Assembly (NCBI RefSeq): GCF_026571515.1
Contig: NW_026866645.1
Location: forward strand, 1 to 64,000
Origin: Ruditapes philippinarum
Lineage: Eukaryota
Direction of reading: 5' to 3'
Length of the DNA stretch: 64,000 nucleotides
Of this stretch, positions 1 through 64,000 are shown one piece after another (position 1 is the first letter of the stretch; every line of letters starts with the position of its first letter). The notes below the pieces were generated by a model that worked only from the letters and a program-made list of their open reading frames with translations, had not been told where the DNA came from and made no database searches. Both the position numbers and the translations under genes were made by a program.

Positions 1-1478
1 TTTTTAAAATCAAACTAATGTCCAGGGAAATAATTGATATAATTACTCTATTAGTATCATTACATTCATTTATACTAATGTATTCCGTCACGTCGGCTCA
101 CTATCCCAAATAACGTTGACTTTTCTTTTAACGAGAAATTTATTTCTGTTATTGTTATTCCTAAACCAAATGGTTAGTTAAAAGAAAATGAAATAAAATT
201 TCAAGTTAACGGTTCATGTGTTATCCATAATTAGAAAGAATGTTGACAAAAGCGTCAATATTTCATGTTTTCCTTTGCACATACTACGATGCTACTAGCA
301 AATCTAGATTTGTTGACAGAAACCAAATCCAAATAAAGTATAGTGACAGAATGTTGTTGGGAAACAAATTTAAAATAGTGTGCTAAATGTTATCTTGACA
401 TTCAATGAACAGACGAGACCATAGACCCAAAAATCTGATCACTACTGATCTGGCCAGTACTGTTATTTACAGAATTACCATGAAAACATTAAGTGGTCAG
501 TGTGGCTGATTCACAGCATGGGGGGCAATTAATATCCCATTTTCATCTGATAAGCCCAAACCAGAAACTAATGATGGTACTTCTGTTTACATAAATACGA
601 ATACAAATAAATTGCTGGCCTCTTGTTCATATTATTTTGTTGAATAGCAGGTTTAAGTCTGTTTTCTTTTTATATGATAATTGTTTTCATTTTAAACACA
701 GTGGAAGGCAAATATGAAAAGGTAAGATACTTATTTATTTACTGTTCGAATTAAAATGTATACTCATTAACAAGCATTAGTTTATACATGTCTAGATCGG
801 AGAAATAATTCGGTCATTTAAGATAAAACATACATTGTAAGTAAAGTGCTGCATTTGTATTTAAGCAGTTTTGAGTGCTCATTATATTTACTTTAATGAA
901 TAGATTTAAGGCTAACTTATGTAACAGGCACTGGGGCTTCCTGTAATAATATGAACTTTTAATAACTTTGTAAATACCACTCAGGACAAATTTTTCTATT
1001 TGTGTTTTTTTTTTGTCAGAAATTAGTTTGAAATTTATTTCCATTGAATTGGCAGTCAGTTTTACAATCAAGAAAAAAGTACATATATAAAAAATCATTA
1101 GTTTAACGTTTACAATTATGTGATAAGAAACTATTGAACTTGTACAACAACCTATTTTACTGAATCAAATTATTGTAGAACCTTTCAAACTATCTATAGG
1201 TCACCGTTTCTATCTAATTTTATTAGAACTTGTTCAGAGTAGGAGCTTTGTTAATAGACCATCTACATTTATTACATTTACCATAAAATATTATTAATGA
1301 AATATGTATAAACAGTCAATTCAGTCCAATGTCACAACAATGTGTCTGTTGTTAACGGCATCCGTCTATGTGTCAATTTAGGCACTACTTCTTATCAACC
1401 ATAGGTTATAACAAAATATAAGTTATTGAAAATAGTCGCTTTTAAGTTTTACTCAAACTTTAAGGTTTCTTTTACAGG

Positions 1479-2925
1479 TTCTCATCAATGGGTTATCATG
1501 AAATTTTCTCAAACCTTCAAGATCAACAAAGATCAGAATACCAATGAGAATTTTATATTCATTGACGATGTTTATAGTGTCCTTAGCAGAAGTGGAGACA
1601 ATTTTCAGAAAAGTAATTTAAAACGCGCTCTCAAATCTTTTCAGGGTGGTTCAAGAACATTTCTAGGCAAAGAATGTGCCACAGTATTGACAGTTTTTAA
1701 ATATTTATGCCAACATAATACAACCAATTCCTGTAAGAAGATACTTAGAGATATTGAACAACAGCTTGTGTCTGAAGAGAGTACATTTCAAACAACGTCA
1801 TTAGAACTTTACAAACTGATAGCCAAAACACAGATATTAAGAACATCAATATTATTTGACTCTTTAAATATCAATGAAAGTGATATTCCAACATTGGTAG
1901 TAGATTATAAGCAGAATTTCAATCAGTTGGAATGGAAACAAATATGCTGGTTTGAGAATGACTTCTCAAAATTCATACAGTTCAGAGAATTGTCATATGA
2001 AGACATAGTAAACCTTAAGTGTTCAAGATTCCAGTCTCTCCTGTCACTGAATGAATGTAGCAAAGAGTGGAGCCGATCCTCACAAGCACAAATTAGAAAA
2101 AACATACTTCGATACAAATCTTCAGAAAAAGATGATGAAATAAGAATTGTAGCTGGTCAGGTCCACATTGCGTCAGCAATAGACAATGACATAAAATCAC
2201 TTTTAGATATTTATTGCCCAGATAGCACAGGAAATGCTGTCAGTTTTGATGTGACAAACTCTAAAGAAATAAACTGCATCTGGGCTGTTTTTGTTCAAAC
2301 AAGTGGTCTCGAAACTGATTTTCATGATTTGTGCACAAGGGTTTTTTACAGCTTAAAAAGGCGTCATAATGTGTATTTGGAAAAAGTGTCATTGATATTG
2401 TCACATGAGTTGACAGAATACACTACTAGTGATGGTAAAATTTCAAGATTTTGTCTCAGAGATGTGCTGGAAACAAAGCAGTTTGACAGAGTTTCAACAA
2501 CATGGCTTGCTAAATCCCATATTGATGGAACTTTAGACCTCGGAGGCTTTAACAACCACTGTGAATCATGCTTTTCTGGTACCCGCAACAAACCACTAAC
2601 TGTTGACAATTTTGATATTGTCAATGAATGGTATATTGAACTACCAATTGAATCACAACTTCTCTTTGAACATTTCATAAATCTGGGTACAATACGAAAG
2701 AGTAAAACCCCTGATGAGTCTGTGCGGAAAAAGCTGGAAAAATTGTACTTTGTGTATGACATTTTGCTTAACATACACAACAGAAATTATATTGGTGTTT
2801 TTCAAAGAAGTAATACACATTCTTTGAATTATCTGGCAAGCTTATTTGTGTGGTGGTTTAAGCTGCTATTAATAACAAGCTTAATATTTATTGATGATGT
2901 ACATGTATTTATTATAAATTCATGA
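1479..2925 (+). CDS. Long open exon of an uncharacterised protein, probably a truncated DNA-transposon gene
   Basis: 499-codon ORF (1426-2925) in very AT-rich DNA. Acceptor TTTTACAG at 1471-1478. Contains HCESC. After ~2815 the translation looks like read-through into non-coding DNA. No family confidently recognised. Confidence 0.5.
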
Positions 2926-5073
2926 TTTTCACACAGGTTGCGAAAATAGTTTTATTGTGTTGATTTGAATTTTCAAAGAAGAATCAATCAGGTACTTGCA
3001 AACTCTTCAGACATAGACATTAATATTTGTTTTACTACATTTGTTTGGAATGCGGCATGCAGTACTACTGATTTATTGATTTGTTATATCAGTTTCCTTA
3101 ACTGCATCTTTGTTTACTTATTCTAAACTGTAAAATACCTACAACTTTCTGTATTAAATCATGCATGTATTTTAAAACTGTAAAACTTAATGTAACACTA
3201 TGACAATTAATGGCTTTGTTATTATATTTGTAATCAGTTGTTAAATCTATATAAAACATATTTCACAGAATCAACATTATTTTCATTCCTTAGACCTTAT
3301 CTAATGTTGAGGTGAAATCAATCCACACTGACCACTGGTAAATGGCCATATTGTTTCTGATAAGAGTTGTTTTGATAATGCACCATGGACAGTTTATAGT
3401 TCACGCCAGGGTTATAATAAGATATCCTGCAGAGCAGTAATTTAGATAAACAGTTACCTTCTACTAGGGAATTTCTGGCAAATGTGGGCCTATATTACAG
3501 AGTGTGAAGGGGTTTGACTTGCACATTTATGAAGCCGGGGGTTAGATAGACCACCGGGACTGTTCCCTACATACAAAGAACTTCGTAAGATGATTTCAAA
3601 TAACATTTGAATAAATTAATAAATAAATAAAACAAATAAAAACCAAAAACAAACAAAACACAAACAAAATACCAACAAACAATTAAAAAATTAGAAGAAG
3701 AAAAAAAACGTTCCTCCTCAATAAATAATGCTTTAATCTCACACATGCTTTCCGTGTATACTTGAATTAATGATTGTAAGAATTTGTAACTAAATGACAT
3801 ACATAATATTCAGTGTTTTGTACATTTTACTGGTCCTTCGGGATCATTGATTTTAGCGCATTCTGTGTTTGAAATTTGAGTACGGCTCAAAGTCTTTCCA
3901 CTTTTTTAATCCCATTCGACAGCTTCAATCAGAACCAGCATGCAATTGTCATGTTACTTTGTTGTGATTAGTGCTTCCGAGGTATCACATCCGAATTTTT
4001 TACAGATATCAGATGTGTTAATGTCTTGTTTTGTTTTCTTTAAATGTTTCATTCGTATTGTTTATTTGTATATATATATAAGCTTAAATGATGCTGATAT
4101 TTGAAATATTTACACACACAATTTTCTATATTGGAGACAATACCATAGGACAAGTAATGAGAAATAGTTGTAGACAAATGGCAATAATGCAAATAGTACA
4201 AAGATTCACAGACAAGATAATTTACAATGGGTAATATATTAATTTATTTTTATAACATTTTTGTTTCTTTACGTGTATAATTTTTAATTTTCTAAAACTT
4301 TAAGTTCCGGTTAGTGTAATGGTCGGGAAGTAGATAATTTCTCGGACTATTTTCTTAGAAATTTATTGTGAAAATGTGACTTAAGTTACTAGTTTTTAGT
4401 TTAGAACAATGTAATGTGATGTTATGTATATATATCTGGAATAAGGACATTCACAGGTGAACAGACTTTGTTATCTTTGAAGATTTTCTTCGTAACTGCA
4501 CATACTTCATGCATATACTTCATGCATATGTACATTTGTTTACCTGAGTCACGCTCTACTGATCAGAATTATAAACATTCCAAGCTTTTTTCACATTTGT
4601 GTGAGTGCAAATTTTCAACATTTTTTTAATTCTTTTTATTAAATTATTTGTTACCATTTCTTTTATTTATTTATTTTTGTTCAAACTTATGTATAAGCAA
4701 CATTGCATTTTCATATTGTTCCCTAAATTAGTTATTATACTCTGTAAATTTCGTCCAAAAGAGGAATTCTTTCTTTCTCTGTTTTACTTTCCTCGAAAAA
4801 ATACAACATGAATCTGTGATCGTATTGCCTGAAAGTTGTATTGGATAATTTGAACGTCGTGTATATATCTAGCCACTGAAGAATATCCAATAATAAGGTA
4901 CTGTTCATTGGGCGACAATTTCTTAAATCAAATGAAACGAGGGGATATATTTGCGGAGGTCTTAAAAAACTCCGACCAATATGTAACATTATTAAAGATA
5001 AAGGTTATGTCATCTAGCAGTTTTTTCCTGATTTAAGAAGAGAGATTGTCACCATCGCTCTAAATCTATCAAA

Positions 5074-5475
5074 ATGGACAAGGACATTGGGAGACATTCT
5101 AATAATTCTAGTATATCCTTTAATGATACAATACATTTTCTCGATGAGGATGGATAACTTTCTCGCATCCAGAAGCATGATATTTCTTTAGAGGAATTGT
5201 ATGACTATATATATCCACATACTTTAGAATGGATTGTAATAATAGTGTATAGTTTGACGTTTATAGTTGGTGTTGTTGGGAATGTACTAGTCTGTTTTGC
5301 TGTGTGGATGAATAAGGATTTTACGTACAATAACAAATATTTTCATGGTGAACTTATCAATTGCTGATCTTTTAATACTCGTGTTTTGCCCTTCCATTCA
5401 GCTTTATTGGTCGATGTAATGCCACGTGGTTTCTAGGAACTGGGTTTTCCCTGTAAACTTCATATATTTCTAGCA
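5074..5475 (+). pseudogene. Disrupted duplicate of the first coding exon of the orexin/allatotropin-type receptor (N-terminus, TM1, TM2, start of TM3)
   Basis: Manual translation MDKDIGRHSNNSS...ISLEELYDYIYPHTLEWIVIIVYSLTFIVGVVGNVLVCFAVWMNKD/LRTITNIFMVNLSIADLLILVFC/...ATWFLG/PCKLHIFLA|GTAAGT parallels 13725-14114. In-frame TAA at 5155 and several 1-nt indels. Confidence 0.85.
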
Positions 5476-8400
5476 GTAAGTTTTAAAATTTATTTATTTA
5501 AAAAAAATATTATCATGTTATAATAATTTATATTGAACTAGCCAAGCCAGTGTAATGCATAGGTAAAAGCCAACATATTTTTGAAAAAAATGCAACAATC
5601 ATGTTTTCAAATCAATATTTTTACTAATGTAAAAATAAACAATATAATCGAGGTGTCCAAACGAAAAAATAAATAATTATCGTTTGAATGTATCGGTGAC
5701 TCTTCGTTGCTTAAAAGAAGTGGAGTTTTCTTTTTCTCATTCATTTAGTTTTTTTATGTTATCATAAACAATTAACATTTTTTATTATTTTTATTTTATC
5801 AATCACTATTATAATTGTGCAAATCTCTTGAAATAAAAAAAACTAGCATAATGCTAATTCATTATCATTACTAAGAAAAAATTTGGGCCGGTGGATAAAA
5901 CTGTACTCGAAATACTGAATCATACAATTCTTTAAATGTGATCATGGATGAGATTCCGAGTTAAAAGAAGTTCTTTGATATTTTTTCCTTTATATTAAGC
6001 GTGAAGTATTTAACCTACAGATGTTTCATATTAGTGTGAATAATTTTTATGGCTTTTTGTCTATCATACTTCGAATCTTGGGGATGTTTGTAACTGTTTG
6101 GAGGTCAATAAGATCGTTCAGCCAGCACCACATGTGTGTTGAATTTGTTGTATTCTTTTGTTCATTATTTTTTATTTTGTTGTTGTTGCTTTTGGTAGTT
6201 CCAGTAACTATAATACGGGTAATTATCATCATAAGGATATGCTGCCTGCTTTTAAAATGTGTCTTTTGACGTATGTGTGTGCATGCAGCTTTATAAACTC
6301 AGATCCGATTTCTGTCAATATTTAATTTATTTTGTTTTACTATTTTCTTTTTGGCATGGGCAAACGTTTTTTTTCTTGAAGATTAAACGCCACTATTCAT
6401 GGTCTGGCTCTTATGTGTCCGCATTTGATTGTTTCCATGGAAGCCGCCGATGTTTTCAAATTTAAATTTGCACCATTTACACAATTTCAAGGTAAAACCA
6501 TTGAATTCTGCTTCAAGCATGGATGAAAGCTCACCAATACCATCTTGGACCTATATGCATAGTATTTTGGCGGGTTTGTTCTTTTTTTCTTTATTCTTTT
6601 TGGCGTTCTATAAAGAGTCAGTAAATTTTTTTATTTTAAATTCATATTTAAATCTTAAGATATCAAATCATTTTTATAATTATACACCCTCTATTATTTG
6701 TCATTGAAATGCAATGTGGCCTTCGTTTATCCAAGTTGTTTATATCTGATTTATTTTTTTTATTCCTTTCTAGTTAGTCTGGCAGCATGCGTTTGTAATC
6801 GAATAAAATACTGGAAAAAATAATTTTTCTTTTTATTGTGTATCTTAGTGTCTTCATAAAAGTCTCTAAGAAATTAAGTCAATGATTTTAAAAAGGTCAG
6901 ACGAAAGTCTTTTTTTGGGACTTATAGTATTTGGAATCAATTGCTTATTTTGGATCATGTTTAAAATGGTAATACAACTTTATGAATGATAAAACGTGTG
7001 TGTTTGATTCTTCATAAAATTCTTAAAAAGAGCTGTACAAATGTGAAAAGAACAAATAATGTAATTAACGAAATATCGAAGAGTTAGTAAAGTGTACAAT
7101 AATTTCTATGACTACTAACAGAATTGGACATTTCATAAGTGGGCGTTTTTGTACTTTTAAAATATATATATAGTTATTCATATCTGAGAAATATTTTTGC
7201 TAAACGTTTCTGTAGATAAAAAGAAATATAAAATCAACGTGAGTGTACAGTATTTAGAATTAAGAATATAGCCATTTTAAAGTTTCGAACGTTTTTATGG
7301 TCAGTCGTATTACATTTCGAAAAACAGCGCTTTATAAATCACAGGAAAAAACGGAATCCCTAAAAAAGGGCAAACGCGGCATATTTGAAAAATGCTGCAA
7401 GCTTGGTTTGATTAGACCCTGTTAATGGACGTAAGTGGAAATCGCAAGCATCGACTTTAGTGGAATTCAAATGTAAAATTTTGAATTTTTCAACATTCGC
7501 ACACAGTTTGCTATATTCACCTCAATAATTTAATCTTAATTAAAACAGGGCTGCCGATTTTCCGCGGATCCGCGGATTTCGTGAGCTCCTGGTCACTTTT
7601 GAGATCGATATAAATTCGACAAAGACAATAAATTCATTCGTCCATATTTTATATAGTACCAAAAACAGGCACGCTTCGGCTTCTATCGTTACGCTAGCCG
7701 CCTATGGTATACGTCTGGTAAAGCGCGCTTTTCTCATTGGTCATATCGAGTCTTTTCCGGCATTCTATTTTAGAATAACCAATCAAATTACAGTTTACAC
7801 ATTGTCGCTCTTGTCTTTGTTGTCAAAATGCGTCAAAATGTCGGATATTTGTCAAAATTTAGAGTCCAGAAAATTGATTTTAGGGGATACCAAATCATCA
7901 AGAATCCAGGAGATCAAAAGAGCACTTTGGGCCAGAGTTCAATTGCACGTTCATGACAGGGATAAAGAAAATATTAAATGCATTCCAAGTTTGACAATAA
8001 AGTTGGTATTTCCAGTTTGGTTACGTTTGGCAAAAGTTCTAGCGATGTTTTGACTTCTTACAGGTCATTTTTTCAAATGCAAGTGCTTTTGCCAACACGG
8101 CTGAAAAGTTCTAAAATTTGGGAGTGCATCTGTTAATGATTTATTTGTAAGAACAATTCTAACTTGTTACCAACATTAGTGGTTTGAGAGGCGTAACCGA
8201 CTCTCTCAGAATTCTGTTGTTTTTCTGATAGTTTAACGAATTAAACATGATAAGGGTATCTGTTACCTGTATTCAAAATAAACTTATTTCCTCCATTTTA
8301 ATTTTACATAGTGATAATAAAACTATTCATTTATTAAAGACAAAAGCCGATTTACACTTCCAAAATAACTACTGCTTCTAAACATTTAAGATTGCTAGCC

Positions 8401-8631
8401 TAACAATTTAATTATTTTATTCAGTAAATCATGACTCTTGGTCTTTAAGCGAGTCAGAGCAATTTTCATGCAATTTTGTTGTGATTATTGCTTCCGAGGA
8501 ATAGGGAACATTTTGCTCCAGATTCTTGCCCCTCTTTGCTGTTTATTTGAACCCGCCAGGACATTGTATTCGTACATGTGAAGAAGCTTATACACAGCTT
8601 TGTTACAGAATATCGCGGTGATTCTACTAAA

Positions 8632-8864
8632 TGCCTAAGGTTACAAATAAAAACGGACGCCTCCCGATTTAAATATTTCTATAACATCGTCGGGTTTTGA
8701 AGATTTCGCGAACCGCCGGGCGATTTTTAAATCTGATACATTGCAAAACTTTCAGCTGCTTCCGTCCGATTGTAACGGTGACTGGATGGACATCAGCCGA
8801 TATTACGAGTTTTTGGAGAAATAGTCGCCGCCTGGCGACCGTTTGTCATTTGTGACTTTAGGCA
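8632..8864. mobile_element. MITE, PIF/Harbinger-like
   Basis: Imperfect TIRs TGCCTAAGGTTACAAAT...AAACGGACGCC / GGCGACCGTTT...ATTTGTGACTTTAGGCA. TAA at or next to both ends. GC-richer than the flanks. Confidence 0.6.
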
Positions 8865-10753
8865 TAATGTGTCCGTTTAGGTCTGAAAATTATGCACCAA
8901 AGGGGCATCCGCAAATGATGCAATGAAAAGGCGCCGCAATAAAACTACAACCAATGTTGCAGGCGAACGTTTAAAATGTCGACCCATTAAACTCACCTTG
9001 ACTCCTATTATTCCTACGTAGACTGTTTAATATTTCACGCCACCAACATCTGATATAACTACACCATTATGGAGGATTTTGTTTTTGATCTTTGATAACC
9101 CAGACAAGCCGTTTTAATAGTTTACAACTGGGGATTGCCAAGCTATTTTGAAATTATGTTCGCATGACATAGCTAACAACGGTGTTCTGACATCTTTGTC
9201 TATAAGTCTTCACAAAGTTCTTTTTATGTTCTACGTTTTAGTTAATTTTGTTTAGATATTCTAAGAATTAAGGTACCGTTGCCATGTAATCACCGCAAAC
9301 TTCATTAAAATTCCTAAGCCCCTTCGAGAATGAAATTAATATATTTTTCTTCTCTATTGTGTTTTATAATCAAGATGTCCATGCAACTATTGCTGTTTCC
9401 TCGTGAAAAACGAAAGACGGATGAACGAGATGTCACACAAATCTTTTAAAAGATATCATCAAATGATAATTAATGTTGGATTTTAAAGAAACCCAACCAA
9501 TTTATTCAAAAAAGATTACTGTTGACTGAATGATATGAATCAAGTGGATGAAAAAAATATGGATAATAAAACATTGCGTTGTAAATGATTAATTTGCTGT
9601 TTATTTTCCTTACCATTATATAACCAAATACAGATTTCAAAATTATACTTTTTTATTACTTATAACGTTTCTCAGATAATTAATGTACGTATATTAAAAA
9701 GAATATAAAAATATCAAGGTACCGTTGCTGGACGAATATTTCCGTAAATCTAAGCCGAAATGTCCATGGCTTTATTATTTAAAATAAAATGGTTATGATT
9801 TTTTTAAATGCATCTTTTATCCTCAAATACGTGACGATTGTATTAATATCTGAATTTTCATATTAAGAAATATTTAACACACGCGATTTGTTTTCCATTG
9901 TGTAAAGTTATGCAACAAAAGACAAAACGGACAACTTGCAATATAAAAATCTTCATAAATTTCATAAATTAATGCGCTTCAATTTGTCATTTTTTTTAAC
10001 TCTCGGGAAATAAGGAAAATGTCATTATATAATCAAAAACAGCAGCAATATAATATCTCCTGTCACATCTCCCATTGTCTGTGCTTATTCTGTTCGATAA
10101 TTATGCTTTTGTGTTTCTTTAAGCTTCTGTGTAGCGTTAAATGCTTGTTAGCCGGTTTTTTTTTGCTTCGTTTTCTTGAGATTTCTTTTTTTTAAAAATT
10201 GCTCATAGTTTCAGTTTGTTTCTTTTCGTCATAACTTGCTTGTCTAGATTATGTTTCGGGGATTCCGTGTAATGTCAATGCTATAGTAGCAGGTAGTTTT
10301 AAACATTAATGCGTTGTTTCGGACAAGGAAGATAGCTTACAATAACATGTTTGCATAACAATCTTAACAATATCCATATTAACCATTGTGGGCGTCCTGT
10401 GAAGTTTGTTTTGTTAGTTTTCACGTTTTGTGCTATCAACTGTAACAAATGAATCATAAATATCAAATTCTTGTGTACATTTGTATATAATAAATGGCAA
10501 AACAATCTTTGTTGGTAATACAATTAAAATGAAGAAAACAATGTATTGTAATTATTATTCAACCTCCTAATGTTAAGTAATTGGTTTGTCATAACAACTT
10601 AGAACTGCCTATTCAATGTTTATTGGGTTTCAATTATGTCACAATAGCAAACATAAAGCTACCAATAGTATGTATAGATCAAGCTGGTAATACTAGATAG
10701 TTGTGACTAAGACTTATCGCGTGCAGTTTAATGATGAATGTTTATAGGACAGC

Positions 10754-10980
10754 GCCGGTGCTAGGGTGGCGTGAGGGATGTTGCAAGTATTCATTACCCC
10801 TCATGTACAGACTCAATCAAACCGAGTCTGCAATTCTCTTGTAATTTTGTTGTGATTAATGCTTACGAGGAATCACTTTGTTTCCAGATTTTTTTAGAAG
10901 GTTATTCAGGTGGTCCATGTTGAGGGTGCTTTCATTGAATTCCACTCCTCCTTGTTGATATTTGTTTAATAATGTATAGG
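10754..10980 (+). repeat. Copy of a dispersed non-autonomous repeat family
   Basis: Core GCAATT...TTTGTTGTGATTANTGCTTCCGAGG recurs at ~3938-4005, ~8450-8525 and inverted at 12164-12301. Fragments at ~15465-15497 and ~51530-51552. The 3' tail resembles ~45063-45115. Confidence 0.7.
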
Positions 10981-12163
10981 TTATTTACAAAAAGTATATG
11001 AACAAAATAACCGGTAAAACTTAGCAACTGATAATAACGGTGGCAAACACAAGTTCAACAACCTAATATTAATAAAAAGTAATACTTATATAATGAAGGA
11101 AATCAATTTTGTTACCTATTCTTTATTTGTTTAATGCACATTTTGATGATTAAAGGAATAGCAGAGTTGATAGACATACAAGTATTAAAACATGTTTTAA
11201 AATTATTATGCTATATTAAACCGATTTTCTTTTTGACAATTTTCGTCAACTTTCGGATAAGGAGATCAAAAAGAATTTTGAATATAAAAATATGGACACG
11301 ATATTTTGGTTAAACTTTCACGTTTTTAAATTCAAACGTGTAAACAAAATTAATGATTGGCATCTATATAGACTTAGATTTTAAGCTCATTTATGCATAC
11401 AATGTATAAAAGTAGGTGTGAAATATTGATATGCTAAATAATATGTTTTCAAAAAGCTGGAAGAACATAACACTATCACGTTGACGATATATTGGATTTG
11501 TTTATAGATGTATGCATCAACAGGTATTCTTAAATTGAGTTTGATTAAAAGACTTATTTTGCAGTACTCAAGAAAGGGACATTATTTTCCGATAATTGAA
11601 GTTTCAATTACGTAAACAAGAAAATATTTTATATTGATATTTTTGCCTAATTGGGTTTTGTTGTTGTTGCTGTTTACAACGCAACAAACTTTTTTTTAAT
11701 ACTATAACTGTTTGTCGTTACCGTTATTTTTGTTGATGTTGATGTTTAGTTGAACAACAACAACAACAACAACTACCATTCACATCATTTATATTTTAGG
11801 TGATTTATTACATATTGTTGCCTAGCATGATGCCATATCCCAAAGATCTACTTTAGATGCATGTGTTATCCTTTCCAGGGCCATATTTCTTAAATAGACT
11901 TGACTCTACTTCATTTTTTACTCTCTGAAAGGCGAACAATACATACCATGGATACAGATTTTTGGTAAGGGCTGTAGTTCTGATGTATGGCTTACAAAAG
12001 ATGATTAGTGATAAACACTTTTAAAGGGTATTAAGCTATATTTTATGAATATATTTGTAAAATTTATCATCTCACGGTCGTTCATCAAAAGAGTTGTAAC
12101 AAAATATAACTCTGTTATTTAACACACATGAATATTGTACTGAAACAGAATGTTTTGGAACAT

Positions 12164-12301
12164 AAAATCTGGAAACAAAGTGACCCCTCGGAAGCATTTG
12201 TCACAACAAAATTACATAAGAATTGCAGACTCGGTTTGATTGAGTCTGTACATGAGGGATAATGAATAAGTGCAACATCCCTCACGCCTCCTAGCACCGG
12301 C
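12164..12301 (-). repeat. Inverted copy of the same dispersed repeat
   Basis: Reverse complement of ~10754-10894, e.g. GCAGACTCGGTTTGATTGAGTCTGTACATGAGGG. Confidence 0.8.
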
Positions 12302-13724
12302 TTGAGCGGTACACTTAATAGTGCTGGCATCAATGATCCCGAAGGAGCAGAAAAATATAACAACACTGAAGTGAAGAAAAACTTATTCTGCAATATTTTG
12401 TAGGGTTTTATCTGTTTAGAAATGCCAATGCGACATTCACTTTTAATGCAATTTACTACCGTATTTATTTCATACAAGAATTTTGGAATAATTTCTTTAA
12501 AAAGTTTTTAAAAATTTAATGACTTTTACAGCAGATATATAGCTTAATACACTTTAAAAAGCTTTTATAAAGAAAGAGACGAAACAACTATTAAGTATAC
12601 TTATACTAATACCTCTTGCTTTAATACATTTTGAGACGTATTTGGATTTTGATCTCAGAAACCATGTGGCATTAGTAGTGGGTAACTTGCAGGTAAATTG
12701 GCACATACCAATTCGTTAACAAGGCAGTGTTAGATGACCCCCGATAAACTACAACCATGCATAATAACAGACACAACAAAAACAAAAATGTTCTACATCG
12801 ACAGCAAGGTATTAATGACATCGTTACCAGTGACAATTAGACATGAAATACATGAAATGTGTCTATATTTAGAGATATTTCTTAATATGCATTCTCTGAA
12901 ACACCACCTTCTCTTTAGATGTTATCAAAATAACTTTCAATTTCCATCTTACTTGAAATTCAATCCCAAAGATGACGCTTGATGAGATATCAGTTGATGA
13001 TATATTTTTTGTTAGATATTCTTAATGTGTTTTATCATTAATAGCCGTTTTGAATAACAAGCAGTTTCCTTATAAATAATATACATAAACAGAAGGCTTA
13101 ACTTAAAATAGTACTTCTTTTTTTATTTTCTGCTGCTATATAATTATATATACTTGAACATAGCTGTTTTGTTCTGCAAAAACGTTTCTGCAAATACGTT
13201 GTCATTGCGAAAAGTGTTCTTCAAATCATTCATGTGGACTTATTATCTGATATGTAACATCAAATCCGATAATTAAATTGATGTGTTCAATACATTTTAA
13301 AATCGTTTATAATTATTGTTGTCATTATTATCATCTTCATAATATTAATAATAATAATAATAGTATATGACTATTAAATATGAAAATAAATAATAGAAAT
13401 CGTAACAGGTTTTATAAAATCATTTTGTCTTTAACGTTTTGTTTTGATTATGTCAAAATCTGAAATTGAAAACATCTGTGACCATCTTGTATCACATCTT
13501 GATTACATTATGCATTGTTTTGAGCAAAGCAGATGTAACCGTTCATAATACAAGATTATCATTTATTACTCGAAAGGACGAGTGAAAGTGTGCGGTAAAA
13601 AAAAAACACAAATCATATTCAATTTATTACCTTATGTTTCTGTACGTTTTGAAAACATTTCTGAAGTGGAAGGAAATTATTGTATGTGTATAATCCACAG
13701 AGAGTGAATGTCTCTTATGAAAGT

Positions 13725-14114
13725 ATGGATTTTAATAAAAGCAGTTTTTCCAACGTATCTGCTACTGTACTGAATTCCTCTATAATTTTAAAAGAAGTTG
13801 CAAATGACACTAATTCTGAGGAAAACATTTCTCTCCAGGATTTGTACGATTATATTTACCCAAAAACATTGGAATGGGTTTTAATTATAGTGTATGGTTT
13901 AACCTTCGCCCTTGGTGTTGTTGGAAATATACTTGTGTGCTCTGCAGTGTGGATGAATCGGAACCTGAAAACCGTGACAAATATTTTCATGGTAAATTTG
14001 TCGGTAGCAGATTTACTGCTTCTCATAATATGTCTACCACCAGCATTGGTAGTTGACGTCACAGCAACATGGTTTCTTGGAATAATACCATGTAAATTAC
14101 ACATATTTCTTGCC
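13725..14114 (+). CDS. Orexin/allatotropin receptor-like GPCR, coding exon 1
   Basis: MDFNKSSFSNVSATVLNSS (several N-glycosylation sequons), YDYIYPKTLEWVLI, TM1 GVVGN, TM2 TVTNIFMVNLSVADLL, WFLG..PCK. 390 nt with phase-0 donor GTAAGT. Confidence 0.92.
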
Positions 14115-15730
14115 GTAAGTAAAATACATTTTCTAAATTAGGATCCCTGATTCCAAGGTTTGTCTTTGCTAATACAAAAGCCATATATTGCATTTACTTT
14201 ATTTTTTTTATATTTAACTGTTGACTGACTATAATTGTTGAATTTTGTTTGTTTTTGTCTAAATGAAAAAGTTAAATGATCGAACATGTTATATGCACGA
14301 GTATGTCTTATCTTTTAAGCGCACTTCCTGCAATAAATATACAACCAAAATGGAATGGTACAAAATGGATTTGAATATGTTTCACAAAATATATCATGTC
14401 TTGATTATAACATTTACTTTTATGGGGTCCTAGCGTTATTTGGAAGAACAGATACAGTCAAATGGGTTCTTAATTTTCTTTTTTATTTTCATGTGACTGT
14501 TCTTTGCTATCAAACAAAAATCAGAACGTTAATTTCATGTCAAGATCGACTTTACTGTCTTATCTTTGCTGTGCACTCAAATCACGTCAAAAATTTTGGA
14601 GTCTTCCATATTAGGATGCCCTCAAGCCAACTTGCGGGATATTGTTGGTTATATTCAGGTGCCAGCTCGTGCGTGAAATAATGCACAATAGGGACAGCCA
14701 AGGTAATCTGAAAAGGCGCCATGTGACAACTGACAATGAACAATGACAGTGTGACATAATGTTATACAAAACAACAGTCAAACAAAATCGATTTAATGTT
14801 GTAATAGATATGATAATGAAAAAACCGTAAAGCAAAGTATTGTTGGAGCTTGATAAAGTGAATGTCGGTGGTCTCCATTGTTGATATTTTCTTTTGTTTC
14901 TCTTTTAATTGCTGTTTCTTAAACAGATGTTGATATATGATTCCAGCTTAGAGCAATAGCTTTTTGTCTCAAAATGTAATTTTTCATTGTTTTTTTTTGT
15001 TATCCCAAAATGAATGAAATTGATTTGATACCTCATTTACACTTAACATCTGTCACACACTTGTATGAATGAATAAAAGAGAAAACAAATGATCTTGTTT
15101 TTCAAAGTTATTAATAAAACGCATTTGTGAATTAAATATGTTGGCATTCAAACATGTCACACACGCATAATCGACAATATAGTATTTAAAAAGAAATCGT
15201 TCCAGTTAATATGCGAACAGTGTTGAACAAGAAAATGGTTCGTACTGCTCGCTTTTTAGTAGGTACCTATTTTAAAATGTTCCCGAAATATGACAAATGT
15301 TTTGTCAAGATTGAAAGATGGACACGTACGTTGGATAGGAAGAAATAGAGAAAATGGTAAACCCTAAAGTCCAATAAACCCTAAAGTCCAAAACGGCAAA
15401 ATTGAAACTTTTGCAGATTAGGTTTATTGAGCTTGTTGATGGACGGTACTGTCTAATGCAGACTACCGTCCACGCCCCTTAGCACCGCTTTAAGCAGAAT
15501 TCAACATTTAAAAATGAAAATGGTGAAATTTTAAATTTAGAAAAAAATATAACAAGTAAAAGTACTGTGCATTTTCGCGTTAAACACTATATAGACAAAC
15601 ACGAGAGTATGAAGTTATTTTATTTTATTGAAAAACAATGACTCTTACAAAAAGCTTTTGAGTCATGATTCTTGTCACTTAGCAAAAACGTAAGACAAAT
15701 AAAATCGTATTTGATTGTAAGAAGATTATA

Positions 15731-16897
15731 CAGGGATGATCAAAAATAAACCGGACTGTGACTGTCAATCGAAGAATTTTCAACCTATCACTTATTGTTA
15801 TATATCACACTTAATCAGAAAACAATACCTGTAAACTGATGCTTTATCTAATCTGATAACGCAAAAAGCTTGTCCGTATATTTTACAATATGGCACATTA
15901 AGATTTCAAAATACGCCAAAACGTCATGAACCATATCTTTGATGTTGTCAAAAAAATTACTTCATTTAATCCATATTTATATTTGCAATCCCAATTCAAA
16001 CGTCACACGTTAATGAAATACTCCCGTTAAAACTGTATCGTCGGAATGTCTCGAAAATCGATCAATAAGAAAAATTTGCCAAAGTAAGACGAAAAACTGT
16101 TAAAAACGTAGAAAAATAGTATGACTATCAAGAGAAATGTTCCGGAAAGCTGCAGCATATTTTTTGATTAGCATAAATAATTAAGAAAGGGTAATAGAGT
16201 AAAAGAAAATAAGTTAAGGAGAAACAGAAAAAGAAATTTTCAAGGACGTTGGTGACGTTAATCGCCAAGACGTTGAAAGATGAAAGTCGATTGAATGCGG
16301 ACATTGTCAACGATGTTCGACAGTAGCTACGGGACGGTGCAGTCAACTCTAAGGATTTTAGAATGATAATAGTTAATATGCATTGATGACATATATTGTA
16401 TTCTTGGTTGACAATTGTAACAATTATTTTCTTATTTAACGCAGTACTTACATGGAGAAATTGTGTGAACAATTAGACAGTCACTGTTCAAAATCGTCTA
16501 AATTTATTTTAAAATAATGACTATTTTGTTCAAAGTTGTATTATTCTTTTATTTTTTCTTATGTATGATACCTTATCATTCAGCAACATTATTTTACATT
16601 ATTTGTCATACATCAACAACATGACTTAACCACGTATTGGCCTACTCCGTGAATGAGTAAAAAGCTGCTTCGTTAGTGACGTCGTTAACGTCAATTTCAA
16701 AGTTACCGTGCGCCGCATTGCTTTACATGTACATGCAAATAACAGCATAACTTTTTTCTTTGTTAACATTTCTTGTTGGTATTTTTTGTATCATTCAGGG
16801 GATAGATTCCGATTTATGTTCCGTGTATTTGTATGTTAATTCATTTAACAGGTAAAGAATCATTTACAAAGACCGGTTAATTTTTGATCATCCCTCG
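15731..16897. mobile_element. Non-autonomous Tc1/mariner-type element in GPCR intron 1
   Basis: TA|CAGGGATGATCAAAAATAAACCGG ... CCGGTTAATTTTTGATCATCCCTCG|TA: ~25-bp TIRs with TA duplication. No transposase ORF. Confidence 0.85.
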
Positions 16898-19519
16898 TAT
16901 ATCGAACTTAAAATAGCTCTTAACTGTGAAGAAAATGCAGTTTTTTAAAATGTTGTATTTCATTCAACTTTTGAATACACGTGCTCAGTGCTTCTCTATC
17001 CTACCGTAGTACAAGTACATGTATATTACTTTGCATACCTAATTTGTACTGCCTTACAAATATCTTAATTTCCATATATAAAGTCAAAATATTTTCACAC
17101 CAAGACTTATATCTACTATATATATCAAACAATTTTGCTTCATATTTTTGAAGCGTTTACTTGATTTATTTCTGACAAACACCGCTTTTCTGACCGCGTA
17201 AAAGGGGCTGTGGGCGTGTCTCTCTTTATCGACAGTAGCTACGGTTTATTCCAAAATTGTTCACAGTTGCTCTTGAAGCTATCGCTACTCATTACAAGTA
17301 AAGTCGCTGTCCTATATACATTTATCAGAGAACACAGTATCTAAAATAAGTGTTCTTCTGTTTAAAGATATTATTAACAGACATTTTGGCCACTCTCATT
17401 CACATCCCGTATCCGCTCCAGAATGTTAACTAGGAATATTCCGAAATTTATTCATAGTGGCTTCAGAAGTGTTTGCTGGGATCTGATTATTTTGTCAAAA
17501 AGTAATTATACGAATTAATCTATGAAGGGCCCTGATATGGTTTAAATAATGGTATTTTATGGCACTTTATCAGACAATCAAGCTTAGAAAAAAGTTAATA
17601 CGGCTAATAATTAAGCCAAAATCATCTCCCCGGCGCATTATGACATGTAATATTTTGGTACGTCGTTAAACCAAACAAACGAAACTAAAGTGTCACTTTG
17701 GTTAAGATAACCCGCGTCCGCGAATGGTTACACATGTGCATATTGGTATGACATCTAATTAAAACACGTGATAATTATGTTTTGTTTTTTCGAATATAAG
17801 GGCTGATTTTTTCATACTTCGACTAGACATCACAAAAGGTAACTCCCCGGTGGGAATAATATGCTTTATTATGTGATGAATCGCCTTGGAATTATCTGAA
17901 GACAGCAAGCTTTAATTCAAACTAAGCCCACTTTTTGTTCTGATCGATTCAAATGTCATTACAAAGATAAATGTTGTGATGTTGTTTTTCTTCCTTTGAA
18001 TAAATAAAAAACATTATCTGAAATAATGAATGTTATTGTGTTTTAGACCAGCATACGGCAATACGACACAATCGGATTATAAAACAGCAGACGTTTCTCT
18101 TGAATTAAATTGATTTTTAAATCCATCAATGCAAAGCCATCATGCTTTAATTAAATAATTAATATCAATAAAAAGGGGGTTTCTTTAGGGAATAAATTGA
18201 AAATTTCTTTTTAATTTTTTTGACCCAGATAGAGAAAAAAATAATCATCTTTTTCCAAAGAAAAAAATTTAAATGAAAGCCCCTTGCCTTTGGCATAAAA
18301 ACGTTTTTGTATCCCTTTTGCCACGGGGCGTTTTTATTACTTTTTTTATGATCAAATTTTAAAAAAATTTTGAAATTTTAAATTCCCAAAAATTAAATTC
18401 ATTTTTTCCCCTTTTCGGCCCCGGTAAAATTATTTTCTTTGGGTTAAAATATGTAGCTTTTTCTGATTATCCCCCTTACGTTTTCGATACCTTTTTCACA
18501 TATATAAATTGATAGCGTTGTAAAAACGTCCGTGTTTATTTACAACAGATTCCGATTACAAACAGTATTACGTCATTCTTGTGAGATTTTTTCACGAGAA
18601 GAATACGCTCCTTCCTGGTTTTCCTAAAATATATATAATGAGCAAAAAATATGTAAACTTTATATTATGTTTTTAAGGCAACACTGTACAGCACATAACT
18701 AGATATATTGTAATAAAATACCTTTTTAATTCATGTTTTTATATACATTTGTATTTGTTGTTTTTATAAGTAACGATAATAATTCGTTATAATTTCATAA
18801 TATTTTTTTTTCTTTCAATTTATTGACTTTAATGTTATATAATTAATGCTTGCAAAGTACAATCATCAGTAAGACATCAGGAAATTATTAACTTATGTTA
18901 GGAATGTCTTTAATTTACTGTTTGAATCTCAAATGAAAATGAGTGTGGTACACATTTCGGTTGCTTCCTTCAACTTAATATTTGAACACGAACCAGCTGT
19001 AAAACTTGTACATATGAAACAACTTATAAAATCTATAAGGATATATAAATGATAAAACCGTTTCTAGATACATTGAACATTGTTACTGAGATTTAATGAC
19101 AGGTGTCTATTTGTTTTCAAACATTGATTTTCAAAATATCTCATTTAATGATTTTGTTTGAAATACAACGTTTTGTCATATTGGCAAGATATTACAATTT
19201 TTCACTGTTTATTGAATAAGAAAGAAAGATATACATGTATGGTGGGCTGTTATGTAATTATCATATTTTGTACAAAATTTAATTTAGGGCTTTACCTAAA
19301 TAATAAATTATTTTTGCTATTCATTTTTTTTAAAAAAATCAAAAAGTTTTTAAAAATCATAATTTTTCGGGTCTTCATAGAATGATTAATTATAATTATA
19401 AGACATTTTTGCATTACGGGATTCAAGTCCTTTTTAAAGCTAGAAATGTCTTTAAAAAAGCACTTTTTCTTTTTTTCAAAAAATTGGGAAAATTTTCCGA
19501 AATAAATTTGATGAACTAT

Positions 19520-19867
19520 GCCTTTTTCCTTTAAACGAGGGTTGCCTTTGCCCCTTACTTTTCCATGACCGTCCGCGAGAAAAAAATTATCATTACGGGT
19601 ATAGGGGATTACTTTAAACATGCATCGCAATTCCAGAACTCATCACCTCAACAGTGATACCATTGAGATCCGACACGGTCCTGTTGTCTTCTTGCTATCC
19701 AGCCCTTTGGGATGAAAAGAACATCATCATCTTCCAGATATGTCTCATGGTGGCCTTGTATTTCCTTCCTATTGCTATGATGGCCTTCAGTTATATCCAT
19801 ATTTCGTTAGTTTTATGGAGAGGAAGCATTTCAGAATCGGAATCAATTGAGCTAAGTATGAACATAA
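19520..19867 (+). CDS. Orexin/allatotropin receptor-like GPCR, coding exon 2 (TM3-TM5); 5' part garbled, start approximate
   Basis: Clean from ~19620: CIAIPELITSTVIPLRSDTVLLSSCYPALW...FQICLMVALYFLPIAMMAFSYIHISLVLW. Upstream only traces of TM3/TM4 remain (ATTATCATTACGGGTATA = IIITGI). Two phase-1 donors are possible, after 19855 or 19867. Confidence 0.75.
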
Positions 19868-21371
19868 GTAAATGTTTTACTTCCTTTGTATTCTCATAAC
19901 TACACTTTCATACTGATAGGGTAATACCCTGTTCCTTTTACACCTTTATTTGTCTTTACATAAATAATATACAAAAATGCAAATCATAGTAAGTAGATTC
20001 ATTAAAGAGTAATTCAAAATCTATGCAATCAAATAACGACAAGTATTTCTTATATCTTAAAATCTTCAAAGAAAACATTGTTGCAAGAAAAAAGGAGTGC
20101 CTCATAGTTGTGTATTTTATTTACAACAGTTACTGTTATCCCAATATAGATATATTAAAGACAAAATTAAGCCTCAATGATGTTTATATTTGTATTTCTT
20201 TTCTATTCTGAATCCTACTGAGATTTCCAAATGTTTACTTATTGATCATACAATTGAGCCTTTTTTGTATTTTGGCTATTACTGTCCGTGTGCTTACAGT
20301 GATTTAGTGATTTGTATGAAGTCAAAATGCAACGTTGTTTACATTTTGCTACCTTTGTCGCGAATTGTGTCACATTTATTACAATAAAAGTACATTTTTA
20401 TATAATACAACACATGTTGCCGTTTCTATAGAAAGAAAAATGTATAAATTTCTAGGCTTAATTTTCTGTTAAGTAGCAATGTAGAAATGTCATGGTGTAG
20501 GACATTTTAGCATTGTATTCAAGAAAGTAGGTTGAACACGGACACAGAATGGAAGCAGCTATGACGTGCTAGGAATAAGATGATATATATATATATATAT
20601 ATTGCATAGTCTTTATCAGCAAGTTTTACACGTATATAACATTATATATGCAATGAGTTCAAACAACAGAAGGTCACACAATACAAATTGATCAATTACA
20701 AATCTGTTTAAACATATGATCCTTACATAAATGATATGGAACAGCTTCTTTATTATAATGTCGGAAATAAAAATATCAATTTCAGATTTCTTTTTACTAA
20801 TCATACTTAGCTTAGATAATATTTTAATATTAACAGCAGCAAAAATACAGACGTTTTTTTTTCTCGCACGAATTTGTGACGTTTATAAAATTCTAAAAAT
20901 TGTTATATCTCACACACAACTTTCTTCGTTGTTATCGAATAGCTTCTCTGTGTGGTCTATGGCTATAGTGTCCGATATATAGGTGACTGACCTTATACTA
21001 TCCGTGTTTAACATATAATTGTTTAATGCATATTAATTGTCATTTGAAGTATTGTATGGTTGCTTCCATTAAAATTTATATTCTTTGTCTAGATAAAACT
21101 TGTTTTATGTAATGTTCAGATGCACTACTATTTCAAAGTTTTACAATTATAGATAAAATGGAAAACTTCAGTCAAAATGGAACAACCAAAACTGTTGTCA
21201 AATACGGTATTGTAAATATAAGCTAGTATCTACGCCTGTTAGCATTTATGTTAAGCAGAGTTTAAACACTTCAATATTAGAGGATGTTTATTTTAGAATG
21301 TGTTCGTTTTTACAGTTTAAACGAATCTATGTATTTCCTTGGTTGACGATAAACATAATTATATTTCACAG

Positions 21372-21522
21372 GGGCAAGAAAACCAATGATTGGAAGAAGT
21401 ATCCGAGTTCATGAAAATGTCGGGCAGACAGAAAGCAGACGGAAAGCTGTTCGGATGTTGGTGGCAGTTGTTATTGTATTTGCCCTGTGTTTTCTTCCGA
21501 ATCATACCCTAAATATACTACG
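21372..21522 (+). CDS. Orexin/allatotropin receptor-like GPCR, coding exon 3 (ICL3, TM6)
   Basis: TTTCACAG| ARKPMIGRSIRVHENVGQTESRRKAVRMLVAVVIVFALCFLPNHTLNILR |GTAAG. Phase 1 in, phase 2 out. Absent from the ORF track. Confidence 0.92.
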
Positions 21523-21883
21523 GTAAGATCAGCCTTTGGATTTTTTTTCAAAATCTTTAACAGTTACATGTACTATATCAATAGTAGGTCATTTAACATT
21601 GCAAGGAAGAGCACCTGAGGTCGTCCTCCAGTATTTAAGCTTGACAATTGCCTGTGTTTGTGTGACTGCAGATAAAATAAAATACAATTTACACATTTCA
21701 TTTAAATTTAGTTGGATAAAAGATTAGACATTCCATTATTTTATCTTACTATATATTTTTCTATAATTTATAGCAAAACATCATTTCCCGTTACATTTTA
21801 TTACCAAAAAATGATGCTTTCAGTATGCAATTAAATCGTTCTGTGATTTTTATCAATCGTAAAAAAAAATCTAACTGTTGCAG

Positions 21884-21996
21884 ATATACAGGACAGCTCC
21901 AAAAAGTGCCTAACAAACGCGTGATTGCATTGTTTGCCCACTGGGCAACATTCTTCAATAGCTGCGTTAATCCAGTCATCTATAATTTTATGAGCG
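21884..21996 (+). CDS. Orexin/allatotropin receptor-like GPCR, coding exon 4 (TM7)
   Basis: TTGCAG| YTGQLQKVPNKRVIALFAHWATFFNSCVNPVIYNFMS |GTAGGT. NPxxY motif; phases match the neighbouring exons. Confidence 0.93.
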
Positions 21997-22547
21997 GTAG
22001 GTGTTTCTATATGAACTGTTTAAACCCTTGCATTTTTCAACAATGTAAATACATAACCTTTTTAAAGTGTACAAACGAAATGTCTTCGTATAAGTTATAA
22101 AGTCCTGCAGCACTAAAGTAGAATTACATACTAGTGTATTCGAAAGGTTGCTATTGACAAATTCTGATTATGATTTTTTATACTCCATATTATATAGTTG
22201 TTCTGCATAAATGATGTTACAAAATATGCAATTATAGACATACCTTTTGAGATTTTCTTCTGCTTATCTTTGTCAATTAAACATAAGCAAGAAGTTAAGT
22301 TGAAAATCGCAGACTTGGTTTAAGTCTTTATTTTCATGAATTTAATATATAATTGTTAATACAAACATATCACAAGGCCTTAAAGCACCGATAGCAAATG
22401 AAACTTGTTTTATGCATCGATTTAACCGTTATTGATATAACTAAATTTGGACCATTTGGTCATGAAATTAAAAAACCAAATAGTATGTTCTTTGAGTTAA
22501 AATGTAAACCTTCTAACTTGCCTGTTACATTTTTATTTTATTTTCAG

Positions 22548-22702
22548 AGACATTCAGAAAAGCATTTAAAGAAGTGCTGCTTCGATCTTGTTTTCGATGT
22601 CGTAAATTGCAAAGGCAATTTCAAAGAACAAGCTCATACCGCATGACATTCTCGGGAACAAGAAGTGGAGTAGGTGTTAGATTTAGCAACAACAACAGTT
22701 GA
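22548..22702 (+). CDS. Orexin/allatotropin receptor-like GPCR, last coding exon (helix 8, C-tail)
   Basis: TTTTCAG| ETFRKAFKEVLLRSCFRCRKLQRQFQRTSSYRMTFSGTRSGVGVRFSNNNS*. Helix-8 FRxxF, candidate palmitoylation Cys, Ser/Thr-rich tail. Confidence 0.88.
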
Positions 22703-25700
22703 AAAGCATGATATGATACTCAAAATTGGATAAATTTGTTTTATGACATTCAACCTATTTTGTTCTGTTTCTTATTGCAAGACATAACACAATTACAAAT
22801 TGCCTGTATCTTTCTTTGGTATAAATCAATATTATATATCAATAGACTTTGCAAATGAATGAATTAGGGACTACCATGGCCGTCGCGATACACTTAACAT
22901 GTGTTTTTGAAAGTGTCTTGCAGTTTTATTGCATTAGTTCAAATAAAGCGTTATCTTAAAAGTATAAAAGTTGTTGCTATATGAGCAGCATATTCAGGGT
23001 CCCCAGCAGTGGTTTGAAATAAAGACAGATAAAAATTAAGTACTATATTGATAAGTGTCACTAATCAGTATATTAATGTAATAACTACATTTTTCTATAA
23101 GTTTTAATTCCTCGTATTGCTGTATCATTTTGTAAAAGTATATAAAAAAGTTTTGTTTGCAAAATTTAATAAGTAAAACGATCTCAATAAATATTGGAAC
23201 AATTATTTAGTTTCTTAAAGCATTGCAATTTTCATGCCATTTTATGAGTACAATATCATTCAGTATAAAATTTAATATGATTTGACTAGCCAATCAATTA
23301 TTGTTTTGACAAAATAAACAACGACAAAAACAGTTTTTATTTGCGGTTATGGTTTAATCACATATTCAGCAACTTCGCAGTTACAGTGTACGTAACTAGG
23401 AATTCCTACGGAATTTATTTTTAACACTTAATTTGCTTGACCTAGTTTTATTGGTATATATTGTATATACATATTAATATGTATAATTAATACTAATAAA
23501 GTATTAAAATGCATATACGTGTGATGTATGTATAAATTATGAGTTCCAGATCGTTTGCAGATTTTTGTTTTAATAAAAAAACTGTTTTCGTGTTTTAGGT
23601 TCTTTACTTCGAAAATTTGATTGTTTTAAATATACATATATGTATTCAGATATTAATTATTATGATAATGTGAATAAACTTTAATTTTCAATTGGATATG
23701 TGTGTGTTTTTATACATCATATATAATGAAATTTATATTTGTGGTGAAGTCGTGATGTATATAGCCACAAGTATAACAATTAGTCACATTTCTCTACTTT
23801 CCCATTTATCATCAGATCCAATATATTCGGTTGATTGAAAGTAAACATATAAGAAATAACAATAGTCATGATTTACAATTTTTGTCGCAAACTTAATTCA
23901 CTTAAATTGATATAGCCAATGAGTAACGCATTAATAAGCGAAAATATTTTTGATGACCTATAAACTGGACCTTAACGTACTTACAGCTAATCATCAACAA
24001 AAATGACATATGAATGGAGCGAATAAGTAAATCATATTAAACAAAATGCAGATAATTGTAATGGTTAAACACCAATCGCCGTTCAAACAATGTTGTTTTT
24101 AAGAAAAGGACACAAAGAAGATTATTGCTTTTGTAATAAGTGTTCTATACAAATTTTATGAACTTCATTTTTATAACAATGTATTGAATTATGATTTTAA
24201 TTTATTTGGATTACCATAAGTATTATAAGCATAAACGGAAGTATCTATAATACAGAATATAGGCCCATTATGCCCTTAAAATGCTTTATATTTCACAAAA
24301 ACCTTTTCTTCCTGATGTCCTGTTATCGTTTCCTAAAACAAGTTATTTAATGTGACCAATTATTTAAACCATCTTTTGCTTCTGTTTTTCTTTTGGCAAT
24401 TAGTACAGATATAGTTATTTAGTATTTTGAATGGAAGACAAAATACAACTCACTTGTTTACATTTTGCTACTTTTATGACAAATAATTTCTTGTTCAATG
24501 CTACTTTATTCAGGTGATTGGCACATAACATGCTCTAAAACCATAATTGAAATGTAATTAAACACATGTAACGTTTCTAAAAAAGGATAAACAGCTTATA
24601 TTCTGTGGCATAGTTTGCCTTTAAAAATCTAGAGCTTGTAAGAACAAAAAATAAATGTAAAGAAATACAAAATATTGTGCACAGTTCCAAATCGGTTTAA
24701 AAGCCCTCCCTTGAATTTGATAGGATTATCTTTAATCTGAAAATGGACACTAAATTATACAATAAAATTTTGATATAATATAACAATATTATTCTTTCTC
24801 TGAAATAATAAGAAAATAAATCCAACACAAGCTGTGCTTTGTACACACTCTGTTCATCTGTAACAATTCAAGTTTTTGTAATCTTGTCAGTTGCTTTCTT
24901 CATCAATTTAATAGTTGTTAGTTTGCTTTTTGTGCAAATAACTGACGCCTGGCTACAACCATTGCGAGAGTTTAATTCTATCTACATTACTATTTTAAGC
25001 ATAAATTTTGATTGGACAATAATTTTTATTACTTGCAAAAGACAAAAAGGTCTTAGATTTTTACTTTTAATGAAAATTGTAAAGTTTATTGATTGAAATT
25101 GTTTGTCCTGTTTTTGATGAACATTTTTGCAATATTTTAAACCGTACGATTACCATCATAAATACATTATGTGAACATAAATGGAAAGTCAGAGAAAAAA
25201 CAATGCCGAGGTGGTTTTGGACTAAAAAATAATAATTATAATTATACCTAAAATGAAAACGCAAAAGCTCATAGAGTGCTATCATAGTGAAGTTTCATTT
25301 AAATAGAATATACTTTTATTTGAAATAAACACGTACATTGTTAAATCATTGTAGCTTTTTAGTAAAGACGTGTTGATCTTAATTTACAAAGTGCATTTAG
25401 AATTTGCGTCATATTTTAAGATTGCATGTTTAAGGCTTCGTATATGGGAATGGTATTTTGTTACGTTATTGAAATGCTAGTATGACAATAAAAGGATAAT
25501 TTCAGTTAGCGTATACAGTAATATTTTATTACATTATAACATGAGCAAGTTATAAAAAAACCTCTTTACCTTGAGTTTATTTTTAACAATTTCTGGATTG
25601 GATATCGTAATTATATTGGTTGTCGTTAAATATCATAGATGAAAATAAATATTAATTGCGAAACATTTGTCCTCTCTAATTCGATAGATAATGCAGAACA

Positions 25701-28700
25701 ATCATCAGCGTTTTCATGAGATGTACTTTTAATAATGAAATGTCCTTAAAATTGATTCTTTCATAGCGTTTACAATGAGGTTTTGATACGGGAAATATAA
25801 TATATCTTTTTAATGAGCGTTCAACATGATAACAGAAATCTTTCTAATTGGATACAGTTACAGAGGTGTATCACAAAAATAATATGGCGTTATCTTACAT
25901 GTGTTGTTTCAGTCTCGTATTTCTTCTTTTTTATTAAAGAAAACCCAGAGCGTACATGCCAATATAGTTTGACTTTCCGATTGAATGGCCATAAAACTAG
26001 TACTCTAGAAGGACTGATGTAACTGTATTAAGAAAGAAGATATTAAATGTGCATTTTGATTAAACAATGCCTAATACAGTCTAAGACTAGCCAAAACAAA
26101 AATAGTGTTTTATGATACAACATATATTCATATGAGTACAAATTGTATAAAAAGTAGAGTTTCTGTTGGTGATCTACATCCTAACCTATTTCCTTATGTG
26201 TTTTGTGACTTGTTGGTTACCTTTGCTATGATCCTGTTTTTTTGCTATATTTGGATCAGGCATTAAGGACTGCATTCTATGCACGTGACTCTGTCTTATC
26301 AGTCGATCATCTTTAATTTATTACCTTATTTCTAATTTATTATAAAAATGACATTATTAGAGTTCCACTGATATCAAAAAGGCTTGAAGTATAAGATTTG
26401 AAATTCTGAAAAAGATCAATCTACACACTTTAACTATATGAAATAAATATCAACGAACATACACCGGTTTTCTTTTATCATTTTTTTATCAATGATCAAT
26501 GATACATAATTCTTATATTTTATGTCTTCGTTATGTTATTTTCCCTCGCCATAAATCATAAATTTCAAAATAATGTATTTTTCACGAATAATTAAAAAAT
26601 GTGACAATAAAAAGTCCATTTAAAATGATACTAACGAAATATTTACATAACAATGTCAATGAAAATATATTTTGATATCAAACAATATAAATACATAGAC
26701 TAAAGAGAAGTTTTGCTGAAAATACCTTTTTTCTGATACGATTAATTTAGTTTTAATTTACTTTAATTTTAATCATTTACTATTTATTGTAATCTTATTT
26801 TAACCTTACTTATTTTTCTATCTAAAGCATATAGACAGGCAGTCATCCTGATCTGTATCGTCACTCTATTTACTCGGGGCTCTAATGACTAAAATTGTCA
26901 ACGTAATCGATTTCTTTATAATAAAATTCAATATATGGACAAAATATGACATAAATACACAATGTAGTATATCAATATAATATCTAAGTTTGAAAATACA
27001 GGGATTTTCTACTATCAATTTAACGTTAACGTTAAAGCAATATGGAAATGCCAACCCCGTATTTACTCAATACATATAAAAACATTATAGCATTTGTGGT
27101 ATTGTATTTCTGTCATAAGATGATTCCTTCGTGCAGACTGTCGTTTTTCTTCAATATTTTCTTTTTATAAAGAGCCTATGCTATCAAGGGTAACAAATGA
27201 ATATTCTAAATAACTTGATAATGTTTTCTTTTCTTTAGATAGGTTGATAAAAACAATGTTTCTGTAAAGATTTGTGCCATTACTAGAAGAAAATGCATTT
27301 AATAAAATAACATTGGATACATAAGTATATTTCTAAATGTATTTGAACAGAGAAAATGATGCAAAAAAGACACTTTCAAGTGGCAAAATGGCAATAAATA
27401 AAAAAGCAACCTATTAGTAAGCGAACTTTGAAACATAGAACTTCAAGGTAGTATTGTTATTTAACATGACTGTACGTTGTATTTTTTTATGACAGACAAG
27501 CACATTTGTAGACATAATATTATATGTATCGATGGCAGGAAACAAGCTGGACAGAAAATATCATTAAAAAGGATATACGGCACTGGTGGAAGCATGCTAA
27601 CTAATGTTCAAGAAGTGGACTTTCATTAATTTGTGAAATATTGCACTTGAAATGATTTTATGATTAGCTTTTCTTTTTACGTTCAACAATCGAAACATGT
27701 AGATTGATGGAAGCAGCAACAAAAAAGAGAGCAAGTGTACAATGGCTGCGAAGAAATTGTGTAGCACCACAATAATGAATTAATATGAAGCTATTAGGCT
27801 TCGGAAATGAAAACAAGACTGTACTAGATCATGTCGTTGTGCCGTTGTGCAAATGCTGAACGTTCAATGGTTATATTATATTAAAATTATTGCACATTCT
27901 TGAATTCAGCTGTTATCATCATCTTGATTGATTGCACATGTGTATATTATCATTTATTTCATATCTCGTAAACTGATGTTTAGATTTTTGTTGAATATCT
28001 TTGCATTTTTAGAATCAAATGAAAATTCATATTTTTAAGACTTTCCCCATGGAATTGTCAGTATGCTGTTGATTAGAAAATTAAGATATAAAGATATAAA
28101 CATTTGTATTCAGCACGTTTTAGAAATGCGGCATGTTAAAGTAATCTCTAAAGTGTAAATAGCCAACATTTGATTCGATTAGCTATACACCCAAATCTTA
28201 ACTTAATTACATCTAATCCTGTATAAGAAACTTTCTTTCCATAATGGCTTGTGAATGAAGCAAAATGGTCAAGCATGAACTGTATTTCTTTCCTTTATAT
28301 AGCAATTTCATTTAATTTATATATTAATTACACCACGTATATACAATAAAGGCAATGCGATTTACAACGTTTATGTTTTAACATTTTAAAATCAATAAGT
28401 GTAAAGAAGAGATTTTGATGAAGATATACAAACAATCTATTCCTGGTATCAAATCAGTTTCATTCCCCTCGGCCCTGATTTTTTTTTTAAATTTGATATG
28501 AAAATGAATACAGGCGGGAATTGAATATAAAATATGATTTTACTATTGCTGTCTGTACAGAGAAAGAAATTGAATCTTACACAAGCTGTGCTATTGCTAC
28601 AAAATATGTTTTTATTGTAACAATAGAAGCCTTTTAATATTGTAAATTGTCAGTATCAATTTCATGGATTGTTCTGTTCTAAAGCACATGCATGCGCTGA

Positions 28701-29345
28701 TATAGCATCCGGCTGGTTTTTCTTTTGTCATTACTTTTTTAAGCATTTCAATTTGCAGTAAAGACCAAAAGAGATTGGAGTAAACTGAAACATGATTGCG
28801 GTATTTCGCTGATAACAGAACACGTTGCCATATTAAAGTACATGACTTAACAAACACTTCTTTTGTCCAAAGGAAACAAAAGTGAAGCTAGGAAAAACAA
28901 ACAACCCATGGCAGAAAATGACCACCAGCAAACTTTTTCAAATAATGGATTGAAATGTAATTACAAAAACAATTTATAAAGGTTGGCGCTCAGCATGCAA
29001 CAAACAAAACAAAACACACACACAAAGAAAAAAATCAATATTAGTAATGACCTGAGCCAATGATTCGCTGTCATAAATTTGTGCATTTTCTTTTTCCTTA
29101 GCAAACCATTAAATATTTCAAAACCTTGACACACGACAACAGTATATAAAGAGCACATGGGTTCGTGTTAGCTAAGGCGTTAGCTGGGGGTAATAGTAAT
29201 TTTACGAAGAATGATATTTTACTGTTACTCACAAACATGTTAAGTATTTTTTATTACCCCGAAAAATACTGTGATGATATGAAAATTTCAACTCAATCTA
29301 ACTGTAAAAAAGTTGAACAAAGAGTAATTATTATAACTCAACTCT

Positions 29346-29743
29346 TGTCGTGAAATACACGATTATTTTGTTTATTTTATTATCAATGAATGAGCTATAT
29401 GTTATTGCTCCTCGTCTTTGTACATAATAACTTCCCGCCAAAAATAAGAAAGGCGGGAAAATTATACTTCTATGCTTTGCTCCACGCCACACTTTCTCAC
29501 TTTTTCTTGCTTTTCTTGTAATGTTATATTTTGGCGGTAAATTAGCCTACATAAACACGCCCTTTCACAGCATTTGTTAGATTCGGACATTACAGTCATT
29601 GGAATATACACGGTGTGTTATGTTTAGTTAAAATGAGAATTATAAAGTTTATAAAAGGTTAGAAATTAAAAATAAAGTGTTTATTGAAAAAGAAATAAAA
29701 AGTTTGTCTTCAATGTTGGTGTAAAACCTGAATCTCCACCACA
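29346..29743 (+). repeat. 5' LTR
   Basis: TGTCGTGAAA...CCACCACA. Differs from the 3' LTR by one substitution and two homopolymer-length differences (by eye). Contains TATAAA and AATAAA. Confidence 0.97.
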
Positions 29744-29750
29744 TTGAAAT

Positions 29751-29768
29751 TGGTCCTGCGAACCGGAT
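29751..29768 (+). promoter_or_regulatory. Primer binding site, tRNA-Tyr-like
   Basis: TGGTCCTGCGAACCGGAT, 7 nt after the LTR, close to the reverse complement of the eukaryotic tRNA-Tyr 3' end (TGGTCCTTCGAGCCGG). Confidence 0.8.
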
Positions 29769-30158
29769 GAGTGTTTTTGTGAAAAGTGTTTTAAAAAAAA
29801 GAGGGAATTTAAAAAAGTGTTTCGATGGAAAAAGGAAAATCAATTTTGGAAATATTTTCAACTTGTGTAAAGTTCTAAAAATCTAAAAATGTGATATTGT
29901 ATTTCCACGTGTGATTTTCTGTGATGAAATATGCATAATGAAGACATGTGTTCTGTACTTTACAGTTGAAATGTTTGTGAAAATATTTAATTTGAGTGTT
30001 TTTTTATAAATTCCTGCTTTGTAAGTAAAGTAGGCAATGAATAGCTAGGGAATTTTATTGCCACGTGGTGAGAATTAACAAGAAAAAAGTATATTTGTTC
30101 TGAAATAGTGTTATATGCATCATATTTTATTCAGCGAAATACGGCAGTGAAATAATTC

Positions 30159-33100
30159 ATGATGGGCGATACTAACTTGTCATATCTAAAAGGTGTTCGG
30201 ACACGATTTTACAATTTCTTAGATACAGAGATTGGAAATGGGGAGCAGCTATTGTCTGAATATTCAGATGTAATGCTTATAGATGCTGAGGAGCAAGCAG
30301 GATAGAAAATAGGATAGACGAATGCAAGAAAAAAGTCAATAATTACACGGAAAAACTTACTATTCAGTCTGAAAAAATTGCATTAGCTATTGGAGACAGT
30401 GATAGTGAATTCTTACAAGTAGTCATGGATAATGATTCAGCCTTACAGGACAAAGCAATGACTATAGTTTATAAACTTGAAAATGTTCAAAAAGATATGA
30501 AAGGCTTAATGTAGAATACAAACCACTAGAAAGTAAAGGAGCAGAAACTGTGGTACAGCATATGTGTGAGCTTCAATTGATACTACAACAGGAATTCTTT
30601 GAAAAACAACAAAGAAGAAATGAGGAGCAAATGGAAATAACAACAAAGGTTCTTTGAAGAACAACATGCTTTAAAACATAAAAGTACAAATACAGTGACA
30701 TTACCCAAATTGGACATGATCTCATTCAGTGGAAATCGCCTTCAATGGACGGAATTCTGGGATTCTTTTCGAAGTGCGATACATGAAAATGACAAGCTTT
30801 CTCCTATTGATAAATTTAATTATTTGAAAGGAAAAATAGTAGGTGAAGCTAGAAGTGCCATTGCTGGGCTGACATTATCAAATGAGAATTATGATATAGC
30901 TATTCATATTCTTCGTGAAAGATTCGGTGACCTCCAGGATATAATTGATTTACATTACAAAGGTATAGTGAATATCTTACCACCGAAGAATAATACAGAA
31001 GGATTAAGATTCTTTTTCGACAAGATTGAGCGTCATTTACGCAGCTTAGAAGTGATGAATGAAAATTTAGACCAACAAGTGTTTGTGTCTATGATTAGAA
31101 GCAAACTTCCCAGTGAAGTTCTTCTTCAACTTGAAATACAAAAGAGTGCTGGTACTAAATGGTGTATTAAAACGTTACGGGATTTGCTTCGTAAATACAT
31201 AGTTTCTAGGGAAAAATCTGACAAACCAAAATCTCTGAATGACTCGAGTCAGTATGTGAATAAACAAACAAATCCTCATACGAATAGACATACGAGCATG
31301 TCAAATCGTTATAAAAGCCAACCACAGACAAACTATTCTGAAGGAGCATTAGTTGCGAATGAGAAAAGGAAAGTTTTACTTCCATCAGCGACGATATGCA
31401 GATACTGTAGCAAAAAATCACTGGAGTGATGAATGCAATAGATACAAAAACTGTTGAAGAAAGAAAGTCAAAGTTAAAAGGATGCTGCTTTAGATGTTTA
31501 AGAGAAGGGCACACGTCTTCTGACTGTAGAAGTAGTAGAATATGTGTATACTGTGACAAATCAAATGTACATCATCGAAGTCTTTGCCCGAAAAGGTTTA
31601 AAGGAGCTGTAAGGAGAGAAACAGCTATTGTTCGAAAGAAACAATACAAGACAATATTGAAACAAACATACCCAAGCCAGATTATATAACTGGAGAAAAT
31701 GCAATGATATCTTCAGGAGAAATGGTTCTCATGCAGACAGCTAGGACAGAAATCTTGAATTCTCATAATAATAATCGAGCTGAAGTGCGACTCTTGTTAG
31801 ACTGTGGATCACAAAGAACATATATTACTGAAAAACTAGCAGAGAAACTAAAGTTAAAAAAGGAAAAGATAGAAGAAATTAAGTTGGTGACCTTTTGGTA
31901 GCAAAGATGTAAATACAGTTCACACACATTCGACAACGTTTACAGCTAAAATTAAAGAATGGAGAACATATGAGTATAAGTGCAAAAATTGTTCCTGTCA
32001 TAAGTGGAACTATTCAAAGGAGACAAATAAACGTTCTAGGAAAAGATGGCATCAAGGACATAATTCATAGTGTAGACCTAGCAGACAATATTCCAAAGGA
32101 AAATGAATTTTCAAGTGTTGAGTTATTAATAGGAAACGACTTCTATCTTGATATTGTTCTCCCACAAAGAATAGAAATTCAATCTGGATTATATCTACTT
32201 GCATCCAAGTTAGGTTAGGTCATGGAAGGTTTCAAAGATACTTTGAAATTTGAAAACGGAAGATATTATGTCACCTGGCCGTGGAGAGAAGAGAGAAAGG
32301 AATTGTTGCCAGTTAATAAAGAATTGTCATTCGGACAGTTAAAATCGTGTGTAAAAAGGTTAAGAAACACACCAGGAACTGTTGGAGAAATATGATTCTA
32401 TTATTCAGGAACAATTAAGTAAAGGTATTATAGAAGAAGTGAATGATACCAAAGGTGATTTGATACATTATATACCACATCATGCAGTGATAAATCCACA
32501 AAAATCAACAAAGGTACGAGTAGTATATGATGCTTCATCAAAATGTAAACCAGAATATAGCAGTTTAAACGAATGTTTACATCGAGGACCGGTGATGCTT
32601 CATGATTTATGTGGACTTTTGATGAGATTCCGCCTACACAAAATAGCTATTATAGCAGACATCGAAAAGGCATTTTTACAAATAGGTTTGCAAGAAAGTG
32701 AACGTGACAAGTTTTCTGTGGTTAAAATCATGTGAATAACCAAGTACTGACTTGAAAAATATTCAAGAATTTAGGTTTTGTCGAGTTCCGTTTGGCGTGA
32801 TCTCGAGCCCATTTCTACTAAACCAAGTGGAGAGTCATTTAGAAAAATATGATACAGAAGTAGCTAACAAGATAAAAAATGACATCTATGTTGACAACGT
32901 TGTGACAGGAGTAAAAACAGAAACTGAAGCTATTGAACTATATTTGAAATCTAAACAAATATTCCAGGATGCCTTCACGAATCTTAGAGAATGGCTTACA
33001 AACAGTGATAAAGTAAATTCTTCAATAGCAAAAGAAGACGGAACTGAAATGAAAAGATACTGGTGTCCTTGGTCATACTTGGAATCCTAAGTCTGATACA

Positions 33101-35660
33101 CTTTCAATAAGACAGCCTAGGATACAAAGTGAAAATAATTTGACAAAAAGATTTGTTCTCAAGGTGATTGCATCAGTTTTTGATCCGTTGGGAATGCTTT
33201 CACCTGTATTGCTTAAAGGTAAATTATTGTTACCAAAACCTCTGGAAACAAAACTCTCATGGGATGATGTGATAAAAGATGAAAAATTTAAAGAGGCGTG
33301 GTCAGATGTCAGATTAGACATATGCAAAATCTCAGAGTGTTCATTTCCAAGGTGTCTATCAATGGAAAGAAATGAAAACATTACCTACAATTTACTGTGC
33401 TTTTGTGATGCATCAACGAAGTCGTACGCTACTACTATCTATCTCCATCAGAAATGTGGTAGTGAAGTGAAAGTCGACCTCGTGTTTGCAAAAACACGAC
33501 TAGCACCTGTTAAAACAATGACATTGCCTCGATTAGAATTGATGGGGTGTTTTGACAGGTGTAAGGTGTTTGAAATTTGTAGAGGAGCAATTAAAATTGG
33601 AGATTGAAGGATCATATATTTGGACGGATTCACAATGTGTGATAGGATGGTTACAAACAACTAAAAAGTTACCTGTGTTTGTGAGTAATCGAATCAGAGA
33701 AATAAAATCATATGTTACAACAAAGATAAGTTACGTAAAATCAAAAGAAAATCCAGCAGATGTTGCAACAAGAGGAGCAACAATACATGACTTACGCAAT
33801 AACAAATTTTGGTGGAATGGTCCTCATTGGCTTACAGAATATTTCGAATTGTCCTCCGAAACAGCGAAGAATTTAATTGAAGATTCAAGTACAGTTACTG
33901 AGAGCACAAATGTCGTGGAAAGAAACTCCGAAAACTTTGAAACTGAATTTCTTGATGAAGAAAATCTGTCGATTGCATGTACAATTAATGATCATGACAA
34001 TATTTGTGCTCCATTTGGGATGGACAGTACCAAGTTTTCTTCTGTTGACAAATTGATTCGTACTACTGCTCTTGCCTCACGATTCATTAAGAAAATTAAA
34101 AAGCAAAAGTGTGAAAACCAGTCGTTAACATCTCAGGAATTGGAAACATCGGAAAATATGTGGATCCTATACCTACAACGAAAAAATTTCAGTGAAACTA
34201 TCTGCGGTATATATAATCAGAAAACAACTACCCTACAAAGACAGTTAGGTCTGTTTATTGATCCTAAAAGAATCTTGAGGAGCAAGGGAAGACTTGAAAA
34301 TGCAGGAATAACTGAAGGAGCGAAACAACCGATCTTGCTTCCGCGTAATGAGTGGTTTACCTATCTGATAATAGAAAAGGTACACAAACAAAATTGTCAT
34401 TGAGGAGTTTCTCAAACACTTTCGAAAATTCGATATAAATTTTGGATTCCTAAAGGACGTTCAGTTGTTAAATCAGTGTTAGGTAGGTGTTCGACCTGCC
34501 GTTATTTTGAAGGCGGGCCATATAAGATGCCTGCATTTGCGCCTTTGCCACCTTCCAGAGTTCAGGAAGCACTTCTTTTCTCAAGAGTTGGACTTGACTA
34601 TTTTGGTCCACTGTCGATTAAAACAAAAGACGGACCCAAGAGAGTATTGGTGTGCCTTTTTACGTGTCTCCTTATCAGAGCTATTCATTTGGAGCTTGTA
34701 CAAGAAATGTCTACGGAGGAATTCTTACTAGGATTCAAACGATTTATATCTCAAAGAGGAACACCTGCAGAAATTATTAGCGATAATGCCTCTCAATTCA
34801 AGGCAGCAAGTCAAACAATAAATAGTATATGGCGAAATGTGTGCCAAAGTCATGAAGTGCAATCTTACGTAGCCAATACTAGAATCAAATGGAAATTTAT
34901 TGTGGAATTAGCTCCGTGGATGGGAGGAGCATACGAAAGATTAGTTGGAATCGTAAAACGATCTCTTCGTAAATCTCTAGGACATAAATTCCTGACCTTA
35001 GTACAAATGCAAACATTGTTGAAAGAAGTAGAGGCAACAGTGAGATCAAGGCCGCTTGTATATGTCACCGACGACATTAACTCGAATATTACACTTACAC
35101 CTAACCATTTTTTGAGCCTTAACCCTAACTTGGGCATTCCAGAAATGGAGACAAAAAAAACAAAGACAGTGATTATTCACCTAGTGAGTGCACAAGTGAT
35201 AAATTACTAGCAATGTGGAAAAAGGGACAAAATATTTTAAATGAGTTTTGGAGAATTTGGAGAGATGAGTATTTGATTAGTCTTCGTGAACGGATGCAGT
35301 CAGAACCGAAGTCAAAGAAAATACAATCCCATTATAGTGCTCAAAATGGAGATGTAGTTCTTATTAAAGACAATTTGCCACGCGGTGTTTGGAAAATGGG
35401 ACGTATCTGTGAGTTACCTCAAAGTCGGGATGGGCAGATCAGATCAGCAAAAGTAAAAATAGCATCAGGAAAAGTTCTTGGCAGACCTTTGAATTTGCTA
35501 TATCCGATTGAATGTAATAGTAAGAGATTTGCCGAAATTGATAAATGATCAAATTCGATCTTCACCTATTCAGTCGAAAGAGGAGCAAAGTTATCGCGCA
35601 GTTCGTAAAGCTGCAGCTCGTGCAAAGCAAAAGTATTAAGGAGATGATTACAAATGAATA
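30159..35660 (+). pseudogene. Disrupted BEL/Pao gag-pol polyprotein
   Basis: Gag (LPKLDMISFSGN..WTEFWDSF, three Zn knuckles), protease LLDCGSQRTY, RT ADIEKAFLQI/YVDN, RNase H FCDAS/WTDS/NPAD, integrase GLDYFGP/SDNASQF/YERLVG, C-terminal FWRIWRDEYL..RPLNLLYPIE. Split over about 10 ORF fragments. Confidence 0.95.
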
Positions 35661-36764
35661 ATGATTCCTGAAGTGTTCTCTAATGAACAGTACATTGACA
35701 ACAATTTATTTGCGTGCTAATGTGTCCTGATTTATAAATTCTTGACAGTTTTGGATTTAAAGTGATTATTGAACTGTTCTCTGGTGTATAATTTAATGTT
35801 TTTATGTGTGTGTTTTATGTGTCCTGTGATGTAAATTGTGCTAAATATAAAGGCTTACATATGATATGATGATCTATCTATTCTTCAAAAAGTGATGAAA
35901 GTGTCCAAATAAATTAGTGATTCCAGTGGCGATTATAGTGATGATATTGTTTCAAGTAAAAGTAATAAAGAAGATAATGATAAAAGTGCTGTTAAAGAAA
36001 GTGATAAAAAAGAAAGTGAAGTGATTGATAAAAAGGTGATGCAAATGATGATGACTGTGAATCAAATAGTGATTCAAGTAATATTGACAGAGATTCAAAA
36101 AGTGATTCAAGAAGTGATGAATTAAATAATTGTGATGGTCATAAAATTAAAGAGGATTGGAAAGCTGTAAAAGAAAAGAGGTAGAAGTAAAGTATAAAAG
36201 TGACATAGAGAGTGAATATGAATTTGTATTTAATGCAGATGATTAGATGGATGAAATTTATAACACTTTCTATTCAAGTATTCCTAGCGACGAGGAAGTT
36301 ACTGGTGAAACCTGTTATAATATGAAAAGAAATGAAAAAAGAAAAGATGAGAAAAATTATGAAGATGACAAAAAACAATGCACAAAAACAGATACATTTG
36401 AATATGAGGAAGAAATGGATGAGGTAGAAAGTGAGACAGAAGTGCAAATTGGAAGAAGATGAAAATGATAGTAGAACAGCTGAAACAGGAAGTACAAGCG
36501 CCACAGAAGAAATTAGTGTGACAAACGATGATGATGTTGAAATTTTTAAATGTTGACATACCAGAAAACATAAGAAGAGTAAGAGTCATAAACATCAGTA
36601 ATAGCTGAAGTAGTGTATACCTATAGAGGAGATGAACTAATACATACTGAACAGTATATGACTAATGATAGTTGGTTGTACACAGAATAGTAAATAGACT
36701 GATATAATTTATGTTTTACTTAGTTGTTACCGATCTTTTGTTACCTTAGCCTCCTTGCTGGGAG

Positions 36765-37162
36765 TGTCGTGAAATACACGATTATTTTGTTTATTTTATT
36801 ATCAATGAATGAGCTATATGTTATTGCTCCTCGTCTTTGTACATAATAACTTCCCGCCAAAAATAAGAAAGGCGGGAAAATTATACTTCTATGCTTTGCT
36901 CCACGCCACACTTTCTCACTTTTCTTGCTTTTCTTGTAATGTTATATTTTGGCGGTAAATTAGCCTACATAAACACGCCCTTTCACAGCATTTGTTAGAT
37001 TCGGACATTACAGTCATTGGAATATACACGGTGTGTTATGTTTAGTTGAAATGAGAATTATAAAGTTTATAAAAGGTTAGAAATTAAAAATAAAGTGTTT
37101 ATTGAAAAAGAAATAAAAAAGTTTGTCTTCAATGTTGGTGTAAAACCTGAATCTCCACCACA
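36765..37162 (+). repeat. 3' LTR
   Basis: Direct repeat of 29346-29743. Confidence 0.97.
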
Positions 37163-37186
37163 ATTTCCTACTTTACCTTGCAAGAT

Positions 37187-37473
37187 AGGGGGCGTCAGTG
37201 GCCGAGTGGTTAAGGTCGTTGACTTGAAACCACTTGCCCCCTCACCGCTGTGGGTCGCGAATTCCGATAGGGACTTTGGATTCTTTCATGTGAGGAAGCT
37301 ATTAAGCTAGCTTACGGAACGTCGGTGGTTCTACTCAGGTGCCCCCGTTCGTGCCTGAAATAATGTACATGGAAGGACACCTGGGGTCTTCCTCCACCAG
37401 TAAAAGCTGGAAAACGTCGCGATATGACCTATTTACTGTGTCGATGTGACGTAAAACCCCAAAACAAACAAAA
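37187..37473 (+). mobile_element. Full-length tRNA-derived SINE
   Basis: A box TGGCCGAGTGG, degenerate B box, core GTCGGTGGTTCTACTCAGGTG...CTTCCTCCACCA (resembles bivalve V-type SINEs; inference), (CAAA)n tail, 12-bp TSD ACCTTGCAAGAT at 37175-37186 and 37474-37485. Confidence 0.92.
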
Positions 37474-39876
37474 ACCTTGCAAGATGTAGTACTTAAGGAC
37501 ATATTTTTTCTTTTATTCTTTAAGCAACTGATGATATCTACCAGTAATAAACACACAATAAGCTGTGTCTCATTTGCAAATCCAAACACAAACCCATTCA
37601 TACGGCTATGATCTATGAAATCTGATACTTCTATATTCAGAATATTCTTCACACGGTTTTTGACAATTTGCTTTTACAAAATTGCGATGCTACCCTACAT
37701 CTGTCATGTTTTGCTTATTGGATTCGTTCAAGAAACATTTGCAGCATGCTTAAATCGTATGCTTGTTCCATTTTGATATAATATTAATCCCATGCAATAA
37801 CGAAGAGATCGGATTGTTTATTTTTTTAATATTAAACCAAAAGATATTTAAAACGCGGAAAGCACTCTAAGTGCAAACAACTGCTCATCTTTCATAGTCA
37901 CTGTTGATACCCTTTCATGATGCACATCGGAAAAATAAGCGGTCATGTTATTGTTGTTTTTTTTTAGAAAATAAACCTATGTACATAAAAGTACAAATTC
38001 CTTAGTCACGTTGTACAATTTTTATTAACAGTATAATAATTGTTAGGGGCCTATGGGAAATTGACATTTCAAAAATAGAGAGGGGTTTTATTATATTTTA
38101 CAATGATGTATGGATATCGTATGCTATTTTACATGAAATTTTGTAGAACAACTAATTAATTGCTAAAACATAAACACCTGAACGTAAATGTTTTTCATTC
38201 TAATATCTCTGAAACTTGAGACAAGAGTACAGTTAGAAAACATTAATTAATGATTATTAAATTAAGTTGAAACGTAGAAAATCATCACATAGACAGAAGA
38301 AACATAAACGGTTACTGTTAAGTATGTTCATCTTATTCAAATAAACCTCGAGATCTATGTAAGATATCTAATTCATGACTTGTTGCATGTCAAGAAAAAA
38401 AGGGTGATGTTTTACTAATTAAAGACAAAATGATGAGGAAGTTAATATAATGTTTCTACAACAAGTAAGCGTATTTCTGTCACAATGACAGACGGGTAAT
38501 AGCAAATAACATTAAAATTTAAACTACAAATATGCATAAACATATGAATATATTGTTTTATATATAATCAGAATCCTTTTAAGCAGATTGTGCTTTACTT
38601 TTATAAATGGAAATTTAGACAGTGTTTTTATTTATCTTAGAAATGAAATATAAAGTAAACTTATACGTTATTCTTGGATCTTAACACTAAAAGTGCATTT
38701 AATTTGTCAAAATAGATCAATCCTTTCCGTTTGTAATGGTATTGAAAGCATTTTCGAAAACTTAAAGTGCAATTAATGACTAAAACGCAAATTTTAGAAC
38801 ATAAAAGGGGGTCTAATAATTTACTAACTTAAAGTGCATTTTACGACATACCAGTCAATTTGTAGATGTAACGACAGGAATCAAAGTAGACAAGAAAAAT
38901 CATTCTTAATAAAGTCTGTAGGAATAAAAAATATTTGTCTGAACATTAATTAATTAGCAAAATATTGCATTAAAATTGTACCTTATCAGCAAAATCCTTC
39001 AAAGTTAAACAATTAAAATTAGAGGAAGATTTTATGTAACAATTAGGCTAACAAATTGCCGTTTGGAGAAACGCTCCTAAAGTTGGCTTAGCCAGGATTT
39101 AAATATATAACAATGCAAGTACAATTTAGTGGTCTTGTGAGGTAAAGGAGTAAACAGTGCTTAATAAGTAAAAAATTTATAAAATTTGAGAAAGACGGGA
39201 AACCCCCAAAAAAAAGCCAAAAGACAAAATTGGGAAAAAGTTGGCAGGTTTGCTTTTATTGGGGGGTTTCCCTGGACGGTACTGGGCCAAATGCAAAATT
39301 TCAATTTTAAATTCCCAAATATTTAAAAACCCAACAATTTAAATTTTAATCAAACAAAAATTTTCCCTTTGGAAAAAGATTTCAGGGGATAAAGGGTAAA
39401 ATTTAAAGTAATCAAGGGAAAAACGGTTTTAGTAAATTAGAAGCTAAAAAGTCCCTTCAAAGAAAATATTTTTTGGCTTTCTATTGTGCTAAATTTTAAG
39501 GGAAAAAAAAAGAAATAATTTAAAGTAGTCCTTATTTTAAAATTCCAAAAGTAAAAAATCGTTCAAAGAAATTTTTTGTTTTTGTAAAATTTTGTTCAGT
39601 GGGGTTTGGGTACAATTTCGCTACAAGAGTTGTGCTTCTTAACTTGTGACCATTAAACTTAAATGATTTTGCGAATAAAAAATTATGAGGTTATATAAGT
39701 TATCTGTGATATTTGATCGTAAATTCCTTTTCTGAATAATCAATTGATAATTTCCAAGAAATGTTGTGAAGTCATAGTTAAATTACCCTTGTGATCAGTG
39801 ATCAGTATGTAATATTCAGTTTCATATCCGTTTGTAAAGTAAGTGCTTAGTAGTAGTGTTTAAATTGTTTAAAATA

Positions 39877-40886
39877 ACAATCAATAATTCCGATTGAACG
39901 ACACCATGCATATACGACAATAGAATCGGGAAACTAATGAACCACCTTATAAGATCCTCCATGGACAGAAAGTTTGAATTTAATCACGTTTGGATTTTAA
40001 ATCATATCTCAATTTATTTAGAATACTTTAAAACATATTAATTTAGTTGTTTAATTAAGTAACACACTTTTATGATCAATCGCCGTATAAGAACAACCCA
40101 ATGTTGTAAAGGTGCCCGGCTTACATATCCAACCATGATGTTGAAGGTCAAAATATAGTACTTAACCCGCCCAAAATAAGAAAATTTGCTGATGAAAAAT
40201 AAAACAAATAAGTAATAACAATGTTATTATATTATTAAGTGACCTAAACAAATTTTGACATGACAATGACAAAAGGCAGAAATAAAACTTTTTCACGTTT
40301 TTTTTTTTAACATAACCACTGGCGTCCGCGCCGAAGCGCGGCGCCCTTTATGGAATGAAATCAGATTTTGTGAAAGGGCGACAGCAACTTCACGAGCCTT
40401 TTAGTCGGTCATAATAAAAGCCGATCACTCCGATCGGTATGAGGGTTCTTGATTATTATTAATTAAAAATGAAATGTCGCGATATGTACAATGAATAGCG
40501 AACTGGAGAATTTCGCAATGCAAACATTTTTAAATGAAAAAACCTTCTCCGTCTCTCCGGTTTTTTTATTTATCATTTTGTAGTACACAGTGGGTTATTA
40601 TGGTATGTTAAAATAGAATGATGAGTTGATGACCTAAATTTTACATTCTGAAAATCTATTTATAGAGGGATGTACTCCTATCGGTAATTCGTCTATTTTG
40701 ACCGGGATTTACTAATGACCGGCGAATAGTATCACAAGTCTCTCCCGGTTTTGGAGTAGATGTTTGATATTGTTACAGAACAGAACAAATATTTAAATAT
40801 TTACAGATAAATAAGTTTTTTTTCCAAAATGAATGTTTGTCACTTAGTTTGGTTACAATAATTAATAAACATAGATCAACTCTTAA
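39877..40886 (+). repeat. Local duplication block A, copy 1
   Basis: ~1 kb, nearly identical to 41754-42759. Confidence 0.92.
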
Positions 40887-41751
40887 ATAAACATGTCAGT
40901 GCTCTTCCTTGTCCATACATCATTATTACATATCAATTTATCTGATAGAAATATTTCGAGACATGAAAAAAACATTCCATATCTTTAATAAGAAATTAAC
41001 GTTTGGCACGTAATATTCTACATTTCGTGATATCAAAACATACCAGTTCCGTTAATCTTAATTATAAGACAAATCAATTTCCCGTATGCAAATAGTGAAA
41101 TGTTAACATGTCTGTCTTTAATACTTGATATACCCGGCCAATATATATTTATTTTCTAAAATGTAGACATATAAAAATTTAAATTGAACATTGACATTAC
41201 ATCTCATCAATTGTAAATTTTAGAAGTTCATGTTAGAAACATTGGATTCCTGACTGGAAATATTTGGAGATTTGTATACCATTAAATATAGGTCTGAATA
41301 AATATTTGTATGCATGTTTTCAGATCATTTGATCTATCTCTTTACATTAAATTAAAAGGTGTTGTACGAAAAACAGAAATTTACATACACAATTATTTAA
41401 TTGTATAACATGTGAGGTTCAATTACGCGTAAAATGTCTGCGAAGGACTAGCCATCTGTGCAATGCATACCTTAGGAAGAGCTGAACAATAATGCTACCT
41501 AGACAAATGTCTTTTTAGTTCTGTGCAATTGATGAAATTAAAAGGGGAATCGTTACGACACGGAAAGTCCATTAGACTCGTACTTGTTGTACTAATTTTA
41601 TACTGCGACAGGACGGGTACGATAGAGTCAATGTCGTAATGTGCCAGAAATCCGACACCAAGTGTCTTATTAATATTTTGCCAGTGTTGCTCGTAATGGT
41701 TTATCATAATGCCTTGAAGATTATTAATCATATCCCGATTAAAAGATATAA
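40887..41751 (+). repeat. Local duplication block B, copy 1
   Basis: Direct match to ~45225-46108. Confidence 0.9.
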
Positions 41752-41753
41752 AT

Positions 41754-42759
41754 AACAATCAATAACTCCGATTGAACGACACCATGCATATAAGACAATA
41801 AAATCGGGAAACTAATGAACCACCTTATAAGATCCTCAATGGACAGAAAGTTTGAATTTAATCATGTTTGGATGTTTAAATCATATCTCAATTTATTTAG
41901 AATACTTTAAAACATATTAATTTAGTTTGTTTAATTAAATAACACACTTTATGATCAATCGCCGTATAAGAACAACCCAATGTTGTAAAGGTCCCCGGCT
42001 TACATATCTAACCATGATGTTGAAGGTCAAAATATACTTAACCCGCCAAAAATATGACAATTTGCTGATGAAAAATAAAAAATATAAGTAATAACAGTGT
42101 TATTATATTATTAAGTGACCTAAACAAATTTTGACATGACAATGACAAAAGGCAGAAATAAAACTTTTTCACGTTTTTTTTTAACATAACCACTGGCGTC
42201 CGCGCCGAAGCGCGGCGCCCTTTATGGAATGAAATCAGATTTTGTGAAAGGGCGACAGCAACTTCACGAGCCTTTTAGTCGGCCATAATAAAAGCCGATC
42301 ACTCCGATCGGTATGAGGGTTCTTGATTATTATTAATTAAAAATGAAATGTCGCGATATGTACAATGAATAGCGAACTGGAGAATTTCGCAATGCAAACA
42401 TTTTTAAATAAAAAAACCTTCTCCGTCTCTTCGGTTTTTTTTATTTATCATTTTGTAGTACACAGTGGGTTATTATGGTATGTTAAAATAGAATGATGAG
42501 TTGATGACCTAAATTTTACATTCCGAAAATCTATTTATAGAGGGATGTACTCCTATCGGTAATTCGTCTATTTTGACCGGGATTTACTAGTGACCGGCGA
42601 ATAGTATCACAAGTCTCTCCCGGTTTTGGAGTAGATGTTTGATATTGTTACAGAACAGAACAAATATTTACAGATAAATAAGTTTGTTTTTTTTCCAAAA
42701 TGAATGTTTGTCACTTAGTTTGGTTACAATAATTAATAAACATAGATCAACTCTCAAAT
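41754..42759 (+). repeat. Local duplication block A, copy 2
   Basis: Direct repeat of 39877-40886. Confidence 0.92.
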
Positions 42760-43008
42760 TTATTGGTTATTATAATACATTAACATACAATTCGGAAAAA
42801 AACAACAACAGTAGCATGTTTCATTTTATCTTTATGAGATAAAAACAATAAATATGTACAATAATTGAGAAAAAAGTACATTTTTATGGCATTAATATGA
42901 CACTATCAACTTTGAAACATTTTATTTAATTTGTTATTCGTGTTTAGTAAAGATGCCGAGGAATTATTCAAAGTTACAAATTAGATTTTATGAATTATTT
43001 GATTGATT

Positions 43009-43262
43009 GATTTTGTTTGTTTGTTTTGGGTTTTACGTCACATCGACACATTATAGGTCATATCGCGACGTTCCAGCTTTACTGGTGGAGGAAGACCTCA
43101 GGTGCCCTTCCAAACATTATTTCAGGCACGAACGGGAACCTGAGTAGAACCACCGATGTTCCATAAGCTAGCTGGATAGCTTCCTCACATGAAAGAATCC
43201 AAAGTCCCTGTCGGGATTCGAACCCACAGCGGTGAGGGGCAATTGGTTTGAAGTCAACGACC
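43009..43262 (-). mobile_element. tRNA-derived SINE, slightly 5'-truncated, same family as 37187-37473
   Basis: Reverse complement of the first copy. Intact B box GGTTCGAATCC. Flanked by TTTGATTGATT (42998-43008, 43263-43273). Confidence 0.92.
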
Positions 43263-44567
43263 TTTGATTGATTAATAATTTAAAACAAATGATAATTAAA
43301 AGAAAATTACTAATATACATCTACATGGTTTAAGAATAAACAATATCATATATTGAAAGATTAACCATAATTTACTGACTTTTTCCAGTTAAGTTTTGAC
43401 TTTTAATCGTCGGTCAGTATGACAATAACAAGTAATATTCTTATCTCTAGCATGCCAATCAAAGTTCATAATGAACCATGTCTTTCGTCCGTTCATTCCG
43501 GTAAAAACCAATTAACCATTGAAAAGTTTATAAGAATATCTTGTCATCATATGTCTATTAGTTCATCTTCACTTTTTGCATTTCTTGCTTGGACCCCTTT
43601 GATGCTTTGCATCAATTCTTTTCTTGTTTACAATGTAATAGAGCGGCTCAGTGCTCGTGAACTTTTATACAAATTATCTTTTACTCAAATGACCTATACT
43701 GTATTGTCTCTAATATTTCTTTATTAAATCACACTTTGTTTTCCCTAATATAATCTAGATAAAGAATACATACTAGGTTATATATGTAACTCCAGTGATG
43801 TTTTATGAAATGACTAAACTAGATGTTTTTTCTTAAATTTTCATACAGGTCAATGTAGGCATATACCAATAACTTGTGTGCATCATTTTGTGCAACATTT
43901 CAGAGTGTTACCTCACTCAATTTGTCCAAATTTATAATTTTTATTTTTCAGAATCATCTAACAATGAAAAACGTTTAAAAGCCTTTACTTGTTATCAGGC
44001 TGATAAAGCACCAAATAGCCGACCGTTATTTTATGCTGGGTACATTTCTTTATGATATTTTTTCTTTTTTTCATTTTCCCCATTTTCCCAGTAACTGATG
44101 TAAGACAATCAATTGTCACTTTTCTCGAAATTTCGGCCATTGTAGATCGCCTTTAAAGAATATGTATGACCTCTAACATGAGTCTGAACATATATTTGTA
44201 GTATATTTGTACTTTTTACCTAGAAATAACTATACATTTATAATAAATAATTTACTCAGTAACTGTACGTTTGATGTACATTTAACTTATAATAATTATT
44301 TGATATTCAAAGAACCCTATACGTCATTAACTAATATGAAATATTAAATTGATGTACATAAGAACATCTGAAAATAATATTCTTAAATTAATGCATTCAA
44401 TGAACTTAAGTTGTAATTAAATTCTAGTAGAAATCATTGTTAATGAAAGCTTTCTCGATATTTTACCGACAAGTGCCCAATACCTTTCCTTTCTAGAGAA
44501 GAACTAATGACTGTTATTATTACTTATATACGGTCCGTAAGGAATTACTAAATTACTTAACTCATAA

Positions 44568-46108
44568 TCAACTGTTTACAAAATGAAGTACATTTTACAA
44601 TTATACCATAAACAAGTCATTTATACATAGTATTGTATATTATGTATAATGATGTATTGCGGTCAAACGTCCGTTTTATCACGCAATAAAGTTATATGAT
44701 TATCAGATTTTACCAACTTTGATTGTTTACGTTTACCGCATATTTTTATATCTTAAAAGTGCAATTAAATTGTTAAGTGAAAATTGTGTTAGAAAGAAGT
44801 TATCGAGCCTTTTTTATGTCTACAGAAACAGGTTTATCACATTATATGCTCCACCCACATTTTTGAATGTTTTAATTTTTGGTACGTGAGGGTAAATAAT
44901 TTATTTGGCGGTTGATCTAAAGGTTAGGGTTTTTCGCAGAATTCAGTTAAAGAGCAATATAAATTTAAAGTGAATTAGGGATAAGCCTGTCCGTGCTCTG
45001 TCTTGCGCACTGTCCTACTTCTGTTTGGGGTCTTCTTGGGCTTCTTGTTGCTGTGTCGTGTGGGGGTTGCTTTCATTGAACGCCGCCTTTCCTTGTTGAT
45101 ATTGTTTAACAATGTTTAGTGACTGTCTCAGGATGTATGAAGTAAGCTGTCATTAAGGTTATTGGATTCAACATCCTTCCTCTAACTCATCATTTGTAAT
45201 TATAAATAAATGACAAATAAAAAATAACATGTCAGTGTTCTTCCTTGTCCATACATCATTATTACATATCAATTTATCTGATAGAAATATTTCGAGACAT
45301 GAAAAAAACATTCCATATCTTTAATAAGAAATTAACGTTTGGCACGAAATATTCTACATTTCGTGATATCAAAACATACCCTTTCCGTTAATCTTAATTA
45401 TAAGACAAATCAATTTCCCGTATGCAAAAAGTGAAATGTTAACATGACTTTGTCTGTCTTTAATACTTGATATATCCGGCCAATATATATTTATTTTCTA
45501 AAATGTAGACATATAAAAATTTAAATTGAACATTGACATTACATCTCATCAATTGTAAATTTTAGAAGTTCATGTTACAAACATTGGATTCCTGACTGGA
45601 AATATTTGGAGATTTGTATACCATTAAATATAGGTCTGAATAAATATTTGTATGAATGTTTTCAGATCATTTGCCCTATCTCTTTACATTAAATTAAAAG
45701 GTGTTGTACGAAAAACAGAAATTTATTTCAGAATTTTGTATACACAATTATTTAATTGTATAACATGTGAGGTTTAATTACGCGTAAAATGACTGCGAAG
45801 GACTAGCCATCTGTGCAATGCATACCTTAAGAAGAGCTGAACAATAATGCTACCTAGACGAATGTCTTTTTAGTTCTGCGCAGTTGTGGAAATTAAAAGG
45901 GAAGCGTTACGACACAAAAAGTCCATTAGGCCCGTACTAGTAGTACATATTTTATACTGCGACAGGCCGGGTACGCTCCAGTCAATGTCGTAATGTGTGA
46001 GAAATCCGACACCATTGTGTCTTATTTATATATTGTCAGTGTTGCTCGTTATGGTTTATCATAATGCCTTGAAGATTATTAATCATATCCCGATTAAAAG
46101 ATATATAA
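44568..46108 (+). repeat. Local duplication block C plus block B copy 2
   Basis: 45225-46108 matches block B. 44568-45510 matches 50284-51045 in inverted orientation, apart from a ~140-bp insertion at ~44975-45117. Confidence 0.85.
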
Positions 46109-48875
46109 GGTCTGAGATGACCGACGATAAAACATCAAACTTGGGCATCAAATTTACGCTGCCAATTCTAACCAAAATAAGCTTTACTATATAAAAGTTG
46201 GCTATTTAAGTTTTTGAAACCAGAACTATGTCCGCTCAGCACGATACAAAATATCTCAAAAGGAAAATACAAAACTTTTTCAAAGATAAATTTCTTCAAA
46301 ACAACTTGTTTTTCTAGTTTTTCTAGTTTCCAAAAGTCAACAAATGAATACATTGAAATTTAATATGTTTTATGACAGCGCAATGCCAGGTTTTACCATA
46401 TTAAATCATGGTAAACTACAGACAGTTGCAAAGTCTATACTTAACAATTGTCATATATGTTTGTAACCTAACTTAACAATAAAGAATATTATATTGTTGT
46501 GTATGGTATAAATTTTATCAGAGTGAAAAACGGGCATACTACCAAGTCTTTGTTTTGTTCACGTGACATATTTCTGATATTGCTTGTGGAATTTGTAGAC
46601 TTTTTCTTTATGTATACACTATATAATTTTTGAATAATGAATAGAGTGATTGCAAGACACGTCGGTTTAAAATGAAACCATCCACAGTAGGCGTTATTCC
46701 TATTTCTCGTCAGTCTACTTAGTTAACTTGATACATAATAATATGTGTTGATTTAAACCTGATACATCACATCTTATTTAATGTTAAAACTTACACAGAA
46801 TACCGTGAAATATAATAAATGACAATACTTGCTGAATCATGTTACAACTGATTGTTTCTGTTGTTACAGCTTTGAAGTAATTGCTATGAAGTTAGTTTGT
46901 AATTATTAATGTAAATACTTAAGACTTAGTAGTACGAGTTTAATATAAAACGCTGTCCAATTAGTTATAATTACAAAAGCACGAAAACATAACAAGATAA
47001 TAATTTCAACTGTCTTAAGGGATATTCCTTCCCCAGAGTTGATTTTGTTTCAATGTCGCGTATGCACAGGATAGTTTCTATTTTCTTCGGTTGTTTTTCG
47101 TTTAATGAACACAACTTTGTCAGTACAATTTGACTTTTTGTTATAACATTGAATGACTGTTTTCAGTGAATTTACGTTCGTTGTACCTTTCTTTGAATAA
47201 TTGAAAAAAAAAAATAAAAAAACAACAACAATAAAACTAAACAAACAAACAAAAAACAACACTAAAACAATTGTTCACAGTCCTGTTAAATCGTGTTGGG
47301 CATGAGATATGTGTTATTAATTTGCAAAGCTTTAATTGAGGCTAAATATAACTACTAATTTATGCATTTTAAAACAGTAGGGTCAAATATCTCCAACAGG
47401 ATAACACTGATACCTTCTATCTCATATAAACATGACTTATGTGTATTAGCACATTTTTTAAGGTTGATGTTAATGTGATTTTACAATAATGAGTTTCCTT
47501 CTACATGAGGAACATTAAATCATCAGCTAATAAGGTTTATTTGAGCATTTTTTTCTTCTTCACATGAAAACTTTATGATCAAGAAAAATGCGTTCTCTAA
47601 AAGGGGTTAATTTAGTTCAATGTAACGGTAGTTAACGTAATACAAATGACTGACTTAATCCTTTAATAAAAGCCATTCAAACAAATAGTACAAAAAACCT
47701 TTAGCCAAAGACGAATCTGACGAATTTGAAGATAAATTTGTAAATTGTGCATGAACTTTTAAATACTATGAAGCAGAATAATTTAAATACGAGCTGCAAA
47801 ACATCAATATTATCAGCATATTAATTGTGTGAGACATCACAAGAAAAGATTGATTTTTATTACATTTCTCGGCATTTACTTGACAATGTTAATTTAATTT
47901 CTAATCAGTGATAAATGTAAGAGCAACATCAAATACAATGACTTTTTAAAGAAATAGCATGTTGAATATCAGGCTTAAAGCGTACAAAAGGGGGCATTGG
48001 CTCGATTCCGATAACGATCGCATGTGTCTGAAAGTATGCACCAGTTAGGCATCAAAGGTATCATCAGTAATTCAGGGTTTCTGTTTTACTCAAACGCATC
48101 AAATTTCTTAACGAAATTGTATCACATTTTTTAAGAAATAATATGTAGTTTAATAGTATAAAGTGTAACACCAGTACCAGGAGTTAATTCCGAGTATTTT
48201 TTTGGCATCCTAGAATATCCCAGTGGCAATTGCGGAGACCATAGAAAGTATAAATACATGTACGTTCTCGTGGCTGTTTTAAAGATAACAATCATTAAAA
48301 TAAGAAACAGAATCAAAACGTCTCTTTATTCATGAAAAATCTTATTAAATAATCAGGGAAATCCGACAAAAATGAATCAAAATGTGTCAAAAAAACAATG
48401 GAGTTCATTATGCTACATTAGGATAAATGCTGCTTTTATAAAGGTGAATACCTTAAAGTCATAAAGCAACAGTATTATGTGTATTTGAAAAAAGAGCATG
48501 TTTAATTAACAGGGAAATAAAAAGTATCACTTGTAAAAGGGTTGTTATTATTTTGTAAGTTAGTTTTAAGTATATTTACGCCAGGTAATTAATGCCATTG
48601 ACCTTATTTTACTTTCATTTCTCTATTTGCGTGTAGGGAACTATCTATATCTCGTATATGCTGAATTGGTAATTTGTATGATTACAAGAACAACATCATT
48701 TCAGTAAAGTAAAAGCAAAGATATTACCTTGGGTAGAGTAGTATAATTTTCATTATGACTTTATCATTATTATATTTGTTTTAGTTACTAGTATCATGTA
48801 AGAGAATTTGAATAAAATTCACCACAAACGTCAGATTTTAAAAAGGCGTTCTCTTTCACATTTAATTATTTATGT

Positions 48876-49043
48876 ACGTTTCATTGTTTAATGCAGTTCA
48901 CCTAGTTACAAAGTTTAATGTATTTCACCTAGAATATATATGCACGTTACATTGTTAAATGTACTTCACCAACTAGACTGCACGTTGCAATGATTAATGA
49001 ACTTCACCTAGAATATATATACGTTCCAATGTTTAATGTACAA
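48876..49043. repeat. Degenerate minisatellite
   Basis: About 5 units resembling ACGTTNCAWTGTTTAATGTACTTCACCTAG. Confidence 0.7.
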
Positions 49044-50283
49044 TGACTCAATGTCGACAGTGATATAAAATCAACAAGTTTAAAAGAAGCTAACTGACAT
49101 CATTCTCATCAAACATTAAAACATTGAATAACATATACAAAGCTTCAACTTGGAAAAAAACATCTGATATTTGTTTAAACAGCGTCTATCCCGGTAATGT
49201 AATGGATAGACTATCACATAAATAAATACTTTAACGAAAATGTCTTTTTCTAACTTTCTTACTAGACTGGTACATGGTATAGCTAGCAATGACCACATAT
49301 GTCCTATTTCCTCCATTTGTTTTATTATGACTTAATTTGTTAATGTACACATCATGATGTCACAGACCTTACCCTTAAGTGCTTAATGGACATAAAAGAT
49401 GACAGGATCTTTATTAAGTGAAGGTAACATACAAAATTTACAGAAAATTTGAATACTAGTATGTCAGTTACTTATTTTCTGTACGGCTTTATAATCTGAC
49501 AATCACAGCGAAAACAATAAACAATTATTAGACTGCAAAGCCGCCGAGTCTTATATGATTTTGAATAAGATGCAATATTTACTGCAGAATGACATGCTAT
49601 ATTTAGCGAGTCTTCAATAAAGACACAAGTACAAAAAAAAAAAACATTCACTTACACCAGCTTTACACTTCATGACCAATTTTAAATTTCTGGCTTTATT
49701 GCAAAGCATTTTTATTTACATTTTCTTCAAATGGAAAGACAATAATTTCTTATCTTCGTATACAAATAATAGACTGTGCAACTGTTTGTATCTTACCGAG
49801 ATTTAATATCGTGGAACCAGGCTAAAATTAGATCATTAGTAAAGACGTTGTCTCCACCTAAAGAGGTACGGTTTCGGATATGGGCAATCGCATATTCGGT
49901 TAGGTAGCATTTTATTTGGCTCTTCCAAAGGTATACAGTGCACAGCTGGCCAATGTTATTCGCAGCCATTTCACGCGTGATTGAACCTCGCATGCTTAAC
50001 AATTAAACAATTTTAAAATACGTGAAAACAAAATTTTGAACTAATTTCTGTTTTTCGTACATACAACTGTTAACATTAATGTAATAACAAAGAAAGCAAA
50101 TGCATACAAATTATTGATTCAGACCTACATGTAATTGTATGCAAATCTCTAAATATTTCCAGTCCTTGCAGGTATCCAATGTTTGTAAAGGGAAGTTCTA
50201 TTTGTTTTCATTTTACATGAACTTCTCAAATATAAAAGCGATGAGCTGCAATGTCAATATATAATTGAAAATTTTCTCATCAC

Positions 50284-51045
50284 GTCTACAGTTTAGAAAT
50301 ATATATTGCCCGGATATATCAAGTATTAAAGACAGACATGTTAACATTTCACTATAACATACGGGAAAATGATTTGTCTTATAATTAAGATTAACGGAAA
50401 TGGTATGTTTTAATATCACGAAATGTAGAATGTTACGTGCCAAACGTTAATTTACAATAAAAGATATGAAATGTGTTCATGTCTAGAAATACACGTACCT
50501 ATATCAGATAAATTGATCTGTAATATTTATAAGGAAAAGCACTGACATGTTTTTGATTTTATATGTCATCTTTATAATTACAAAAGATGAGTTAGAGGAA
50601 GGATGTTGAATCCAATAATGACAGCTAACGTCATACATTTTGAGACAGTCACTCAAGTCACTTTAATATTATATTGCTCTTTAACTGAATTGTTTGAAAC
50701 CCTTACTTTTAGATTAACTACTGCTAAATAAATTTATTTACCTTCACGTATCAAAAATTAAAACACTAAAATTGTGGGTGGAGCATGTAATGTGATACTT
50801 TGTTTCTGTGACACGAAATAAGGTTCGATAACTTTTTATACAATTTAATTGCACTTTTAAGATATAAACAGTATGTAGTAAACTTACACAAAGTCTGATT
50901 ATCATATAACATGCATGAGTCATAAAACGGACGTAGGGGCATTTGACCTAAATACAACATTATATACATGTATATTATGCAATTATATGTATAAATGTCA
51001 TGTTTATGACATTGTAAAATGAACTTCATTTTGTAAACAGTTAAT
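50284..51045 (-). repeat. Inverted, more diverged copy of 44568-45510
   Basis: e.g. GATGAGTTAGAGGAAGGATGTTGAATCCAATAA is the reverse complement of ~45159-45191. Confidence 0.85.
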
Positions 51046-51210
51046 TATAAATATTTTTTTTAGAAAAAACCTTCCAAACATCATATTGATTTGTGATTAG
51101 TAATCATAACCATCGTAGGTTTGATTCTAGAAAAGGAAAGATGTTCAGTCTTTATGAAACACGGTTCCAGATATGAATATACAAGGCAACAAGAAAAAAT
51201 AACAGAGGAC

Positions 51211-51453
51211 ATTTGAGCCACGCCATGACAAATCCAACATAATGCGTTTGCGACCAGCATAAATCCAGACCAGCCTGCGCATCCGCACAGTCTGGTCAGG
51301 ATCCATGTTGTTCGCTATCATTATCTCTACTTGTTATAGGTTTTATAAGCGAACAGCATGGATCCTGATCAGACTGCGCGGATGCGCAGGCTGGTCTGAA
51401 TCCATGCTGGTCGCAAACGTATTATATTGGTTTTTTCATGGCGATGCTTATTT
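51211..51453. mobile_element. Foldback/palindromic MITE
   Basis: ~105-bp imperfect inverted arms (CGTTTGCGACCAGCAT..CAGACCAGCCTGCGCATCCGC / GCGGATGCGCAGGCTGGTCTG..ATGCTGGTCGCAAACG) around a ~30-bp loop. Confidence 0.88.
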
Positions 51454-53501
51454 TATTTTTCGCCACAAATCAGAAATATCTGGAACAAAAGTGATCACTA
51501 GGAAGCATTAAAAACAGCTTAATGACATAAAATTGCAGACTCGGTTTGACTGAACTGCAGAAGTCTAGCAGGAAGAGAAAATGATATGAGAAACACAAAT
51601 CATTTGTTATATTATGAAATGTGTTACCTCTATATTTTAACTGTGTATTTGTTGGCAAAATTCAAAGTTATAAATATAATAAAAATGAAATAAAGATGAA
51701 ATTTTATGATGAAACCAGGTTGCAAAAGCTCGTCAACACATATCCGTTTTCCATTTAAGTAACCCGAGACATACAATTGTGTTAAGGTGTATTGCGCGTT
51801 AAATTTATAATTTCCTATTAATGTAAAGAGGTTTTACGGGGCAATTTGCATGTTAAGAGTTTCGAAATAGAAAAAAAAATATCAACGAGAATGAACATAT
51901 TTGCGTGATATAAAATGATTGGAATGGCAAAATGAAAAACAAAATTGAATTGCCTCTCTTTTTTTTCATGCAAATAACTGATATTTCTGTTCATTGAATA
52001 TAAAAGCTCAAGTGTAAAATATTTTATAAACGTATGTGTGTGGGAGTCGGGGGTTGGTTGGGTCAGGGAATAATATATGCATCCGTTCAAATATAAAACG
52101 TAACAGTAAATTTGTAATTATACACCTAATTGGAAACTATAGAATATCACAAATGCAATGTTTATAAAAAAAACTGTTAGAAGGACAAAAGCCTGCCGCC
52201 AAAAACTTACCAGCAAATCCGTAGTAAATGTTAAATAACTTGTAGAAGTGCAAGTTCCTAATACAGTTTCGGCTACGTTTAACACACGTAATTCTTTACA
52301 GTCTAAAGATTTCGCCGCACTGATTAATTATTATGCTGACCTAACAATAAATGAGTCCGAGTATTGGAAGGACAACAACAAAAAAAGACAAAAAAAAAAA
52401 TTAACAAAACGATAATCATACCTGATCTTGCTTGATTTACTTAAAGACCATGTAACTCAATTTTTGTTTTATATCATAGATATAATGCCCAAATGAAGAT
52501 TTATCAACATTGTAAGTTCCAAAATCATTATTTGTAAAGATATTACCGAATTTACATTTAATTAATGGAGGTTATTAGAAATTTATTTTCTAAGTCTGAG
52601 TCAAACTTTTCAATAAGAAATAAATGCATATATTTGAATATTTACATATAATTACATATAATATGGACAAATATATATTTGCAGTGCACATCTTACATAT
52701 TCTTCGATGTTTGAAAATTGTTTAAGAGGCATGATTATATACATTTATAAAATTTCACTTAAGTGTGGTTACAACTTTAACAACCTTAATACATACATGA
52801 TCTTGAATTTTCAATTGTTATGAAAATACTAAATGTCCTCGAACAAACATCGTTCATACAGTGGATCAAATAATATAAGATATTAAGAAATTGATTAGAA
52901 ATTATAACGAATACTCTACCTTCGTCACATTAAAATGTAACGACTTAAGTAATACGATTTTTTCAGGTGCATTTACAATGTTATACAAAACATTTGAATT
53001 TACTCTTATTATTGCATTTAGAGAACCTTACATAACAAAACTTAATTTATTGCAAAATAAATGTTTTTATGGTCACTTACAAGTTTGATGGTGGGTTTCA
53101 TTAGGTCTTTAGTCATAGGTCGAAATATATTGGGTTCGAAAAAGCCGTACTAGTAAGTACACTAAGTTTATCGTTATGAGTAAATACAATGTGATAATTT
53201 ATGCTGATTAAGTCCGCCATTTTAGAAGAAGAAATAATTCATAACAATTTTCAATAAATTGCTTTAATGCACGGTAATTATACTTTATTTGATCGCTCAT
53301 TAGTCCAGGAAGGTTACAACTGATCCGGCAATAGCTGACACTGTAGGAATGTTTACCACAGTTTGGTATTTTGACCGTCTTTGTTTTCACGTTTTGTAAA
53401 CAAAGGAATTTGTGTATTGGACTACGCTTTGCGATTGGATTACTGCATAATGTGTATAAAGACAACGATGGTTGATTAACTCTTCAATTCTATGGTGAAA
53501 A

Positions 53502-54089
53502 ATGTGTATACTAATATTAGGAACATCTCACATACACTGGTTGGAACGATTTCTTCGACAAAAGGGCAACAATAACAATGTTTTTAACGTTGGTGGCGAT
53601 GCTAGCCCAGAAGTACATTTCCGAAGTATAAGTGGAGGAAAAATTTGTAATAAACACCACGTTAACTGTTGGGAACTGAGTATATCAGAACTGCGTCCAA
53701 AATATTTAATAATTCAATTAGGTGGAAACGATATTGATTCGTCTAAAATGGACAGTGCATCATTAGAACTTCTGGTTTTGCGAATAGTGAACATTTTCGC
53801 AACATTTCAAGTTCGATACAACATTGCGGAGGTTGTGGTGTTGCAGTTCATTCCAAGACCTAGGCCACGTTATATATCGGGAGATACCTATGGTGAATTG
53901 GTGCACAAAGCCAATATCATGCTCAAAGGGGAGCTATCAAAATTTCCTCGAATACTTTATTGGAAGATCAAGGGAATAAAAAATCCAACAACAAACATCT
54001 TTAGAGACGGTGTTCATTTGAATTTTGCTGGCATGATAAGATATTACAAAAACATTCGTGGAGCTGTTTTGAAGCTATTAAAATCATAA
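53502..54089 (+). CDS. SGNH/GDSL-fold hydrolase (esterase), intronless, 195 aa
   Basis: Block I ILGTSH, block II ISGG, block III QLGGND, block V RDGVHL. Ser/Asp/His triad and oxyanion Gly/Asn are present. Confidence 0.88.
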   Translation: MCILILGTSHIHWLERFLRQKGNNNNVFNVGGDASPEVHFRSISGGKICNKHHVNCWELSISELRPKYLIIQLGGNDIDSSKMDSASLELLVLRIVNIFATFQVRYNIAEVVVLQFIPRPRPRYISGDTYGELVHKANIMLKGELSKFPRILYWKIKGIKNPTTNIFRDGVHLNFAGMIRYYKNIRGAVLKLLKS

Positions 54090-54528
54090 TTTCCTGATCA
54101 AGTACGTGATAAGTACATACCAACAAGTGAAATGTGGAAAACTGTGGATCTCAAGTGAAGACGACAAATATATACTTTACATTTTAGTCCCAAAGTGAAC
54201 TTAAGACGTATACTAATTTTGGTTGAATGTGATAGTTATAGTATCAAATTATTTGAAGGACTATGTTTGCACATTTACTTGACAATTTCTAGCGAAATGT
54301 TTGTTTTTTATTACACACATAATGTTTGTGCATATAATGCTTTTATTGATGGCTTTGATGTAGTTAGTTTTTAATGATGCCTTAATTTTAAGGTGGTTTA
54401 TTCGACTTTAGTGGTAAAGTTCGTAAGATTTAACAGTTTGTTAAAGTCCTTAATTGTAAGGATATTTTAGTTTAAACACGCCTTAATTTTAAGGTAGTTG
54501 TTTAATGCTAAATAGTTTTTAGTTACAT

Positions 54529-55310
54529 ACACCTTAATTGTAAGGTGACAATTTTCAAAAGAGTTGAAAATATTTTCTAAGTTAATGTTCCTTAATTTTA
54601 AGGAATATGAGCTATAGCTTTACACCTTAATTGTAAGGTGACACCTTAATTGTAAGGTGACAATTTTCAAAGGAGTTGAAATCATTTTCTAAGTTAATGT
54701 TCCTTAATTTTAAGGAATATGAGCTATAGCTTTACACCTTAATTGTAAGGTGACACCTTAATTGTAAGGTGACAATTTTCAAAAGAGTTGAAATTATTTT
54801 CTAAGTTAATGTTCCTTAATTTTAAGGAATATGAGCTATAGCTTTACACCTTAATTGTAAGGTGACACCTTAATTGTAAGGTGACAATTTTCAAAGGAGT
54901 TGAAATCATTTTCTAAGTTAATGTTCCTTAATTTTAAGGAATATAAGCTATAGCTTTACACCTTAATTGTAAGGTGACACCTTAATTGTAAGGTGACAAT
55001 TTTCAAAAGAGTTGAAATTGTTTTCTAAGTTAATGTTCCTTAATTTTAAGGAATATGAGCTATAGCTTTACACCTTAATTGTAAGGTGACACCTTAATTG
55101 TAAGGTGACAATTTTCAAAAGAGTTGAAATTAATTTCTAAGTTAATGTTCCTTATTTTTAAGGAATATGAGCTATAGCTTTACACCTTAATTGTAAGGTG
55201 ACACCTTAATTGTAAGGTGACGATTTTCAAAAGAGTTGAAATTGTTTTCTAAGTTAATGTTCCTTAATTTAAAGGAATATGAGCTATAGCTTTACACCTT
55301 AATTGTAAGG
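54529..55310. repeat. Tandem array, 7 x 112 bp, built from palindromes
   Basis: Unit starts at 54529, 54641, 54753, 54865, 54977, 55089 and 55201. Each unit has three CCTTAATTKTAAGG-type motifs. Three more motif copies lie at ~54380-54495. Confidence 0.97.
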
Positions 55311-55341
55311 TTGTCAGAATAATCACAGTTTTACTGTACAT

Positions 55342-55343
<2 letters not shown>

Positions 55344-55378
<35 letters not shown>
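55344..55378. repeat. Poly(T) tract, ~35 nt
   Basis: Seen directly. Confidence 0.9.
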
Positions 55379-55382
<4 letters not shown>

Positions 55383-55411
55383 CGAGTCAGCGATATACCG
55401 AAGTGTATCAT

Positions 55412-56585
55412 ATAGAGGATATTTGTTTGTTTGTGTGTAAGATGAAATTTTATTTCATCGAGTGGGCTTTAAAAACAGTATTCTCACGAGTGGCGTAGCC
55501 ACGAGTGAGAATACTGTTTTTAAAGTTCACGAGATGAAATAAAATTACATCTTACACAACAAACAGACAAATTTTCTTTTTATTTTATGCTTTAAAACAA
55601 GTTAAAACGGAATTTCCATAATTTTAACGTTGATATTAAAATCTGTTTCCCCCGTTGAGAGCCCCATTTAGAGGGAATTTCTCATTAAAAACAAGAAGTC
55701 TTGAGCTGCAAAATAAGTCCGCCAATGAAGGTTAAATGAATGTGATATTTATTCATCTTATCAAAAAATATGAATGATCGCTTGTTTTAATAATAAAAAC
55801 AAACAATTCTTGTAGGAGAAAAAGTCCAACCATCCATCCATATATCTGTTACTTACTGCGAATTTATATTAGACCTGGCTTTGTAAAATGTAAACGGCAG
55901 CCATTTTTTAAAGTCGTGTATTTCATGGGAGGAAAATAATTGTGTAAGATACAGAAGGATATAATTTGGATTTGTTAGTCATACACCTTTTTAAAAGAAA
56001 GAAAACTTATTTGAGGATTGTAACAGACAAAAAATAAGTGTTGACAGAAGTGAAAACATTCAGAAAAGGAGCTAGGAAAATGGAAAACTTGGAAGCTTGC
56101 TAAGGCATTGTAAGGAACGCTGGGTTGATTTACTTATTTTACGAGTGATAGCTGTCAATGCTTTTCAATTTTTCATAAAGCATACGGCAGTTATTGCTCG
56201 TAGGATACTTTAATATGCCCAAATGTCATCAAGAGCAGTTTTGCATGGGGAAGGAATGTATTTTTCAGACTGTAAAAACGAAACAAAAAAATTTAGAGAC
56301 GAAATTTTGTGATTGGAATTTGAAGGAATAGAAGTAAGTTTTCTCTCTTTTAATACTTTTGACATTTATGTTATTTATCTATTTCAGCTTTGCTATTTTT
56401 TTAACAGCCTGATATTGTCAGAATTGTCAGTAAAAATAAAATTGAGGTACCACATGGGGAAAATCTTAAAAAAGTAGTTTCGTCATTGAAAAAAGTGAAA
56501 TTATATTTTGATAATTTTCACTGTGAAATTATCAAATATAATTTTCACGGATAAATCAGTAATCCACTGAAAAGCATAAAATAAA
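55412..56585 (+). mobile_element. Hairpin-ended non-autonomous element (Crypton-like by inference), nested in the split-repeat element
   Basis: Starts ATAGAGGATATT with a ~165-bp hairpin. TTTATTTTATGCTTT (55579-55593) is inverted at the far end (56571-56585). Second hairpin at ~56495-56548. Confidence 0.7.
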
Positions 56586-58538
56586 TTTCAATGTACAGTT
56601 TCATTTATAAACCTGTTGCTGGGAGTGTAAAATTTATCTACATGTTTAAATGTCAGATCGTTTATGCTAGCAAATATGCGCGTTTAGAGAGAGATTTTAC
56701 ATCTGTTAGGATAGACGTATGTATAGCGGGTTATTTTTTTTTTTTTTTATTGAGAAGATAATTTTTGTTGTTTAGCTACAGCTTTAATTTTGTGTTAAGG
56801 TAAATTAAAACTTCATGTCTTAGTTTAAGATGCCATCATGGTTATATTTTAATTCTATCGATTTAAGATCTATTTGGATATTACACATATGTTACAGCTT
56901 TACTTTCAAAAGGTAATTTTAATAAGGACAACATTTATTTCAGTCACAAGTTTACTTTATGTCATGGAGACAAGGGCCTCTGACATACAAAGTGCTTTCT
57001 AACATATAAAGTCAATTAAATCCAATGTGCCAATAAAATGTTGTCTTATAATAGGTTGTTTAGTTTCCTTATCATCTTGTGATGTATATATTTTTAATAT
57101 TCTTCTTTGTTTTCTTTTTAAGTTTATTTTTCATTAGCATTGTTTCAGACATTTAAAGAATAATTTTGTTTTCTTCCTTTTACTTGACTAGTCAATTTCA
57201 TTCAAGAAGTTTTGGTTGGGGGAATTGTGTTTTACACAATTTGTGGCAATATTCTTAGAACCCAACCTTTGATAATTTTTGGGATACGTGTGTATATATT
57301 TTTATATACATTTTTCAGAAATGTTTGCTGCTTTGTATACAATTTTATGTTATATTATAACTTTCATATTGTTATATATGTTTTTACGTCATTTATTATT
57401 AAATGGCCATTTCACAATTTTATGTTAGTTTGATAACTTTCATATCAACATTGTTTATATGTTTTTTCCGTCATTTACTATTAAATGGCCATTTCAATTT
57501 CAAAGTGTAGTTGTTATTCTTGAAAATTATCAAACAGAGAAAACTGAAAATTATCAAACAGAGAAAACTTCTTAAGGCAAAGATACAACAAATTGAAATG
57601 TTGACATAAAACTTAATTTATTGCAAAATAAATGTTTTTATGGTCACTTACAAGTTTGATGGTGGGTTTCATTAGGTCTTTAGTCATAGGTCGAAATATC
57701 TTGGGTTCGAAAAAGCCGTACTAGTAAGTACACTAAGTTTATCGTTATGAGTAAATACAATGTGATAATTTATGCTGTTTAAGTCCGCCATTTTAGAAGA
57801 AGAAATAATTCATAACAATTTTCAATAACCCACCATCCCACCCACATTCAGTATTCAATTTTTAACAAAATGATAAACATTCAATAACGTTTGGTGTATG
57901 TATATAATTTTATATACAAATGTTTTTTGGCAATATTCTTAGAACCCAACCTTTGATAACTTTTGGGATACGTGTGTATATATTTTTATATACATTTTTC
58001 AGAAATGTTTGCTGCTTTGTATACAATTTTTTGTTATATTATAACTTTCATATTGTTATATATGTTTTTACGTCATTTATTATTAAATGGCCATTTCACA
58101 ATTTTATGTTAGTTTGATAACTTTCATATCAACATTGTTTATATGTTTTTTCCGTCATTTATTATTAAATGGCCATTTCAATTTCAAAGTGTAGTTGTTA
58201 TTCTTGAAAATTATCAAACAGAGAAAACTGAAAATTATCAAACAGAGAAAACTTCTTAAGGCAAAGATACAACAAATTGAAATGTTGACATAAATATCGT
58301 TTATTTTGTATTCAAATCCATTTTATCAATAGATTTCATTTAAAAATATATTGTATACTACATTAAAATAGATATTTGAAAATTAAATGCATAATAACTG
58401 TACTTTTTTGATATAACTATTCTAAAGCTCTGATCAGACTAGTCAAGAAGAAGAAAATGAACTACATGTAAAATAAAAACTAAATAAAAAGAAAAAAAAA
58501 CAAACAAACAATTGAATGTATTTAGCTTTATACAGAAT

Positions 58539-58805
58539 TTGTTATGCCCCTACAATGTTGGGAGCATATAGCGTTGCACTTGTCCGTCCGTCCGAACGTC
58601 TGTCTGTCCGAGCAAACATTTTGGGTTTAGTGGCTATATAATAGTAAAGAGAAAAAAGAGAACAATAGGTTCATTCCGTGATCAAAGTGTTTAGGGGCTA
58701 GTAGCCCTTAAGAAAACAAAGAAAATAACAAAGAAAATAGCCCCTAAACCCAAAATGTTGGAACGTCCGTACGTCCCGAAATCTTGTGAACGCAACTCCT
58801 CTTAA
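58539..58805. mobile_element. Helentron-associated (HINE-like) end fragment with a nested ~145-bp MITE
   Basis: TTATGCCCC..GGGAGCATA hairpin followed by (GTCC)n microsatellite. Nested TIRs AACATTTTGGGTTTAGTGGCTAT (58615) / ATAGCCCCTAAACCCAAAATGTT (ends 58759). Confidence 0.65.
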
Positions 58806-59262
58806 CTCAAAATGAATTGATTCAATTGGTTTAATTGTACATAATTGATATATGATTAATATTTCGTTTGGATATGCGTGAAATGAAAAACAGGTTATAT
58901 TAACATACGATTACAAAACATGAACAATATGTGAGCAGGAAAATGTCTTATACAAAAATGAACAGAATCATAATTATTGAATGTAGCAAAAAAGCAAACC
59001 TGAATACATAAAAATTGGGAATACACAATGAGTAAATATTAATAATATGACCGGCGTAGGAAAAGGTTAATGGTCTGCCTATGTTTACACATGATATAAA
59101 AATGCAAACAATATGCACAAACCTCATATTATAAAGCTTTAACGCCATTTAGCAATAAACAAGCTTAACTGATACACAAAATGGTCATCATAGAAAAAAT
59201 AAAAATATCTTTGACTTATTGTCCATATGATACACGACATGTAAATCTATATTTCGTACAGT

Positions 59263-59606
59263 CTAAAGTCTTTTCTCAACAATGACTTTGTTTGGGTTGT
59301 ATCTTTTTACAAAGTGTCCAATTTGTTCCATATCCGGGCACCTTCCAGACACCATTTTCCATTTGAAGCGTTGCATCAAACATGCAAAGATCAAATGTAG
59401 TTGTGGTTTTGCTACAAATTCCCCAAGGCAAACTCTCTTTCCAGCCGAAAATGGCAACCAATTCTTAGGTTTAGGCCCTAGTTTGCCGTTTTCGTCCAAG
59501 TACCTTTCTGGCATAAATCGCTCGACCTCTTCCCATGCATCTGGGTCGTTGTGTAAGGCCCAGTGGTTGATGTTTACTGCTGTTCCTTTAGGAATTTTGT
59601 AACCGC
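59263..59606 (-). CDS. Cytochrome P450 (clan 2, CYP17-like), last exon
   Basis: TTTTGCAG| GGYKIPKGT..HWALHND..FMPERYL..PFSAGKRVCLG..*. PERF-type and heme-Cys motifs. Confidence 0.95.
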
Positions 59607-59883
59607 CTGCAAAACACAACATACAGTTTCAAACAAGAGAAAATTATTTAATAAACAGTAGTGTTTGATGAAAAGGTTAAAATTCTCAGCCAAACTAAGA
59701 AACAAATAATATATGATGCCACATAAGTTGGGCCTCGGTTTGCGTTTCTTTGTTGTACAGACTGCCATGCCCTGAGATTGTTTATAAAACGCTATGAACG
59801 GCAGCAAAAAGGACATTTAAAAATAAATGCAATAATTTTTGTTCTATTAACCAAAACAGGAAAAAAAAATGAAAAACGCTTAC

Positions 59884-60018
59884 CCACTTCAGTGTCACAG
59901 ATAGTCATGTGTTGTATTCCTAAGGGAACAACTGTTGACAGACGCATACTTTCATGTAGCACAGCTTCTGTGTAACTAAGATTTGGACGGTCATCAATTC
60001 CTGGTAATCTGTCCTTGC
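59884..60018 (-). CDS. Cytochrome P450 exon (K helix)
   Basis: GKDRLPGIDDRPNLSYTEAVLHESMRLSTVVPLGIQHMTICDTEV. ExxR motif; AG/GT ends, phase 1-1. Confidence 0.93.
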
Positions 60019-60160
60019 CTTTATTTCACCGAAGGAAATAAAAAGTATATCATGTCTAAATGATGCTCCACTAAGCAGAGCAAAGTAGAGTTACTATGAC
60101 CCTAACTTGCATCAAAGGCATGGCTACTATATAAAAGTGTTTCCATAATATAGAAACATT

Positions 60161-60690
60161 AACAAATACACTCATCCATGAATGACAAAGCTTTGCCCAA
60201 AAGAAGACAATATTTTCACAATTGTCATGTGTGACATACAAATGTGACCTTTACATTTTAACGTGATGTTTAGCCTATATGCGCAACAAATCTTTATCAT
60301 CACGTCTTACACATTTATGCCAAATTATTTATAAAAGTTCGTATCATGACTTTTATCTACAATTTACAAGTGTGAACTTGATCTTTGAGGTAGAAACCAA
60401 ATTCTTGCGCTCTGCACGTCGTTCTTATCTTTGCATAATGATTCTTAAATCCATTCTCCATTTATGACGGAATTGTTGATCACTTGGCAATGCTTGTTTC
60501 TAACGGAAATCAGTACATATTTATAAAACTTTCCTTTGACGTATGACCTTGACCTTTTAACTTCAGGCCTAGATGTTGCATTTGACAAAGTGTCCAAATG
60601 TGCTCAAATCCATCCAGAAATGACAAGGTAGGGGACTGACCGACGGCCGAAAGGGCATTCGTTACAAACATTATTGTGGGGACATACAAA
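60161..60690. mobile_element. Degenerate Helentron-associated (HINE-like) repeat in a P450 intron
   Basis: TGACCTTGACCTTT-type motifs repeated in ~150-bp units, GACTGACCGACGG microsatellite remnant, terminal GTGGGGACATA. Confidence 0.55.
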
Positions 60691-60845
60691 TACATTAATA
60701 CATGTAAATAGTTAAGTATATTAATAAATAAATTATTACAAAGAAATATTACATTTTAAGGGAAATGTGATTTTGTGTTAAAATCTATAAAGAGAATGTA
60801 CGGGATAAAGATTCATATTGTTTTATCATAATATTATCATCTTAC

Positions 60846-60950
60846 CAACGACCCTGTCTATCTCCTCTTGAACCTTTTCTTGTATATCAGGAAAAGCCAC
60901 CATGTGAAGTATCAAGCCTTGTAGTGTGAACCTTGATGTATCTATACCAC
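60846..60950 (-). CDS. Cytochrome P450 exon (I/J helices)
   Basis: GGIDTSRFTLQGLILHMVAFPDIQEKVQEEIDRVV. I-helix GGxDT; phase 1-1. Confidence 0.93.
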
Positions 60951-61252
60951 CTTAAATTCAAACGTATCTATTTTAGTCCGACTTTTTAGTTTCAATTTTT
61001 TTAATTTTATATTTGACTTTGGACCTTTAAAATGCTAGACTAATGGGCGTTGGATTTATTGTTCATGTAATTACTCCTTCCATTATAGTGACCGGCATTA
61101 GAACATTTGACAGCGTTATTCAGAAAATCATTTTTTTGTTGAAAAGAACAAAGAAAATGGCTGCTGGTCATTTGGATTTAAATGGAAAATCGATGAAGTC
61201 GAAAGTGCAAAAAACAACAACAAGAAAATAGCTTTAAATGTAAGTTGTTTAC

Positions 61253-61378
61253 CAAGAAAAATGTCAACTAAAGTCATAACTAGACGCTGGTCAGTAAAAT
61301 AATTAGTATCGGCACCATCCTCCGCGAGGGCCTCTTTACGTGCGAGTATCAGTGTGTCGGTGAAATGACGTATGTTAT
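61253..61378 (-). CDS. Cytochrome P450 exon (H/I helices)
   Basis: TTTCCAG| DNIRHFTDTLILARKEALAEDGADTNYFTDQRLVMTLVDIFL |GTAAAC. Confidence 0.92.
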
Positions 61379-62178
61379 CTGGAAATGAACACAATATAAT
61401 TATGCAAAAAACTGGCTTATTCCAACAGGAAAATCTATAGGTCATAACTGTGACTTTTGCATGATGTCTCATTTTAAGACGGTAGTTTTTTGCTTTGGTA
61501 TAATCAATGAGAGAATAATGATGTCGCAGTATAATAGCTGCAGGGGTTCCTCCGTGAGAGTGGTTGCGGCTGTGGGGTTTGTATCGCTTGCCTTTTACTA
61601 TTGTAACTTTGAATCCAGACTGGATTCTTGAATGTGATAAATTATGAAGCAAGCATACAGAAGGCTGTTGTTAAACTCGAAAAGGTCGAGGTATCTGAAA
61701 GTTGCCGACCTCGTTAAGATTGTACGTCGCCATAAAACCTTGTATATAGTCGGTTTGTCTTAAAGCCGCATGCCTGCAGAAAAGCAAAATAAAATTGTAA
61801 AACAATCAACATATATAAATATGTACTAAGATTATCTTTAAAGTGAAAGTATGCATAATTCAATAAATAATTAACATGTTGTATACAACTAATGATTGAT
61901 TTTGCAGTATTCAGCACACTATTTTTACTGCTTGACTAACGCAATGAGGACGAATTTCTTTTCATATTACGATCTATATTTTTGTAGTGTTCGTAGATTT
62001 TAACCATCACTTGCAATGGTTTAATTACAATACATTCATTGATCACTTGACGATATATACTTTGTAAAACATTTAAAAAAATTGCATGAAAACTAGCATG
62101 AATCTAGAAGCGCAATGCTTTAAAGTCCAAATCGAATATATATACGGTTGGTACTCTGCATATGTATCATTATGATAC

Positions 62179-62393
62179 CTTCATCAAATGTTTCCTCCGC
62201 CTCCTTTAGTTTGTTTGAAATATAAACATCAAAAACATCGTGAGCGAATTCTTTTAGGGCTTTTGTGACATCTGATTTGTAAATATATTTTAGTCCTGGA
62301 ATAAAATCTTCCACTGCTCCACTTCCAAGCTTATCAAAGAGAAGATCTTTCTTCTTTAGTATAAAATCCACCTCTTTATCCTCAAATGTGTAC
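62179..62393 (-). CDS. Cytochrome P450 exon (F/G region)
   Basis: KYTFEDKEVDFIL...AVEDFIPGLKYI...KEAEETFDE. Phase 2 in, phase 1 out, matching neighbours. Confidence 0.9.
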
Positions 62394-62491
62394 CTTTTGT
62401 CAAATGATATGTACATGCCATGCATGAAATATAGTATATAAAACGGAATCATTGAAAACAATTAACATTGTATAATTGTAATTGTGAAAAG

Positions 62492-62848
62492 CTATTTATC
62501 ACATACCCGTGCCGATTTTGCGACTCCGTAAATATGGTATTGCACGGCCGTGCATATATTTTGACGTGACGTCATTAGCGTTATACAAACATAGTGTAAA
62601 GACGCGCTAAATGTCAGCGTTATACTATAGGCGCGTCAATGAAAAATGACTCTTATTTCACTTTAAACGGACTTTATTTTGGTTATGTGATAAATAGAAT
62701 ATTAAATTCGTGTAAGTTCATAACTGAATTTATTGCACTCGTTGAATAAAATAATATTATGCTCGCCAGAGGCTCGCATAATATAATTTTATTCAACTCG
62801 TGCAATAAATTCAGTATTGAACTTACACTCATTTAATATCCTCTATTT
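62492..62848 (-). mobile_element. Hairpin-ended non-autonomous element (Crypton-like by inference)
   Basis: The minus strand starts ATAGAGGATATT with a ~150-bp hairpin. CTATTTATCACATA (62492) is inverted at 62684-62697. 6-bp direct repeat CTATTT at both ends. Confidence 0.72.
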
Positions 62849-63388
62849 TTGATTGTGATTGTTGATAGACTTCGGTGGTAAATAAAAGCAAATATATGAA
62901 AAGAAATTAGTTCAATTATATACAAAACCTTAAAGTAGAATGGTATATAATATATATTCTACACGTTGATTGTATCTTTTTCTCTTTCATCTCTTTCCAT
63001 TAAATTTTGATTTGTTGTCAAACTATAATCGATAAACTTTGACGCTTTAAAGACTTTAGAGGGCGCACATGTCAACGAACTAAAACCCCGCAAGGACATG
63101 TATAATGGTAAAAATGCCCTCGATTATAGATACTTTTCTTTTGCAATGGTATCGTAACTTTTACCTTTCGTTCCTGGACTCACAACCAATGGTTAATGAT
63201 AAAACTTCAACGTAGATAACGCGCCAAAAATGTAATCCTATAACAGTATCTGTATTACAAGCATATCATTATTTCCTTATAACCCAACACAAAGTTTACA
63301 GGGACAAACAAAAAAAGAGCCGTTTTCGTTGTAAATGTATCTTTTAACAAAAAAATAAAGATGTCAAACAATAAAGTAGAGTACCTAC

Positions 63389-63544
63389 TTTCCCCCGAAA
63401 CATAATCCAGTGAGAATATTGCCCACTATAAAGTGGATATATTCTGCAGGGTCGAATTCGCCTTGTATTTTGTCTACCTCAACAAAAGCTGTCTTCATAG
63501 CTTCATGAACGCGCGTTTGTAAAGCGTAACCTTTCATGTAATGA
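63389..63544 (-). CDS. Cytochrome P450 exon (D/E helices)
   Basis: TTTACAG| HYMKGYALQTRVHEAM..FDPAEYIHFIVGNILTGLCFGG |GTAGGT. Phase 2-2. Confidence 0.9.
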
Positions 63545-63893
63545 CTGTAAAGAGAGATAGAACACTTATCGAAGAACACTCAATATCGTATGTCGTAGCA
63601 CATACGTCATTGGAATCCTTACTAGACCAATTCTATTTCAAAGATATGTGTGAGTATTTTTGGAAATGTTTAAAATAAATATTGGCTTTGACTATATGCA
63701 TGTAGTGTATTTGGCTCTTAACATAAAAATGAATTACAAATAGAACTTCAAACACATGACTATAAATTGTATTGGCTATGACTATATGCATGTAGTGTAT
63801 TTGGCTCTGCAAGGCAACAACTGGTTTTAGAACCCCACTTATCATTAAAATGAATTACAAATAGAACTTCAAAAACTTGACTATAAATTTTAC

Positions 63894-63987
63894 CGTAAAG
63901 CCTTGGTTGCAATTGTCCTATGAACTTTCCATGTTGAGCTGTAACTACTAAGAGCAATGTCCTTCCCTCCACGTGTTAAACTATCAA
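63894..63987 (-). CDS. Cytochrome P450 exon (B'/C helix); upstream exon(s) lie outside the window
   Basis: DSLTRGGKDIALSSYSSTWKVHRTIATKALR. WxxxR motif. Confidence 0.9.
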
Positions 63988-64000
63988 CTTGAAAATATGA

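What the first reader, a model, noticed from the sequence alone, without database searches (positions are those of the whole stretch)
53037..58294. Split-direct-repeat element that has lost RT/RNase H/recombinase but keeps an intact SGNH esterase
Seen: A1(221 bp)-SGNH ORF-array-...-B1(367)-A2(221)-99-bp spacer-B2(367), with only ~2 and ~3 substitutions between repeat copies and no other coding remnant. Knowledge: A1...B1A2B2 split direct repeats define Ngaro and PAT-like tyrosine-recombinase retrotransposons, and some animal Ngaro elements carry an extra SGNH hydrolase ORF. Inference: a recently active satellite-like element that borrows RT and recombinase from a helper while retaining the accessory esterase. 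This suggests the esterase benefits the element (particle or membrane interaction, or complementing the helper). I know of no description of such an esterase-only form but cannot search.
Basis: partly seen in the sequence, partly recalled or inferred. Interest (0 to 1): 0.9.

Follow-up and report, generated by a model that had tools for sequence, protein, structure and literature searches.

The report
Internally deleted Ngaro retrotransposon copy
This is one defective copy of an ordinary mobile-element family in a mollusc genome: a single internal deletion removed its replication genes and happened to spare its esterase gene, and nothing shows that this esterase-only form has ever copied itself.

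Summary
A1/A2 are 221 bp with 2 mismatches. B1/B2 are 371 bp with 4 mismatches and lie around a 95-bp spacer. An intact 195-aa SGNH hydrolase ORF and a 112-bp tandem array lie between them. An empty-site contig from another public run joins 53038 to 58295, so this is a true, polymorphic insertion.

The interpretation does not hold. Sibling copies at 94-99% identity carry SGNH, array, gag, RT, RNase H and tyrosine recombinase. They are Ngaro-like elements. The window copy differs from them by one clean deletion at 56789-56791 with a 3-bp TTT microhomology. It also carries a nested 1.17-kb hairpin element at 55412-56585.

Other non-autonomous forms of this family did amplify: a form lacking part of RNase H and most of the recombinase (11 loci), and tail-only forms. 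Every SGNH match scored in copies of the amplified 82-89% subfamily is broken. The ORF is intact here because the copy is young and the deletion lies downstream.

A side result is that SGNH lies upstream of the recombinase in 16 of 16 co-located pairs in this genome. Published vertebrate Ngaro elements place it after the recombinase. Other first readers of this scan noted SGNH-first elements elsewhere in this genome.

The parts
53037..53257 (+). A1, the 5' split direct repeat. Its first 3 bases (AAA) are the crossover core.
   Evidence: 2 mismatches to A2; same start in other copies; empty-site joint at 53038.
53502..54089 (+). Intact SGNH/GDSL hydrolase ORF of 195 aa. Catalytic residues are Ser9, Gly45, Asn76, Asp169 and His172.
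   Evidence: dN/dS is 0.30 against the C5191 copy.
54417..55388 (+). Internal tandem array: 112-bp unit, 7 clean copies at 54529-55311, each with short palindromes. It ends in a run of 35 T at 55344-55378.
   Evidence: The same array is present in siblings C15799 and C2262.
55412..56585 (.). Nested foreign insertion, not part of the Ngaro element. It is a 1.17-kb non-autonomous repeat with a roughly 175-bp palindromic end and is present at hundreds of loci at 96-99% identity.
   Evidence: The empty site is seen in siblings. Reads and a contig skip 55411->56585.
56586..56791 (+). Leader that lies between the array and gag in full-length siblings. It ends at the deletion.
   Evidence: matches L062 2349-2560 and L002.
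56789..56791 (+). Deletion junction with TTT microhomology. About 4.6 kb holding gag, RT, RNase H and the recombinase is missing.
56792..57239 (+). 3' untranslated tail that follows the recombinase ORF in full-length siblings.
57240..57610 (+). B1 repeat.
57608..57828 (+). A2 repeat. The B1|A2 junction reads GACAT-AAA-ACTT, as a circle junction would.
57829..57923 (+). 95-bp spacer between A2 and B2.
57924..58294 (+). B2 repeat, the 3' end of the element.
   Evidence: (joint at 58295).

Best explanation
Window 53037-58294 is one young, insertion-polymorphic copy of a multi-copy Ngaro-like tyrosine-recombinase retrotransposon of a mollusc.

The complete order in this family is A1, SGNH ORF, tandem array, gag, RT/RNase H, recombinase, 3' tail, B1A2, spacer, B2. 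This copy lost about 4.6 kb (gag through the recombinase) in a single deletion with a 3-bp microhomology. The deletion happened either by a template jump during reverse transcription or by a slip or repair event after insertion; the data cannot tell which. Later it received a 1.17-kb nested insertion.

The SGNH ORF is intact because the copy is about 99% identical to a sibling copy that still holds the coding region and the deletion begins well downstream of the ORF. Nothing shows that selection acts on this locus.

The copy keeps both sets of terminal repeats, so in principle a helper could mobilise it (inference). Nothing shows that this has happened.

In lineages that keep the full gene set the SGNH protein looks functional: it has a conserved catalytic set and dN/dS is about 0.3. 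What it does is unknown. By analogy with the esterase of CR1/L2-type LINE ORF1 proteins (my own knowledge, not tested here), a lipid or membrane step of particle handling is the likeliest role.
For: - Full-length siblings: C5191 (L063) has SGNH 1957-2544, gag 3872-4435, RT 4539-5501, RNase H 5475-5941 and recombinase 5978-6909. C2262 (L062) and C15799 (L002 plus L061) hold the same genes. Pfam gives RT_RNaseH above its cut-off, and RVT_1 and Phage_int_SAM_1 just below theirs.
- Deletion: window 56585-56791 matches L062 2349-2560, and window 56789 onward matches the post-recombinase tail of L061, L063 and L032. The donor ends share TTT.
- Uniqueness: a 301-bp query across the junction is spanned only by the window. 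All 39 other matches stop at 150-152.
- Real, polymorphic insertion: an X3 contig joins 53038 to 58295. Termini are shared with about 25 copies that have different flanks.
- Other derivatives amplified: 11 loci share the breakpoints L063 5728->6793. Tail-only copies share a common 5' boundary.
- SGNH status: only 3 intact family ORFs exist in the genome, and the copies of the 82-89% subfamily carry stops. dN/dS is 0.30, with 9 synonymous and 10 non-synonymous changes, one-sided p=0.012.
- SGNH identity: S9, D77 and H172 are invariant and N76 nearly so among 44 relatives. The model has pLDDT 95.7, and its best PDB matches are GDSL lipases, PAF acetylhydrolase and sialate O-acetylesterase.
Against: - The junction search scores only the best 40 of 302 first-look candidates, so a diverged second copy could be missed.
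- No independent reads were shown to cross 56790. The X1 and X3 contigs there run on into full-length-type sequence, and those animals may lack this insertion. The deletion therefore rests on the assembly alone.
- RNA reads cover the SGNH region at low depth, but they cannot be assigned to this copy rather than its 99% sibling.
Confidence: 0.85

Rival explanations
1. One reading: an esterase-only, satellite-like non-autonomous element that is mobilised by a helper and keeps the esterase because the esterase benefits the element.
For: - The termini A1 and B1A2-B2 are complete.
- The family does mobilise defective members in trans: 11 copies share one deletion.
- The SGNH ORF is intact, and dN/dS is 0.3 among intact copies.
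- The SGNH region is transcribed at a low level.
Against: - There is a single copy of the junction.
- The amplified derivatives carry broken SGNH ORFs, so the esterase is not needed in cis.
- Intactness is expected at about 1% divergence from a sibling copy that still holds the coding region.
- The dN/dS signal comes from the lineage as a whole, not from this copy.
Confidence: 0.05
2. The deletion, or the whole arrangement, is an assembly artefact: a collapse or chimaera between repeat copies.
For: No independent contig was seen to cross 56790, and the family has near-identical siblings.
Against: - The junction has only 3 bp of shared sequence, whereas collapses form across long repeats.
- Both outer ends are confirmed by an independent empty-site contig.
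- The nested insertion and the flanks are contiguous in the contig.
Confidence: 0.05
3. A host SGNH gene flanked by chance by repeats, that is, a captured or domesticated gene rather than an element gene.
For: The ORF is intact and stands alone. Relatives are mostly stand-alone proteins of about 190 aa.
Against: - The ORF sits inside the element in every sibling.
- In 16 of 16 co-located pairs it lies 3.4-6.4 kb (10.8 kb in the C15799 copy, which holds a nested retroelement) upstream of a recombinase ORF on the same strand.
- The whole locus is absent from the empty-site allele.
Confidence: 0.02

Closest known systems
Ngaro-like retrotransposons (order DIRS), for example zebrafish Ngaro1 and Xenopus DIRS-53_XT
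   Same: Split direct repeats A1...B1A2B2; gag, RT/RNase H and tyrosine recombinase in full-length siblings; no methyltransferase domain; an extra SGNH hydrolase ORF of unknown role (PMC9210276).
   Different: Here the SGNH ORF is the first gene, upstream of gag, and is separated from gag by a tandem array. The published vertebrate elements place it after the recombinase. The window copy itself lacks gag, RT, RNase H and the recombinase.
SIRE, the short non-autonomous derivative of VIPER in Trypanosoma cruzi
   Same: An internally deleted tyrosine-recombinase retroelement that keeps the split-repeat ends (PMC6681497).
   Different: SIRE is amplified and non-coding. The window copy is single and keeps one ORF. 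The tail-only and the RNase H-recombinase deletion forms found in this genome are the closer analogues of SIRE.
Esterase (SGNH) domain of ORF1 proteins of CR1/L2-type LINEs
   Same: An SGNH-fold esterase carried by a retrotransposon, with function still unsettled (my own knowledge).
   Different: A different element class. There the esterase is a domain of ORF1p; here it is a separate 195-aa ORF. No phylogeny against LINE esterases was made here.

Membership tests
Ngaro-like YR retrotransposon | Split direct repeats A1 ... B1 A2 B2 | tested here: met
   The same layout is present in about 25 other copies.
Ngaro-like YR retrotransposon | Tyrosine recombinase ORF | tested here: not met
   Absent from the window copy. 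Present in siblings: Phage_int_SAM_1 E=2.8e-4, just below its cut-off, and an H-x-x-R ... Y motif seen in the ORF translations.
Ngaro-like YR retrotransposon | RT and RNase H | tested here: not met
   Absent from the window copy. In siblings RT_RNaseH scores 30.5 bits against a cut-off of 24.8, and an RVT_1 fragment scores 22.9 bits, below its cut-off.
Ngaro-like YR retrotransposon | No methyltransferase domain between RNase H and the recombinase (this separates Ngaro from DIRS-like) | tested here: met
   In L063 RNase H ends at 5941 and the recombinase starts at 5978. In L062 the two overlap.
Ngaro-like YR retrotransposon | RT or recombinase groups with Ngaro reference sequences in a tree | not tested
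A PAT-like affinity is therefore not formally excluded.
Ngaro-like YR retrotransposon | Integration without target-site duplication, at a short core | tested here: met
   The empty allele reads ...AAC-AAG-TATCG. The filled allele has AAA at both ends, and the internal junction is GACAT-AAA-ACTT. The empty allele rests on one contig.
Vertebrate-type Ngaro with hydrolase ORF | SGNH ORF located after the recombinase | tested here: not met
   SGNH lies upstream of gag and the recombinase in this family and in 16 of 16 co-located pairs.
SGNH/GDSL hydrolase | Blocks I, II, III and V with Ser, Gly, Asn and His (plus Asp) | tested here: met
   S9, G45, N76, D169 and H172 are invariant or nearly so in 44 relatives.
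SGNH/GDSL hydrolase | SGNH flavodoxin-like fold | tested here: met
   Model pLDDT 95.7. Foldseek TM is about 0.7 to 3p94, 1wab and 6xpg.
SGNH/GDSL hydrolase | Pfam gathering score | tested here: not met
   Lipase_GDSL_2 scores 27.8 bits against a cut-off of 32.9. The 55%-identical relative P0002 passes with 33.6 bits.
SGNH/GDSL hydrolase | Esterase activity | not testable with these tools
   This needs an enzyme assay.
Amplified non-autonomous (helper-dependent) element | Two or more copies with the same internal deletion and different flanks | tested here: not met
   Only the window spans the junction.

The most novel reading that the evidence does not exclude
At family level, the Ngaro-like elements of this mollusc have a gene order not described in the papers I could read. 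An SGNH hydrolase under purifying selection is the first gene, then a palindrome-rich tandem array, then gag, RT/RNase H and the recombinase. The family has also produced several classes of trans-mobilised derivatives. The window copy would then be a freshly born member that can still express the esterase. The stronger claim, that the esterase-only form is itself a propagating satellite, has a probability of about 0.05.
Probability: 0.4. Interest if true: 0.4.

Novelty: new member of a known kind. Interest (0 to 1): 0.25.

Why it matters
As a single defective copy it matters little. Its value is as a clean, dated example. The insertion is polymorphic and has exact ends and a visible empty site, which shows the integration core of a Ngaro-like element.

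The family around it is more useful. It offers natural 'experiments' on the still unexplained Ngaro hydrolase: copies with and without SGNH, and with and without the recombinase. These suggest that the hydrolase is conserved in lineages that keep the full gene set but is dispensable in cis for mobilised derivatives.

Tried and rejected
- Tandem-duplication or assembly origin of the repeats: rejected, because the same A...BA-B layout is present in about 25 copies with different flanks and an empty-site contig exists.
- Reading 55412-56585 as part of the element: rejected, because it is a nested repeat that is absent from the siblings.
- Direct PDB sequence search for SGNH and for the recombinase C-terminus: nothing useful.
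- Word-based protein search for SGNH: one hit only. The full HMMER scan then found 663 clusters.
- RNA start and end mapping: no pile-ups of read ends (table 6). The reads cannot be assigned to this copy.
Their structure is inferred from coordinates.
- Goodwin & Poulter 2004 is not held in the library. The published ORF order is taken from PMC9210276.
Full report
**Observation.** The repeats are as described. A1 53037-53257 and A2 57608-57828 are 221 bp and differ at 2 positions. B1 57240-57610 and B2 57924-58294 are 371 bp and differ at 4 positions. B1 and A2 overlap by AAA, and a 95-bp spacer separates A2 from B2. The only ORF of note is 53502-54089 (+), 195 aa. Downstream lies a 112-bp tandem array with 7 clean copies at 54529-55311, each holding short palindromes, followed by a run of 35 T.

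**The SGNH ORF.**
- Pfam gives Lipase_GDSL_2 at E=4e-6, which is below the gathering score.
- A full HMMER scan found 663 clusters of relatives, mostly stand-alone proteins of about 190 aa.
- In an alignment of 44 relatives, S9, D77, R119 and H172 are invariant. G7, G45, G74, G75, N76, D169 and G170 are nearly so. This is the complete SGNH catalytic set.
- An AlphaFold model built on that alignment has pLDDT 95.7.
- Its best PDB matches are GDSL-like lipases, PAF acetylhydrolase and sialate O-acetylesterases, with TM about 0.7.
- The Atlas places the nearest clusters in Mollusca, Cnidaria, Annelida and Chordata.

**What the element is.** The genome is a 1.4-Gb animal assembly. Several RNA runs that hold part of the stretch are labelled mollusc metagenome. 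Searching it with the element showed three things.

1. *A nested foreign repeat.* Window 55412-56585 is a separate repeat with hundreds of copies at 96-99% identity and a palindromic end of about 175 bp. Siblings C15799 and C2262 run straight across an empty site at this point. RNA reads and a contig also skip 55411->56585.

2. *A multi-copy family with gene-bearing siblings.*
   - C15799 is 99% identical, C2262 98%, C5191 94% and C4487 93%. About 20 further copies are 82-89% identical.
   - The siblings hold a gag-like ORF with a zinc knuckle, RT, RNase H and a tyrosine recombinase between the array and the 3' tail.
   - Pfam supports RT_RNaseH above its cut-off, and RVT_1 and Phage_int_SAM_1 just below theirs.
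   - RNase H abuts the recombinase, so there is no room for a methyltransferase domain.
   - With the split repeats, this makes the family Ngaro-like as defined in PMC9210276 and PMC6681497. No reference tree could be made.
   - Each sibling I read is itself damaged. C5191 has frameshifts. C15799 has a retroelement nested in opposite orientation within its recombinase region. C2262 lacks the 5' part. I describe this only and built no consensus.

3. *One deletion in the window copy.* Window 56585-56791 matches the leader before gag (L062 2349-2560). From 56789 onward the window matches the tail that follows the recombinase (L061, L063, L032). The two donor ends share TTT. About 4.6 kb is missing.

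**Is the deleted form a propagating element?**
- A 301-bp query centred on the junction is spanned only by the window itself. The other 39 matches end at position 150-152 on one side or the other.
- In runs X1 and X3, contigs reaching 56789 or 56791 continue into full-length-type sequence.
- Caveats: only the 40 best candidates were scored, and no independent read was shown to cross the junction. However, a 3-bp overlap is not what an assembly collapse looks like.

**The insertion itself is real and young.**
- A 197-nt contig of run X3 joins 53038 to 58295 with one G between. The target reads AAC-AAG-TATCG. In the filled allele AAA stands at both ends, and the internal B1|A2 junction is GACAT-AAA-ACTT.
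- That is the pattern expected for recombinase-mediated integration of a circle at a 3-bp core without target duplication.
- All other copies end at the same base and have unrelated flanks.

**What does amplify in this family.**
- Eleven loci on eleven contigs share identical breakpoints (L063 5728->6793). The deletion removes the end of RNase H and most of the recombinase.
- At least eight loci are tail-only units (B1-A2-spacer-B2) with a common 5' boundary about 27 bp before B1 and different flanks.
- Single loci show other deletions. In C9108, for example, the array is joined directly to the recombinase tail.
- Trans-mobilisation of defective members therefore happens. In these copies, however, the SGNH ORF carries stops. 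Only three intact ORFs of this family exist in the genome: the window, C15799 and C5191.
- The esterase is thus not retained by mobilised derivatives.

**Selection on the SGNH ORF.**
- Between the window and C5191, dN/dS is 0.30, from 9 synonymous and 10 non-synonymous changes, one-sided p=0.012.
- Diverged SGNH ORFs (26-46% identity), many of them open, lie 3.4-6.4 kb (10.8 kb in the C15799 copy, which holds a nested retroelement) upstream of a recombinase ORF on the same strand in 16 of 16 co-located pairs.
- The hydrolase is therefore conserved in the lineages that keep the full gene set, and there it is the first gene.
- Published vertebrate Ngaro elements place it after the recombinase (PMC9210276).
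- Other first readers of this scan independently noted SGNH-first Ngaro elements elsewhere in this genome (s1-792560, s1-811344). I treat those notes as leads that my coordinates support.

**Expression.** Two RNA runs give depth of about 1-9 over the SGNH region in both orientations, and no read-end pile-ups. Position 54035 shows both the window's G and the sibling's T. Transcripts therefore come from more than one copy and cannot be assigned to this one.

**Verdict.** This is an ordinary, single, internally deleted and secondarily interrupted copy of a Ngaro-like retrotransposon. The repeat architecture and the intact SGNH ORF are real. The 'esterase-only satellite' reading is not supported. 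The modest points of interest are the clean empty site and 3-bp core, the SGNH-first gene order of the family, and the set of amplified defective derivatives.

**Limits.** The 5' halves of the diverged subfamily and the distant SGNH-recombinase pairs were therefore judged from coordinates only.

Noticed in passing
window 55412-56585: A nested 1.17-kb non-autonomous repeat whose first 175 bp or so form a palindrome. It has hundreds of copies at 96-99% identity and is highly represented in RNA reads. It sits at an A^T or T^T site without a clear duplication, which is Helitron- or Helentron-like. This is unverified.
   Followed up: partly
L050-L052 and L054-L059 (for example C3725, C13658, C4612, C12636): Tail-only units of about 1.08 kb (B1-A2-spacer-B2) with a common 5' boundary about 27 bp upstream of B1 and different flanks. 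They may be a SIRE-like short derivative of the family.
   Followed up: partly
L034-L038, L040-L043, L046, L049: Eleven copies on different contigs share one deletion (L063 5728->6793) that removes the end of RNase H and most of the recombinase. This is an amplified recombinase-less subfamily.
   Followed up: yes
L061 6095-8594 (C15799:25094-27593): A retroelement in opposite orientation, with RT, RNase H and integrase-like ORFs, is nested inside the recombinase region of the 99% sibling.
   Followed up: no
window 59263-59622 (-): The last exon of a cytochrome P450 gene (heme-binding motif F-S-A-G-K-R-V-C-L-G) lies about 1 kb from the element's 3' end. The element lies just beyond the gene's stop codon, perhaps in its 3' UTR, in opposite orientation.
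   Followed up: no
window 54529-55311, compared with arrays in C9046, C418, C15360 and others: The internal tandem array has a 112-bp period in the window's lineage. In the 82-89% subfamily the period is about 153 bp and the arrays are much longer, up to about 5 kb.
   Followed up: partly
window 51216-51448: A 101-nt inverted repeat (88% complementary, 31-nt loop) lies upstream of the element. It is probably another small foldback or MITE-type repeat.
   Followed up: no
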